Part shown: positions 1-64,000 of the stretch, in pieces | How the letters are laid out: the number at the start of each line of letters is the position of its first letter | Numbering within the stretch: the first letter of the stretch is position 1 | Assembly: GCA_963760615.1 (NCBI GenBank) | Contig: CAVXDX010000008.1 | Location: 128,001-192,000 of the forward strand | Reading direction: 5' to 3' | Origin: an uncultured Candidatus Micrarchaeota archaeon | Lineage (GTDB): Archaea; Micrarchaeota; Micrarchaeia; Burarchaeales; Fermentimicrarchaeaceae | DNA length: 64,000 nt | Program-made: the position numbers and the translations under genes | The notes under the pieces: model-generated | What the model saw: only the letters and a program-made list of their open reading frames with translations | Database searches by the model: none | Told to the model about the DNA's origin: nothing

Positions 1-2
1 TG

Positions 3-3000
3 CTGAACAAGCCCGATGCGTACATAAAGGCTGCGGAAAATGCATTGAAGGCGATGGCAATGCCTTCCCAGTACGAGGTGCCCTTCGAGCCCCACGTGCG
101 CTTCTTTAACTTGCCTGAGCAGAGCAGGCCCCTGATTCAGGACATTGGCGCGGACCATGTAGGCAAGCTCATCTGCATTGACGGTCTGATAACCAAAAGG
201 ACGGAGATAAGGCCGAAAGTTAAAGTTATGGAATTGAAGTGCCCGTACTGCGAGCATGTGGAGAAAATTCCTGTTGAGAGGAACACAGTCATACCGGAAA
301 CCTGCTCAAACTGCAAGAGAAAAGGCCTGCAGCACGATGAGGAGGAGTCACGATTCGTAAACTTGCAGAGGGCTGAGGCGCAGGAGCCTCTTGAGAGGAC
401 AAGGGGAGGCGCACAGGCCAGCCACATTGAGGTGTGGATGGAGGATGATTTGGTCAACACAATCAGCCCAGGGCAGAGGGTTGAGGTAACTGCTGTTCTG
501 AGGATAAGACCGTTCAACGAGTCAAGGGGGCAGAGCTCAAGAACAGTCTATTCAAAATACCTTGATGCCGTGCACCTCAAGAGGGTTGAGAAGGAGTTTG
601 AGGAGGTGGACATCAGCAAGGAGGATGAGAAAATTATACTTGAACTCTCAAAAGATGCCAATTTGTACAAGAAGATTGTGGGCTCAATTGCGCCTTCCAT
701 ATACGGGCATGATGAGGTTAAGGAGGCGCTGGGCCTGCAGCTCTTCGGGGGAACTCCGAACAAAATGCTCTCTGATGGGGGGCATATAAGAAGCGATATA
801 CATGTGCTCCTCATAGGTGACCCGGGAGTGAGTAAAACCCGCTTGCTGCAGTACATAACGAACCTTGCTCCCAAGAGTATATATGTGAGCGGTAAGGCAG
901 TGACATCCGCCGGTTTGACTGCAACTGCCGAGAAGGATGAGCTTGGCGATGGCGGATGGACCCTGAAGGCAGGGGCGCTTGTCCTTGCATCCGGTGGTCT
1001 TGCAGGCATAGATGAGTTTGACAAGATTAAGGATGAAGAAGTAGCAGCAATGCACGAGGTAATGGAAAGCCAAAGTTACCACCCACAAACCAAGTTGATG
1101 TTCGCTGATGGCAGGGAGAGACAGATCGGAGAATTTGTTGAAGAGTTAATGCTTTCAGATTCTAGGGATGTAATTAAGGGTAAGGACTGCATGATTCTTA
1201 GACCTAAATACGAGTATAGAGTGCTCACAACTGATTTTAGTAGAATTTATAGCACTGGGATAAGTCAAGTAAGCAAGCATAAGGCACCGGATTATTTCAT
1301 CAGAGTGAAGCTCCAGAGCGGGAGGGAACTTTTGGTAACTCCCGAGCACCCATTCTGGGTTATTGAGGACTGCGATGTGAAGACTGTTGATGCTGAGAAG
1401 CTGAGAGGGGGAGAGTTTATTCCAATGCCTAAATATCTCCCAGTTGAGCATGAAGAGGATGGGTACAGCAAGGAGTTTTACAGATTTCTGGGTTATCATA
1501 TAACCGAAGGAAGCTATGAGCTTAACAGAGGAGTGAAGAATGGGATAAACTTCACGAACAAAAACCAAGAGCTTGTGGACGATTATGTTGATTTAACTAG
1601 TGGAATATTCGGCTCCAAATGTTACATCCAAGAGGATAAGAGGAGTGGCGTAACAAATGCAAGAATAATATCTATGCCAGTTGTAAGGTATCTTTCTTCA
1701 ATCGATTCAAATTTGCTTAGCAAGGGGGTTTCCAAGAACCTGCCAGACCGGTTCCTTGGCGCTAGTGATGAGAAAATAAGAGAGTTTCTGAAGGCAACAT
1801 ACGAGGGTGATGGATCATTTAGCAAGAATACGGTAAGCCTGGTTTGTGAGAACCATAAGTTTGTTGAACAGATTCAGACACTACTGCTTAGGTTTGGCAT
1901 CAGGTCGCATACGTTCAAGGATGGAATTGTCTATAGGATAACAATCAATGGGGAGGAAAATCTCAGAACCTTCTATGAGAAAGTGGGCTTCATTTCTAAT
2001 GAGAAAAATTCTAAGCTCTTGGGGTATTTGAGAAAGGAAAAATCGTATAGAACAGTCACGGATGTTATACCGAATTCCGGGAAGAAGGTATACAAGTTGC
2101 TCAGGGAACTCAAAATACACAGCAGTTATATACTCTCTTCATCGTTGACGACTAATTTCTCGAATAAACACAATTTCACCAGAAGAAGTTTTGAGAAGAT
2201 TGTTTGCAGGATGAACGAGAAAATTGCTGCCATAAGAGAGGCTATTCCAAGCGTGGAAAGGGCAACATCAATTAATGAGCTGGTAAGGATTAGAAAATCC
2301 CTTAACTTATCCCAAAGTGACATTTCTGGAAGGGATGAGAGATTACGGCATCTCGTCTCCTACTACGAAATCAAAAATACGCAAATTGAGAGGTGCAGGA
2401 AGCTTCTGATGGAATGCTGCATGAAGAAACTGGAGGCTGAAAGAGAAGTCGATAGGCTGGGAAGGCTTGCGCAAAGCGATATCAGATGGTGCAAGGTTGT
2501 CTCTGTTGATAAAGTTGAGAATGAGAATATTGAATGGGTTTACGATGTTGCAGTTGAGCCAACTAAAGCATTCGTATCAGAGTGCGCCGTGCTGCACAAC
2601 AGCGTCTCAGTTGCGAAGGCGGGTATAGTCGCAAAGTTTAAGGCCAAGACATCCATACTCGCAGCAGCAAACCCCAAGTTCGGAAGGTTCGACCCAATGG
2701 GGTATCCTGCGGACCAGTTTGATATTCCTCCTACAATACTCTCAAGGTTTGACTTGATTTTCCCAATAAAGGATATTCTTGATGAGGAGAAGGACAGGAA
2801 ACTTGCGAGCTTCATACTTGACCAGCACACAGCTGCGGGAAAGAGGGTTGAGAAGACCATAACCGAGGAGGAGGAGATAAGGCCGCCCATAGAGGCGGAT
2901 ATGCTCAGAAAGTACATTGCCTACGCGAGGAGGAGAATTTCGCCTGTTCTGACTCCGGAAGCCAGCGACAAGATAAGGGAGTATTACGTTGAGCTGAGGA

Positions 3001-3440
3001 GGATTGGCGCTACGCAGGGCGCAGTCCCCATAACCCCGAGGTATATTGAAGGAATGGTGAGGCTTGCAGAGGCAAGTGCTAAGGTAAGGCTAAGCAAGAG
3101 GGTGGAGCTGGCAGATGCTGAGAGGGCGATAAAGCTCATGGACTTCATGCTCAAATCAATAACAATGGACAAGGGGCTGGGCAGAATAGACATAGATATA
3201 ATAACGACAGGCCAGCCAAAGTCAAAAGCAGACAGAATAAGGAATATAATTGACATAGTGAAGGAGCTTGAGAAAGAATATGACTTGGTTGAGATTGAGA
3301 AGGTAGTTGAGGAGGCAAAGAAGTACGGGCTCGATGAGACAACAACAAGAAGGATGATTGACGAGATGCTTAGGAAAACAGGGGAGCTGTACGAGCCAAA
3401 GCACGGGCATGTGAAGGTTGTTAGGCCGAAGGTGGAGTGA
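3..3440 (+). CDS. mcm: MCM replicative helicase, 5'-truncated by the window edge, intein-containing
   Basis: Frame open from base 3; Zn finger CPYC..CSNC, Walker A GDPGVSKT, Walker B IDEFDK, AAANPKFGRF, arginine finger SRFD, C-terminal winged helix. Confidence 0.97.
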   Translation: MNKPDAYIKAAENALKAMAMPSQYEVPFEPHVRFFNLPEQSRPLIQDIGADHVGKLICIDGLITKRTEIRPKVKVMELKCPYCEHVEKIPVERNTVIPETCSNCKRKGLQHDEEESRFVNLQRAEAQEPLERTRGGAQASHIEVWMEDDLVNTISPGQRVEVTAVLRIRPFNESRGQSSRTVYSKYLDAVHLKRVEKEFEEVDISKEDEKIILELSKDANLYKKIVGSIAPSIYGHDEVKEALGLQLFGGTPNKMLSDGGHIRSDIHVLLIGDPGVSKTRLLQYITNLAPKSIYVSGKAVTSAGLTATAEKDELGDGGWTLKAGALVLASGGLAGIDEFDKIKDEEVAAMHEVMESQSYHPQTKLMFADGRERQIGEFVEELMLSDSRDVIKGKDCMILRPKYEYRVLTTDFSRIYSTGISQVSKHKAPDYFIRVKLQSGRELLVTPEHPFWVIEDCDVKTVDAEKLRGGEFIPMPKYLPVEHEEDGYSKEFYRFLGYHITEGSYELNRGVKNGINFTNKNQELVDDYVDLTSGIFGSKCYIQEDKRSGVTNARIISMPVVRYLSSIDSNLLSKGVSKNLPDRFLGASDEKIREFLKATYEGDGSFSKNTVSLVCENHKFVEQIQTLLLRFGIRSHTFKDGIVYRITINGEENLRTFYEKVGFISNEKNSKLLGYLRKEKSYRTVTDVIPNSGKKVYKLLRELKIHSSYILSSSLTTNFSNKHNFTRRSFEKIVCRMNEKIAAIREAIPSVERATSINELVRIRKSLNLSQSDISGRDERLRHLVSYYEIKNTQIERCRKLLMECCMKKLEAEREVDRLGRLAQSDIRWCKVVSVDKVENENIEWVYDVAVEPTKAFVSECAVLHNSVSVAKAGIVAKFKAKTSILAAANPKFGRFDPMGYPADQFDIPPTILSRFDLIFPIKDILDEEKDRKLASFILDQHTAAGKRVEKTITEEEEIRPPIEADMLRKYIAYARRRISPVLTPEASDKIREYYVELRRIGATQGAVPITPRYIEGMVRLAEASAKVRLSKRVELADAERAIKLMDFMLKSITMDKGLGRIDIDIITTGQPKSKADRIRNIIDIVKELEKEYDLVEIEKVVEEAKKYGLDETTTRRMIDEMLRKTGELYEPKHGHVKVVRPKVE
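1074..2600 (+). mobile_element. Intein (509 aa) with LAGLIDADG homing endonuclease in MCM
   Basis: Interrupts HEVMESQ|SVSVAKAG; block A SYHPQTKLMFADG, block B TPEH, LAGLIDADG-like FLGYHITEG and FLKATYEGDG, block F WVYDVAV, C-terminal His-Asn followed by Ser; visibly more AT-rich than the exteins. Confidence 0.95.
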
Positions 3441-4288
3441 TGAATCACATAGCAAGGATAGTTGCAATGTTCCTCCTTGCGCAATTCATCGGCCTGTTTG
3501 TCGGCATTCAGATGGTGGGGAACAAGGAGGTGTACGGTCCCTATAACGTCACGCCGAACCAGCAGCCCGAGGATGCTGGGAACTCCATAATCTTTCTTCT
3601 CTATGTCATCGCCGTTGCTGTTGTGGTGGTGCTCGTAATAAGATACTTAAGGTGGGCCGCATTTCTCTTCAGGGCGCTTGAGCTTTTCACAATATTCATA
3701 ACTTCAGCACTTGTCTTTGTTGTGTTCCTGTCCTATTTCAGCATGCCTCACGCTTTTGAGATAAGCATCGTGCTCTCAGCGCTGCTGGTTGTCCTCAAGT
3801 TCCTCTACCCGAAAATAAAGAATGTCACAGCAATAATCTCCAGCTCGGCTGTGGGAGCCCTATTCGGCTTCTCATTCACTATCGTCCCAACTCTGCTCTT
3901 CATAATTCTGATTTCTCTCTATGACTTCATATCCGTCTTCGTAACAAGGCACATGGTGTACATGGCGAAGGAGATGAGCAAGATGGATCTGTCCTTCTCC
4001 GTCTCCAGCAGGGAGAAGAGGTACGTGAAGGAAAGAGGCAAGAGGAAGGAGGAGGAGTTCGCTCTTGAGCTCGGAAGTGGGGATATAGCAATACCGCTCA
4101 TGCTTGCAGTTTCGGCCTACAACAGCTTCACCCTTGTGGATTCATTGGCAGTTGTGCTCGGCTCAACCATAGGTTTGATTGTCGTGCTCTACTATGTAAC
4201 TACGAGAAGGGTTTTCCTTCCTGCTCTGCCGCCCCTATGCTTCTCCGGTGTGCTGTTCCTCGCCATTTCGAGGCTGCTGCTACACTGA
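3437..4288 (+). CDS. Presenilin/signal-peptide-peptidase-like intramembrane aspartyl protease (A22)
   Basis: Multi-TM protein with YD, LGSGD (GxGD) and PALPP motifs. Confidence 0.9.
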   Translation: MMNHIARIVAMFLLAQFIGLFVGIQMVGNKEVYGPYNVTPNQQPEDAGNSIIFLLYVIAVAVVVVLVIRYLRWAAFLFRALELFTIFITSALVFVVFLSYFSMPHAFEISIVLSALLVVLKFLYPKIKNVTAIISSSAVGALFGFSFTIVPTLLFIILISLYDFISVFVTRHMVYMAKEMSKMDLSFSVSSREKRYVKERGKRKEEEFALELGSGDIAIPLMLAVSAYNSFTLVDSLAVVLGSTIGLIVVLYYVTTRRVFLPALPPLCFSGVLFLAISRLLLH

Positions 4289-4320
4289 GTTTAAATTATT
4301 ATCTGCATATAGATGATACT

Positions 4321-4725
4321 ATGGAGTATGATGCGCTCCTTGAGAGAGCATATTCATCCCTGCCTGAAAAGGCGGGCAGCGCCGGCAGATTTGAGATGCC
4401 GGTAGCAGAGAGCTTCATCCAGGGGAACAAGACAATAATAAAGAACTTTGATGATATTTGCACCAAGTTGAGGAGAACTCCTGAGGAGGTAATGAAATAC
4501 CTCTCAAGGGAGCTGGCAGTGCCCATGGGAAGAGAGGGGGCGGGACTTGTGCTGCAGGGAAAATTCTACGACAGGGCGCTTAACGAGAAGCTGAAAAAGT
4601 ATGTAGGAACATATGTGATATGCAAGGAGTGCAAGCAAGCAGACACGAAAATAGTTGGGCTTGAGAGGGGGGCGAAGGTTATAATCTGCGAGGCGTGCGG
4701 AGCCAGGTCTCCGCTGAGGGTTTGA
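4321..4725 (+). CDS. eif2b: Translation initiation factor 2 beta subunit
   Basis: YDALLERAY N-terminus, RFEMP, C-terminal CKEC..CEACG Zn ribbon; ATG at 4321. Confidence 0.95.
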   Translation: MEYDALLERAYSSLPEKAGSAGRFEMPVAESFIQGNKTIIKNFDDICTKLRRTPEEVMKYLSRELAVPMGREGAGLVLQGKFYDRALNEKLKKYVGTYVICKECKQADTKIVGLERGAKVIICEACGARSPLRV

Positions 4726-4726
4726 T

Positions 4727-5017
4727 ATGCCTGAAGAAGCTGAACCGTTTGCAAGGGTGAGACTGCCTAGGAAGGGAGAGGTGCTGGGAGTTGTCATAGG
4801 CATGATGGGTGCGAGCAGGATGCTTGTTGAATGCATAGACGGGAAGGAAAGGATGGTCAGGATACCTGGCAAGATAAAGAGAACAATTTGGGTGAAGTCT
4901 GGGGATGTGGTGCTTGTGAAGCCCTGGGAGGTTGAGGCTGACAAGAAGGCTGATTTGGTCTGGAGATACACCCGACTGCAGGCTGACTGGCTAAGAAGGG
5001 AAGGACATCTGAAGTGA
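4727..5017 (+). CDS. eif1a: Translation initiation factor 1A
   Basis: RVRLPRKGEVLGVV...RIPGKIKRTIWVKSGDVVLV OB fold. Confidence 0.95.
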   Translation: MPEEAEPFARVRLPRKGEVLGVVIGMMGASRMLVECIDGKERMVRIPGKIKRTIWVKSGDVVLVKPWEVEADKKADLVWRYTRLQADWLRREGHLK

Positions 5018-5021
5018 GGGC

Positions 5022-5790
5022 ATGGCGAGGAGGCTCTCAACAAGGAAGAAACCTGACAGGGAGGACAAGCAGCTAAAGGAAAGGAAGAAGATTGAGTCTG
5101 ACGTTTTTGACAGATACTCCATGCTCATTCTGGGGGGATTTTTGAATAGAAAAGTGCTTAAGAGTGTGGATTACCCAATAGCGAGCGGGAAGGAGGCTTT
5201 TGTCTTCCGCGCAACAGCAGGGGAGAAGTTCGACAGGGGTGAAGGTTACATTGCGGTGAAGATATACAAGGTTGAGACGAGTGATTTTACGAGGATGCAA
5301 GCATATATAACCGGAGACCCGCGCTTCCTTGGGGTGAAGAGGAACAAGAGCGACCTTGTCTATGCCTGGACGAGGAAGGAGTTCAGAAACTTGGAAATAT
5401 GCGCGGATGCAGGGGTGCCTGCCCCTGAGCCTTACCTATTCAAGAACAATGTGCTGCTCATGCAGTTCCTTGGGGAGGAAGGGATTCCTGATTCTCCGCT
5501 TGTGGATGTGGGGAGCGACAACCCCGAGAAGGACTGCGGAGACTTTGCTGGGTGACATAAAGAAGCTGTATGAGAAGGAGTTCGTTCATGCCGATGTGAG
5601 CGAGTTCAACGTGCTCATGCATGGGGAAGTGCCTTACCTAATAGACTGCGGGCAGGGAGTGCTGCTGGAGCACCCGAAGGCGGAGCAATTCTTGAGAAGG
5701 GATGTGGAGAACGTGCTGAGGTATTTCAGAAAGTACGGAGTGGAGAGGAATTTTGATGAAGTTATGAAGTGGGTGAAGGGCTCTGTATAA
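5022..5790 (+). CDS. rio1: RIO1 serine/threonine kinase, one apparent frameshift near 5540
   Basis: IASGKEAFVF, AVKIYK, WTRKEFRNL in the first frame; VHADVSEFNVL and LIDCGQ in the second; position after aIF1A. Confidence 0.9.
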
Positions 5791-5847
5791 CTCGTTATAC
5801 CTAATTATTTATAAACTCAAAATGAGTAAATATATCGGTGATAGCTT

Positions 5848-6555
5848 ATGGTCATAGTAAAAGTTCATGACGAGATCGCAAAACATCATGGGGGGGATAC
5901 TGCTACATGGATCGACGAGATTAGGAGGCAGAAAGATAACGAGGGTATTAGGAAGAAAATGCAGGAATTCGCAGAGAAGCACGGTTCAGATGTTAAAATG
6001 GTTGGTGGCCTAAGCGGTGCTTTGCTTGAGGGGTTCAAAAGGGTCAAGGACAACAATACAAAAGCTACTTACGGCAGTGCAATGATTTATCTTGCTAAGA
6101 GCCTGAATGAGAGGGATGAGGAGCTTATGGGTAAGTTGGATGTTTTTAATAAGGCAGTTGAGGAAAAAGGCGGCACGGTTTGGGTTGTGAAGAGAGACAC
6201 GAAGATTGGGGATATGATGAGCTTTTCCAGCGACTTGATGGGAATGGAGATTAAAAAGAATACCGATAATATGCTCTCAGTCAGGAATGGGGCGATTCCT
6301 GTGAAGGAAAACAGTGGAAAGGTCATTGCCGAGGAGACTGAGAAGTTTATGAAGTTGCTAATGAGCACGTATTACAGAAGCGGTTATGCGGTTGGGATTG
6401 AAAATATTATAACGGGCGTGACAAGCAACTTGGCTGTTTGGGGAGACGAAGTAAGAGACGGAATTAATCGTGCAACTGCAGAAGCAGAGTCATTGGGGAT
6501 AGATGTCAAAAAACTCGAACGCACGGCAACATTCAGCTCAGTAAAAGCAGAATGA
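5848..6555 (+). CDS. Hypothetical protein
   Basis: 235-aa ORF with upstream TTTATAAA box and GGTGA SD; no family recognised. Confidence 0.7.
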   Translation: MVIVKVHDEIAKHHGGDTATWIDEIRRQKDNEGIRKKMQEFAEKHGSDVKMVGGLSGALLEGFKRVKDNNTKATYGSAMIYLAKSLNERDEELMGKLDVFNKAVEEKGGTVWVVKRDTKIGDMMSFSSDLMGMEIKKNTDNMLSVRNGAIPVKENSGKVIAEETEKFMKLLMSTYYRSGYAVGIENIITGVTSNLAVWGDEVRDGINRATAEAESLGIDVKKLERTATFSSVKAE

Positions 6556-6568
6556 GGAAAGTTGGAGA

Positions 6569-7204
6569 TTATTTATAGCCGAACTCTCCAATGAGAGGGA
6601 CAAAGACAACAGGCATAAGGTTGGATGTCTCTTCTCCAAATCTTGTTTTAACAATAAGCTCCAAATCCTGAAATATTCTTGAGCCAACTGGTATGAGCAG
6701 TTTTCCCTCATCTTTAAGCTGGTCCACCAAGGGCTGCGGAATGGAGGGTGATGCAGCCGTGACAATTATCCTGTCGTATGGAGCTTCTTGGGGATAGCCT
6801 TTCGTGCCATCTCCCTCAACAAACTTAACATTTGCATAACCAGCCTTCTCAACATTTGCTTTTGCAAGCTCTATGAGTTCCGGAATCCTCTCAACGGTGT
6901 AGACTGCCCCCGAGCTGCCTGTAAGCTCCGCGAGGATTGCCGCTTGGTAACCGCTTCCCGAGCCTATCTCCAGTATCTTCATGCCCTCATGCACATCGAG
7001 GGATTTGCTCATGAACGCAACGATGCTCGGGGCAGAGATGGTCTGTCCGAATCCTATTGGCAGAGGAGTATCGGAGTAGGCGCTTCTCGCATGTTCGGAA
7101 GGGACGAACAACTCCCGCGGGACCTTCTCCATGGCTTTAACAACCCTCTCATCTGCATAGCCCTGCCCGTAGAGAAGCTGAATCATATCCTCATTGCGGC
7201 CCAT
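6569..7204 (-). CDS. pcm: Protein-L-isoaspartate O-methyltransferase
   Basis: GQTISAP, LEIGSGSGY SAM motif, APYDRIIVTAA. Confidence 0.95.
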   Translation of the reverse strand: MGRNEDMIQLLYGQGYADERVVKAMEKVPRELFVPSEHARSAYSDTPLPIGFGQTISAPSIVAFMSKSLDVHEGMKILEIGSGSGYQAAILAELTGSSGAVYTVERIPELIELAKANVEKAGYANVKFVEGDGTKGYPQEAPYDRIIVTAASPSIPQPLVDQLKDEGKLLIPVGSRIFQDLELIVKTRFGEETSNLMPVVFVPLIGEFGYK

Positions 7205-7339
7205 ACTATGCTTGTGGAAAAGGGGGGATTAATAGCTTTCCCCAGAAGGCTGAAAAACGCTCTTTGCAGCAAATTTACCGACGTAAAACAGAAGAGAAGT
7301 TTTTTATATTCTCTCATTCAAATACTATTAGTGAGAGCA

Positions 7340-7864
7340 ATGCAGGTAGTGAAAATTCCCGGCGAGCGAGTGCCAGTTATAATAGGCAAAAACGGTGAAG
7401 TGAAGAGGGAAATTCAGAGAAAAGGCAATGTGGAACTCAACGTGGATGAGGAGGGAGAGGTGGAGATAAGCAGTGAGAGCAGCATTGATGAGTGGAGGAC
7501 TACGGAAGTTGTCAAGGCAATCGGGAGGGGCTTCAGCCCTGAAAAGGCTTTCAAGCTATTCAGCGATGAGATATACCTGAAAATAATTGACTTGAAGCAG
7601 ATATTCAGCAGCGACAAGGATATAACCAGACAAAAGGGAAGGGTGATAGGCCACGCTGGGAAGGCGAAGAGGGTGATTGAGGCGACCAGCGGCGCTGATT
7701 TGTGCATATACGGCAACACAATAAGCATGATTGGCGGGCTGGATGAGCTGGGTCTTGCCGAGATCGCGGTGAGCAAGCTGCTTGAGGGAGCAAGCCACGC
7801 AAAGGTTTACTCCATGCTCGAGAGGGGAAGGAGAAGAGTGAAGGAAGAGAGAATGTTGGGGTAG
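7340..7864 (+). CDS. KH-domain RNA-processing protein (Dim2/Pno1-like)
   Basis: IIGKNG and GRVIGHAG KH motifs, VVKAIGRGF; ATG at 7340, so the longer ORF-track start is unlikely. Confidence 0.9.
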   Translation: MQVVKIPGERVPVIIGKNGEVKREIQRKGNVELNVDEEGEVEISSESSIDEWRTTEVVKAIGRGFSPEKAFKLFSDEIYLKIIDLKQIFSSDKDITRQKGRVIGHAGKAKRVIEATSGADLCIYGNTISMIGGLDELGLAEIAVSKLLEGASHAKVYSMLERGRRRVKEERMLG

Positions 7865-7869
7865 AGATA

Positions 7870-9515
7870 ATGGAAGAGGAAAAAGAATTGGAAAACGAAG
7901 TGAACGGAAGCGAGATTTTCAAGGAGTTCAGGGAGTATTCTGTTGTTGAGTTCTTCAAGAAGAACAGGCAGATGCTGGGCTTCGCAGGAAAAGTTAGGTC
8001 GCTTACAACTATTGTCCATGAATATTGTACCAACTCGCTTGATGCGGCGGAAGAGGCCCACATACTCCCGGAGATAATGATTAAGGTTGAAGAGTTGCCT
8101 GACGGGCACGTGAAGGTTATAATCCAGGATAACGGGCCAGGCATACCGGAGAGCCACCTGGGAAAGGCAATGGGCATGATGCTGGCCGGGACGAAGTTTC
8201 ACAGGTATATGCAGCAGAGGGGGCAGCAGGGCATAGGAGGTGCGGGCTGCACCTTGTTCTCGCAGATAACAACGGGAAAAGCAACAAAAATGAGGTCTGG
8301 GCTGGGCGACGGCAAGGTGTACGAATGCGAGATGAAGATTGACGTGAAGAACAACCAGCCAGTAATAACAAACCAAAGCGAATTCATGGGAAACTTCAGA
8401 GGGTTGAGAATTGAGGCGGAGTTCGCGGAAGTGAAGTATGACAAGAGCGAGCACGGCGTGTATGAATACCTAAAGAGGACTGCCATGGCAAACCCTCATG
8501 CACAAATCACATTAATAGAGCCAACAGGGGAGAAGCACGTGTTCCAGAGGGCTTCTGAAAAAATCCCCGAGAAGCCTGCGGAGATACAGCCGCATCCGCT
8601 TGGAGTCACAACCGGGGATTTAGTTGACATAGCGCACAGGACTGATTCGAGAAAGCTCTCATCTTTCTTCGAGCAACGCCTTCTCAAGAGTGAGCTCTGC
8701 GAAGGTTGAGGAACTGGCGAAGCTTGTTCCCGCTGTTAATTTTGATAAGGCGCCAAAAGATTTGAAGTGGCCCGAAGCAGAGGCAATAGTGAACTCAATA
8801 AAGACTTTGAAGTGGATAGCCCCGCCGACAGACGCGCTGAGGCAACTGGGGGGCCCAGATTTGAGAAGGCTCTGAAAAATATACTTGCTCCCTGAGTTCA
8901 TACCATGAGCGAGAGAAAGCCAAAGGTGTTCAGGGGTGGAATTCCATTCATGGTGGAGGCTGCAATAGCCTACGGTGGAAATTCGGGAAGAGCCAAACCT
9001 GATGGAACAGAGGGGAGGGGATATCATAAGGTACGCAAACAGGGTTCCGCTCATGTTCGATGGAGGCTCGTGCGCAATAACCGAGGCCGTGAAGAATATT
9101 GACTGGAAGAGGTATGACATAAAGGATTTTGACAACGCGCCAGTCAGTGTTTTCACAAACTTCCTCAGTTCATGTTCCTTACACCGGAACTGGGAAGCAG
9201 GCAATAACCATGGAGGATGAGATAGTAGAGGAGATAAGGTATGCAATAATGGAGGTTGCAAGGGATTTGCAGGTTTACCTGAGAGGGAAGATAAGGGAGA
9301 TGGACAGGAACGCAAGAAGAAGATAATCATGAGGTATGTAAAGGAGCTCTCGAAGGATTTGGCTGACCTTGCTGGAGAGAGCGCTCCAGCGGATATCGAG
9401 AAGAAGCTTGTGAATCTTGTTGAAAATGAGATCTGAGAAGATTGAAGGAGATGCCGAGGAGGCAGGAAAGGTTGAGAGGGTAAAGGAGGATGAGGAAGAT
9501 GAAAAAGAAGAGTGA
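7870..9515 (+). CDS. top6B: DNA topoisomerase VI subunit B, multiple indels after ~8670
   Basis: GHKL motifs [29 protein letters not shown]; later fragments in other frames ([23 protein letters not shown]). Confidence 0.9.
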
Positions 9516-10604
9516 CGAATCGGAGGTTCTGAAGAAGCTCGAGGGGCTTGGGAAGGACATGCTTAAGGAGATAGACACGGGTGAGGCTCCAACTTTCGAG
9601 TGCCTGCTAAGGAGCAGAGGGAATATACTGTTTGATGAAAACTTGGGTTACATAAAGCTTGGCGACAAGAGGGAAACCAGAACCTTCCTCAATGTTTGGG
9701 CAGGCAAAGAAGTTCATGCAGACCGTTGCGGTTGCTTCGAAATGCAAGAATAGCCTAAGGAGAATTCCCACACAGCATAAGAGGTTTATTCTACCAGCTC
9801 AAATTCACGCTTGGTGATAGTGTTGATGAGGATTTGTTCTCAGAGCAGAGCGAGAGCAACCCTCTTGTAGAGGATTTGGAAGTTGCTTTGGATGTGAAGA
9901 GAGAGGATTTGAACCTCAATACAGACAGGAAGGGGGTTGTCGCTGGAAATTTGGTGCTCAGGGACAAGTTCGGAGGCGCAACAGATGAGATAGACTGCTC
10001 CAAGCAGGGGAGAAGCTAGGTAGTAGTTCCCAGCGATGTAGATAATGGAATGGATTTCGTGAGCGTGGATGCGGATTCGTTCTTGTTGTCGAGAAGGATG
10101 CTCTCTGGCAGAGGTTGAATGAGGATAAGTTCTGGAAGAAGGAGAACTGCGTGCTCATAACTCCGAAGGGGCAGTCCTCAAGGGGATGCAGGAGGCTCAT
10201 AAGGAGGCTGGCGGACAAGAACTGCCTGTATACTGCTTCACGGACTGTGATGCCTGGGGGTGGTACATCTACTGGGCAATAAAGACAGGAAGCATGAATC
10301 TTGCTTATTTGGGAAGCGACATTGCAACTCCCGAGGCGAGGTTCATTGGAGTCACAATGAAAGACATAATGGATTATGATTTTCTGGGCAAGCTCACTAT
10401 AAAGACAAAAGATGTTGATTTGAAGAGGGCTGAGGAGATGCTCACCTACCCCTGGATAACTGCTCACAAGGAATGGGTGGAGGAGTTGAAGACTGTGCTT
10501 GCCACAAAGAAGAAGATTGAGCAGGATGCGCTGCAGGGGCCAAGGCTGTCTTTCGTTGGTGAGTATGTGAGGGAAAGATTAACAATAAGAAGTTCCTGCC
10601 CTAG
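9499..10604 (+). CDS. top6A: DNA topoisomerase VI subunit A (Spo11-like), multiple indels
   Basis: Fragments IRGLFYQLK (catalytic Tyr), VVEKDA, DCDAWG TOPRIM motif, KIEQDAL across several frames. Confidence 0.88.
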
Positions 10605-10640
10605 AGGTTTAAATATTCAGCATTCCTAATCTTAGCTCAA

Positions 10641-10726
10641 GCCCCGATAGCTCAGTCGGTAGAGCGACTGGCTGTTAGGCAATTGCGGATACCAGTAGGT
10701 CGTCGGTTCAAGTCCGACTCGGGGCG
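10641..10726 (+). tRNA. tRNA-Asn(GTT) with a 13-nt intron at 37/38 (10678-10690)
   Basis: GCCCCGA/TCGGGGC acceptor, ACTGG-CT-GTT-A-[GGCAATTGCGGAT]-A-CCAGT anticodon arm, GTCGG-TTCAAGT-CCGAC T arm. Confidence 0.93.
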
Positions 10727-10728
10727 CT
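10709..10728 (+). repeat. 20-bp direct repeat, copy 1 (tRNA-Asn 3' end, att-like)
   Basis: CAAGTCCGACTCGGGGCGCT, identical to 11731-11750. Confidence 0.95.
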
Positions 10729-10865
10729 ACGGATTTTACGACGGAGAATGGGGGGATCCGAATACAGAAAAACGACTTGAACCTCCGTCGTAGCGCGGGT
10801 GCGACTCCCACCGAGTCCATAAGTTTTTATGCCCTCCTTGCAAAAGATAATCTGCGGGTGGTAGA

Positions 10866-11603
10866 ATGAGTTGGAGCAAACTAATATTTTTTATGATTAT
10901 CTTGTCCGTAATTCTTATTCCGACAACTTCTGCTACTCCTGCTTTCTACTATGTTATCTGTAACGTAACCATTTCAAAAGGAGTCAATGTTAATCAGAGC
11001 AACATAACTGTCAACCAATGTTTTGGATATTCTCCTTACAGTTCAACTTGTGACATATCAACATTGAAAGATAGAATTCATACTAATATGACTTATACCA
11101 TTAACAATGAATTTACTAAAGGTTTTTCAGTCGATAACACATCATCCATCCAAGAAGGAAATTACATTATTAAGGGGGGGTTTTGGGGAGGATTTTCAAG
11201 CATACAAAAAATAACGGACAATAGAAGCTTGGATGCAATCGCCCAGGAAGACTGCAGTAACTATGCGATTAACTCTTTCATAAATTCTGGAGAGATCTAC
11301 CTCTTCTCGCCATTAATTCTATGCGTAGCATTTGCATTCATAAAAAAACCATCAAAGAAAATTAAATTTTTGAGCATAGATTGGAGAAAGTTGAGTCTTT
11401 GCTTTTTGCTGATGTTCACGCTTTTTATGGGATTTGAGTTTTTTTCTCTTGTTCCGACAATTATTCCTTTTCCTATCAATTATCTCATTATACCGTTTGG
11501 AATAATTGGTTTGATTTTAGCAATCCCCGCGTTCATTGTTATATCGTTGTTTAGCGGTCGATCGGTACCCTTGATCAGTGAACAGTACCCTTGCAGTATA
11601 TGA
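10866..11603 (+). CDS. Hypothetical membrane protein (signal peptide, Cys-containing extracellular part, 3 C-terminal TMs)
   Basis: 245-aa AT-rich ORF with hydrophobic N-terminus, NxS/T sequons and hydrophobic C-terminal helices. Confidence 0.75.
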   Translation: MSWSKLIFFMIILSVILIPTTSATPAFYYVICNVTISKGVNVNQSNITVNQCFGYSPYSSTCDISTLKDRIHTNMTYTINNEFTKGFSVDNTSSIQEGNYIIKGGFWGGFSSIQKITDNRSLDAIAQEDCSNYAINSFINSGEIYLFSPLILCVAFAFIKKPSKKIKFLSIDWRKLSLCFLLMFTLFMGFEFFSLVPTIIPFPINYLIIPFGIIGLILAIPAFIVISLFSGRSVPLISEQYPCSI

Positions 11604-11703
11604 TATATTTTATAGCGTTTTTCGTATACCCGCTATTTCTCTCCTTGGGAATTTTTTATCTTTATGACAATGTGAAAGCTGGGGGTTCGAATGCACGGAA
11701 ACC

Positions 11704-11729
11704 ATAAGAACCACCGACGTGGTTCTTAT
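11704..11729. repeat. Perfect 11-bp inverted repeat next to the att-like copy
   Basis: ATAAGAACCAC-CGAC-GTGGTTCTTAT. Confidence 0.9.
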
Positions 11730-11730
11730 A

Positions 11731-11750
11731 CAAGTCCGACTCGGGGCGCT
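11731..11750 (+). repeat. 20-bp direct repeat, copy 2 (attR-like)
   Basis: CAAGTCCGACTCGGGGCGCT, identical to 10709-10728. Confidence 0.95.
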
Positions 11751-11794
11751 TTTCTTTTGTGAGATTTTTAAAGGTTTATATGCAAAACTAACTC

Positions 11795-12094
11795 ATGGAA
11801 TGCGGATACTGCCATACGGTTTCAAACGACCTCCCTTACAAATGCAAGTTCTGCGGGGGAACCTTCTGCTCCGAGCACAGGCTTCCAGAGAACCACGAGT
11901 GCCTGGGGCTGGAGAAGTTCAAGGATGTGAAGCACGATGAGTTCAGGGGAGGCGTTGTAAAGGCAGCAAAGGAGTATGATGAAAAGGTGAAGGCATACGA
12001 AAGCAGGGGGTTGGACACGCGGAAGCTTGCCCTGTACATTGTCATGCTGATAATAATTGCATTTATTGTCTATTACCTCTTGAAGCACATTTGA
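11795..12094 (+). CDS. AN1-type zinc finger protein with C-terminal TM anchor
   Basis: CGYC..LPYKCKFCGGTFCSEHRLPENHEC; hydrophobic C-terminus. Confidence 0.9.
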   Translation: MECGYCHTVSNDLPYKCKFCGGTFCSEHRLPENHECLGLEKFKDVKHDEFRGGVVKAAKEYDEKVKAYESRGLDTRKLALYIVMLIIIAFIVYYLLKHI

Positions 12095-12139
12095 GCGGAT
12101 ACAAATATATAGTCAAAACGCCAAAAATAAGCTGATAGG

Positions 12140-12979
12140 ATGGCCAGGCAGAAAAAAGAGAAGGTTGACGGGAGTTTTAGCTACCAGGACATACTGGATA
12201 GGCTGGGTGAGAATGAAGATGTGAGCTTTGAGAGGATTGGCGATACCATAATAATGAGGAGAGAGGAGCCTGAGGAAAAGAGGGTTCAGGAGGAGTTCAC
12301 CAATGTGACGGAATACGAGCCAGGCCCTATGGCGGAGGAGGTTAAGGCAGACCTGGAGGATGCCGAGAAGAAGCTGTTTCTCGTTAAGAGGGAGATAGAA
12401 AAGAAGAAGTTCAGGCGAATCTCGGGGAAGGATACCCAGGAGCTTGAGATTGCCTTCTCGAGGCTGGAGAGGAGGCTTGACTCCCTTGAGAGAGAGTTCA
12501 GGAGCCTGCGTGTGGAGCTCAGCTACCTGAGGGGAGTGACCATGGAGAAGCTGCAGCTTGCTACAAGCGAGGAGCCGGCTGAAAAAGCAGTGTATCCAAA
12601 GGTTGAGGAGGTTGCCGTCAGCGAGGGCGGCCAGGTGCAGATAGTCCAGGAGGAGATTCCTGGGGTGAAGTTTGAGGAGAAGAAAGATGAGGGAAAACTT
12701 AGCTTTCTGACAAGCACCCTCGCGAATATATACAACTCATTCTTCCTCGGCGCAAGCGAGGAGAGGGATGTGTACAAGGAGTTTCAGAAAAAGCTTTTCC
12801 TGCTCGTGAGGACCCAGCCAAGAAGCCTTGACGAAATTTCCTACGGAAGTGGAGAGAGCAAGGCGGACTGCCTCATATGGCTGACAAGGATGGTCGACGA
12901 GGGTCTGCTTCAGGAGATGAAGGAGCAAGGTCCTGCGGGAAAGCGCGTTTACAGGATAGTGTGGGAAAAAATCACCTAG
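12140..12979 (+). CDS. Hypothetical coiled-coil protein with C-terminal winged-helix-like domain
   Basis: E/K/R heptad stretch; SLDEIS...CLIWLTRMVDEGLL...GKRVYRI wHTH-like end. Confidence 0.65.
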   Translation: MARQKKEKVDGSFSYQDILDRLGENEDVSFERIGDTIIMRREEPEEKRVQEEFTNVTEYEPGPMAEEVKADLEDAEKKLFLVKREIEKKKFRRISGKDTQELEIAFSRLERRLDSLEREFRSLRVELSYLRGVTMEKLQLATSEEPAEKAVYPKVEEVAVSEGGQVQIVQEEIPGVKFEEKKDEGKLSFLTSTLANIYNSFFLGASEERDVYKEFQKKLFLLVRTQPRSLDEISYGSGESKADCLIWLTRMVDEGLLQEMKEQGPAGKRVYRIVWEKIT

Positions 12980-14181
12980 AGCCACTTCCCTATTCTCTCC
13001 CCGATTCTTATCAATTCATTGAACTTGGCGTTTCTCTCCCCTCCCACAACGTTTGTCTTCAGCATCCTGCAGTCGAATGCAACTGCCACGTGGGAGATGA
13101 AGCTGTCGCAGGTTTCACCTGAGCGGTGGGAGGCTATGCATACATATTCATGCTCTTTGGCGTAATTTACTGTCTCAGCAACCTGGGTCAATGTCCCTAT
13201 CTGGTTTGGCTTTATTATGAGCGAGTTGCAGGCGCGCGTCTTCACTCCAGTCTCAAGCCTGCTCCTGTTCGTGACAAACAAATCATCACCGCAGATGAGA
13301 CAGTTGCCTGCCTTGCTTGTGAGTTCTGCAAACCCTTCAAAATCTTCCTCATGCAGCGGGTCCTCAACATAGCCGAGCTTGAACTTTTTTATTAGCTCCA
13401 AAACTAATTCAATCTGCTCTCCCCTCTCGAGCTTCCTCCCATCTACTTCATAGGTGTATTTCCCACCATCAAAAAGCGAGCTTGAAGCCATGTCCACTCC
13501 GATAACCACTTTCAAGCCAGTCTCAGAGCTTGCCTGCTGGCATGCTTCAGAGAGCATCTCCAGCGCCTCCTCAGTCTTCATCCTTGCGACCCAGCCGGAT
13601 TCGTCATCCCTGCCGAGCGTGACGCCTCTCTTCTTCAGCTTCTCCTTTATCTTCCTGTGAACGGAAACATTCGCCTGCAAAGCAGGGTAAAGGTCCTTGG
13701 CATTGCTCGGGAATACCAGGAATTCCTGTATGTCGCAGGAATTCACCGCGTGTTTCCCCCCGCCTATTATCTTGCTAAGGGGAAGAGGGAACCACCTGCC
13801 TTCTCCAAGAATTTCAAAGAGCTGTTTTCCCTGGAAGTTTGCTGATGCCTTGGCGCATGCCATGGAGATTGCAATTGCTGCATTGCCTCCAAGGTTTGAG
13901 AAATTGCCAGTCCCGTCCGCTTCCCTCAGGATTGCATCTATCTTCTTCTGCTCCTTCACATCCACTCCAACAAGCTTTGGCATGATGTTTGATTTGGCGA
14001 ATTTTATTGAGGCATCAACGCTGCCTGGGTATGCAACAGCCTCAAACTTGCCAACGGATGCACCGCTTGGAGCAGAAGCCCTTCCGAAGAAGGAGTCGCC
14101 TCTTACCTCGCACTCAAATGAAAAATCTCCCCTGGAATCCAGAATTTTCCTGAAGACTATTTGCTTTATTTCAGGTTTCAT
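12976..14181 (-). CDS. eno: Enolase
   Basis: DSRG, ASAPSGAS, GGKHA, EDP, GDDLFVTN, KPNQIG, SHRSGET. Confidence 0.97.
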   Translation of the reverse strand: MKPEIKQIVFRKILDSRGDFSFECEVRGDSFFGRASAPSGASVGKFEAVAYPGSVDASIKFAKSNIMPKLVGVDVKEQKKIDAILREADGTGNFSNLGGNAAIAISMACAKASANFQGKQLFEILGEGRWFPLPLSKIIGGGKHAVNSCDIQEFLVFPSNAKDLYPALQANVSVHRKIKEKLKKRGVTLGRDDESGWVARMKTEEALEMLSEACQQASSETGLKVVIGVDMASSSLFDGGKYTYEVDGRKLERGEQIELVLELIKKFKLGYVEDPLHEEDFEGFAELTSKAGNCLICGDDLFVTNRSRLETGVKTRACNSLIIKPNQIGTLTQVAETVNYAKEHEYVCIASHRSGETCDSFISHVAVAFDCRMLKTNVVGGERNAKFNELIRIGERIGKWL

Positions 14182-14185
14182 CCTC

Positions 14186-14509
14186 TCACCCCTGCAACTT
14201 CATTATTGCTTCTGCAATATCACCATTGCACTCATTAAGAGCCTGCTCCGCCTTCTCCTTTGATGCGCCTGTCTTCTCCATCACGAGCTTCACATCCTCC
14301 TCTTTTGTGATAGGTTTCTCCTCAACCCTCCCAGCGATGGTGAATGTCCTCTGCCCCTGCATGGATATCTCGGTTATCTGCGGCTCTGTTATGATTATCT
14401 GGCTGCCCTCCTTCTCTATGATGACTTTGGAAGCCTTCACCTCCTGGCTCTTCATGCCCATCTGCTCCATCATCCTCTGCATCTGCTTTGGGTTTATTCC
14501 CTGTAGCAT
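14186..14509 (-). CDS. nac: Nascent polypeptide-associated complex protein
   Basis: NPKQMQRMMEQMG, EEDVKLVMEKTG, UBA-like GDIAEAI. Confidence 0.93.
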   Translation of the reverse strand: MLQGINPKQMQRMMEQMGMKSQEVKASKVIIEKEGSQIIITEPQITEISMQGQRTFTIAGRVEEKPITKEEDVKLVMEKTGASKEKAEQALNECNGDIAEAIMKLQG

Positions 14510-14616
14510 AACATCCCTCCCGAGGATATTTCAGAATTCGTCTTTATAAATCTCCCCATGATGGTTCTTTATCCCCTCCCAGTTCTTTGTCAAGTAGATG
14601 ACAACATGCTTTATGG

Positions 14617-15597
14617 CTAAAATTTGAGATCTAACTGCATCGTTATACCCGCTAGTCTCTGCATTATATCCTTATCAGGAAGCATGAGGTATTTTTTTAG
14701 GATTTCATCCCTCTGTTCTGGTGAGACCTTGTCATACAAAGAAGGCAGTTGCTTAATCAATTTTACCTGCTCCTCCTCTAGTGCTGGAACCTTAAAATCA
14801 GGGTTCAGTCTTCCATATTCCCAGAGCAGCAGCTTAAAGGCGTCAGCTCTGTACAGTGTATACTCCTGCTTCTCGTACTTAGTTTTTTTACTTATATGTT
14901 CTATATTCCGTATAGATTCCTCCCTGCCTGAGGCATTCGGATCGTATAAAAAGTCTCCGAATAATGGTAGGAGTTCCCAGTCCATAGCTTCGCCAATTCT
15001 ATCCCTGAATCTATGAATCAGTTCATGGCGCAAGGAAGCACGGAAGGCACGCGAAACTTCCTGATAGTTCCCAGACTCAAAACTTAGGGCAAGGCTGACA
15101 AAGTCGCCGCCGCCTCCATAGTCAAGCGGAATGGATATTATCGGTAAGGCTTCTCTTTCACTCTCATATTCAAGCCCAAAGGCTGGAGGTTGACGCCGAT
15201 CGCCAATGCTACGTATTCTTATTAGGAAAACCTCCTCGTTATAACCGGCAATTTTTGACAGCTCATCTACTGCTACATTTAGCTGATAAACTACTGCTTT
15301 TAAAAGTTTAATATCAAGAGGCTTCGAATATTCCACCCTAAAATATCTTCCGTTTATTTCAAAATCAAGATTGCGGTTCAAAATCTCGTAGGTCAGTTCA
15401 TCTTTTGTGGATTCAACTCTAGAAGTCGGAGGCACATCTTTGAACTTTTCCTTTGCTTCGTTTAGGGAAAGCTGCTTGACCTTGCCTGCGATTTCTTCCA
15501 AAAGGAGCCTGGCTATTGCCTGCTGAGGCGATTCCTTGGCTAACGGAAATTTAATATCTTGTTGCTCTTTCCTCTCCGCTACCTTCTCTCCATTCAT
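14617..15597 (-). CDS. Hypothetical protein with HExxH motif (putative zincin-like)
   Basis: SLRHELIHRF; 326-aa ORF, more AT-rich than neighbours. Confidence 0.6.
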   Translation of the reverse strand: MNGEKVAERKEQQDIKFPLAKESPQQAIARLLLEEIAGKVKQLSLNEAKEKFKDVPPTSRVESTKDELTYEILNRNLDFEINGRYFRVEYSKPLDIKLLKAVVYQLNVAVDELSKIAGYNEEVFLIRIRSIGDRRQPPAFGLEYESEREALPIISIPLDYGGGGDFVSLALSFESGNYQEVSRAFRASLRHELIHRFRDRIGEAMDWELLPLFGDFLYDPNASGREESIRNIEHISKKTKYEKQEYTLYRADAFKLLLWEYGRLNPDFKVPALEEEQVKLIKQLPSLYDKVSPEQRDEILKKYLMLPDKDIMQRLAGITMQLDLKF

Positions 15598-15645
15598 GCT
15601 TAGATTATGCCTTTTGCTTTATTTAAATAGTGAAGTTTACCGGTA

Positions 15646-16224
15646 TTAAGCAAACTTTTCAAAAATCTCTGACTTTCTTACCTCAATCCTCTTTACTGGG
15701 CACAGCTTCTTCAGCCTGTTGAAGAGAGTCGCAGAGAGTTTGCCGAATATTATCTCCTGGGCGAGCTGCTGGAAGTCCATCTCCTTTACACGGAGCAACA
15801 CCTCATCCCTTGTGGAGTTCCTTAGAGCTGTCTTAACAGGAGAGCTAACCCTTCTTGCAGTGAATATGGATATCTTCAGCCTTAGCTTCACCCCATCCTT
15901 GCTCTCCACATCAACAACCTCATTCACCACATTCCTCCTCCTTCTTACAAGAGTTCTCAAATAACCTGCGGATATCTCGTGACCTATGAGCTTCGTGTAA
16001 GCAGTCTTCCCCTTCACCTCATTGATTCTGAAATGCAGGTTGACATACGACTGGCTGATGTCCCCGGTCAATTCCGCCAGGCTCACCTTCACAATTCGGT
16101 TCATCAGATGGGCATCCTCTGTTGCAGGTATCTGCCCTACCTCCTTGCTCTCGAACATCTGCGGGGCAAGCACGGTGTACCATGTCTTGCTCTTCCAAGT
16201 ATCAACAATTTTCTCCTTTGCCAT
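15646..16224 (-). CDS. rps3ae: 30S ribosomal protein S3Ae
   Basis: DTWKSKTWYTVLAP, LRTLVRRR, PVKRIEVRKSE. Confidence 0.95.
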   Translation of the reverse strand: MAKEKIVDTWKSKTWYTVLAPQMFESKEVGQIPATEDAHLMNRIVKVSLAELTGDISQSYVNLHFRINEVKGKTAYTKLIGHEISAGYLRTLVRRRRNVVNEVVDVESKDGVKLRLKISIFTARRVSSPVKTALRNSTRDEVLLRVKEMDFQQLAQEIIFGKLSATLFNRLKKLCPVKRIEVRKSEIFEKFA

Positions 16225-16228
16225 CCAC

Positions 16229-16684
16229 TTACCTCACAAGCAGAGCCGCCTGCTCTGGCTCGTATTTCCAGTTCTTTGGGAGCGTCCCAACCTTCCTGTA
16301 GTATTTCACAAGCCTCTTTATCTTCGATTCAACATGAATGAGCTTTGTCGTGTTCAAGCCATCTCCTTTGTGTGTCTTCAGGTGCTTCCTCATATTCACT
16401 GCCTTCTTTATGAGATTGAGTAAGTCGTCCGGGTAGGCTGGGGCAAGCCCCTGCTCTGCAAGGATTTTCATGATGGATTTGCCAGTGAGGGACTCTATGC
16501 TCGGCACTCCGTACTGGTCCCTCAGCCTCTGCCCGATGAGGGCAGCCTGCATGCCTTCCTTGTGCATCTTAAGGACAAGAGCCTCCGTATCTTGGGCGCT
16601 GAGCTCAACCCACTCCGGAACCGTCTTAACAGCGGGTTTCTTCGAGCCGGATTTCCCCTTTTTCCTTGAATGCATTCTCGCCAT
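16229..16684 (-). CDS. rps15: 30S ribosomal protein S15
   Basis: MARMHSRKKGKSGS, LRDQYGVP, ESKIKRLVKYY; ATG at 16684. Confidence 0.96.
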   Translation of the reverse strand: MARMHSRKKGKSGSKKPAVKTVPEWVELSAQDTEALVLKMHKEGMQAALIGQRLRDQYGVPSIESLTGKSIMKILAEQGLAPAYPDDLLNLIKKAVNMRKHLKTHKGDGLNTTKLIHVESKIKRLVKYYRKVGTLPKNWKYEPEQAALLVR

Positions 16685-16689
16685 AAACC

Positions 16690-17232
16690 TCATCTCCCAA
16701 TCCATTCCGCAAGTCTCTTCAGCGAATTCCTCCTGTGAGAGCACAGCGACTTTGTTTTCTTATCCTCTCCAAATGTTTTCTCAGAGCCTGCCGGGATGAA
16801 TATCGGGTCATACCCGAATCCTCTTCCCCTCAACTCACGGGAGATATAACCGTCAACCCTCCCAGTTATTACCTTTTCCTCCCTTCCATTCCACACGGCA
16901 ATTGCCGATAGGAAGTATGCACCCCTGTTTTGCTCCTCTCTGAGCAGCTTCAGTACGCCCTCATTTCCAATCTTCTTGAAAACCCAGGAGGAGAGCGTCC
17001 CTGGAAATCCATTGAGAGCGTCGATGAACAGGCCAGAATCCTCAATGAAGAAAGGCTTGTTCACCTTCCTGCGCAGGAGCCTCAGGCATGTGAGGGCAAT
17101 CTCCTCGCAGCTCTCAGATCTAATCTCTTCGCATTCAACATCTTTGCGCCCTATAATTACGTTATATTCTTTTAAAATCCTTTCGGCTTCCCTGAACTTG
17201 TGCTTGTTGCCTGTGATGAATGTAAGTTTCAT
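16690..17232 (-). CDS. rdgB: Non-canonical purine NTP pyrophosphatase (RdgB/HAM1)
   Basis: FITGNKHK, EDSGLFIDALNGFPG, GFGYDPIF, SHR. Confidence 0.95.
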   Translation of the reverse strand: MKLTFITGNKHKFREAERILKEYNVIIGRKDVECEEIRSESCEEIALTCLRLLRRKVNKPFFIEDSGLFIDALNGFPGTLSSWVFKKIGNEGVLKLLREEQNRGAYFLSAIAVWNGREEKVITGRVDGYISRELRGRGFGYDPIFIPAGSEKTFGEDKKTKSLCSHRRNSLKRLAEWIGR

Positions 17233-17237
17233 CGAGT

Positions 17238-19610
17238 CTACCTTTTTACCGATATAGAGAACTCTCCTTTTGATACTTCTATTTTTTTAACCCTTCCCGC
17301 AGCCTCAATTTCCTCCTTCACAGAATCAAGTTGTTCAGGCTTTTCCACTTTTATCTTTACTGATGAAAGTTCAGCGTTCAGCGGCATTTTCTGGCTCATC
17401 TTGAACTTCCTTATTTCGCTGAGAATACTGTTGAGCAGCGCAGCACTCTGCTCGCTCTCCTCGTCAATTGCCTTCTTATTCACCTTGGGCCAGCCTTCAG
17501 AGTGTATGCTCTCCTCTTTGGAGAAGAGCTGCTGGTAGAGCTCATCCGCTGTGTATGGGGCAAAAGGCGCCAGAAGCTTTAGGGAAGTGAGCAGAACTGT
17601 CCTGAGGGTGTACTGGGCTGCCCTCCTGCCCTCAGCACCGTACTTGTCGCTCTGGTAGAGCCTGTGCTTCACCTCTTCCAGGTAGTAGTCACAGAACTCA
17701 TGCCAGAAGAATTCTGTGAGCGCGGTTACTACGGAGTAGAAATCGTAATTTTCAAATGAGCTTGTGCAGCTTTCAACCAGCTTGTTGAGCCTGCTCAGTA
17801 TCCACCTGTCGGTTGCCTTCAGCCTCATCTTTTCCTTCTCATCAAATTCCTTAAGTTGGGTTTCAATGAATTTCGAAGCGTTCCACAGCTTGTTGAGGAA
17901 GGAGTGCGCGTAGTTCACATCCTTCCAGTAGAATACATTGTCCTTCCCTGTGCTTCCTGAGAGGGCTGCCCACATCCTGAGGGAGTCCACAGAAGACTTG
18001 GCAATGACATCCTTTGCCTCGACATAGTTGCCGAGCGACTTGCTCATCTTCTTCCCATCGGAGCCGCACACCATCCCATTGATGAGGACATCCTTGAAGC
18101 AGGGTTTCTCCGTTAGCATGAGGCAGCGGTATATTGTGTAGAAAGCCCATGTCCTTATGATGTCAGTTCCCTGCGGCCTCAGGGAGGATGGGTAGAGCGC
18201 GGCAAACTTTTTCTCATCATCAGGCCAGCCTGCTATTACGAGCGGAGTTATACTGGAGTCGACCCAGCCGTCGCATATGCTGCTCTCCCCGATGAGCTTG
18301 CCCTCGCATTTCGGGCACATCTCTGTGGGTGGCTTGTCCTTTGTTGGGTCTACCGGAAGGTTGGAGTAGTCTGGAGCTATTACGCAGTCGCATTTCTCGC
18401 AGTACCAGAATGGGATGGGAATGCCGAAAACCCTCTGCCTTGAGAAGCACCAGTCCCACTCCAAACCCCTGCTCCAGTCTATGAGAAGCTGGATTGCGTG
18501 GGAGGGCACCCACCTCATCTCAGAAGCAGCCTTTATGACCTCTTCCTCATGCCCTTTGAGCTTCATGAACCACTGCGCTGACTGCAGGAATTCCACAGGC
18601 CTCTTGCACCTGTCGTGTATCTTCACCATCTGCTTGAGCTTCTCCTTCTTGCTGATGAGCTTTAGTGAGCTGAGCTCTTCGAGCATCTTTTCTCTTGCCT
18701 GCTCTGCTTTCAAGCCAGTGAATTTTCCTGCATTGAGCAGCCTCCCCCTTGCATCCATCGCCTCAATGACGGGAAGGTTGTGCCTGTAGGTCCACACCAC
18801 ATCCTGTTTGTCCCCGAAGGTGCATACCATGACTATTCCAGTGCCGAAGTTTGGGTCTACCTCTGCATCAGGAAGTATTTTCACCTCCCTGTTGAATACG
18901 GGAACAATGGCAGTCTTGCCGTGCAGCTTCTTGTAGCGTTCGTCTTCCGGGTTGACGAGCACACCAACGCAGGCATTAAGCAATTCAGGCCTCGTTGTTG
19001 CAATGATGAGGAGCTTGCCCTCGCATGAAAATGATATGTAGTTCAGGGTTGTCTCCCTCTCAACCTCATCAGTTTCTGCCTTTGCTATTGCGCTCTCGCA
19101 GCAGGTGCACCAGAGCACAGGATGCTTGGAGCGGTAGACAAGTCCTTTCTCAAACATCTTCAGTATGGAGTACTGCACCTTCCTGTGGTACTCCCTGTCG
19201 ATTGTATAATATTCCTTCCCCCAGTCTATGGAGAAGCCCATCTCATTCATCTGGGGCTTCATTGTCCCGATGACTTCCCTTGTCCATTCCAGGCATTTTT
19301 TCTTGAACTCCTCTCTGGGAAGCCTCCCGTATTTCTTCTCAACCTTCACCTCTGTGGGGAAGCCGTGGCAGTCCCAACCCTGGGGGAAGAGGACGTTGTA
19401 GCCGCACATCCTCTTGTACCTTGCGGCGAAATCCATGTAGCACCAATTCAATGTATTGCCTATGTGGAATTCGCCTGTGGGGAAAGGCGGCGGCGAGTCT
19501 ATGACAAAGACTTTCCTCTTGCTCTTCTCGTCAAACTCGTGGAGCTTGAGTTCCTCCCATCTCTTCCTGAGCCTTTCCTCGAACTTATTCGGTGAGTATT
19601 CGTCAAGCAT
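17238..19610 (-). CDS. valS: Valine--tRNA ligase
   Basis: PPPFPTGEFHIGN (HIGH), GWDCHG, ATTRPE, WCFSRQR, KMSKSLGN. Confidence 0.96.
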   Translation of the reverse strand: MLDEYSPNKFEERLRKRWEELKLHEFDEKSKRKVFVIDSPPPFPTGEFHIGNTLNWCYMDFAARYKRMCGYNVLFPQGWDCHGFPTEVKVEKKYGRLPREEFKKKCLEWTREVIGTMKPQMNEMGFSIDWGKEYYTIDREYHRKVQYSILKMFEKGLVYRSKHPVLWCTCCESAIAKAETDEVERETTLNYISFSCEGKLLIIATTRPELLNACVGVLVNPEDERYKKLHGKTAIVPVFNREVKILPDAEVDPNFGTGIVMVCTFGDKQDVVWTYRHNLPVIEAMDARGRLLNAGKFTGLKAEQAREKMLEELSSLKLISKKEKLKQMVKIHDRCKRPVEFLQSAQWFMKLKGHEEEVIKAASEMRWVPSHAIQLLIDWSRGLEWDWCFSRQRVFGIPIPFWYCEKCDCVIAPDYSNLPVDPTKDKPPTEMCPKCEGKLIGESSICDGWVDSSITPLVIAGWPDDEKKFAALYPSSLRPQGTDIIRTWAFYTIYRCLMLTEKPCFKDVLINGMVCGSDGKKMSKSLGNYVEAKDVIAKSSVDSLRMWAALSGSTGKDNVFYWKDVNYAHSFLNKLWNASKFIETQLKEFDEKEKMRLKATDRWILSRLNKLVESCTSSFENYDFYSVVTALTEFFWHEFCDYYLEEVKHRLYQSDKYGAEGRRAAQYTLRTVLLTSLKLLAPFAPYTADELYQQLFSKEESIHSEGWPKVNKKAIDEESEQSAALLNSILSEIRKFKMSQKMPLNAELSSVKIKVEKPEQLDSVKEEIEAAGRVKKIEVSKGEFSISVKR

Positions 19611-19618
19611 GAAACCAC

Positions 19619-20404
19619 TCAAAAATCAACAAGGCTTTTGCCTTCCTCAATTTTCACAATCATCCCGTCCTTTGCGGCAATTGTTTCCACTCCGCTCTCC
19701 TTCTCTATGAATTTTGCCTCGGCCTCTGGGCCTGCGCGCAGCATTCCCATGCCGAAATGCTGTATTATCGCTTTCTTTGGCTTTGCTTCTTTTAAAACTC
19801 TTATGCTCAGCTCAGAATCCAGATGCCCCGGGTAGGGGGAGCCTGCTGGCTTAAGGTTGTTAAGTATGAGGCAGTCGCATCCTGAGAAAACCTTGCCAAG
19901 TTCGGGGAGGTAATCTGTGTCACTGGTATAGCCTATTGTCTTCCCAAGGGAAGAGAGCTTGAAGCCAATGCCTGAGTTGTCATCATGTTTCGTCGGGGTC
20001 GCCTCAAGTTCAACTCCCTTCACTGAGAATTTATCCCCGGCTCTTGCTATGAATTTCTTCTCAACAAGGTTTTGGTGGTATGCAGAAACAACCCTGTCAA
20101 ACCTTTCGTTTCCCTGAAGGGCAGAGCTGCTGCCTATGAGCACCCCCCTCTTCCTCTTCCCCCCGTCGGTCATTGCCTCTATGATGAGGTTTGCGTCGTT
20201 TGAGTGGTCTATGTGGGCGTGGGATATGACAACTGCATCAAGCTTCTGCAAATCCTGCTTAAGCTCAATGCTCCTTATGAGCGCTCCGGGCCCTGGGTCG
20301 AAGTATATGTTGGCCTTTCCTTTAATTATAAAGCCTCCGGTTGCACGGAGCTGCTTCATTATTACGAATCTCGCACCGCCAGTTCCGCAGAATATTATCT
20401 CCAA
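19619..20404 (-). CDS. MBL-fold metallo-hydrolase
   Basis: GTGG, DPGPG, SHAHIDH, YTSDT, GHL motifs. Confidence 0.9.
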   Translation of the reverse strand: MEIIFCGTGGARFVIMKQLRATGGFIIKGKANIYFDPGPGALIRSIELKQDLQKLDAVVISHAHIDHSNDANLIIEAMTDGGKRKRGVLIGSSSALQGNERFDRVVSAYHQNLVEKKFIARAGDKFSVKGVELEATPTKHDDNSGIGFKLSSLGKTIGYTSDTDYLPELGKVFSGCDCLILNNLKPAGSPYPGHLDSELSIRVLKEAKPKKAIIQHFGMGMLRAGPEAEAKFIEKESGVETIAAKDGMIVKIEEGKSLVDF

Positions 20405-20496
20405 ATCATCGCCTTGATATGCTGAAAAAATCAGCTTATTTTTTGAGGGAGGAAGGTTTAATAAAGGTTATTTTACGAAATATAATTTGATGGGTT

Positions 20497-21990
20497 ATGG
20501 CAGATATAAGAACCGTTGAGGATATAAACAAGAGGATAAAAAGTGGCGATGTGGTGGTGGTCACGGCTCTGGAGATGAAGGACCTGATAGCTGAGAAAGG
20601 CCCTGAGAAGGCTGCCAAGGAGGTTGATGTTGTGACAACTGGCACATTTGGCATGACCACAAGCTCAGGTGTATTCATCAACTTCGGCCACTCCGACCCA
20701 CAGATAAAAATGGCGGGTGGAGAAGTTCTGCTCAATGATGTCCCTGCATACGCAGGGCTGGGCTCTGTCGATGTTTACATGGGCACCTCGCAGTCATCCA
20801 AGGTTCACAAGCAGGAGTACGGAGGAGGGCATGTCATAGAGGACCTTGTGAATGACAGACCCGTGAACCTCAAGGCATACGGGAGCGCAACCTACTGCCA
20901 TCCGATGAAGGAGATAGTCACAACGGTCACTCTGCATGATTTGAACCAAGCCATAATGGTGAACCCGAGGGCATTCTACCAGAGATACAGCGCCGCAACA
21001 AACTCCTCTGACAAGTTGATTTACACCTACCTGGGAGCGCTGCTACCAAGCTTCGGGAATGTCACATATTCATCTGCAGGCTCAATAAGCCCGCTCTACA
21101 ACGACCCTGCCTACGAAACCATAGGAGTTGGAACAAGGATATTCCTAGGGGGAGGCAAGGGGTATGTTATTGGGGAGGGGACTCAGCACAACCCTAGGAT
21201 GATGTCTGGCTCGCTCATGGTCAAGGGTGACTTGAAGAAGATGAAGCCCAAGTACCTCCGGGGTGCTACAGTAACCAACTACGGTCCAACTCTCTTCATA
21301 GGAGGGGGGGTGCCAATTCCAATTCTGAATGTAGGAGTTGCAAAGAACTGCGGGATAACTGACAGGGAGATAAAGGCGACGATATACGACTATCACATAG
21401 CAACAAGGGTGAAGCCAGTTGTCAAGAGGACAACATACGAGGAGCTCAAATCGGGCAGAGTTGCAATAGGAGACAGGGAGGTGAAGTGCTCTGGCCTGTC
21501 CAGCATAAACATGGCAATGGAGATTTGCGAGAAGCTCAAGGAGATGATTGAGAGGGGGGAGTTCTTCCTCACGGCACCTGTTGAGAAGATATCAATTGAA
21601 ACGGTGATGAAGCCAATGAAGCAGCTTTACACAAGAGCACTGGATGTTATGTCGCCCGCCGTGACGTGCACCCCAGATGACAGCTTAAAGGATGCTGAGA
21701 AGCTCATGCTGGATAGGAAAACAGATTATTTGGTTGCCGTTGACAAGCAGAAGCACCTCCAGGGGGTTCTCACCTCGTGGGATGTGGCGAAATCCCTGGT
21801 GACTGGGGGGAGCAAGGTGAAGGATGTCATGAAGTCGAAGGGAATTATAACAAGCAGGAAGGACGAGCCAGTTGAGGTGAGCGCCAAAAAACTGGAGCAG
21901 TATAGAGCTAGGGGGCTGCCAGTTGTGGATGAGGATGGAAGGGTGCTGGGAGTTGTGAAGATAGAGGATATAAAATACAAGGTGAAATGA
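20497..21990 (+). CDS. DUF39-CBS protein (L-aspartate semialdehyde sulfurtransferase family, homocysteine biosynthesis)
   Basis: VDVVTTGTFG, FINFGHSDP, YGGGHVIEDL, TIGVGTRIFLGG, GTQHNP; C-terminal CBS pair. Confidence 0.9.
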   Translation: MADIRTVEDINKRIKSGDVVVVTALEMKDLIAEKGPEKAAKEVDVVTTGTFGMTTSSGVFINFGHSDPQIKMAGGEVLLNDVPAYAGLGSVDVYMGTSQSSKVHKQEYGGGHVIEDLVNDRPVNLKAYGSATYCHPMKEIVTTVTLHDLNQAIMVNPRAFYQRYSAATNSSDKLIYTYLGALLPSFGNVTYSSAGSISPLYNDPAYETIGVGTRIFLGGGKGYVIGEGTQHNPRMMSGSLMVKGDLKKMKPKYLRGATVTNYGPTLFIGGGVPIPILNVGVAKNCGITDREIKATIYDYHIATRVKPVVKRTTYEELKSGRVAIGDREVKCSGLSSINMAMEICEKLKEMIERGEFFLTAPVEKISIETVMKPMKQLYTRALDVMSPAVTCTPDDSLKDAEKLMLDRKTDYLVAVDKQKHLQGVLTSWDVAKSLVTGGSKVKDVMKSKGIITSRKDEPVEVSAKKLEQYRARGLPVVDEDGRVLGVVKIEDIKYKVK

Positions 21991-22391
21991 TGGGCAAGAG
22001 GATTATTGCGCTGTTCCCAAACAGGGAATACAGGGAGTCAATACTGCAGGAGGCTGTCCTCAAGAGCGGAACCATTTTCAATACTATCAAGGTGGAGACG
22101 ACCCCCACCCATGTAAAAGTTATGGGAGAGATAAAGGCGAATGAGGAGAAGGCGCAGGAGTTCATCAGGATACTAAAGAGGATGAGCGGAATTGTGAAGG
22201 AGCTTGGAGTGATTATGAGGTTCGACCCGGAAAAATGCGTTGCCTGCGGCCTGTGCGTCTCTCTCTGCCCCACCAAGGCGATAATAGCCAACAGGGATTT
22301 CTCCGTAAGATACGACTTTGATGAGTGCATACTGTGCATGAACTGCGTGAACAACTGCCCAGTGAATGCTGTGAGCTACCTGGGTGACTAG
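21987..22391 (+). CDS. NIL-domain/2x[4Fe-4S] ferredoxin partner of DUF39-CBS
   Basis: CVACGLCVSLCP and CILCMNCVNNCP; N-terminal NIL-like domain; adjacent to DUF39-CBS. Confidence 0.88.
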   Translation: MMGKRIIALFPNREYRESILQEAVLKSGTIFNTIKVETTPTHVKVMGEIKANEEKAQEFIRILKRMSGIVKELGVIMRFDPEKCVACGLCVSLCPTKAIIANRDFSVRYDFDECILCMNCVNNCPVNAVSYLGD

Positions 22392-23114
22392 TTGATTGAG
22401 AGGAAGCTGGTTTTCAAGGAGTCGAAAATATTTTTGAAAATAGAGAGGGAGAGATTCTTTGATGTCGCCCATGCATCTCTTCTTAGAAACAGGGTGGAGC
22501 TGGAGGAGTATATCGCGCTGCATCCATTCTTCAGAAGCACCCTGGAGCCGCTGGAAGTGGAGAGGGATGCACCAAGAGTTGTAAAGTTGATGGCAGACGC
22601 TGCTGAGAAAACACGGGTTGGACCCATGGCTGCCGTTGCCGGTGCGCTTGCAGATTTGATGCTTGAGGATGTTGTGAGGGAGGGATGCAAATATGCAATC
22701 ATCGAGAACGGCGGGGATATAGCAATGAAGGTTGACAGGGCTGCGAATGTGGCGGTGTATGCAGGCGATTCCCCCTTCTCAGGCAAAATCGGTTTTGAGG
22801 TTATGCCAAAGGATACACCCCTGGGGGTGTGCACAAGCTCAGGGACAGTGGGGCATGCAATATCATTCGGCAATGCGGATGCGGCAGTTGCATTTGCCGA
22901 TTCTGCAGCGCTTGCCGATGCAGCTGCAACTGCTCTTGGGAATGCTGTGAAGAGCGAGGCCTATGTGAAAAAGGCTGCAGAGCTTGCAAAGAGCCTCTCT
23001 ATAAGAGGGGCTGTTGTGATAAAGGGGAAGAGCATTGCAGCTTGGGGGAGGATCCCTAGAATTATAAATGGCAAGGGTTTACCAGAATACTTTTATAAGG
23101 AGTTTTTTGAATAA
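22392..23114 (+). CDS. UPF0280 (ApbE-like) protein
   Basis: VGPMAAVAGALAD, IENGGDIA, GVCTSSGTVGHAISFGNADA; TTG start. Confidence 0.92.
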   Translation: MIERKLVFKESKIFLKIERERFFDVAHASLLRNRVELEEYIALHPFFRSTLEPLEVERDAPRVVKLMADAAEKTRVGPMAAVAGALADLMLEDVVREGCKYAIIENGGDIAMKVDRAANVAVYAGDSPFSGKIGFEVMPKDTPLGVCTSSGTVGHAISFGNADAAVAFADSAALADAAATALGNAVKSEAYVKKAAELAKSLSIRGAVVIKGKSIAAWGRIPRIINGKGLPEYFYKEFFE

Positions 23115-23128
23115 TATACTGCACGCAT

Positions 23129-23200
23129 GGCCGCGGTAGTCTAATGGCATGACGGCGGGCTGTGGACCCGCAGGAGGGGGTCCGATTCTCCCCCGCGGCC
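23129..23200 (+). tRNA. tRNA-His(GTG) with genomic G-1
   Basis: G-GCCGCGG/CCGCGGC-C acceptor, GCGGG-CT-GTG-GA-CCCGC anticodon arm. Confidence 0.93.
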
Positions 23201-23285
23201 CTTATCCTACTTATAAATAGGTAATCAGATATACGAAAGAAAACTTTATCTATTATATACGTAGTTAGTATACCAATATGGAGAG

Positions 23286-23651
23286 GTGTTGTTTGTGGAA
23301 AGAGGCATTACCAAGGAGGAAATGGCATACATAAAGAGTCTTGCATCGGTTTTTTCTCAGAAATGGACATTTAATATTGTTTTTGCTCTTGCCAATGGTA
23401 ATGAGGATACGGGGTTCAATGAGCTTATGAAGAATCTCGGGGGGATAAGCGCCGCAGTTCTGTCTCATAGGCTAAAAATCCTTCAGAAGTGGGGGTATGT
23501 GGAGCGTGAGGTAAGGATTGGCCCTCCTACAAGAACAAGGTATAAACTTAGCGAGAAGGGAAGAGGCTTGATAAAGGTTGCTGATTTTGTCCTCCAACAC
23601 AGAGGCAAAACAACATATTCAACAGAGACGTTGAGCGGCGCACGTTTGTAG
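23286..23651 (+). CDS. HxlR-family winged-helix transcriptional regulator
   Basis: KWTFNIV, GFNEL..GISAAVLSHRLK.L..G.VER, PPTRTRYKLSEKG. Confidence 0.88.
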   Translation: MLFVERGITKEEMAYIKSLASVFSQKWTFNIVFALANGNEDTGFNELMKNLGGISAAVLSHRLKILQKWGYVEREVRIGPPTRTRYKLSEKGRGLIKVADFVLQHRGKTTYSTETLSGARL

Positions 23652-25547
23652 CTACTTCAGCCTTATTGCATCAAGATTCATGGGGGCGCGAGTTTCGAAA
23701 TGCATCATCTTGTTTAATGATTTTGCCAAATCATCGCACTTGCTCTCATCGCCATGAAGAGTGAAAACCCTTTCAGGGCTTGGCCTGAGATTCCTCACGA
23801 AGTTCAGCAGCTGGTGCCTATCGCTGTGCCCAGAGAACCCGTCGACTGTTTCAACTCTCATGTTAACCTTGACAGTTTCCAGCATACCTTTCTCCCCAAG
23901 CACTGGTATCTCCTTCATTCCATTCTGTATCTTCCTCCCCAGGGAGAGGGCGCTCTGGTAGCCCACAAATATGAGAAGGTTGTTTGGGTTATCCGCCATC
24001 ATCTTGAAGTACTCAACAGCAGGCCCTCCGCTCATCATGCCTGAAGGTGCAAGTATGACGCAGGGGTCTCCCTCAACTATGTCTTTCCTGTTGTTTTTTA
24101 CAGATTCGAATATTTTTGACTCGAAGGGACTCTTGTTTGAGAGCACCCTCCTCTGCACATTCTGCCTGAGGTATTCTGGGTAGGCGGTGTGAATTGCTGA
24201 TGCCTCCAGAATCATGCCGTCTATGTATATGGGGCATTCGAAGGCTGAACTCATGTTCTGTGCGTACTCCTCCATGACTAGCATTATCTCCTGTGACCTT
24301 CCCACAGCAAAGACAGGTATGAGCACCTTGCCCTTGTTCTGCACTGTCTGGTGAATGAGCTCGTTCAACCTTCTCTCCGCATCCTGCCTCTGGGGCATGA
24401 TGTCATCCCTCCCTCCGTATGTGCTTTCCATGAAGAGAGTTTCGACTCTGGGGAAGGTTGTTGTTGCCTGGTCAAAAAGCCTTGTGAAGCCATATTTTAT
24501 GTCACCTGTGAAAATGAGGTTGTGCAGCCCATCCCCTATGTGCAAGTGTATCATTGAACTGCCAAGTATATGCCCTGCATTGTGGAACGTGAGCTTAATC
24601 TCTGGAGTTATATCCGTAACCTCGTCATATTCTCTGGCTACGCACATGTTGAGCATCTTCCTTACGTCCTTCTCAGCATAGGGCGGGGTCAGGCCGTTCT
24701 TCTGCAGTACGTTGATGTAGTCGAACTGCAGCATCACCATGAGGTCTCTTGTTGGCGGGGTACAGTAGATTGGTCCGTCATAGCCATAGGCAACCAGGTA
24801 TGGAAGGAAGCCGGAGTGGTCCAGATGAGCATGAGTAACTATGACCGCATCCAGCTCATCCAAAGCCAGATTCATGGCATTGAGGTATGGGTAAGCCCTG
24901 CTCCCCTCACTTGTTTCCGGGTTGACGCCGCAGTCCAGCAGTATTTTGTCGTTTGAAGTCTGCAGCAGCAGGCATGTCCTGCCAACCTCCCTGAAGCCTC
25001 CCAGAGCAGTGACCTTGACCCAGTCGCTTTTCTGCGGCTGTGCGGAAATCTTCTTGCCAAGCCCTGCCAGGAATTTTTTCCTGAAGTCTGATTCCTTGAA
25101 AAATGATGACCTTATCCCCTTTATGGTGTCCGAAGGCATAGTAGGGGTTCTGAGTATCTTTGGCGCCCATCCTGTCTGGAGTATTATCGCCTTGAGTGTC
25201 GAGCCGCCCTTCCCTATAACCAAGCCTGGCTTCAGCGAGTCTATTATGACCTCGCAGAACTCCGGGGAGAACTTGATGTCCGTCACGCCCGCTTCTTGAG
25301 GGATTATCTCCTGAATTTTCTTAAGGGCAACATCCGGAGGGGACAGGTGGGACGGGTCGCTCCTCACCAGAACCCTTTTCCTCAAGGCCCCAGCTATTTT
25401 CTTTATGAGGTTGGGGTCTGAGTAGAAAGCCTCTATGTTGTCTAGGTATATTGCTATGTCAGGGCCCTCATACTCGGTTTTTGTAATCGCGCAACCGCTA
25501 GGTAATATGGGCTCTAACTTCTTCTGTATATCGTTGTTATTGTTCAG
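23652..25547 (-). CDS. Beta-CASP ribonuclease aCPSF1 (KH + MBL + beta-CASP); probable CTG start
   Basis: YEGPDIAIY, KPGLVIGKGG, LGGFREVGR, THAHLDH, AGHILGS, FSGHSD; frame open upstream of the ORF-track start to a TAA just beyond 25547. Confidence 0.93.
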   Translation of the reverse strand: MNNNNDIQKKLEPILPSGCAITKTEYEGPDIAIYLDNIEAFYSDPNLIKKIAGALRKRVLVRSDPSHLSPPDVALKKIQEIIPQEAGVTDIKFSPEFCEVIIDSLKPGLVIGKGGSTLKAIILQTGWAPKILRTPTMPSDTIKGIRSSFFKESDFRKKFLAGLGKKISAQPQKSDWVKVTALGGFREVGRTCLLLQTSNDKILLDCGVNPETSEGSRAYPYLNAMNLALDELDAVIVTHAHLDHSGFLPYLVAYGYDGPIYCTPPTRDLMVMLQFDYINVLQKNGLTPPYAEKDVRKMLNMCVAREYDEVTDITPEIKLTFHNAGHILGSSMIHLHIGDGLHNLIFTGDIKYGFTRLFDQATTTFPRVETLFMESTYGGRDDIMPQRQDAERRLNELIHQTVQNKGKVLIPVFAVGRSQEIMLVMEEYAQNMSSAFECPIYIDGMILEASAIHTAYPEYLRQNVQRRVLSNKSPFESKIFESVKNNRKDIVEGDPCVILAPSGMMSGGPAVEYFKMMADNPNNLLIFVGYQSALSLGRKIQNGMKEIPVLGEKGMLETVKVNMRVETVDGFSGHSDRHQLLNFVRNLRPSPERVFTLHGDESKCDDLAKSLNKMMHFETRAPMNLDAIRLK

Positions 25548-25606
25548 AAAACCGCCTTAATTCTGCCTATTCAAGACAGGATTATAAAATAATCAAAGTT
25601 AATCAC

Positions 25607-26233
25607 TCATGCCTTTGTTTCTAGAATCTTCTTTACTGCATCCTTATCAAATCTCTTAAAACCTTCGGGGGTTATGGTGACCAGATCTATTCCATCACCG
25701 GTTCCCACATCCCTCTTCATGGCAACTGAGAGTGCCTTGAGAGCAACCTTGAGGTTGTCCTTTATGCTCCCGCCCTCCTTGAAAGCATCCTCCAGCAGAC
25801 CGTATGCAACCGGTGAGCCGCTGCCTGTGGAGACAGCCTTCTCCTCAGTAACACCGCCCACAGGGTCAAGGTTGAAAATGCGGGGCGTATCATCAACGCC
25901 TCCAACAAGAATCTGGACGAGGAACGGAGCGAACTTGTACTGGGAGAGTATGTTTGACAGCAGAGTCGTTGCAGCGCCGACGCTCATTGGCTTTGCGTAG
26001 TTCATCCTGTAGAGCTGCGACTCAAATTTCATGTATCTAACAAGCGTCTGGGCATCGCCAACGCTCCCTGCGACCGTGACTCCCAGCATGTCATCTATCT
26101 GGAATATCTTATCCACATCTCTGTTTGCAATAAAGTAGCCCATCGTGGCTCTCTTGTCCGCAGCAAAGATTACTCCATCACTGCAGACTAACCCTATTGT
26201 TGTTGTACCTTTCAATGTTTTAGCTTCTTCCAT
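25607..26233 (-). CDS. psmB: Proteasome subunit beta
   Basis: Propeptide then KG|TTTIG, AADKRAT, AGSVGDAQ, GSGSPVAYG. Confidence 0.96.
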   Translation of the reverse strand: MEEAKTLKGTTTIGLVCSDGVIFAADKRATMGYFIANRDVDKIFQIDDMLGVTVAGSVGDAQTLVRYMKFESQLYRMNYAKPMSVGAATTLLSNILSQYKFAPFLVQILVGGVDDTPRIFNLDPVGGVTEEKAVSTGSGSPVAYGLLEDAFKEGGSIKDNLKVALKALSVAMKRDVGTGDGIDLVTITPEGFKRFDKDAVKKILETKA

Positions 26234-26286
26234 ACTATGCACCTAGTGGTCGCAGAAAAAGCAATAGTATTACTGCATACATGTTT

Positions 26287-26973
26287 TTAAGCCTTCTGCT
26301 CCAGAGCATATTCCTCCACCACGCTGACCTTCTTCACATCTCCCATGAGGTTTAGCAGAGAGTTCACGAAGTTGGATTTGCTAATTACGAAATCCACATC
26401 CTTCTTTACTGAAGTTGAGAATACAACCTGCAGGACGTCCCCTTCCAGCTTGAAGCTGTCAGCCTTGAGGTTGAAGCTATCAAGAATTGCCTGTATTTTG
26501 GGGTTTGTTTCCGTGAGCTTCTCCTCAATTTTCACATCATATATGACTCTCTCGCCTGCAAGAGGGTGGTTCAGGTCCACCATCACCCTTCCGCCGCTCA
26601 CGCTCTTGACAATTCCCTTCATCCCGTCCAAATCGAGCAGCATGCCAGGGAATGGGTTCAGCTCCCTCTTCTTGAACTCCGCGAGGGGGAGTATTCTTAC
26701 AAGATTCGGGTCCCTGGTGCCGAATGCATCCTCGGGGGGGAGCTCAATCGACTTCTGCTCCCCAACGCCCATGCTCTTGAGAGATTCATCAAGGCCCTTA
26801 ACAACATGGCCCTTGCCGAGCACGACCAGCACTGGGGCGTACCTCCTGCCCTCTTCAGGTATTCCAGCCTCCTTTGCTTTCTCTGCGCTTGTGGTGTCAA
26901 AAATCTTCCCTGTCGCTGCAGTTCTGCCTGTGTAGCTTATCTTTATGAAGTCGCCATCCTTGAGCTTGTCCAT
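26287..26973 (-). CDS. Long-type FKBP peptidyl-prolyl isomerase (SlyD-like)
   Basis: GDFIKISYTGR, FDTT, PPEDAFG, VDLNHPLAG. Confidence 0.93.
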   Translation of the reverse strand: MDKLKDGDFIKISYTGRTAATGKIFDTTSAEKAKEAGIPEEGRRYAPVLVVLGKGHVVKGLDESLKSMGVGEQKSIELPPEDAFGTRDPNLVRILPLAEFKKRELNPFPGMLLDLDGMKGIVKSVSGGRVMVDLNHPLAGERVIYDVKIEEKLTETNPKIQAILDSFNLKADSFKLEGDVLQVVFSTSVKKDVDFVISKSNFVNSLLNLMGDVKKVSVVEEYALEQKA

Positions 26974-27018
26974 ACAAAAACCTCCTGGATTTAATATTTT
27001 GCGTTTAAATCATTATTT

Positions 27019-28209
27019 ATGGAGAGAGACACTTTAATAAAAGTATTTGCGCTGGGCATGGTGATTTTTTTTGTTGTGGAGCTGTTCTCAACGCGCTCTG
27101 CCGTAACCAGCACGCCCCAGCAGACAAACCAGACCAGCAATGAGACGCCGGTGTACGGAGCTGGAGCGGCAACTGCAACACTCATGGCGTATACAAACTA
27201 CCTCAACCTTTTCAAGAGCGGTACGGATTTATCAAGAAACGCCTCAATCGGGGAGCTCAGCAGCATAGCGGGCGTTGGATTCGTTAATAACCAGAGCGGG
27301 GGAGTGACCCTGGTGCTGGATAACGGCGCGAATGTAAGCCTGGTTGCCCAGAAGGTGAAAGAGAGGTTTCCGGATGTTAATGTCACGGCACTTGCCCTGT
27401 TCTCAATTCCATCAGATGTCGTATTCACCACTCAGAATGGCAGCAAGAACGTCAGCATACCATTCCTGCTTCAGATTGAGACTGAGCCCAATCTGGATAT
27501 TGGGGATAATGTCACTGTATCACTCTCCGGCATTCTGCAGGGGGACCAGCTTGCGAGCAACCCAATTGCAAAAATAATCCCAACCCAAATGGATGTATCC
27601 ACTACTGCAGTTGTAAGCGGAATCAGCGACCAGTATGTCGCTTTAATCGTGCTTAGCTGGGAGATGAGAAACGTAAATGTCAGCATGATTGCTGGGGAGT
27701 TTCCAGCCACAATGAGGAATGTGAGTGTTAACTACACCCCCAACTCCTATGTTGCTGTCACTGGGCTGAATTCAGCGGGCAATGACACAATAGGAAAAAT
27801 CAGCAAGCTGAGCTATGTCACGGAAGTCAACGGTGATATTGTGTATGTGAGAAATGAAATGAACAGCTCGGAGAAGCTGGCTGCAGATTTGAAAGGCATA
27901 CTTGGGGGCAATGCGACTCTGGACTACCCTGTCTCCATAATGTCTGTACAGTTCTCATCGGAAAACTTCAGCATGGGGGACATACTTAAACCCACTGGTG
28001 GAGAGCTTTTGCTTTACAGGAAAATGTCCTTGGCACTTGGGGACAGTATAAAAGTTGGAGGGGTTGGTTATGAGGTACCTGCCAACACAACTTTTGATAG
28101 TTTCCTCAACAGTTCCTATTCTGTTGGCAAGAATATCAGCGTTGAGCTTGGAATCGGTACAATGGGGAAAAGGATTGTCAGCATATCTCTGAAAAATCTC
28201 TTGAGTTAG
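27019..28209 (+). CDS. Hypothetical membrane-anchored surface glycoprotein
   Basis: Single N-terminal TM; 19 NxS/T sequons counted in 396 aa. Confidence 0.75.
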   Translation: MERDTLIKVFALGMVIFFVVELFSTRSAVTSTPQQTNQTSNETPVYGAGAATATLMAYTNYLNLFKSGTDLSRNASIGELSSIAGVGFVNNQSGGVTLVLDNGANVSLVAQKVKERFPDVNVTALALFSIPSDVVFTTQNGSKNVSIPFLLQIETEPNLDIGDNVTVSLSGILQGDQLASNPIAKIIPTQMDVSTTAVVSGISDQYVALIVLSWEMRNVNVSMIAGEFPATMRNVSVNYTPNSYVAVTGLNSAGNDTIGKISKLSYVTEVNGDIVYVRNEMNSSEKLAADLKGILGGNATLDYPVSIMSVQFSSENFSMGDILKPTGGELLLYRKMSLALGDSIKVGGVGYEVPANTTFDSFLNSSYSVGKNISVELGIGTMGKRIVSISLKNLLS

Positions 28210-28239
28210 ACTTAAATTGAGGAAAGGCGAAGTTAATCT

Positions 28240-28755
28240 GTGCGAACCGGTTTTGGCGAGCATCTAGCCGCTGGAGTGGCGATATTCCTCATACTTCTTT
28301 TTCTTCTGGGGATTCCGGCAGCAGCTGAGCTGCTTCTCGGCGGCACATTCTTCATACTTGGGGCGCTCATGCCTGATGTGGACAGCCCTCTCTCAAAGCC
28401 AAGGAAGTTTATGAGAAAGGTCGTCTTTACTCTTGCTATTTTTTTCCTCCTTCTCTTTTACCCGCAGCTTTCTGCAGCCTGCGGCAGGTTTGCAGGTGAA
28501 TCACTCTGTGTATATTTCCCCCTCATCTCCATTCTCCTTGTTTTTGCAATAGTCTACCTGCTGGATTTCTTTATTCCAAGGCACAGGGGTTTTTTTCACA
28601 GTTTCTCAGCTGCAGTGCTCTACAGTACGGCAGTGTGCCTGCTGATGCTCTCCCTTGGAGCGGGAGGCTCTTTCAGAATTGGCGCATGGGCTTTTGGCGG
28701 GTACGTCTCCCATCTGGCTGTGGATTTCATTGGAGATGCCATTCCTTTTAAATAG
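28240..28755 (+). CDS. Membrane-bound metal-dependent hydrolase (YdjM-like)
   Basis: H..AG, GALMPDVD, RHRGFFHS, SHLAVD. Confidence 0.88.
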   Translation: MRTGFGEHLAAGVAIFLILLFLLGIPAAAELLLGGTFFILGALMPDVDSPLSKPRKFMRKVVFTLAIFFLLLFYPQLSAACGRFAGESLCVYFPLISILLVFAIVYLLDFFIPRHRGFFHSFSAAVLYSTAVCLLMLSLGAGGSFRIGAWAFGGYVSHLAVDFIGDAIPFK

Positions 28756-28835
28756 GGGATGAGTAATAGTATTGGCAATGACGATACCGTCCCAGAGGGA
28801 TACAATATGACCGACGGAGTAGCTTCGGAGCCACT

Positions 28836-29111
28836 CTAATCTAGTTTGAAGTAATACGCCTTATCCTTGAGGTTGTACCTGCACTTCAATTTTCCGGATT
28901 TGACAAGCGAATCAAAAAGCTTGAAGCACAGTACTGAGAACTTTGACTTTCCGCTTCCAATGATTGCAAGGAACTGCTCCCCAGTGTCTGTGAGCAGGTA
29001 CCTCTTCCCGCTTACCTCCCTTATGATTCCAAGCGCCTCAAAAAAGCCCAGTCCATCCCTGAGCTCATCCTCAGTCAGCTTGTAAGCCTTGAGTGGGGCG
29101 TCATCCTCCAT
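28836..29111 (-). CDS. Small hypothetical winged-helix-like protein
   Basis: LGFFEALGIIREVSGKRYLLTDTG wing-like pattern. Confidence 0.55.
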   Translation of the reverse strand: MEDDAPLKAYKLTEDELRDGLGFFEALGIIREVSGKRYLLTDTGEQFLAIIGSGKSKFSVLCFKLFDSLVKSGKLKCRYNLKDKAYYFKLD

Positions 29112-29137
29112 AGTTTATTCATTAATTGTTTAAATTA

Positions 29138-29410
29138 TTACTTGTTTGCCCCGTAATCGAACTCTATGAAGAACCCGTAGAGCACTACGAAGATGCTCAC
29201 GATCATAATCACTTGAAAGATGAGTATATCATTCTGGTATTTTGGTGAATTCATGCATTGGTAGCATGGGTTGTTTTCGCTTAATGGTGGAGTTGAAGTT
29301 GTGCAACCGCAGACGAAGTCGTACGCCCTGCTTGCCAGTATGAAGCCGAAAAGGAAGAAGAGGAAGCCGGCAATTGCAATTTTGTACTTCATACGAAGTA
29401 TATTCGTCAA
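29138..29410 (-). CDS. Small two-TM hypothetical protein with a Cys-rich loop
   Basis: Two hydrophobic helices flanking CGC...CYQC; AT-rich. Confidence 0.55.
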   Translation of the reverse strand: MTNILRMKYKIAIAGFLFFLFGFILASRAYDFVCGCTTSTPPLSENNPCYQCMNSPKYQNDILIFQVIMIVSIFVVLYGFFIEFDYGANK

Positions 29411-29417
29411 GCCCGCT

Positions 29418-30329
29418 TTAATACTTTTCTGAATTGGCTTCCCTTGTGGAGTAATAAACCCCTGCGAATATGAGCAAAGCGCCTAGGGCGGAGTATGGGG
29501 CAAGATTCTCACCGCGGAATATGTAGGAGAGAATGATTGAGGAAAGGGGCACAAGATATATGAAGACGGCAGCCTGGGAGGCATCAATCCTCTCAAGCGA
29601 GTAGGACCATGCGAAATAGGCGAAAACCGTGCACGTAACTGCCAGGTAGAGGAACCCTGCCCAGCTGTAAAGCGAGAGCGAGAGGAACTTGGAGGGTGGG
29701 GAGGTTAGTAATGCGATGGGAAGCAGTAGGAGTGTGCCGAATATTGAAGCATACACCACTAGGAAGGCCGCCGAGTGCTTACTAACCGCCTTCTTGCTCA
29801 ACACTGTGTAGGCCGCCCAGCAGCATGTGCTTGCAAGGGAGAGCAAAGAGCCTGCAATGTCATTCATTTTTGTCCCGAAATTCATATCGCCATTCGTTAC
29901 AACCAGGAATGCGCCCAGAAAGGCAATGAATATTGCTGCTATTTTCCTGTTATCCACCCTTTCCTTCAGGAAGAAAGAGGAGAGCAACAGAGTAACCGCT
30001 GGGTTGAATGTTGTCATGAGGGATGCATTGATTGCTGTTGTGAGGTTAACTCCAGAATATTGGAGGATGTAAAGCAGCGCAACGCCAAAGATTCCAAGGG
30101 GAATCAGTGTTCCCAGGTCATCTCTTTCAAGCCGCTCCCCCTTCATATGCAGCCAGAATGCCACTGGCAGGAAGATGAGAGAGACAAGCATGAACCTTCC
30201 TGTTGCTATGAGGATTGGGTCGACATCGGCTGTGAGAAATTTCACAACTACCCAGGAGCTCCCCCAGAAGAAGGCTGCCAAAACAAGCAAGAGGTAGAGG
30301 AATAACTTTCGCACAATGTGATTTTGCAT
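29418..30329 (-). CDS. DMT/EamA family transporter
   Basis: FWGSSWVVVK, P..TLLLSSFFLKE, AAVFIYLVP; 10-TM pattern. Confidence 0.92.
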   Translation of the reverse strand: MQNHIVRKLFLYLLLVLAAFFWGSSWVVVKFLTADVDPILIATGRFMLVSLIFLPVAFWLHMKGERLERDDLGTLIPLGIFGVALLYILQYSGVNLTTAINASLMTTFNPAVTLLLSSFFLKERVDNRKIAAIFIAFLGAFLVVTNGDMNFGTKMNDIAGSLLSLASTCCWAAYTVLSKKAVSKHSAAFLVVYASIFGTLLLLPIALLTSPPSKFLSLSLYSWAGFLYLAVTCTVFAYFAWSYSLERIDASQAAVFIYLVPLSSIILSYIFRGENLAPYSALGALLIFAGVYYSTREANSEKY

Positions 30330-30345
30330 GCAGGTTTTAAAAGGC

Positions 30346-30627
30346 TCAGCCGTAGGTTATGTAGAACGAGCTGAATTCGCCCTTGAATTCATCCCAGGAG
30401 TGCTCAACCCTGTCAACTTTGGAACCTTCAGAGCCTTTCTCGCACCAGGTGAGCAGGGCTTCAAGCGCCTCTTTCTCTCCTTCAGCAAGAATCTCAACAG
30501 AGCCGTCCCTCCTGTTCTTCACCCAGCCGGTCAAACCCAGGTTGGAAGCCTTCTCCTCCGTGCTTGACCTGAAGAATACTCCCTGGACAATTCCGTAAAC
30601 CTGAATATGCAGGCGGGCTTTGGCCAT
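30346..30627 (-). CDS. acyP: Acylphosphatase
   Basis: VYGIVQGVFFR, GWVKNRRDGSVE. Confidence 0.95.
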   Translation of the reverse strand: MAKARLHIQVYGIVQGVFFRSSTEEKASNLGLTGWVKNRRDGSVEILAEGEKEALEALLTWCEKGSEGSKVDRVEHSWDEFKGEFSSFYITYG

Positions 30628-30720
30628 GTTGTTATATTACACAAACTTATTTTTAATTCTGCCACCTCTTCTGTGATATGCTTTATATTTCTTTCTGGAG
30701 AATTCTATTCGGGGGATGTT

Positions 30721-31764
30721 ATGAAGGGTGAGATGAAAGCAGTTATGAAGAAGAAGCCAGGTCCTGGAGCGGAACTTGTAACTGTCCCGATACCTCAGAT
30801 AGGGCCGAGGGATATACTTGCGAAGGTCAAGGCAACTTCAATCTGCGGAACGGATTCTCACATATACGAGTGGAATGCTTGGGCGCAGAGGAGGATAAAA
30901 CCACCAAGGATAATGGGGCATGAGTTCGGAGGGGAGGTTGTTGAAATTGGCAAGGATGTCACCTTTGTTTCAGTTGGCGACCATGTGTCTGCGGAAACGC
31001 ACATTGTGGACAACAAGTGCTTCCAGTGCAGGACTGGCAATGCGCACGTTTGCCAGAACATGAAGATACTGGGGGTGGACACAAACGGCTGTTTCGCCGA
31101 GTATGTTGCAATTCCTGAGGAGAATGCCTGGGTGAATGACAAGAGCCTTCCCCCTGAGATAGCCGCAATACAGGAGCCGTTTGGCAATGCAGTTCACACA
31201 GTCTTCTCTGAGGGTGTTGAAGGGAAGACAGTTGCAATTTTCGGTCTTGGTCCAATAGGGATTTGCGCGGTTGCCATATGCAGGGCAGCCGGGGCGGCCC
31301 ATATATTTGCAGTTGGTAGAAAAAATGAGTACAGGCTGAACCTTGCAAAGAAGATGGGTGCTGACACAGTTATCAAATCAAACGAGCAGGATGCGGTGAA
31401 AATAATAAAGGAGGCGACAGGTGGTTATGGAGTTGATGTTTCGCTTGAGATGGCAGGCAGCCAAGAAGCAATAACACAGTCCCTGAAGGTGCTGAAATTC
31501 GCCGGCAGGCTCTCCGCACTGGGGTTGCCTGACGGGGACATAACACTGAATTGGGCCGATGATGTCGTTTTCAAGGCTGTGAGAATATACGGTATAACTG
31601 GGAGGAGGATGTACGGAACATGGTACACCACTGCCGGTTTGCTGAAGTCCGGCAGGGTGAATGTGGAGCCGATAATAACCCACAAGTTCAAGCTTGAGGA
31701 GTATGACAAGGGGATGCAGCTGATGCGCGAAGGAAAGTGCGGAAAGGTTGTTCTATATCCATAG
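30721..31764 (+). CDS. tdh: L-threonine 3-dehydrogenase
   Basis: ICGTDSHIYEWNAWAQ, GHE, CFQCRTGNAHVC, GLGPIG, GITGRRM; ATG at 30721. Confidence 0.93.
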   Translation: MKGEMKAVMKKKPGPGAELVTVPIPQIGPRDILAKVKATSICGTDSHIYEWNAWAQRRIKPPRIMGHEFGGEVVEIGKDVTFVSVGDHVSAETHIVDNKCFQCRTGNAHVCQNMKILGVDTNGCFAEYVAIPEENAWVNDKSLPPEIAAIQEPFGNAVHTVFSEGVEGKTVAIFGLGPIGICAVAICRAAGAAHIFAVGRKNEYRLNLAKKMGADTVIKSNEQDAVKIIKEATGGYGVDVSLEMAGSQEAITQSLKVLKFAGRLSALGLPDGDITLNWADDVVFKAVRIYGITGRRMYGTWYTTAGLLKSGRVNVEPIITHKFKLEEYDKGMQLMREGKCGKVVLYP

Positions 31765-31775
31765 GAGGTGTATGT

Positions 31776-32951
31776 ATGGGCAGCAGGCTTGGTTTCATAT
31801 CTGCAGAAATTGAGGACATGAAGGCGAAGGGGCTTTTCAAAGTTCCGCCAATTCTTGGCGGGCCTCAGGGAGCCAGGGCGATTGTGAATGGCAAGGAGGT
31901 CATCAACCTTTCTTCCAACAGCTACCTCCAGCTCACAACAAATAAGAAGATGAAGAAGGCTGCAATTGAGGCGCTGAGGAAATACGGAGTTGGCACTGGA
32001 GCTGTGAGGCAGATTATAGGCACAATGAGCATTCACGAGGAGCTTGAGAAGAAAGTTGCGCAGTTCAAAGGCGCTGAGGCAGTGCTGATGTTCTCTTCTG
32101 GAGTTGCTGCAAACAGCGGGACAATCCCCACGCTTGTTGGAGAGGGTGACCTGATAATAAGCGATGAGCTTAACCACGGGAGCATAATTGACGGTTGCAG
32201 GCTGACAAAGGCCGAGAGGAAGATATATCCTCATTTGAACATGGAGGAGCTTGAGAAAATCCTCAAGGAGAGCAAGCACAGGAGGAAGCTCATCATCACT
32301 GATGGAGTATTCAGCATGGACGGGGATATTGCTCCCATGGACAAAATAGTGGAGCTGGCTGAGAAATACGATGCGATAACATATGTTGACGATGCGCACG
32401 GGGAGGGAGTGCTTGGAAAGAACGGCAGAGGCATAGTTGACCACTTCAATCTGCATGGCAGGGTGGACATAGAGATGGGCACATTTTCAAAAGCATTCGG
32501 GTGCATGGGAGGTTATATCGCAGGAACCGATGACCTGAGGAGCTACCTCATACAGAGGGCAAGGTCATTCCTCTTCAGCACATCACATCCTCCTGCGACT
32601 GTGGCGGCAATAAGCGCTGCAATAGATGTGGCTCTTGAGAATCCCAAGCTTTTTGACAGGCTGTGGGGCAACGCCAAGTACTTCAGGAAGAAGCTGCAGA
32701 AGCTGGGCTTCAACACAGGGAACAGCCAAACGCCAATAATACCTGTGATGACAGGAGACAGCGCGCTGGCGCAGCAGCTCTCCAACAAGCTCTTTGAAAA
32801 GGGAGTGTATGTGAACCCGATTGTATACCCAATGGTTGCAATGGACAAAGCAAGAGTCAGAAACATCATAACCGCAGGGCACAAGAGGAAGGATTTGAAT
32901 GCTGCGCTTGCAGCATTTGAGGAAGTTGGGAAGGAACTCAAGCTGATATAA
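31776..32951 (+). CDS. kbl: Glycine C-acetyltransferase (2-amino-3-ketobutyrate CoA ligase)
   Basis: SSNSYL, SDELNHGSIIDG, TDGVFSMDGD, DDAHG, GTFSKA; directly after tdh. Confidence 0.9.
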   Translation: MGSRLGFISAEIEDMKAKGLFKVPPILGGPQGARAIVNGKEVINLSSNSYLQLTTNKKMKKAAIEALRKYGVGTGAVRQIIGTMSIHEELEKKVAQFKGAEAVLMFSSGVAANSGTIPTLVGEGDLIISDELNHGSIIDGCRLTKAERKIYPHLNMEELEKILKESKHRRKLIITDGVFSMDGDIAPMDKIVELAEKYDAITYVDDAHGEGVLGKNGRGIVDHFNLHGRVDIEMGTFSKAFGCMGGYIAGTDDLRSYLIQRARSFLFSTSHPPATVAAISAAIDVALENPKLFDRLWGNAKYFRKKLQKLGFNTGNSQTPIIPVMTGDSALAQQLSNKLFEKGVYVNPIVYPMVAMDKARVRNIITAGHKRKDLNAALAAFEEVGKELKLI

Positions 32952-33013
32952 GAGGCTCAAAAGGTATTTATAAGAAGCCCTAGCATATACTATCTCTGTT
33001 TGAAGGGTTAGCT

Positions 33014-34438
33014 ATGGGTGAAGATGAGGGGGAATACAGCGAGGAGAATGCCGAGAGCTACTATAAGACAGGCAACGAGTATTATGAGAAGGGCAACTTC
33101 GACCTCGCTGTTGAGTACTACAACAAGGCAATTGAAGCAGACCCTATGTTTGACAAGGCGTATTACAACAGAGGACTGGCCTACGCCTGCAAGGAGGAGT
33201 ACGACAAGGCAATTGAGGATATAAACAAGATGATTGAGCTCAAGCCGAATTTTGCAGAGGCCTACTATATACTCGGCTTGGCATACGAGTACAAGAACAT
33301 GCCTGACAAGGCTATTGAGAACTACAACAAAGCTTTAGAGCTCAACCCGGATTTCAAGGATGCCCAAAATAGATTGGAGCTTGCAAAGAGCAAGAAGGAA
33401 AAAGCAAAGGAGGTCACAACAACCGAGCCGGGCACCCTTGCAAAGGTGGAGTTCCTTGAGAAGCCGAAGGTGAACTTCAACGATGTTGCGGGAATGAGTT
33501 ATGCCAAGGAAACTATAAACGAGCAGATTGTCTACCCATTCAAGAATCCCGAGCTTGCCAAGAAGTATGGGAAGACTGCAGGAGGAGGGATAATGTTCTA
33601 CGGTCCCCCAGGATGCGGAAAGACGTTCATGGCAAAGGCAACCGCCGGGCAGTGCGACGTGAATTTCCTACACGCCAGGATAAATGAGATTGTTGACATG
33701 TATGCGGGCAACACTGAGAAGAACCTGCACAGGGTGTTTGAAACTGCCAGGAAGAATTCTCCAGCGGTTGTTTTCTTTGATGAAATGGAGGCGATGGGCG
33801 GGAAGAGGGAGGGGGACATGCAGGGATTCCAGAAGATGGCGATAAACCAGTTCCTGGCTGAGATGGACGGGCTGGAGAGCACCACGGAAAACATACTGGT
33901 AATAGGCGCAACAAACGCCCCCTGGGATGTTGACCCGGCACTCAAAAGATCTGGTAGGTTCGGCAAGACTATATACGTTGGGCTGCCCGACAAGAAATCA
34001 AGGGAGGCGCTGTTCAAGCTATACTGCAAGAAGAGGCCTGTGAAGGGGATATGGTGGGGAAGGCTTGCCAGAGCTACAGAAGGCTATTCAAGTTCTGATG
34101 TGAAGCAGCTCTGCGACGATGCTGCAACAATACCATGGAGGGAGGCCTATGAGGGCAAGAAGGAGAGGCCTATTTTCATGAGGGACTTCATGAAAGCGAT
34201 AAGGAAGAGGAAATCCTCCCTCCCGGAGTGGTTCGGCACAGTGAGGAAGCAGCTTGTGGGGAAGAAGGAGAAGGTTGTGCAGGATGGGAAGGAGCACTGG
34301 GTGGAGCACGAGAGCAAGCTCTCTCCTGAGGAGAAACAGCTGTATCTGGATTTGATAAAGGATGTGCACCAGTACACGGAATGGAGGTACAAGATTCCCA
34401 GAATTATAAAGACTGAATTCGCGAGATGGATTTTCTGA
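33014..34438 (+). CDS. TPR-repeat AAA+ ATPase (classical AAA clade)
   Basis: Three N-terminal TPRs; GPPGCGKT, FFDEME, GATNAPWDVDPALKRSGRF. Confidence 0.92.
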   Translation: MGEDEGEYSEENAESYYKTGNEYYEKGNFDLAVEYYNKAIEADPMFDKAYYNRGLAYACKEEYDKAIEDINKMIELKPNFAEAYYILGLAYEYKNMPDKAIENYNKALELNPDFKDAQNRLELAKSKKEKAKEVTTTEPGTLAKVEFLEKPKVNFNDVAGMSYAKETINEQIVYPFKNPELAKKYGKTAGGGIMFYGPPGCGKTFMAKATAGQCDVNFLHARINEIVDMYAGNTEKNLHRVFETARKNSPAVVFFDEMEAMGGKREGDMQGFQKMAINQFLAEMDGLESTTENILVIGATNAPWDVDPALKRSGRFGKTIYVGLPDKKSREALFKLYCKKRPVKGIWWGRLARATEGYSSSDVKQLCDDAATIPWREAYEGKKERPIFMRDFMKAIRKRKSSLPEWFGTVRKQLVGKKEKVVQDGKEHWVEHESKLSPEEKQLYLDLIKDVHQYTEWRYKIPRIIKTEFARWIF

Positions 34439-34470
34439 TTGACATTTTTAAGCTTTGCATTGCTTAATCT

Positions 34471-35469
34471 ATGCGGGTGTCTGAACTTATGGCAGATGGG
34501 ATTCTACAGGGTTTGGAGCGTATTTTCAAGAGAATTGCCGATAGCGGTGTAATCAAAACTGACAGGGGACCTCTTGCCAGGGTTGAGGTATACCTGGCTC
34601 CATATGTAGATGTGATAAGGGGTGAGCTCACCGCCTCAGAATGGACTTTGCTCGTGGCTCTCTCAGCCATGGTGGGCTTCATTGTGCTCCTGCTCCCAGT
34701 CTACGCTCTAACAAATTCTCCTGCTCTCGCCATCATATTTTCACTTCTGGGTGCGATATTCATAGGGTATGTAGTGGTGACAATTCCCACAATACTGGCC
34801 TCCATGAAAACTGAGAATATGGAGAGGGCAATGCCCCTCTTCCTTTCGCATCTCACGGCGGTTTACTCAGACAGGAAGAACATGAGGGATGCCCTGCTCA
34901 GCATGATGCCAATGGACTATGGGCAGCTTTCATTGGAGCTCAGGGAGTCCATCTCTAATTTTGAAGTGAGTGGCAACCCAAAAACTTCCTTCAGGAGGTT
35001 GAGTAAAACAATACGCTGCAGAAGCATAAACAGGGCATTTGACCTCATAACCAAATCCATAGACAGCGGGATAGATGTATCGGAATCGCTGAGCATACTG
35101 ACAAACAACATCACATCAGACCTGGATGCGGAGGTCGAGAAGAACAGCAGGATAGGCCTTTCCACATGGATGATTCTGCTCTCCTCATCACTATTCTACC
35201 CACTCTTTGCTGGGATGGGGTATAACATCACCCTCATACTGGAGGGGCTTATAGGGAGCCCACTCTACTCTGCTGTAGACAAGCAGCTCCTGCTCTTCAG
35301 CCTGCTCGTCTATATGCTTCTCGCGAATGCACTGGACTCAATGTTTATAGGGCAGGTGAGATACGGCTCGGTGAAGAGGGGGTTGATAATGGTTTTCCCC
35401 CTAATGCTACTCATATCAACTGTTGTGTTCACGGTTTCAATGAAGCTGGCCGGGATATTTGTGGGGTGA
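34471..35469 (+). CDS. Type II secretion system F-domain (TadC-like) membrane platform protein
   Basis: TM pair, then MERAMPLFLSHL...RAFDLITKSIDSG..VSESL T2SSF-like domain, then 3 TMs. Confidence 0.75.
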   Translation: MRVSELMADGILQGLERIFKRIADSGVIKTDRGPLARVEVYLAPYVDVIRGELTASEWTLLVALSAMVGFIVLLLPVYALTNSPALAIIFSLLGAIFIGYVVVTIPTILASMKTENMERAMPLFLSHLTAVYSDRKNMRDALLSMMPMDYGQLSLELRESISNFEVSGNPKTSFRRLSKTIRCRSINRAFDLITKSIDSGIDVSESLSILTNNITSDLDAEVEKNSRIGLSTWMILLSSSLFYPLFAGMGYNITLILEGLIGSPLYSAVDKQLLLFSLLVYMLLANALDSMFIGQVRYGSVKRGLIMVFPLMLLISTVVFTVSMKLAGIFVG

Positions 35470-35473
35470 TAGT

Positions 35474-35752
35474 ATGGCATGCATATCGGTTGAACTTGCA
35501 ATTGCGATGCTGCTCTTCGCGGGAGCTGTAATACTGTTCAGGGAATACCAGAGCAGGAGGACCATCAAGCTGCTTGGGGATGAGAGCGATGAGCTCAGAA
35601 ACTCTATATATGCCTTGCAGACTGAAGAAAAGAACTTCAGGGAGAAGGACTTCAGGAAGCTGCTGGCTGATTTCAACAAAATTAAGGATAAGCTAGATGA
35701 GTATGAGAGTGAGAATGTGAAGTTGAAGAAGCTACTTGAGAAGAAAAAATGA
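35474..35752 (+). CDS. Small membrane-anchored coiled-coil protein
   Basis: N-terminal TM followed by an E/K heptad region. Confidence 0.7.
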   Translation: MACISVELAIAMLLFAGAVILFREYQSRRTIKLLGDESDELRNSIYALQTEEKNFREKDFRKLLADFNKIKDKLDEYESENVKLKKLLEKKK

Positions 35753-36079
35753 GGTGCTCATCCCATTCGCAGGGTCGGTTATGTTCGCCTCAGCTGGAAA
35801 TTTTTGCAGGTCTATGCCTACCTTCAAGCCATACGTGCTGGAGAGTTCTCTCTCCACGGTGTCGGCCCACTGGTTTCTGTGGCTCTCGTCCACTTTTTTG
35901 TAGCTCTTGATTAGCACGTTCCTTGCAATGGCAATTCTGTCCGAACGTATCTCTGAAGCAACCATGGAGGAGTATCCATTGCTTGCAATGCGCGGAGAGT
36001 TTAAGCCGAGCAGGAGCACGAAGCCTAGCATGAATACAGAAAGCATGAGCAGCCCTGCAAATCCTCTTCTCATTTCCAT
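35732..36079 (-). CDS. Prepilin-like protein (class III signal peptide)
   Basis: MEMRRG|FAGLLMLSVF. Confidence 0.65.
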   Translation of the reverse strand: MEMRRGFAGLLMLSVFMLGFVLLLGLNSPRIASNGYSSMVASEIRSDRIAIARNVLIKSYKKVDESHRNQWADTVERELSSTYGLKVGIDLQKFPAEANITDPANGMSTSFFLLK

Positions 36080-36506
36080 AGGCTCACTCTCACAAGCCTG
36101 TTTTCCGCACCCCTCTTCAGAGGCATAACCAGCAGGAATTGCTCCCTGCGCGTTAAGGGGGAGCTGCTCATCTCAACAGAGAACTGGCTGGAGCCGTCCA
36201 CCTGGACGTCAATCCTGCTGACTCCGGCAATGCGCCCGTAGTTGTAGAGCCTCTCGCGAAGGTAGTTCATCTCGCTCGGGGATAGATAGCCCTTGACTTC
36301 AAGCCCTTTCTGAATCGTTCCGTATATCATCTCGTCATCGTAGAACGCATTCACAATATCATAGCCTGCTCTTTCCAGAGCCAAGTCTCCTGTTGGGTGC
36401 CTGCTCTGGGCCAAGCTGCAAAAAGCACGTAGGACAACATGATTGCAAGCAGGAGGGAGAGGGCGCCGTCCAGAACCATCACCTGCGCTTTCCCAAGCCT
36501 AGGCAT
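36070..36506 (-). CDS. Prepilin-like protein, frameshift at a 5-nt homopolymer (36420-36424)
   Basis: MPRLGKA|QVMVLDGALSLLL joins the ORF-track frame if one T is added in the run. Confidence 0.65.
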
Positions 36507-37782
36507 AATTCACCACCAGCTTATAGTGGAAGTTTCCCTGCACATTGCGGAAGAGGAGGCTGTTTGTGCCATGCCTTAAGTAAGCGGATACGTCCTCCAC
36601 TGCAAAAGCAGAGTGGGAGGACTGGTCGTTAAGCTGAGTGCTGAGGATGTCTCCGACAGGTTCGGAGTTGGCTGAGGGAGCGTAGTAGTTTATTGTGAGC
36701 GTCGCATCCCCTCCAGAAAGATAGTATCCTTGAGAGTTAGCTGGAGATCCCTCGCATGATACGGTATAAGGCATTGAAATGCTTATTGTGTTCATCCCGG
36801 GCTTTACCATATCGATGGAAACAGGAGGGTTTTTGGCACCATTCACGTATACATCCATTGAGCCAGCTATTGAATTCCTGAGGTAGTTTGCATTGGTTAT
36901 GATGCTGTTTGGAGGGATTTCAACGGTGCCTTGCTGGGAGGAGAAAGTTGATGATTTCACCTGAAGCACAAACACATCCGGAGCGGGATTTATACATTCA
37001 TAACTTTGCTGAAGGTAGTAGGATGCCTGCGCCCCTGCAGTCTTGTCCTCATAGCGATGCGCATCTTCTATCTCAAGCACCGCAGAGTATATCACTGCGT
37101 CATCGGGCAGCGAGAATATCTCCTCGTAGTCCAGGCCCCTTGGTGCAACAACATCTTTCTCTATGTTGAATGTTTTCATTATTCCATTTGAAGGCGGTCT
37201 GGCATCAAGAACCGTGAAGTTGGTTCTAACAAGGACGGACTGGTTGGTATCTGGGTTTATCAATGTGTTGCCGTTATCATCCTGGGCAACTGCACTCACG
37301 TTGTAAACGCCGGGGCTGGCGGGAATGAAAGTTGCAGTGAGCGTGCGGGATGCAATTACTGTCACGTTATCCTCCTCCGAAGGCGAAAGGGGAATATTAT
37401 TTCCTGAGGAGTTCACAATCCATATCACAAGCTTCGGCACCTTCATTGGGTCTGGGTAGTTGTTCCATGCATTGAGCTGTATGACGGCTGGCTGGTTGAG
37501 GAAGTAGGGCTCGTTCTTAATCAGCTCGAGAGAAAGCAGGCTGGCGTCAGTGTAGTTTCCAAACCCACCTGAAACTGGATAGAAGCCAGTTGCGAAGCTC
37601 TCGTTGCTTAGGTAGTTGAGCATTGAGTTTGATGCATTCCCAACTCCGCTCTGCGCTGCCGAGTACGCTCCCTGCTGCATCTTCATTATCTCTGACAAGC
37701 TCATCACCCCTGCCAGCACCACAAGCACAACGGCAGAAAGTATGAGAAGGAATTCAATCGAAGTCTGTGCTCTCACGGCCAT
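36499..37782 (-). CDS. Large minor pilin/adhesin-like protein (class III signal peptide)
   Basis: MAVRA|QTSIEFLLILSAVV (E+5); beta-rich, sequon-rich body. Confidence 0.8.
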   Translation of the reverse strand: MAVRAQTSIEFLLILSAVVLVVLAGVMSLSEIMKMQQGAYSAAQSGVGNASNSMLNYLSNESFATGFYPVSGGFGNYTDASLLSLELIKNEPYFLNQPAVIQLNAWNNYPDPMKVPKLVIWIVNSSGNNIPLSPSEEDNVTVIASRTLTATFIPASPGVYNVSAVAQDDNGNTLINPDTNQSVLVRTNFTVLDARPPSNGIMKTFNIEKDVVAPRGLDYEEIFSLPDDAVIYSAVLEIEDAHRYEDKTAGAQASYYLQQSYECINPAPDVFVLQVKSSTFSSQQGTVEIPPNSIITNANYLRNSIAGSMDVYVNGAKNPPVSIDMVKPGMNTISISMPYTVSCEGSPANSQGYYLSGGDATLTINYYAPSANSEPVGDILSTQLNDQSSHSAFAVEDVSAYLRHGTNSLLFRNVQGNFHYKLVVNYA

Positions 37783-38135
37783 ACCTTCACCTCCATCTGA
37801 GAAGGCTGCCCCTTCACAAAAACCAGCCTCCTCACAGAATAAACATTAACATTGTCCGGCGCAGACCTGCCGAAATGCATGCCGCCGACTGTCAGCTCGA
37901 CATTGTCTCGTATTGTGGAGTTGAGCTTTGCCAGGTCTACATTGCCACTGGAGTCAGTGTACTTCTTGACTATAGAATCCGCAATGTTGTCCGCAATAAA
38001 GTACATCCTCTCGTCAATTATATCGGAATTGGTCCTTCTGTTCAGCATGAAAAATGATGAGAAAAGCAGTATGGAGGCCAGAAAAGCCATGAGCAGCGAA
38101 AGCACCTCCTCTGCAAAAATTATCTGCCCTCTCAT
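37773..38135 (-). CDS. Prepilin-like protein
   Basis: MRG|QIIFAEEVLSLL. Confidence 0.72.
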   Translation of the reverse strand: MRGQIIFAEEVLSLLMAFLASILLFSSFFMLNRRTNSDIIDERMYFIADNIADSIVKKYTDSSGNVDLAKLNSTIRDNVELTVGGMHFGRSAPDNVNVYSVRRLVFVKGQPSQMEVKVWP

Positions 38136-38560
38136 GCGCTCTCCTCCATCCTCAGGAGCTTCCCCCCATCAGTCTGTTGTATTGATATCTGCAGGTTATC
38201 AAGAGGCAGGCTTGCAGCGATGCTTACCGGGGCGTAGCCATCGGGCGAAACAACCACCCAGTTGGAGCGGAAGCTCACGTTGTAATCCACCTCTTTTGAG
38301 AAGCCCAAGCTTCGTATCCTGCCTGGAAGAATCAACGAGATTGAGCAGCCTCTACCGCTGCAGAGGTTTCTGTGCATAAGGTCTGCGGAGTTGGCTATTC
38401 TCTGCGCGAGCATGAGGGAAGCGATGCGTATCTGGCTGCCCTCCTCGCTGTTTCTGATATGCGTTGCGAAGATGAGAGAGGCAAGGAAAAGCAGAAGGAC
38501 TGCTGAGATGGCCGCATAGAACTCTATGGATATCTGACCTCTAGTAAATGAATTCGACAA
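38132..38560 (-). CDS. Prepilin-like protein
   Basis: TRG|QISIEFYAAISAV (E+5). Confidence 0.8.
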   Translation of the reverse strand: MSNSFTRGQISIEFYAAISAVLLLFLASLIFATHIRNSEEGSQIRIASLMLAQRIANSADLMHRNLCSGRGCSISLILPGRIRSLGFSKEVDYNVSFRSNWVVVSPDGYAPVSIAASLPLDNLQISIQQTDGGKLLRMEESA

Positions 38561-38957
38561 TTACCTCACCTGCTTTTCTGCAGTACATCCTCGCGACATG
38601 CTTACCCTTTGAGAGGGTGAAGTTGCTTGGGAAAATTGACAGCTTGTATGGATTTAGCCTGCTGAAGTTCATCCCTCTGAATGTGAAAGTGGAGAGATAG
38701 TTGCCATCGGCGAGTCGGCTCTGATGGTATGCAGTCAAATCTTCAGGTATGTCTACCTGCACTATTCTCTGCGAGCCCTCGCTCAGCACATCGGCATTGC
38801 CGTAGATTGACTGAAGAGAATCCGCGAACCTTGCTGTTGAGATGGAGGGGCCTACGCTGCCTAGGCCGCTGCGCATTGAGTAAAGAGTGAAAATGAGAAG
38901 AGTTACGCCTATTGCAGAGATGAGAAGAAATTCTGCACTTGTTTGTCCCCTCAACAT
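38541..38957 (-). CDS. Prepilin-like protein
   Basis: MLRG|QTSAEFLLISAIG (E+5); ATG at 38957. Confidence 0.8.
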   Translation of the reverse strand: MLRGQTSAEFLLISAIGVTLLIFTLYSMRSGLGSVGPSISTARFADSLQSIYGNADVLSEGSQRIVQVDIPEDLTAYHQSRLADGNYLSTFTFRGMNFSRLNPYKLSIFPSNFTLSKGKHVARMYCRKAGEVIVEFIY

Positions 38958-38961
38958 GAAA

Positions 38962-39198
38962 TCATGGATTCGTTTGGTTAGTTTGGTTGATTGAGTTTCT
39001 TGTCTCATTCATTATTGTGCTTATCGCTTGTGTCGGTGACTGGCTCTGGTTGTTTACGGTCACATTGCCCTGGGTGCTTTCCCTGAGCTCCCTCATTGTC
39101 AGGAACAGGCTCACGAGCAAAAGCACAATCACTGAGATTATGAGCAGGTATTCTATGGTAGTTTGTGCTTTTATCAACTGACGTTGTCTTATACTCAT
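38962..39198 (-). CDS. Short prepilin-like protein
   Basis: IKA|QTTIEYLLIISVIV (E+5). Confidence 0.8.
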   Translation of the reverse strand: MSIRQRQLIKAQTTIEYLLIISVIVLLLVSLFLTMRELRESTQGNVTVNNQSQSPTQAISTIMNETRNSINQTNQTNP

Positions 39199-39299
39199 AA
39201 TTCACCACCCTATTCATTATGGGGAGAGATATTTAAAATCTATGGCTTTGGTAACCTTGCAGATGTATTAGACAATTTCTGCAATCTGCAGTTTTTCAC

Positions 39300-39550
39300 C
39301 GGAAAGTTACCCCTCAGAGAGGTTTATAAAGCCATCTTTTGTAATCACATCACCGCCAACCCATAAGGCGCAGAAGGGAGTCGCAAATACGAACCACCTA
39401 TGTATGCCTGTATTGCATAAAGCCGGCAGGTTAAGCATAGGGGCGGAATACCTCCGGGCAGGGGGGAATGCAAGCGTGTGGAGAATCCGATGGGTATTCT
39501 GGGAAGCACGAAGTCCCTGAAGTAAAAAAGCTGATGAGGGGGCATGTCAC
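39300..39550 (+). mobile_element. Non-autonomous IS200/IS605 (tnpB)-derived element, 251 bp
   Basis: Left TTTCAC|CGGAAAGTTACC and right GCATGTCAC shared with 46279-46344; relic tnpB-like tail ACGE...SGKHEVP and RTTYVCLYC; no intact ORF. Confidence 0.68.
39323..39330 (+). promoter_or_regulatory. Archaeal TATA box inside the element
   Basis: TTTATAAA preceded by a purine-rich BRE-like CAGAGAGG; no + strand protein gene follows. Confidence 0.55.
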
Positions 39551-39570
39551 AATCCATACTTATAGTTTGG
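39353..39570 (+). ncRNA. Candidate TnpB-type omegaRNA (scaffold plus ~20-nt flank-derived guide)
   Basis: Stems CCTATG/CATAGG, CCTG/CAGG, AGAAT-CC-GATG-GG-T-ATTCT, CCCT/AGGG; GTGG(39478-81) can pair with terminal TCAC(39547-50). Confidence 0.5.
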
Positions 39571-40258
39571 AATACTTCTCCCTTATTTCCTTCATTCTGC
39601 CGCAGGAGAAAGTCCCCTCTGGGCATGTGCCCAGTTGCACGCAGGATGGACCTGCTTTCTCAAATATGACCGGAGCAACCTTCTTGCATTCCTTTGCCAT
39701 AAGCTCAGCGAGCTCCCTTATCTCCCACTGCGCCCTCTCGCAGCAGCGCAGGGAAAAGAAGTGGAGCAGCTCCCTGCAGTTCATTGTCACGACAATTGTC
39801 GCCTTGGTTGCGTTAGGAAGTATGTAGCGTGCGTCCTCAACGGGCACGCCCAGCTGTATGAGCTCATCATAGCTTCTCCTTATGTCGGAGAGAGCGGACT
39901 GGAAAAGTTTTGAGGCTTTTTCATTGCCGTTTACTATAGGGGGGATTACGAATGCATCCTCACCGCTTACCCTCACATACCTCTGGCTCTGCTGTGTGTA
40001 AGAAGCCATTCTGTGCCTGACAAGCTCGTGGGTGAGGGCCCTTGAAACCCCGGATACGCTGAATGTGAAGGAGGCGTGCTCTGTAACAGAAATGTGACCT
40101 GATTTTATTATCTCCCTGAGAAGCTTCATTGCTTTTTCCCTCTCCCCTGCGGACTTGGCGAGCAGCTCAGCAGGTGCAAGGCTGCTCCTCGAAGTTTTTG
40201 CAACTGCTGCACAGACCAAGTCCGGGTCGGGCGTATGGGCTATGAGTTTTACTTCCAT
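39560..40258 (-). CDS. thyX: FAD-dependent thymidylate synthase
   Basis: GHISVTEHASFTF, RHRMASYTQQSQRY, EDARYILP, AQWEIR. Confidence 0.96.
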   Translation of the reverse strand: MEVKLIAHTPDPDLVCAAVAKTSRSSLAPAELLAKSAGEREKAMKLLREIIKSGHISVTEHASFTFSVSGVSRALTHELVRHRMASYTQQSQRYVRVSGEDAFVIPPIVNGNEKASKLFQSALSDIRRSYDELIQLGVPVEDARYILPNATKATIVVTMNCRELLHFFSLRCCERAQWEIRELAELMAKECKKVAPVIFEKAGPSCVQLGTCPEGTFSCGRMKEIREKYSKL

Positions 40259-40324
40259 GAAAAAACCTCCCAATAGTGTTTAAGGGAGAAAGTATAAAAA
40301 CGTTATAAGAGGCAATTTAATTAC

Positions 40325-40411
40325 GCGGGGGTGTCTGAGCCTGGTCAAAGGAGCAGGGCTTAGGACCCTGTGCGCTTAGGCGCTTCGTGGGTTCAAATCC
40401 CATCCCCCGCA
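40325..40411 (+). tRNA. tRNA-Leu(TAG)
   Basis: GCGGGGG/CCCCCGC-A acceptor, CAGGG-CT-TAG-GA-CCCTG, long variable arm, TTCAAAT loop. Confidence 0.95.
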
Positions 40412-40422
40412 TTCGTGTTAAA

Positions 40423-40890
40423 ATGAGCCTAAAAATAAGGGATGCAAAGTTGCATGATACGGAGTTCATTCTTTCAGGTATTAGAGATATATTCAGAATA
40501 GAAAAGTGTGTTTTTAGTGATAGGATATACCGTGAAAAAAAGAGATTGACCAAGAACGCTATAAAAAACAAGCAGGTTAGAGTTGTAATTGAAGAAGATA
40601 AACCGGTAGGATTCTCATGGTTTAAAATTGGTGATTTGACACCATTTGGTCTGGATTACGGGAAGTGGAGCGAAAAGTATTGCTGGATTTCTTTTGTATA
40701 TGTGTTGGAGAGCTATACGAATCAAGGTATTGGTTCTTTGCTCTACGAGGATATAATGAGTATTTGCAAAAGGAAAAAAGTAAAGCAGATAATGCTGGAT
40801 GTCTTTACTGTCAATAAAAAATCTGCAAGGTTCCATGAGAGGATAGGGTTCAAGCCTCTTCTCAGTATATTCACTATGAGGACTAGGTAA
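40423..40890 (+). CDS. GNAT family N-acetyltransferase
   Basis: PVGFSWF, ISFVYVLESYTNQGIGSLL, N..SARFHERIGF. Confidence 0.88.
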   Translation: MSLKIRDAKLHDTEFILSGIRDIFRIEKCVFSDRIYREKKRLTKNAIKNKQVRVVIEEDKPVGFSWFKIGDLTPFGLDYGKWSEKYCWISFVYVLESYTNQGIGSLLYEDIMSICKRKKVKQIMLDVFTVNKKSARFHERIGFKPLLSIFTMRTR

Positions 40891-40913
40891 CCTTGACTGT
40901 CTTCTTAATGTGC

Positions 40914-41072
40914 TTAAACTGCCTTCTTGGCTCTTATCTCCTTTCTCTTAGGCCTGAGATGCGTATAGTAGCACTTCCTGCATCTCTTTGCACCTGCGGG
41001 ATTCCTTGCCTTGCACTTCCTGCATATCCATATCTCGGAAATCTTGGCATCTGCAACTGCGAACTTCCCCAT
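40914..41072 (-). CDS. rpl40e: 50S ribosomal protein L40e (below the ORF-track cutoff)
   Basis: My translation: MGKFAVADAKISEIWICRKCKARNPAGAKRCRKCYYTHLRPKRKEIRAKKAV. Confidence 0.93.
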   Translation of the reverse strand: MGKFAVADAKISEIWICRKCKARNPAGAKRCRKCYYTHLRPKRKEIRAKKAV

Positions 41073-41144
41073 GAATATCACCTGGAGTTAGATATTTAGG
41101 GCAAGCAAGTTTAAATTCGTATTCATCCATAAATTTATCCCTGA

Positions 41145-41216
41145 GCCCCGGTAGCTCAGTGGTAGAGCGAACGCCTTGTAAGCGTTAGGTCGCGAGTTCA
41201 ATCCTCGCTCGGGGCT
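41145..41216 (+). tRNA. tRNA-Thr(TGT)
   Basis: GCCCCGG/TCGGGGC acceptor, AACGC-CT-TGT-AA-GCGTT, GCGAG-TTCAATC-CTCGC. Confidence 0.95.
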
Positions 41217-41264
41217 TGCTTTTCCTGAAAGGTATTTAAGAATTGTTAATCAAAAGAAAAAGCG

Positions 41265-43052
41265 ATGTGCGGAATTTTCGGGATAATCACCCTGAAGCCA
41301 AGAGTTATAGGCAAAGACCTGGCTGCAGGAGGCAAGAGACTCAGCTACAGGGGATACGATTCCGTGGGATGCGCGGTAATTTCTGACGGAGAGATAGATT
41401 TGAGGAAGGATGTCGGTAAAATAGATGAGGTGAGCAAGAAGCTGAACTTCTCTGAAATGCACGGCGACAGGGGAGTGATGCAGCTGAGATGGGCCACATT
41501 TGGAGCTCCTTCCAAGAGAAACGCGCAGCCCCACCTTGACTGCAATGGGGATATGGTTGGCGCGCACAACGGGAATATAGTGAACACTCCCCAGCTCAGG
41601 GAGCAGTTCATAAGAGAGGGGCATAACATAAGGAGCACCAACGATGGGGAGCTGTGCATCCATGCAGTTGAGAAGTATTATGACAAAGGATGCAGCATGG
41701 TTGAGAGCATAAGAAAAGCCTATGATGACTTGATGGGGGATTATGCGTTCATCATATTCAACAACAGTGAGAAGAGGCTCTACGCAGTTAAGAAAGGCTC
41801 TGGCCTTGTGATTGGCATTGGAAAGGATGAGATGTACTGCTCATCAGACTTGCCCTCAATACTTCCTTTGACCAAGAAGATTGTTTTCATAAAGGATGGT
41901 GAGATTGCCTCCCTCTCTCCAAAAGAGGTGAAGCTGTTCAGAATCAGCGATGGGAAGGAGATTGAGGTGAAGGTTGTGAAGTATGGAGAAAGTCCGGAGT
42001 ACGCGAAGAAAGGTGGTTACGAGCATTTCATGCTCAAGGAGATAAACGAGCAGCCCACTGTTGCGGAGGATTTGGTGGAGCTGCTTGATGATTCAAAATA
42101 CGTTGATAAATTCCTGAATGCCATGAGGGACTCGGACAAGGTTTTCCTGGTTGGATGCGGCTCGAGCTACCACGCCTGCCTACTCGGCTCCTACTATTTC
42201 GGCAATATAGCCAGGAAGACGGTGATTCCCGCAGTTGCTCCGCAGTTCATAAGCCAGTATGGACATAGCATTGATGACAAGACATGCGTGGTGCTGGTTA
42301 GCCAGAGCGGGGAGACGAAGGATGTCATAAACGCCATGGAGTATGCGAAAGGCAAAACCGATAGGATTCTTGGCGTGATGAACGTCATTGGCTCAACCCT
42401 TATGAACTCCAGCAAGGTTTACCTGCCTCTCGCAGCTGGCTATGAGGTGAGCGTGCCTGCAACAAAGACATTCCTGAACCAGTGCGTCATGTTCCTCTAC
42501 CTCGCAAAGAGGATGGGAGGAGAATCCTGCGAGGATATGAGGAAGGTTCCTCCTCTTATAAAGAGAACAATAAACTCTACTGACGGTGCTTGCAGGAAGG
42601 TTGCAGCCTATCTCAGGAGATGGGATGAGTTATACTCACTGGGGTACGGCTCGACCCATGGAATAGCAAAAGAGGCGGCATTGAAGATAAAGGAGATAAC
42701 CTACTCCCACTGCGAGGGAATGTACAGCTCTGAGTTCAAGCACGGGCCTCTCTCAGCTGTTAGGAGAGGCTATCCTGTGCTGTTCATCAGCTCGCCGAAG
42801 GATGTTAACGTGATGGTGAGCCACATAAATGAGGTAACATGCAGAGGGGGCAGAGCCATAGTTGTGGCTGAGAAGGGCGAGAGCATGGTGAAAAACGCAA
42901 GTGAGCTGATTCAGCTCCCTCATTCAAATGATTATACGGCACCGATTCTGGCGACAATTCCCGCCCAGCTCATTGCATACTACATGAGCACCGGCAGAGG
43001 GATAAACCCTGACTTCCCAAGGAATTTGAGCAAGACGATTACGGTTGACTGA
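41265..43052 (+). CDS. glmS: Glutamine--fructose-6-phosphate aminotransferase (isomerizing)
   Basis: [43 protein letters not shown]. Confidence 0.95.
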
Positions 43053-43099
43053 AGTTACTCTTTTATTACTTCCATGCTAGTATTATTGGGAGTGATTCT

Positions 43100-43987
43100 G
43101 TGAAAATAGGCACAAAAACCCTGAAGGAAGGATTTGCGAAGATGCAGAAGGGAGGGGTGATAATGGATGTGGTCACCCCGCAGCAAGCCAGAATTGCAGA
43201 GAGAGCGGGAGCGGTTGCTGTGATGGCTTTGCATGCTGTGCCTGCAGACATAAGAGCAAAGGGCGGAGTCGCCAGGATGGCTGACCCTGCTGTGATTGGG
43301 AAGATAATGAAGGCTGTCACTATTCCGGTGATGGCAAAGGTGAGGATAGGGCATTTCGCAGAGGCGCAGATTCTTGAGGAGCTTGGAGTGGATATGATTG
43401 ACGAGTCTGAGGTGCTGACTCCTGCAGATGAGGAGTTCCACATAGACAAAAAGAAATTCAAGGTTCCTTTTGTATGCGGAGCCAGGAATTTGGGTGAGGC
43501 GCTGAGGAGGATAAACGAAGGGGCTGCCATGATAAGGACGAAAGGAGAGCCTGGAACAGGGGATGTTGTTGAGGCTGTGAGGCACGTGAGGCAGGTTAAC
43601 AGGGAAATTGAAGAGCTGGTGTCATTCAGGAAGCACAGGGGCATGCTGAGGAGCAAAGCTGAAGAATATATGGTGCCTTTTGAGCTCGTTCAGGAAACTG
43701 CAAGTCTCGGGAGGCTTCCCGTGGTCAACTTTGCAGCTGGTGGCATAGCAACTCCTGCAGATGCATCCCTCATGATGCAGTTCGGAGTCGATGGCATATT
43801 TGTCGGCTCTGGAATATTCAAGTCTTCAAATCCTGAAAAGTATGCAAGAGCCATAGTTGAGGCTACCAGAAGTTATGACAAGCCAGCAGTGCTGCTGAAA
43901 GCTTCAAAGGGGCTTGGGGAGGCAATGTCAGGAATTGACAGCAAGAAGATGCCTGATTCGCAGAAGATGCAGCTGCGGAGTCACTAG
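43100..43987 (+). CDS. pdxS: Pyridoxal 5'-phosphate synthase lyase subunit
   Basis: [41 protein letters not shown]. Confidence 0.97.
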
Positions 43988-44012
43988 GTATTCTTTTTCT
44001 TAGGGTGTTTAC

Positions 44013-44588
44013 ATGAAGGTCGGAGTTATCGCATTTCAGGGTGCGGTGAGCGAGCACATGCATATGATTGATGCAGTGTTAGGCGAGGGAAGCGGGGTCG
44101 CAGTGAGAAGTGAGAAAGAGCTTGAGAAGGTTTCTGCAGTGATAATACCTGGGGGCGAGTCAACAACCATAGGGAGGCTGATGCGTAACTCAGGGGTTTT
44201 CAGAAAGCTTAAGGAGCTTGGGGAAAGCGGCTTTCCCGTATGGGGCACATGCGCAGGCATGATTATGCTCGCAAAGGAAGGGGATGAGCAGGTGAAGAGA
44301 ACCGGGGAGCTTCTTAGTCTCATGGACATGAGAGTTAAAAGAAATGCCTTTGGGAGGCAGAGGGAATCCTTCGAGGAGGAGCTGGAGATAGCAGGAATTG
44401 GAAAGTACCACTGCATCTTCATAAGGTCGCCTGCAGTTGAGAAGATTTACGGAAAATGCAAGGCTCTTGCGCGCTTTGGCGGGTACATAGTTGCAGCCGA
44501 GCAGGAGAATCTGCTCGCAACTGCATTCCACCCTGAGCTGAGCGGTAGTGTGAAGTTTCACGAGTATTTCATCAACCAGGCGAGATGA
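44013..44588 (+). CDS. pdxT: Pyridoxal 5'-phosphate synthase glutaminase subunit
   Basis: GVIAFQG, PGGEST, GTCAG, RNAFGRQ, FHPEL. Confidence 0.97.
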   Translation: MKVGVIAFQGAVSEHMHMIDAVLGEGSGVAVRSEKELEKVSAVIIPGGESTTIGRLMRNSGVFRKLKELGESGFPVWGTCAGMIMLAKEGDEQVKRTGELLSLMDMRVKRNAFGRQRESFEEELEIAGIGKYHCIFIRSPAVEKIYGKCKALARFGGYIVAAEQENLLATAFHPELSGSVKFHEYFINQAR

Positions 44589-44644
44589 GCCGATATTTTT
44601 AAATAGTGAGAGATAAAAGAAATGTGTCGAATGGAGGTGTGAAG

Positions 44645-44866
44645 ATGGCAGAGTTGACCCCGATAGAGCAGATAGTCTTGAAGGCATTGCAGGATATCGG
44701 CGCAAGCGATGAAAGCAAAATGAAAACTGCAGATGATGTGCAGAAGAAGTGCAACAGACCGAAAGGGCAGGTGAACAACGCTCTCATGAGTCTTGTTAGC
44801 AAAGGGGTTGTGGTAAGGAAGGTACGGGAGAAGGCTGCAGGTTACTTCTTGAACAAGACAGGTTGA
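44645..44866 (+). CDS. Small winged-helix DNA-binding protein
   Basis: LTPIEQIVLKAL...TADDV...VNNALMSLVSKGVV. Confidence 0.7.
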   Translation: MAELTPIEQIVLKALQDIGASDESKMKTADDVQKKCNRPKGQVNNALMSLVSKGVVVRKVREKAAGYFLNKTG

Positions 44867-44868
44867 GT

Positions 44869-46239
44869 ATGAAAACCGTTATTGTTGGTGCTGGCCCGGC
44901 AGGGCTTTTCTGTGCATACGAGCTTGCTAAAGCTGGTGCTAAGGTAGTTGTGGTAGACAGCGGAAGCAGCATAGAGAGAAGGAAATGCCCTATGAAGAAG
45001 ATGGGCTACTGCGTTAAATGCAAACCCTGCAACCTTATACATGGAGTTGGAGGGGCGGGCTTATTCTCTGACGGAAAGCTGAACCTTGACCCCAGGATAG
45101 GCGGGGACATGCTGCAGTTCATGAAGGAGGATGAAGCGCGCAGGATGATTGAGTACATCGACAGGATTTTCAGGGAGAATGGCGCGCAGGGGGACAGGAA
45201 TGTGATAGACAACAGGGCGGACGAGCTGATGAGAAAGGCGAAGATGGCAGGAGTGAAGTTCGTCCCCATTGTCCAGAGGCATATAGGCTCGGATATGCTG
45301 CCGGGCGTTATAGAATCGCTGAAAAGCTACTTGGAAGCGCTGGGAGTCAGATTCATACTTGACACAGAAGTTAATGATGTGGAAGTGCATAACGGCTCGT
45401 TGGAGGGAATTGTTGCCGGGAGGAGCAGCATAAAAGGGGATTTTGTAGTGCTGGCAACAGGCAGAGGAGGAGCGCAATGGCTTGCAAGGAAATGCATGCA
45501 GCTGGGTATCCCGACGCAGTACCAGCCACTTGATGTTGGAGTGAGGGTTGAGGTGCCTGCGGAAATAATGAAGGAAGTTACGGATGCTTTCTGGGACCCG
45601 AAGTTCTACATCCAGACAACGCAGTATGACGATTTTGTCAGGACGTTCTGCACCTGCCCCTACGGCTTTGTCATTTCTGAGAGTTATAACAGTTTCATCT
45701 GCACGAATGGGCACTCCATGGTGTCACTGAAGTCTGAAAACACAAACTTTGCGCTGCTTGTGAGGGTTGCTTTGACCCACCCAGTGGAGAACACAACTGA
45801 GTATGGCGAGTCCATAGCAAGGATTGCCTCAACAATAGGCGGGGGGAGACCGGTCCTGCAGAGGCTTGGAGATTTGAAGGCTGGGAGGAGGTCAACCTGG
45901 GAGAGGATAAAGAGGAGCTATGTAAAGCCGACATTCACCTATGTCACCCCGGGAGACATCAGCATGGTGCTGCCTGGAAGGATAATGGCAGATATGAAGG
46001 AGGGCTTGGAGACGCTAAACAAAGTCATACCCGGAGTTGCCGAGGATTCTACACTGCTCTATGCTCCTGAGATAAAGTTCCATGCCCTGCGCGTCAATGT
46101 CAGCAGACACATGGAGACACCTGTTAAGAATCTCTTCGCAGTTGGGGATGGGGCAGGAGTGTCGAGGGGCATAGTGGGAGCAGCTCTGAGCGGTATTGTT
46201 GCGGCAAGGGAGATAGCCATGAGATGCAGGCATGGATGA
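44869..46239 (+). CDS. FAD/NAD(P)-dependent oxidoreductase
   Basis: VGAGPAG, GVGGAGLFSDGKL, VRTFCTCP, TNGHS, GDGAGVSRGI. Confidence 0.88.
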   Translation: MKTVIVGAGPAGLFCAYELAKAGAKVVVVDSGSSIERRKCPMKKMGYCVKCKPCNLIHGVGGAGLFSDGKLNLDPRIGGDMLQFMKEDEARRMIEYIDRIFRENGAQGDRNVIDNRADELMRKAKMAGVKFVPIVQRHIGSDMLPGVIESLKSYLEALGVRFILDTEVNDVEVHNGSLEGIVAGRSSIKGDFVVLATGRGGAQWLARKCMQLGIPTQYQPLDVGVRVEVPAEIMKEVTDAFWDPKFYIQTTQYDDFVRTFCTCPYGFVISESYNSFICTNGHSMVSLKSENTNFALLVRVALTHPVENTTEYGESIARIASTIGGGRPVLQRLGDLKAGRRSTWERIKRSYVKPTFTYVTPGDISMVLPGRIMADMKEGLETLNKVIPGVAEDSTLLYAPEIKFHALRVNVSRHMETPVKNLFAVGDGAGVSRGIVGAALSGIVAAREIAMRCRHG

Positions 46240-46284
46240 GATAGCCTTCTCTGCAAAGGGCTTTGCGCATAAATTCACTTTCAC

Positions 46285-46344
46285 CGGAAAGTTACCACAA
46301 TATAGCGGGAAAGCCCACACCATTTATGGGTGGGAGCATGTCAC
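46285..46344 (+). mobile_element. 60-bp miniature IS200/IS605-end element (PATE-like)
   Basis: Same TTTCAC|CGGAAAGTTACC left junction as 39294-39311; right hairpin CCCAC-A-CCA-TTTA-TGG-GTGGG then AGCATGTCAC. Confidence 0.68.
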
Positions 46345-46386
46345 CAAAAGGTATTTATCCTTCAGAGGAATAAAGTAATCCCCTGA

Positions 46387-46459
46387 GGGGGGATGTGCTA
46401 GTCTGGTATGCTTCGGGGTTTGGGACCCCGCGACCCGAGTTCAAATCTCGGTCCCCCCA
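46387..46459 (+). tRNA. tRNA-Pro(TGG)
   Basis: GGGGGGA/TCCCCCC-A acceptor, CGGGG-TT-TGG-GA-CCCCG, CCGAG-TTCAAAT-CTCGG. Confidence 0.93.
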
Positions 46460-46523
46460 CTTTTAGCAAGAGAGAAACCAAAGCAAGCTTTGTAATTAAA
46501 ATTCTTGCGTTTAAATTATTCTT

Positions 46524-47327
46524 ATGGATTTCCTGTCGATCATCCTACTCGGTTTAACTCAGGGGATAACTGAGTGGGTTCCAATCAGCTCCAAGACGCA
46601 GGTCACTGCGGTATACCTCAAACTTCTCAACGGGGATCCAAGCTCGGTGGTTCCAGTACTGATGTATGTTCATATTGGGACAGTGCTTGCTGCGCTCATA
46701 TACTTCCGCAAGGAGATAATGAAGATAATTTCGGATTTTGCGAAGAAACCTATGGACCTGCGGGCACATTCCAAAGGTAAGCTGGGCTTCCTCTTCACAT
46801 CTCTGCTGTTTACGGGAGTGGTTGGCATTCCGCTGCTTATTTTAGAGAAAAAAATGCCCTCACTTGACGCGGGCTTGCTGTTCGTCATCATGGGAGTTGG
46901 GCTTCTGATAACAGGTTTTCTGCTGCTCATGCAGAAAGGCTTGAAGGAGCGCAAAGCAAAGGATGCAAATTGGCTGGACGGGGTTTTCACCGGCCTTCTA
47001 CAGGGGCTGAGCATCCTGCCAGGCATCTCGCGTGCTGGGACGAGCACCACTGCCCTCATATGGCGTGGTTTTGACAGCGAGAGCAGCTTCAACCTGAGCT
47101 TCCTGCTCAGCATTCCCACGGTAATTCTCGCGGAGCTTGTCCTCTATGCGGGGGGTATGACGGCTTTTCCGGTTTGGGATGGAATCCTGCTATCGCTTTC
47201 AAGCTTCATTTTCGGCTATGTTGTGCTTGATGTTATACTGAGAATTGTGAAAAAAGTGAATATGACATACGTTGCATTCGCGCTTGGGGTTATAATCATT
47301 GCCGGAGGGATAGCAGGCGCTGGATGA
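46524..47327 (+). CDS. uppP: Undecaprenyl-diphosphate phosphatase (BacA family)
   Basis: GLTQGITEWVPISSK, HIGT, QGLSILPGISRAG, SFLLSIP. Confidence 0.92.
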   Translation: MDFLSIILLGLTQGITEWVPISSKTQVTAVYLKLLNGDPSSVVPVLMYVHIGTVLAALIYFRKEIMKIISDFAKKPMDLRAHSKGKLGFLFTSLLFTGVVGIPLLILEKKMPSLDAGLLFVIMGVGLLITGFLLLMQKGLKERKAKDANWLDGVFTGLLQGLSILPGISRAGTSTTALIWRGFDSESSFNLSFLLSIPTVILAELVLYAGGMTAFPVWDGILLSLSSFIFGYVVLDVILRIVKKVNMTYVAFALGVIIIAGGIAGAG

Positions 47328-47393
47328 AGCCTAGCAATAACTCATCCTCTTTTAAATATTTAATCATCTAATATCTTGCGGAAAGGTGCAAGA

Positions 47394-48614
47394 ATGATTC
47401 CTGACAACGAGCTTGAAAGGATTAGAAGCGACTTCCCTATTCTGAAGAACGGGCTGGGGGGCAAGCCTATCGTATATTTTGACAGTGCATGCATGAGCCT
47501 CAGGCCTAGGCAGGTTATGCAGGTCATGAATGAGTATTACGAGGAGTATCCTGCATGCGCCGGCAGGAGCATCCATAAGCTCGGGAAGAAGGTCAACGAC
47601 AAGGTTGCCGAGGCGAGGAGGACAGTTGCAAAATTCCTGGGAGCCAAGAAAAATGAGGAGATAATCTTCACAAGGAACACCACTGAAGGGATAAACCTTG
47701 TTTCCCGCTCCCTGAAGCTGAACAGGGGCGACGTGGTGATAACAAGCGACAGGGAGCACAACTCGAATCTGCTTCCCTGGCAGCTGCTCTCCAAAAGGAG
47801 TGGTGTTGAGCATAGGATAGTTTACTCTACCGACAATATGGAGTTTGATTTGGAGAAATTTGAGGGCATGATGAGCGACAAGGTCAAGCTTGTCTCCATG
47901 GTCCACACTTCTAACCTTGATGGGTACACTCTTCCTGCAGGCGAGATAGTAAAGATAGCGCACGAGCACGGTGCACTTGTAATGCTTGATGGAGCGCAAT
48001 CTGCTCCGCATATGCCATTGGATATGAGAAGGCTCAACGTTGACTTCTTCGCTTTCTCCGGGCACAAGATGCTAGGCCCCGCGGGCACAGGTGTTCTGTA
48101 CGGAAAGTATGAACTGCTTGAAAAAATGGAGCCCTTCATTATCGGGGGGAGCACTGTCCAGGACTCAACCTATGACTCATACATCCTCCTGAAACCGCCT
48201 GAGAAGTTTGAGGCTGGCCTGCAGAATTATGCGGGCAGTATGGGGCTTGCAGAAGCAGCTCGTTACCTTGAGAGGGTTGGGAGAGAGAAGATTGAGAAGC
48301 ACGAGAATGAGCTTAACAAATTCATCAGCGAGAGGCTTATGCAGATGGAAGGGACAAGCATAATAGGACCAAAGCAGGTTGAGCTGAGGGGAGGAAGTGT
48401 ATCCTTCAACGTGGAAGGTCTGAACTTCCATGACATAGCAATAATGCTGGATGAGAAGAATATAATGGTACGCTCCGGGCAGCACTGCGTGCACTCATGG
48501 TTCAACGCCCACAAGATCCCGGGATGCGTAAGGGTGTCTTTATATTTGTACAATACAAAAGAGGAAGCAGAAAAGTTCCTGAATGTCATGACGGAGATTT
48601 CGAAACTGAGGTGA
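47394..48614 (+). CDS. sufS: Cysteine desulfurase (SufS-like)
   Basis: YFDSAC, FTRNTTEGIN, EHNSNL, DGAQS, FSGHKMLGP, RSGQHC. Confidence 0.9.
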   Translation: MIPDNELERIRSDFPILKNGLGGKPIVYFDSACMSLRPRQVMQVMNEYYEEYPACAGRSIHKLGKKVNDKVAEARRTVAKFLGAKKNEEIIFTRNTTEGINLVSRSLKLNRGDVVITSDREHNSNLLPWQLLSKRSGVEHRIVYSTDNMEFDLEKFEGMMSDKVKLVSMVHTSNLDGYTLPAGEIVKIAHEHGALVMLDGAQSAPHMPLDMRRLNVDFFAFSGHKMLGPAGTGVLYGKYELLEKMEPFIIGGSTVQDSTYDSYILLKPPEKFEAGLQNYAGSMGLAEAARYLERVGREKIEKHENELNKFISERLMQMEGTSIIGPKQVELRGGSVSFNVEGLNFHDIAIMLDEKNIMVRSGQHCVHSWFNAHKIPGCVRVSLYLYNTKEEAEKFLNVMTEISKLR

Positions 48615-48618
48615 GCTG

Positions 48619-49278
48619 ATGATTTTATGCCTTGTGGCAATGATCGTATTCGGCATACTAGGAATATTCTCGGCAAAATACAGAGTATGGGCCAAGGAAG
48701 CTTTTGGATGCTTCTTCAAAACTGTCCAGCTCAAGCCATGCGACAGCAAGCTTGACCAGAGGATAAAGTCGAAGCTCGTAGCAGGAATTATGAGGTACTC
48801 GCCATGGCTGGCAAAGCAGGTATACAGGAATTTTGAAGTTCTATCTTGGATTTTCACAATTATTTTCTTCGCGAGCATGGCATATTCGTTATACTCCATT
48901 TACAACCTCATTGCCTACGGGAGCTGCAGCCCAGGCAGCTACTGCATATTCAATCCTGGCGCAAACATTACAAGCGGCAATACATGCAACATAACCGGCA
49001 AGTTCATTGAGTTCTACGGTGAAGGATGCCCCCACTGTGCGAATATGGTTCCAGTAGTCGCGCAGGTTGAGAATGAGACAGGCGTTAAGTTTGATAAGCT
49101 GGAGGTTTGGTACAACAGCACCAACAAGAATATTTTCATGAATTACTCGGCGGATATAGGAAGGGACTGCCGTGGAGTTCTTGGCACGCCTACTTTCCTG
49201 AGCCTGAAAACAAACAAGTCAGTATGCGGCGAGATTAGCTCTGATGCTCTGAAGAGTTTCATCATGCAGAACGGCTAG
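48619..49278 (+). CDS. Membrane-anchored thioredoxin-family protein
   Basis: N-terminal TMs; C-terminal EFYGEGCPHC and GTPT. Confidence 0.85.
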   Translation: MILCLVAMIVFGILGIFSAKYRVWAKEAFGCFFKTVQLKPCDSKLDQRIKSKLVAGIMRYSPWLAKQVYRNFEVLSWIFTIIFFASMAYSLYSIYNLIAYGSCSPGSYCIFNPGANITSGNTCNITGKFIEFYGEGCPHCANMVPVVAQVENETGVKFDKLEVWYNSTNKNIFMNYSADIGRDCRGVLGTPTFLSLKTNKSVCGEISSDALKSFIMQNG

Positions 49279-49718
49279 GTTTCAAGCCTCCTGCAGAATA
49301 CGTAGAACCTCTCTCCGTTCTTCTCAAGCTCTTTTTTGAGGATGAAACCGTGCCTCTCGTAGAAATGTATTGCCGTGGGATTATCGCACCTAACATTGAG
49401 GTATAATATCCTCTTCCCATTTTCCGTTGAGAACTCAATTGTCTTCCTAATGAGCGCGTCGCCGACTCCACGGCCTCTGAATTTCTCATCCACGGCCATG
49501 CCCATCAGCTTTGCCGTTTTTTGTCTTAGCCTTATATCAACAAAACCCACAACCTCGGAGTTTACGACAGCAACAAAGTAGTTGTAGCCGAGCGATAGCC
49601 TCCAGGCTACTTTTGAAGGCGTCATCCTCATATGCGGGAAGTTCCTGTTGGTCAGCCTTGCGACAGCCTCGAAATCTCCTTCCTCAATATTTCGTATTAA
49701 TGGCTCGAAGAGAGTCGT
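49275..49718 (-). CDS. GNAT (RimI-like) acetyltransferase; probable ACG start
   Basis: IRNIEEGDFEAV, VVGFV, MAVDEKFRGRGVG, N..AIHFYERHGF; frame open to a TAA upstream of 49718. Confidence 0.85.
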   Translation of the reverse strand, partial: TTLFEPLIRNIEEGDFEAVARLTNRNFPHMRMTPSKVAWRLSLGYNYFVAVVNSEVVGFVDIRLRQKTAKLMGMAVDEKFRGRGVGDALIRKTIEFSTENGKRILYLNVRCDNPTAIHFYERHGFILKKELEKNGERFYVFCRRLET

Positions 49719-49797
49719 AAAAACACCTCTACGGATAATATTTTAAGAGTGTAGTTTTAATATTTGGAGTATAAATTCAGTTGCTCGGGTTGAGTGA

Positions 49798-50355
49798 ATG
49801 CGTATAAAAGAGTTGTTCCAAGGAATTGCAATGGGGTTAATGGATGGTCTGATTACGCTGCTCGGGATTATTGTTGGAGTTGGAGTGGCAACAGATGATG
49901 CGAAAGTAGTCATAATCTCCGGACTGATTGGCGGAATTTCAAACAGCTTCGGCACGTCAATCGGATTTTATACATCAGAAAACGCGGAGAGGGGCCAGCA
50001 GATAGAATTTTATAAAAAGAGCAAGGGTACTAGGAAAGATTTGCAGTATATACATTCGCATACAGAGATAATTGGTAGCGCAGTACTAAGTTTTATTGCA
50101 GGCGCTTTTGCCATAGTACTACCACTTCTTCCCTTCTTCCTTCTTTCAGATATAATGGCTAGCATGGTAAGCTCTTTGGTGATATCTGCTATGCTGCTCT
50201 TCGTGCTCGGGTATTATATTGGGAAGATAAATGAAACTGATAGGTTAAGAAGCGGATTGAAATATGCTTTTTTGGGAATTATGAGTTCCATTGTTGCCTT
50301 TGTTTTGGGAGAGATTCTCAGGCGTTTTATTGAGGAAAAAAGTGGAATCTGGTAG
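49798..50355 (+). CDS. VIT1/CCC1 family transporter
   Basis: GLMDGLIT, GISNSFG..GFYTSE; multi-TM. Confidence 0.88.
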   Translation: MRIKELFQGIAMGLMDGLITLLGIIVGVGVATDDAKVVIISGLIGGISNSFGTSIGFYTSENAERGQQIEFYKKSKGTRKDLQYIHSHTEIIGSAVLSFIAGAFAIVLPLLPFFLLSDIMASMVSSLVISAMLLFVLGYYIGKINETDRLRSGLKYAFLGIMSSIVAFVLGEILRRFIEEKSGIW

Positions 50356-50431
50356 AGCTGAGTTCAAAGTAACCAAGCGAAAGATGAAACTTTACAATAG
50401 TTTTTTAATAAGTATGCATAAAAATTATTGC

Positions 50432-50986
50432 ATGGAAAATCTAGTACCTAAAAAAATGTTTTTGACAAAAGGCGTTGGAAAGGATGTAGACCCTTTGTCC
50501 TCTTTTGAGCGCGCCTTGAAGGATGCGGGAATCGAGAGATGCAACCTAGTGAACGTCTCGAGTATCCTGTCGCCAGAATGCGATATAATTCCAAGAGAGA
50601 AGGGCGTGGAGCTGCTCAAACCAGGGCAGATAACCTTTGTGGTGATGAGCAGAAACTCCTCCAATGAGCCCAACAGGCTTATATCTGCATCAATTGGAGT
50701 TGCCGTACCTGCGGATAAAAGTGCCTACGGGTATCTTAGCGAATACCACTCATTTGGGGAGACTGATGAGAAAGCCGGGGATAAGGCAGAGGATTTGGCT
50801 GCGAGCATGCTTGCATCCACCTTGGGAATAGATTTTGATATGAACCAGAGCTGGGATGAGAAGGAGCAGCTCTTCAAGCTCAGCGGCAAGATAGTCAGAA
50901 CAAGGAACATCGCCCAGTCCACTATTGTTGACAAGGACGGAATGTGGATGACTGTGATAGCAGCTGCAGTCCTGCTTCTTGATTAG
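50432..50986 (+). CDS. pdaD: Pyruvoyl-dependent arginine decarboxylase
   Basis: FLTKGVG, SFERALKDAGI, NLVNVS|SIL self-cleavage site, GYLSEYH. Confidence 0.93.
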   Translation: MENLVPKKMFLTKGVGKDVDPLSSFERALKDAGIERCNLVNVSSILSPECDIIPREKGVELLKPGQITFVVMSRNSSNEPNRLISASIGVAVPADKSAYGYLSEYHSFGETDEKAGDKAEDLAASMLASTLGIDFDMNQSWDEKEQLFKLSGKIVRTRNIAQSTIVDKDGMWMTVIAAAVLLLD

Positions 50987-50991
50987 GCTAA

Positions 50992-52488
50992 TTAGCTTAG
51001 GGCACTCGCTCCTTCTATGTCTACTGGGCAGAAGTCATCGGTCAAGAGGGCATCAGCCGATGTGTTTATATCTTTTTCATAATAGTGATTCGCCAGCTCG
51101 CGTGTGCTGTTGTCGCTCGAGCGCTGGTTCACCAGCGATATGAAATCCGCCTTGCTTCCATAGCTGACATCGGTTGCAAACATCACAACGTTTTGCAGTG
51201 ATGTGTAGTTCCCGTACATTGTTGGAAACAGGTACACGTTTTTGAAACTGCTTTTGTAGACTCTAGTTAGTGACCCCAGCAAGGCTGCTTTCGGCCCCTC
51301 GACTGGAGATATGATGTTTACTAGAACAATGCCGTTGGGATTCAGATGGGATTTCAACTCCTCAACAAATTCCACCGTTGTGAGGTGGAAGGGAGGAATG
51401 ACTGCTATGTACGCATCCACAACGATATAGTCATACTTCTCGTTTGAATTTTTTAGTAAGATGCGCCCGTCACCAATTTCAGTTCTCATTCTTTCAGTCT
51501 CTGAAAAGTTGAAGAATCTTTTTGCAACATCCAATATCTCTGGGTCTATCTCAGCCACCGTGATATCCGCATCTGTCTTTCTGTGCATGTCCATGGGCAT
51601 GACACCTCCGCCAAGCCCAATGAAAAAAGCCTTTTTTATGTCCGGTTTCAGCACGTATATCAGCTTCTGGTATTTTTGGTAGTCAAGCAGTGGGTTTGCC
51701 GGGTTTAGGGAAACTCTCGTCTGAGCAAAGTATGGGGATATATAAATCGTCCTAATGGTTTTGTCAGGTGAATCCATAACCCGCATATACTGGTAGAGGG
51801 AGTAATTCTCGTATAGGAGTTTGTTTTGCGAGGGTGCGAAGTTCATCGGTTGCGGGACTATAGAGTTTACAGCTAGGCCAAGCATAAGGGGGAATATTCC
51901 CTTCTTGCCAAGGAATAAAACTGAATTGGCTATGAGGATGATGCTGAGGGAGAAGAGAATCGCCTTGATTCCCATGTTCGGCATTATGTAGAAACCTGTC
52001 AGCAGGGTCCCCAGGATGCTGCCAACTGTTGATATTGCGTATATATTCCCTGAAATCTCGCCTATAACCCTCAGCTTTTTGGCGCTTAGTTTTATCAGAT
52101 AAGGAGATATCATTGCAAGTAGTATGCTGGGAATTGAGAAAAGGCAGATGGATCCAAGAATTGGGCCGTACATTATGCCCAGATAGGAGGAAAAGTTCAG
52201 TATTGGGTAGGAGATAAGCGGGATTACGGCTATGGATAGGCCTGAGAGGATGTATATCAACGCTACATAATTGCCCTCTGGTTTTCTGTCCGCCAGCTTG
52301 CCTCCCAAAAAGTATCCAACTGCAAGGGAGGCCATCATCACAGAGATTACCCCTATCCACGTGAAGATGGAACTGCCGAGGAATGGCTCAAGTATCCTTG
52401 TCGCAATTATCTCCAGCACCATCATTGACGACCCTGAGATGAGGGCGGAGATGTAGATTGTAAGGGTGAGCGAATGCTTGCCTATCAT
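50992..52488 (-). CDS. Membrane (MFS-like) fused spermidine-synthase-like protein
   Basis: N-terminal multi-TM region; GLGGG, AEIDPEI, GDGR, IVVDAY, LTDDFCP. Confidence 0.85.
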   Translation of the reverse strand: MIGKHSLTLTIYISALISGSSMMVLEIIATRILEPFLGSSIFTWIGVISVMMASLAVGYFLGGKLADRKPEGNYVALIYILSGLSIAVIPLISYPILNFSSYLGIMYGPILGSICLFSIPSILLAMISPYLIKLSAKKLRVIGEISGNIYAISTVGSILGTLLTGFYIMPNMGIKAILFSLSIILIANSVLFLGKKGIFPLMLGLAVNSIVPQPMNFAPSQNKLLYENYSLYQYMRVMDSPDKTIRTIYISPYFAQTRVSLNPANPLLDYQKYQKLIYVLKPDIKKAFFIGLGGGVMPMDMHRKTDADITVAEIDPEILDVAKRFFNFSETERMRTEIGDGRILLKNSNEKYDYIVVDAYIAVIPPFHLTTVEFVEELKSHLNPNGIVLVNIISPVEGPKAALLGSLTRVYKSSFKNVYLFPTMYGNYTSLQNVVMFATDVSYGSKADFISLVNQRSSDNSTRELANHYYEKDINTSADALLTDDFCPVDIEGASALS

Positions 52489-52629
52489 TTTATCACAAAA
52501 TGATTTCGCATGATAATTTTAAATGAATATGCGGCTTCTGAGAATGAAATCTTTAAATACGGCATAAGAATGCTGATTCCAGCAGGGATAGGTCTGGTTG
52601 CGTAACTGCTGTCCGTGCCCCTAAAGAGC

Positions 52630-54819
52630 TCAGTCCATGAAATCCTGTGGGGTAGGTGGCTCCTTCTTATCTCCTTTCCTCTCTCTTATCTGCCCCACTA
52701 CCTTGTCCTGCAAATCTTTTGGAAGCCTCTCAAAGCCTGCATATTCATAATACCAGAGAGCCCTTCCCTGAGTTGCTCCACGTATGTCATCTGAGAAGCC
52801 GAACATGTCTGAGACAGGAACCTTGGCCGTGAGGGTGACTATCTCCTCCTCCTGCTGTATATCAAGAATCTGGCCCCTCCTTGCCTGGACCTGCGATATG
52901 ACTGGCCCCATGTACTCCTGCGGAGCCTGCACAAGCAGCTTCTGTTTTGGCTCAAGCAGCACTGTCCCTGCAATCAGCATTGCTGCGTAGATGGGCCTCC
53001 TTATTGCGGGTATTATCTGGGCAGGCCCTCTGTGCACCGGGTCCTCGTGTATTGTTGCATCAGTAATCTTCACCTTGACCCCCGTAACCTTCTCCTTGGC
53101 AAGCGGGCCGAGGTTCACTGCTTCCTCAAAGCCCTGTATGAGAAGCTCCATCACCTCATTCATGTATTGTATGCCCCGGGTCATATCTATGAGCAGGCAT
53201 TTGTTGAATACATCCTTGACGTTCTTTGCCTCCTCCCTGTCCAGCCCCCCCTCTATGAAAACGTCAACAAGCTTCTTTCCCTTTGGCTTGCCCTCCGGAA
53301 TCTCTCCTTCACTCATCTTCTTGTAGACTCCCTCCTCAAGAGGTTCTACGATCACCTTGAATTTGCTGTGCTTGTTTGGTGATTTTCCCTCAACGGGGCC
53401 TGCCGGTCCAGTTATCGTCTCCCTGTAAACAACTATCGGCTTTGAAGTCTCTATCTCAATCTTGCCTTCCTTCAAAACCTTGTACTCGACTATCTCAAGG
53501 TGCAGCTCACCCATTCCCGAGATGAGGTGCTCTCCAGTCTCCTGGTTTATCTCAACCTTTATGGTTGGGTCCTCCTTTGCGAGCTTTCTCAGCACCTCAA
53601 CGAGTTTCACCAGATCCTTGGTGTTCTTGGCCTCTATGGATTTTGTAACAACAGGTTCGGAGTAGTGCTTTATCTGCTCAAACGGCTCTATCTTCTCCTC
53701 GCTTACAGTTTCCCCTACATATAGGTTGTGGAGCCCCACAACGGCTGCTATATTGCCGGCAGGAACTTCCTCCACCATAACCCTGTCAGGACCCATGTAA
53801 ACGCCAACCTGCTGAATCTTCTCAGTCTGAAGTGTGGATGCAACAGTAACCTCAACCCCCTTTTTCACAGTGCCTGAAAATACACGGCCTATGCCAACCT
53901 CTCCTGCATGCTCGTCTATGACGACACCGAATACAATCATGCACACCTTCGCCTTTGGATCGCAGTTTGTCATTCCCTTCCCAGTCTCGCTCTCCAAATC
54001 GCCCTTCCACAGTGTCTGAATTCTGTATTTCTGCGCCACTGCGGGGTTTGGAAGGTGCTTCACAGCCATCTCAAGCAGAACCTCCTCCAGAGGGGCTTTC
54101 TCAACAAGCGATTTGTGGTCCTCAATACTGCAATACTTGTATACATCCTTGAAGGTCAGCTTGGTTTTCTGCATGAACGGGAAGCTCAGGCCCCACTTGT
54201 TGTAGGCAGAGCCGAAAGCCACGTTGCCCTTCTCTACCGTTATGAGCCACTCCTCCTTGAATTCCTTCGAGCCGTAGCGGTGTATCAAGTCATTGACGGA
54301 CTTTATTATCTTGGTAAGCCTGTCCTGCATATCCTCAGGCCCCAGCTTTAATTCATTTATCAGCCTGTCAATCTTGTTTATGAATAGAACTGGCTTCGCC
54401 TTCTCCTTCAATGCTTGCCTGAGAACAGTTTCTGTCTGAGGCATCACTCCTTCAACCGAGTCTATCACCAGGATGGCACCGTCAATTGCTCGCATTGCCC
54501 TTGTCACATGCCCTCCAAAGTCTATGTGCCCGGGGGTGTCTATAAGGTTTATCAGGTAGTCCTTCCCACCATGGTGGAACCCCAGGGATATGTCTGATGC
54601 CTTTATGGTCATGCTCCTCTGCTGCTCTATCTCCTCCGAGTCCATCACCTTCAGCTCGCCGGCAAGCTCCTTTGAGATAAGGCCTGCTCCTGCAACAAGA
54701 GAATCTGTCAGGGTTGTCTTACCATGGTCCACATGGGCGATTATCGCTATGTTCCTTATGTGCTCTGGCTCGTACATGAGTTTCTGAACTTCGTCTACGA
54801 CAAACTCTTTTCTGACCAT
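52630..54819 (-). CDS. fusA: Elongation factor 2
   Basis: AHVDHGKTT, DTPGH, NKID, GMGELHL, diphthamide loop HEDPVHRGPAQ. Confidence 0.97.
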   Translation of the reverse strand: MVRKEFVVDEVQKLMYEPEHIRNIAIIAHVDHGKTTLTDSLVAGAGLISKELAGELKVMDSEEIEQQRSMTIKASDISLGFHHGGKDYLINLIDTPGHIDFGGHVTRAMRAIDGAILVIDSVEGVMPQTETVLRQALKEKAKPVLFINKIDRLINELKLGPEDMQDRLTKIIKSVNDLIHRYGSKEFKEEWLITVEKGNVAFGSAYNKWGLSFPFMQKTKLTFKDVYKYCSIEDHKSLVEKAPLEEVLLEMAVKHLPNPAVAQKYRIQTLWKGDLESETGKGMTNCDPKAKVCMIVFGVVIDEHAGEVGIGRVFSGTVKKGVEVTVASTLQTEKIQQVGVYMGPDRVMVEEVPAGNIAAVVGLHNLYVGETVSEEKIEPFEQIKHYSEPVVTKSIEAKNTKDLVKLVEVLRKLAKEDPTIKVEINQETGEHLISGMGELHLEIVEYKVLKEGKIEIETSKPIVVYRETITGPAGPVEGKSPNKHSKFKVIVEPLEEGVYKKMSEGEIPEGKPKGKKLVDVFIEGGLDREEAKNVKDVFNKCLLIDMTRGIQYMNEVMELLIQGFEEAVNLGPLAKEKVTGVKVKITDATIHEDPVHRGPAQIIPAIRRPIYAAMLIAGTVLLEPKQKLLVQAPQEYMGPVISQVQARRGQILDIQQEEEIVTLTAKVPVSDMFGFSDDIRGATQGRALWYYEYAGFERLPKDLQDKVVGQIRERKGDKKEPPTPQDFMD

Positions 54820-54835
54820 AGAATCACCAAAGAGG

Positions 54836-55438
54836 TTACCTGGCGCTCCTTGCCATTCTCTCAGTCTCGTCCCTCTTCTTTATTGCATAGCTGTTCGGGT
54901 CATTCTTCGCAGCAAGGGTTATCTCATCGGCAAGTGCCTCGGAAAGAGTCTTCTTCTTGTCAAAAGCGCCTATAATTGCGGACAGGCTGATATTTCTCAG
55001 CGCCATATCCAGCCTCCTTCCTGCTGAAACATCAACAGCAACTTGGTATGAGACTCCTCCGTACTGCACCCTTGTGGTATCCTCCCTAGGAGCAGTATTC
55101 TGGATGGCATCAATAAAAACCTGAACAGGGTTTGACTTGGTTGACCGGGCTATGGAATCGAAAGCCTCCTCGACAATTTTCATTGCCGTGAACTTCTTCC
55201 CCTGCAGCCTCCCGTGGGTCCTTATCACCTTTCCTGACGTCTTCTCCCCTGTTCCTCCCCTCATGAGCTTGTTCACAAGCCTCTCTACAATATTGACCTT
55301 CATCTTCCCGAACTGCTTGTTGGTATGCCTGCCGTGGGAATGGGGTATTGAAACTGGTGAAAGGTCTATGTATTTCTTGAGGCTAGGGTCTGTGACCTGG
55401 ACCTCGGTCATGTCATATTTGTCGAAGATTTTTTCCAT
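54836..55438 (-). CDS. rps7: 30S ribosomal protein S7
   Basis: IVERLVNKLM, NPVQV, APREDT, QVAVDVS. Confidence 0.97.
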   Translation of the reverse strand: MEKIFDKYDMTEVQVTDPSLKKYIDLSPVSIPHSHGRHTNKQFGKMKVNIVERLVNKLMRGGTGEKTSGKVIRTHGRLQGKKFTAMKIVEEAFDSIARSTKSNPVQVFIDAIQNTAPREDTTRVQYGGVSYQVAVDVSAGRRLDMALRNISLSAIIGAFDKKKTLSEALADEITLAAKNDPNSYAIKKRDETERMARSAR

Positions 55439-55443
55439 CTCAA

Positions 55444-55872
55444 CTACCTCTTGGGCTTCTCCTTCCTGCCTATCCTCACATCCTCAAGCGGGACTCCGTT
55501 GACTGCAACAACCTTGTACCTGACTCCCGGGATGGAACCCACCTGCCCCCTCTGTGAGCCCCCAAGTCCTTCTATAGTGACCTCATCATGCTCGTCTATG
55601 AAGCTTATTGCTCCGTCTTTTGGAGCGAAGACAGTGATTATCTTTCCATTCTTGATGAGCTGCACCCTCACGCATTTTATCAAGCCTGAGTGAGGCTGCT
55701 TCTGCTCAAGCGCCTTCTTCTCAAGAACGATGCCCTTGGCCTGGGGCGAACCCTCAAGCGGGTCGAACCTGTCCTTGAGCCTGAGCTTCCTCCTCTTCCA
55801 GGGCTTCTTCAGCCATTTCATCTTCTGTCTTTTCCTTTTCAAATCCCTTGCTGCGAACTCTCCTCTCCCCAT
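55444..55872 (-). CDS. rps12: 30S ribosomal protein S12
   Basis: [29 protein letters not shown]. Confidence 0.97.
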
Positions 55873-55880
55873 ATATCCAC

Positions 55881-56297
55881 CTAGAACAACTTCAAATCCA
55901 TACCAAAATACCTTTGCATTAGCATCCTCGCCATCTTCACTTTCTCTCCGTTCCTCCCTATTGCCGTCCCCCTGTCTCTTGGGTCAACAGTTATCTGAAC
56001 AATCCTGCTTGCCCCAGAATCATCAATTTTGAGACTTTTTATTTCAACCGCAGAGAATATATTTCTTACGAACCTCTCTGGCTCTTCTGCATATTCAACG
56101 ACCTCAACCCTCCTCCTGAAAGCATCTCTCACCCTCATTATTGCGCTGCCGCCCTTTCCAATTGCCCTTCCGAGCTCCCCCTCGCTTACCACGAAGATGG
56201 CAGTATCCTTGTCTACCACACAATCCCTAGCAGAGGCACCGGTGAGCTGCTGGAAGAGCGTCATGCACTTGATGTCATCATTGGTCAGCTTCACCAA
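55881..56297 (-). CDS. nusA: Archaeal NusA (KH domains)
   Basis: AIGKGG and AIGRNGE KH motifs; position between L30e and S12. Confidence 0.93.
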
Positions 56298-56301
56298 GCA
56301 A

Positions 56302-56601
56302 TCACTTCACAAGCTCTAGTATGTTGGAGTTCCCTGGGTCATGTATGCTCAATGCAGAAATCGGAAATGGTTTTCCGCATAAGGAGCCTAACTCCAAAGA
56401 TGTGCCGTTGAATTCATGCACAGCAGTTTTTGACAACTTAGAATAATATGAGATATCTTCTTTAAATTTCTTTGGGCAGTTGCTTGAGACAACTATGAGC
56501 CTTACCTCCCCGCTTGAGGCGAGGCGCAACGCACGGTTAACCCCGAACTCCACCTTGCCAGTGTCCACGGCCATCCTTATTGCTTTGTCAATATCTACCA
56601 T
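56302..56601 (-). CDS. rpl30e: 50S ribosomal protein L30e
   Basis: AVDTGKVEFG, SSNCP, ELGSLCGKPF. Confidence 0.95.
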   Translation of the reverse strand: MVDIDKAIRMAVDTGKVEFGVNRALRLASSGEVRLIVVSSNCPKKFKEDISYYSKLSKTAVHEFNGTSLELGSLCGKPFPISALSIHDPGNSNILELVK

Positions 56602-56605
56602 AGAA

Positions 56606-60155
<3,550 letters not shown>

Positions 60156-60159
60156 TCCA

Positions 60160-62007
60160 TCACGCCTTATCCTTCAACATGATTCTTGGGAACACGCCAA
60201 TTGCCTTTATCTCATCCAGCAGAAGCTTGAATGCGTAGCTTATCTCAATCGGATACAGTTCATCAGCCTCAGCACAGAGTGGGCAGTAGCTTTTGTTCCT
60301 TATGTAATCTGTCACCGCAACAGAGCCGCACTTCGCGCAGATGAGCTCTGTGGTCTTGTCAGACTCCTCCAGCATCCTCTCCTTCAGAAGCATGCTCGCT
60401 CCATGCCCAATGAGGCAGTCCCTTTCCATCTCCCCGAATCTCAAGCCTCCCTCCCTTGCCCTTCCCTCGGTTGGCTGGTGTGTCAGGAGCTGCACAGGCC
60501 CCCTGCTTCTCACGTGCATCTTGTTTGAAACCAAGTGATGTAGCTTCTGGTAGTATACGACTCCAACGAATATTTCAGCTTCTATGGCCTCCCCGCTTAT
60601 TCCATCATAGAGGCGCTCCTTCCCGTCCTTCTTGAATCCATAACTCTCGAGAATTTTTGAGAATCCTTCCTCCGTGTCTCCGTTGAATGCAGTCCCATCC
60701 ATTATCTTCCCGCTGAGAGCCGATGCCTTCCCTCCCAGCATCTCCAAAATATGACCTGCAGTCATTCTTGAGGGAATGGCATGGGGGTTTATTATCAGAT
60801 CAGGAACGACGCCCTGTTCTGTGAAAGGCATGTCCTCCTGGTTTGCGAGAAGGCCAATCACCCCTTTCTGGCCATGCCTTGAGGCGAACTTGTCACCTGC
60901 TTCAGGTATTTTTACGCTCCTCACCTTGACTTTGACAAGCTTGTTGCCTGAAGGACTCTCTGTGAGCAGAACAGAATCGACAGACCCCTCCTCGCCTTCC
61001 TTTACAACAGCGGAGTTCTCCCTTTTCTTTTCCTCAGCGATGCCGAACCCGCTGACCTCCTCAAGGAATCTTGGCGGGGATGTTTTTCCAACGAGCACAT
61101 CCTTTGCCTTCACCTCAGCCTCCGGGAAGATTATCCCATCCTCCCCAAGCTTGGAGTACATCGCTTCCTCCCTGTAGCCTGCCACAGTGGGCTGGGGAAT
61201 CTCAAACTTGTCCTTCTGCCCTCCTGGGTACCTCCTCTCCTCAGTTTCGTATGTTTTGTAGAAGACAGACCTACCCAGCGCCCTGTCAACTGAATTCCTG
61301 TTTATCACAACTCCGTCTCCCATATTGTAGCCGTAGTAGGTTGCAACTGCAACAACAAAGTTCTGCCCGCACGGCCTCTTTGAAAGTTTCAAATTCCTGT
61401 AAGGCCTTGTCTGAACAAGGGGCGCCTGAGGGTAGTACATGAAATGCGCCCTGGAATCCATCCTTATGTTGAAGCTGCTCGCATACAGGCCAAGCGACTG
61501 CTTGCTCATGGCACAAGCCATTGTGATCCTTGGGGATGAGTTGTACTCCGGGAATGGGAGCTGCGCAACTGTCACCCCAACTATGGAGACGGGGTCTATC
61601 TCAAGATGAGTATGCTCCTCGGTGAGCTCCTCCTCCCTTGTTGCCACGTATGCATTCTCCTCCTCCTCAGCATCAAGGTACTCTATTATGCCGTTGCTCA
61701 CCAGGTAGTCCCACGAAAACTCCCTCTTCTTCAGCTTCTCAACTATGTCTGGGGTGAGCTTGCTCTTTCCATTCTCAACAACTATGTAAGGTCTCCTCGC
61801 CCTGCCGCTGTCTGTGTTTATATACAGGGCTCTGTCCCTGGGGAAATGGGCGAAGTTGACCTGCCTGCTTACTGCTCCTGTCCTTCTTTTTTCTCTCAGG
61901 GATGTCACAAGCGCATTCCCTTTCTCATGAAAGCCGATAAGCCTGCCGTTCAGATACACTGCAGTCTTGTACTTTGGTTTTTCCATACAATCACTCAAGT
62001 TTGACAT
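60160..62007 (-). CDS. rpoB1: RNA polymerase subunit B'
   Basis: GDKFASRHGQKG, NPHAIPSRMT, EGGLRFGEMERD. Confidence 0.97.
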   Translation of the reverse strand: MSNLSDCMEKPKYKTAVYLNGRLIGFHEKGNALVTSLREKRRTGAVSRQVNFAHFPRDRALYINTDSGRARRPYIVVENGKSKLTPDIVEKLKKREFSWDYLVSNGIIEYLDAEEEENAYVATREEELTEEHTHLEIDPVSIVGVTVAQLPFPEYNSSPRITMACAMSKQSLGLYASSFNIRMDSRAHFMYYPQAPLVQTRPYRNLKLSKRPCGQNFVVAVATYYGYNMGDGVVINRNSVDRALGRSVFYKTYETEERRYPGGQKDKFEIPQPTVAGYREEAMYSKLGEDGIIFPEAEVKAKDVLVGKTSPPRFLEEVSGFGIAEEKKRENSAVVKEGEEGSVDSVLLTESPSGNKLVKVKVRSVKIPEAGDKFASRHGQKGVIGLLANQEDMPFTEQGVVPDLIINPHAIPSRMTAGHILEMLGGKASALSGKIMDGTAFNGDTEEGFSKILESYGFKKDGKERLYDGISGEAIEAEIFVGVVYYQKLHHLVSNKMHVRSRGPVQLLTHQPTEGRAREGGLRFGEMERDCLIGHGASMLLKERMLEESDKTTELICAKCGSVAVTDYIRNKSYCPLCAEADELYPIEISYAFKLLLDEIKAIGVFPRIMLKDKA

Positions 62008-63454
62008 TCATTTTCTTCAGCATGTTCTCGATGTTGCCCTCAGTGTCTCCTGTTGATATGTCGCAGAGCAACGCCATGTTTTTCACAAGCGCGCATGAAG
62101 GTCCCTCTGGGGATTCATTCGGGCAGAGCTTGCCCCAGTGCGTCCCGTGCAGGTCCCTTGCCTTGAAGTGAGGGTGTCTCCTGCTCAGGGGGGAGATTAT
62201 CCTCCTGAGGTGCGATATGGTTGAGAGGTAGTTCGTCCTGTCGAGCAGCTGGGAGACGCCTGTCTGCCCCGCTATCCAGTTGCCTGTTGCCATTGAGTAT
62301 CTGATTCTCTCTGTGAGCGCATCTGGCCTCACAAGAGTCTGTATTACGAGCTTCCTACCTCTTGCAGATGCCCTCTCAACCTGATAAGCGATATCCTTTA
62401 TGAGGAATTGGAAAGCATACCTGAAGAGCTCCTCCATGAGGTTGCCTGCAAGCTTTATTCTCTTGTTTGCATAATGGTCCTTGTCATCCGAGGTGGAGTT
62501 GCCAGATGCAACATCAATTGCCTTCTCTGTCATCTTGCACAGGTAGTAAGCCTTCGCCAGCCTTATGCTTGAGTCCACACCGATGTGCGGCAGCAGGTAG
62601 TTGTCAACAAGTATCTCAGCTCTCTTAAGTTGGTAGACCTTAGCCTGCCCCACTGCTGCCTTTTTGCCAATCGCCTCCATGGCATTGGCGGTTCCCGTTG
62701 TCTGGTCAATCTCCATGTTAAGGAGTATGTCGTTCTGCACCTCAAGATCGTCGCTGAATGAGTTGAGTATATCCTGGTTGGGGTGCAACCCCAGGGCTCT
62801 CAGGATAGTTATGAGGTTCAAATCCTTTGGCGCAGCAGGGAAAACCACCGAAAGCTCCCCATTGGAGCTCCTCTCAACAACGCACCTGGCCCTGAAGCCG
62901 AACCTTGTTGAGAACACTTTTGAGGTCACAAGTGCGCCGTCCTTCTCCTTGGATACCATTATCCTGTTCGGAGCCAAATCTTCTATGCTCACGAGAACTC
63001 TCTCGCTGCCATTTATAACGAAATACCCGCCCGGGTCGTTAGGATCCTCCCCTGCCTCGATCAGCTCATCTTCAGTAAGGTTGTCCAGGTGGCACAGCTT
63101 GGATTTCAGCATCACGGGCAGCTCTCCTATGAACACTTCCTGGGGGTACCTTCTCTCTATGCCCCCAACTATCTGTATGAACTCCAGGAAGACAGGCGCT
63201 GCGTAGCTGAGGTTTCTCATCCTTGCCTCTGCAGGAAGGATCTGCCTCCTCGAGCCGTCTGCCTCCACTATGGTTGGCTTGTCCAGCCTCACACGGCCGA
63301 ACTTGAGCTTGTAATTCTCAACATTCGGGTCTATGGAGCCTATGTTGTCTATTATGTTTTGTATGCCATAGTCCACAAACTTATTGTAGGAGTCAAGGTG
63401 CTGCACGACGAGCTTGTTTTCCCTGAAGTACTCATCTACCAAGTCCCATTTCAT
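61991..63454 (-). CDS. rpoB2: RNA polymerase subunit B''
   Basis: GGYFVINGSERV, DDKDHYANKR, ARDLHGTHWG, ESPEG. Confidence 0.97.
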   Translation of the reverse strand: MKWDLVDEYFRENKLVVQHLDSYNKFVDYGIQNIIDNIGSIDPNVENYKLKFGRVRLDKPTIVEADGSRRQILPAEARMRNLSYAAPVFLEFIQIVGGIERRYPQEVFIGELPVMLKSKLCHLDNLTEDELIEAGEDPNDPGGYFVINGSERVLVSIEDLAPNRIMVSKEKDGALVTSKVFSTRFGFRARCVVERSSNGELSVVFPAAPKDLNLITILRALGLHPNQDILNSFSDDLEVQNDILLNMEIDQTTGTANAMEAIGKKAAVGQAKVYQLKRAEILVDNYLLPHIGVDSSIRLAKAYYLCKMTEKAIDVASGNSTSDDKDHYANKRIKLAGNLMEELFRYAFQFLIKDIAYQVERASARGRKLVIQTLVRPDALTERIRYSMATGNWIAGQTGVSQLLDRTNYLSTISHLRRIISPLSRRHPHFKARDLHGTHWGKLCPNESPEGPSCALVKNMALLCDISTGDTEGNIENMLKKMNVKLE

Positions 63455-63471
63455 ATTATCACTTCAAAAAT

Positions 63472-63708
63472 TTACTTCACAACTAGGCGGTAGTACAGAT
63501 TCTCTTTCGTGGGGTCTTTCCGGGTTATCTTTATTATGTCGCCTTCCTTTGCACCAAGAAGCCTGACCTGAGGGTCTTGCAGTTTTATTTTTGGAAGCTT
63601 CTGCACATCCACTCCCAGAGAAGAAATAATTTCCTCGTGCTTGGATTTTGCCAGGATTTCATGCTTAGGAACAAGAAAATGGGATGTGTGAAAATCGGCA
63701 GAAGTCAA
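63472..63708 (-). CDS. rpoH: RNA polymerase subunit H
   Basis: HFLVPKHEIL, LPKIKLQDP, GDIIKITR, YYRLV; TTG start. Confidence 0.95.
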   Translation of the reverse strand: MTSADFHTSHFLVPKHEILAKSKHEEIISSLGVDVQKLPKIKLQDPQVRLLGAKEGDIIKITRKDPTKENLYYRLVVK

Positions 63709-63950
63709 TCTACCACCTAAGCTGGAGTTAACCTACTATTTAGGTCGCCAAGCTTTTTAAAGCTATCGTTAGAAAAGCTACGCTAATAGCACTCTATGGA
63801 ACTTGAACGCTTTTTCTAAACAAACTTCACCTTCTTTGCGTTTGTAGAATTAGTTACAACTTATATTTAAAGATAACTCCGTCATCTAGCGAGCAATGCT
63901 TCCGCGGGTGGGTAAACAGCTATTTAAATCACTGAAAGTATAATTTTATC

Positions 63951-64000
63951 ATGCCTGTTGAGAAATTCGAGAAGCCACCAGTGTCAGAAGAGAAAACAAT
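63951..64000 (+). CDS. Start of an ORF truncated by the window edge
   Basis: ATG after a TATTTAAA box; MPVEKFEKPPVSEEKT, open to the end. Confidence 0.4.
   Translation, partial: MPVEKFEKPPVSEEKT

Follow-up and report, generated by a model that had tools for sequence, protein, structure and literature searches.

Location and architecture of the unit

The window analysed here is a 64,000-nucleotide stretch (C8:128001-192000) of a 1.14-Mb genome that is assembled in 16 contigs and is 91% complete (G000). The unit under study occupies the gap between a small minus-strand gene, which has a weak match to class III (pilin-type) signal peptides, and thyX. Its features and those of a second, shorter unit are listed below in window coordinates.

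39232..39236, plus strand: TTTAA, target or TAM 5' of the element; present at the empty sites of G003, G004 and G005 and at the filled sites of G000 and G002
39237..39294, plus strand: outer left end, decayed, without the left-end hairpin
39295..39313, plus strand: upstream promoter motif TTCAC-CGGAAAGTTACCCC, with the near-palindromic core GGnAAnTTnCC
39323..39330, plus strand: TATA box TTTATAAA, at the distance from the motif that is found in four full-length tnpB elements
39353..39550, plus strand: omegaRNA-like scaffold of ~198 nt with nine helices, ending in GCATGTCAC; from covariance models R1 and R2 and from covariation
39551..39570, plus strand: predicted guide AATCCATACTTATAGTTTGG, the flank adjoining the right end; from the general position rule of TnpB omegaRNAs
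39560..40273, minus strand: thyX, the right-hand neighbour (Pfam Thy1, E 1.2e-71), with its stop codon 10 nt from the element's right end
46260..46344, plus strand: 85-bp stub in which the left-end spacer GGCTTTGCGCATAAATTCACTTTCAC is followed by 12 nt from the start of the promoter motif and then by the right-end hairpin with GCATGTCAC

The 251-bp core of the unit begins with 31 nt that comprise the upstream motif and the TATA box. Only spurious open reading frames cross the unit, and a 38-aa relic of a TnpB C-terminus is left of its coding capacity. Both ends of the core recur at 46279-46344, as the earlier note had pointed out. Exactly two occurrences of TTTCACCGGAAAGTTACC are found in the window, at 39294 and 46279, where chance would give 0.02, and GGG(G/A)GCATGTCAC terminates both units, at 39550 and 46344. 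The stub at 46260-46344 lacks both the TATA box and the scaffold. A second copy of it is located at C3:56171-56255, between flanks that differ from those in the window. The segment GGCTTTGCRCATAAAT, met also at the pilin-thyX site of G001 (below), is the left spacer in several G000 elements, including the stub at window position 46260.

Insertion site in related genomes

The thyX flank was located in all six genomes of the genus. G003, G004 and G005 have no insertion at this site, and their TTTAA is followed by 8-10 nt and then by TTATAG, TACAG or TATAG. Comparison with these three sister genomes defines the inserted segment as the 314 bases 39237-39550, placed directly after the TTTAA at 39232-39236, which is itself part of the region around the TATA box of the divergently oriented pilin promoter. 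The left boundary is thereby moved outwards from TTTCAC, where the earlier note had drawn it. An S-type unit, the same kind as the window copy, is found at the same pilin-thyX site in G002, also after TTTAA, and other copies of the family sit after TTAA, TTTAA or TTAG.

Other members of the family start with a left-end hairpin, GAGCGAGAAACCCAC..GTGGGATGAAAGCGA. In intact members the left-end hairpin reads CCCAC..GTGGG-ATGAAAGCGA; it is missing from window 39237-39294, intact in the paralog C8:7596-7908, and reduced to its 3' half in the G002 copy. Since the hairpin is lost, the window copy is probably immobile.

The pilin-thyX site of G001 (L103, C20) carries a different, full tnpB element. 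This element is bounded by terminal inverted repeats, GGCTTTGCACAT and ATGTGCAAAGC, and the 9-nt sequence AAATGTATT, of which the empty sites have one copy, is directly repeated on its two sides. Neither inverted repeats nor a target duplication would be expected of IS200/IS605 elements. The left junctions in G000 and G001 both join TAT(T) to GGCTTTG, and the first 9 nt of the window element, AATCTATGG, could be a copy of the target AATCCATAC, that is, a 9-nt duplication. The thyX gene most similar to that of G000 is the one of G001 (85%), despite the different element there.

TnpB elements of the genome and the kinship of the unit

A search of the genome with the window unit gave 13 matches. 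Four are S-type units of ~251 nt: the window copy, C8:7657-7908, C3:83348-83599 on the minus strand, and C16:2261-2498. Two are stubs that measure 60 nt from promoter motif to right end, at window 46285-46344 and C3:56196-56255. Pfam searches of the genome identified six full-length TnpB genes and several fragments. Four elements of ~1.22 kb, here called F-type, start with TGGAAAGYTACCCCTCC-N6-TTTATAAAGG and finish in GCATGTCAC; they have the promoter motif and the terminus in common.

C8:33468-34687: F-type tnpB element
C8:119961-121185: F-type tnpB element
C7:55311-56534: F-type tnpB element
C13:24403-25625: F-type tnpB element

The F-type TnpB proteins, such as the one encoded at C8:33525-34670, are 381-393 aa long and are composed of HTH_OrfB_IS605, OrfB_IS605 and Cas12f1-like TNB domains. 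The local F-type TnpB matches ISDra2 TnpB over nearly its full length (E 5.6e-39), and the RuvC D, E and D residues are retained. No nuclease-dead TnpB was identified among the F-type proteins, whose catalytic residues were examined. The earlier note had proposed a search for intact tnpA and tnpB copies elsewhere in the genome. TnpB genes with the D/E/D residues are indeed present, and the Y1 transposase TnpA (PF01797) was not found in this 91% complete genome or in nine genomes of the family. The tnpB elements and PATEs are polymorphic among the ten family genomes, though TnpA was not found there.

In an alignment, the short units match the tnpB 3' end and right end collinearly over their last ~110 nt. 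Blocks common to both are the GGGCA-loop hairpin, GAA(G/U)nAA(C/A)GCCUG, UGAAGCAGGAAGCCCA, the terminal hairpin, and GCAUGUCAC; the GAAGCAGGAAGCCCA block is collinear between S-type units and tnpB elements as well. The covariance model R1, built from 12 short units only, matches the 3' ends of all four F-type tnpB elements with E values of 1e-9 to 1e-11, and the matches stop at GTCAC. Similar partial matches of ~120-200 nt were obtained in 15 further genomes of the phylum sample, outside the genus, and the shared core is visible in the alignments. The window copy itself scores 192 bits with R1 and 189 bits with R2.

A weak blastx match (E 0.011 against a six-protein database) pairs a relic reading frame of the unit, ..QGGMQACGESDGYSGKHEVP.., with the C-terminus ..PGQGGSNACNS..SMKQEA.. 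of TnpB proteins from the same genome. In the same comparison ..RNTSGQGGMQACG..SGKHEVP.. is collinear with the TnpB tail ..RATPGQGGSNACNS..SMKQEA... The C-terminal relic that the earlier note had read in ..SGKHEVP.. thus aligns with the TnpB tail, at the low significance just given; the second relic proposed there, a Zn-ribbon-like SQIRTTYVCLYC in the 5' domain, found no support in blastx. By these alignments and model matches, homology to the tnpB 3' end and right end, where the TnpB omegaRNA lies, covers the 3' ~110-130 nt of the predicted window RNA.

The unit at C4:42417-42594 (L094) has the same promoter motif and TATA box joined straight to ~150 nt of the F-type tnpB 3' end, and contains no tnpB. 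As an independent deletion derivative, it indicates that promoter-to-RNA deletions arose more than once.

We interpret window 39237-39550 as a gene-less, PATE-like derivative of a TnpB-only IS200/IS605-family (IS1341-type) element, and assign this reading a probability of about 0.78.

Promoter motif shared with host genes

The combination of TTCAC-YGGAAAGTTACCCC and a TATA box is not confined to insertion sequences. In G000 it also precedes host genes for MCM, SMC, HerA, Nre and a PIN protein, and small conserved open reading frames.

C8:127725: MCM (L108)
C8:18465-: SMC (L109)
C5:25904: HerA (L039)
C3:144924: Nre (L038)
C12:31307: PIN protein (L041)

The motif core GGnAAnTTnCC occurs in 19 exact copies in G000 and in 13-30 copies per genome in the genus; the reversed control occurs 0 times. 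In G006, which belongs to another genus and has no omegaRNA match, the motif stands before the orthologous MCM and Nre genes and small genes (loci L112-L117). With a TATA box ~10 nt later, TTCAC-YGGMAAGYTACCCC is also found before at least three kinds of tnpB element, so that the upstream motif precedes tnpB genes and orphan RNA units alike. The window promoter segment TTCACYGGAAAGTTACCCC belongs to this motif. It looks like a putative replication/repair regulon motif that is shared with, or was copied by, insertion sequences.

We had at first accepted TTTCAC as the TAM, nearly all copies having TTCAC on their 5' side. This candidate was rejected because TTCAC is the promoter motif of host genes in another genus and because the insertion follows TTTAA at the empty sites.

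The TATA box that the earlier note had placed at 39323-39330 is borne out, as the same motif and spacing precede four intact tnpB genes. In all four F-type elements the tnpB ATG lies 27 nt 3' of the TATA box, which points to a leaderless transcript. From the spacing in the F-type elements, the start of the window RNA is predicted at ~39352-39357, at the first base of helix H1.

Fold and covariation of the RNA

The predicted scaffold folds into nine helices, of which the following, all on the plus strand, were placed individually.

H1, 39353-57 / 39442-46: long-range helix CCGCC/GGCGG, among the two best-covarying helices
H3, 39397-401 / 39435-41: CCTATG/CATAGG
H4, 39407-11 / 39426-30: CCTG/CAGG
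H6, 39451-55 / 39461-65: hairpin with a GGGCA loop, among the two best-covarying helices
H7, 39475-78 / 39507-10: from the consensus structure
H8, 39481-88 / 39493-501: GAGAATCC..GGTATTCT
H9, 39513-43: terminal hairpin, CCCT/AGGG

Covariation was assessed in 13 copies from four genomes of the genus, realigned to the nine-helix structure. In this set 95.2% of the cells are paired, against 82% with shuffled partners and 42-50% with partners slid by one to three columns. Changes on both sides of a pair are seen in 22 of the 42 pairs (5-10 in the controls), and the covariation score is 0.41 (at most 0.12 in the controls). Because the 13-copy alignment was fitted to the model, two independent checks of the fold matter. 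RNAalifold run on a plain MAFFT alignment already yields 12 compensated pairs, and the H3/H4 hairpin folds alone in 12/12 copies from differing sequences (CCUAUG/CAUAGG, CUGCA/UGCAG, CUUCUGG/CCAGGGG). The window copy retains 38 of the 42 consensus pairs, with three of the four misses being effects of alignment register, and a single-sequence fold of it recovers the helices. The stability of the folded window RNA is no better than that of shuffled sequence (z -1.0) and is not informative.

The stems that the earlier note had read from the single sequence (CCTATG/CATAGG, CCTG/CAGG, GAGAATCC..GGTATTCT and CCCT/AGGG) correspond to H3, H4, H8 and H9, and the covarying changes in relatives that it had anticipated are those counted above. 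Its stem list did not include H1 and H6, the best-covarying helices. A pseudoknot between GTGG (39478-81) and the terminal TCAC, also proposed there, finds no counterpart in the 11 other aligned copies, which lack GTGG at this position and mostly read GGCTGAG against GTGGAG in the window.

The omegaRNA assignment gained nothing from curated models, as Rfam 15 gave no family for the window unit at gathering score or at E values up to 10. A C/D-box snoRNA on the minus strand at 39280-39358 was rejected, its Rfam scores lying far below threshold.

The 5' domain and the spread of the family

The S-type RNA family comprises at least 19 stand-alone copies with strong covariation, which occupy unrelated loci in different genomes, as mobile elements would. 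Helices H2-H5 (~39358-39441) are conserved in all S-type copies. The 5' ~90 nt have no counterpart in the tnpB-linked matches of the genus, the family or ~150 genomes of the phylum. Metagenomes were scanned by a search for a conserved loop, and among the 80 loci listed there are at least six true copies. The six true copies listed all stand alone, each with its own TATA box, and two of them are quite divergent. Across the genus, the family, the 150 phylum genomes and these six copies, no tnpB gene with a full S-type RNA was found.

The metagenome copy L126 has an IS605-type left-end hairpin after TTTAA. Divergent metagenome relatives of the S-type RNA (L126:1100-1190 and L184, minus strand, 6520-6600) have GGGATGAATTGGC(W)(R)TTTT in common before the TATA box, in place of the GGAAAGTTACC motif. 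A 417-aa open reading frame just 3' of the L184 copy was considered as a TnpB; it has no Pfam match and is not TnpB.

The stand-alone state of the S-type copies, together with a 5' domain that lacks any tnpB-linked match, suggests that the family has been free of tnpB for some time. The unmatched 5' ~90 nt also qualify the internal deletion of tnpB that the earlier note had put forward. A protein-free derivative with promoter and scaffold is what we find; a simple internal deletion of a local tnpB element does not account for its 5' domain.

The unmatched 5' half and the missing Rfam match are what could be said for an unrelated family of non-coding RNAs that resembles tnpB ends by chance. We consider such a coincidence hardly credible, since the promoter motif, TATA box, GGGCA hairpin, GAAGCAGGAAGCCCA, terminal hairpin and GCATGTCAC are all collinear with tnpB elements, and the family has IS605-type left-end hairpins and TTTAA flanks.

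Conservation and proposed function

Identity between the G000 and G002 copies is 58% in the outer left end, 87% in the promoter and 77% in the RNA, and it is 77% in the thyX coding sequence. Judged by this pair of sequences, the promoter and RNA of the window copy appear to decay no faster than a coding gene. These values bear on the possibility that the unit is an inert fossil, a dead fragment of a once-mobile PATE that is untranscribed or makes an idle transcript, and whose structure reflects selection on active master copies. The decayed left-end hairpin, the failure to find TnpA in the family, and a guide without a target in the genome all fit a fossil, as does the site being empty in three of the six genus genomes, which makes the unit dispensable. 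We nevertheless regard it as rather unlikely that the unit is inert, because promoter and RNA are conserved at least as well as thyX while the outer left end is not, and because the window copy keeps 38 of its 42 consensus pairs.

If the gene-less derivative is active, its RNA would start near 39353 and read through the right end, and the 3' tail (AATCCATAC...) would serve as the guide. The sequence 3' of the unit contains no strong T-run terminator. An intact TnpB made elsewhere in the genome would bind the RNA in trans. The complex would then cut a vacant allele, recognized as TTTAA followed by the guide match AATCCATACTTATAG, and cutting would favour retention of the element or its re-copying by homologous recombination. 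Cutting of the vacant allele followed by recombination is the established TnpB/omegaRNA mechanism. Loading of the window RNA by TnpB in trans is plausible, given that the genome has intact TnpB genes and that their elements share the 3' scaffold. The 5' ~90 nt have no tnpB-linked counterpart, so the local F-type TnpB may not bind this RNA. With the left-end hairpin lost, the homing role cannot operate on the window copy itself, which would be a stranded guide-RNA gene whose only target is an empty allele coming from outside.

A search of the genome with the first 16 nt of the guide, allowing up to two mismatches, found no target elsewhere, and the guides of the family match their own flanks only. 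This pattern fits the classical homing role and does not fit a TldR-like regulator. The TldR-like partner that the earlier note had allowed for thus loses its footing on two sides, as a nuclease-dead TnpB was not identified among the F-type proteins and the genome offers the guide no second target.

The predicted guide is antisense to the thyX stop codon (39560-39562). A domesticated regulator could take two forms: an antisense RNA acting on the 3' end of thyX, or the guide of a TldR-like, TnpB-derived repressor acting on the neighbouring genes. The presence of a unit at the same site in two species is in keeping with a regulator, and the promoter motif is common to replication and repair genes, with thyX making a DNA precursor. 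A regulatory role is very unlikely all the same. G003, G004 and G005 lack an insertion at the site and G001 has a different tnpB element there, the catalytic D/E/D residues of the local F-type TnpB are intact, the guides point to their own flanks, and copies at unrelated loci across genomes form the pattern of a mobile element.

Returning to the gene-less derivative of a tnpB element, we tentatively speculate that the S-type units may be a long-lived RNA-only selfish lineage that parasitises the TnpB of other elements and is driven by a promoter copying a host replication/repair motif. This possibility is raised by the family's own ~90-nt 5' domain and by the stand-alone persistence of its divergent metagenome relatives. 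If true, the guide would be expressed in step with the availability of sister-chromosome templates and recombination proteins.

Relation to known elements

PATEs (palindrome-associated transposable elements), which are IS605 derivatives devoid of genes, have been described before as carriers of omegaRNAs, and the window unit is an added example. PATEs often encode omegaRNAs that need the TnpB of other elements to act in trans (Meers et al. 2023, doi 10.1101/2023.03.14.532601). The PATEs of Geobacillus stearothermophilus reported in that work resemble the window unit in having no protein gene, ends in common with tnpB elements, and a right-end omegaRNA. The window unit differs from them in being archaeal (Micrarchaeota) and in that its RNA directly adjoins an archaeal TATA promoter located in the left end. 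It further differs by the extra ~90-nt 5' domain of its RNA, by the loss of the left-end hairpin, and by a genome and family in which TnpA was not found.

Archaeal PATEs are known from Haloquadratum walsbyi as the core-deleted IS1341 elements HqIRS71 and the 52-bp, terminal-only ISHwa23 (Dyall-Smith et al. 2011, PMC3119063). In HqIRS71 the terminal segment is extended and takes in part of the tnpB C-terminal coding region, though it is non-coding, and the Haloquadratum insertions are strain-specific without an evident working TnpA (PMC3119063). These elements are like the window unit in being archaeal and tnpB-derived, and the 85-bp unit at 46260-46344 is similar to their 52-bp stubs. They come from another phylum and have other sequences, and the 2011 work predates the omegaRNA concept, so RNA structure and promoter were not analysed in it.

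The layout of ISDra2 (PDB 8BF8, 8EXA, 8H1J) is similar in general terms: the 3' end of tnpB overlaps the scaffold, which terminates at the right end, and the flank supplies the guide. Unlike ISDra2, the window unit has no tnpB, and its TAM appears to be TTTAA or TTAR. The TAM of ISDra2 is TTGAT.

The sotRNAs are archaeal non-coding RNAs from the 3' end of IS1341-type tnpB genes of Halobacterium (Gomes-Filho et al. 2015, PMC4615843). An intact tnpB overlaps the sotRNAs, whereas the window unit has lost the gene and its RNA is preceded by the promoter of the element itself. TldR systems (Wiegand et al. 2023/2024, doi 10.1101/2023.11.30.569447) likewise use an omegaRNA-derived guide outside a mobile context. 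The window unit is not a member of this group, as a dead TnpB was not identified here and no distant target matches the guide.

The unit is an archaeal (DPANN) example, with good support from comparative evidence, of gene-less IS605 derivatives that keep the guide RNA, and the analysis yields a covariance model and a structure for the S-type RNA. If the window RNA loads onto TnpB made elsewhere, it would be a natural case of trans-acting guides that compete for a nuclease. Two wider observations perhaps matter more than the unit itself. Polymorphic insertions in genomes where TnpA was not found pose the same puzzle as those of Haloquadratum. The promoter motif common to tnpB elements, RNA-only derivatives, MCM, SMC, HerA and Nre suggests co-expression of TnpB and its guide with functions in replication and repair.

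At the window start, the MCM gene (L108:139-2700, continuing into window 1-~2400) includes an intein, and this intein has a LAGLIDADG homing-endonuclease domain (Pfam Intein_splicing and LAGLIDADG_3).
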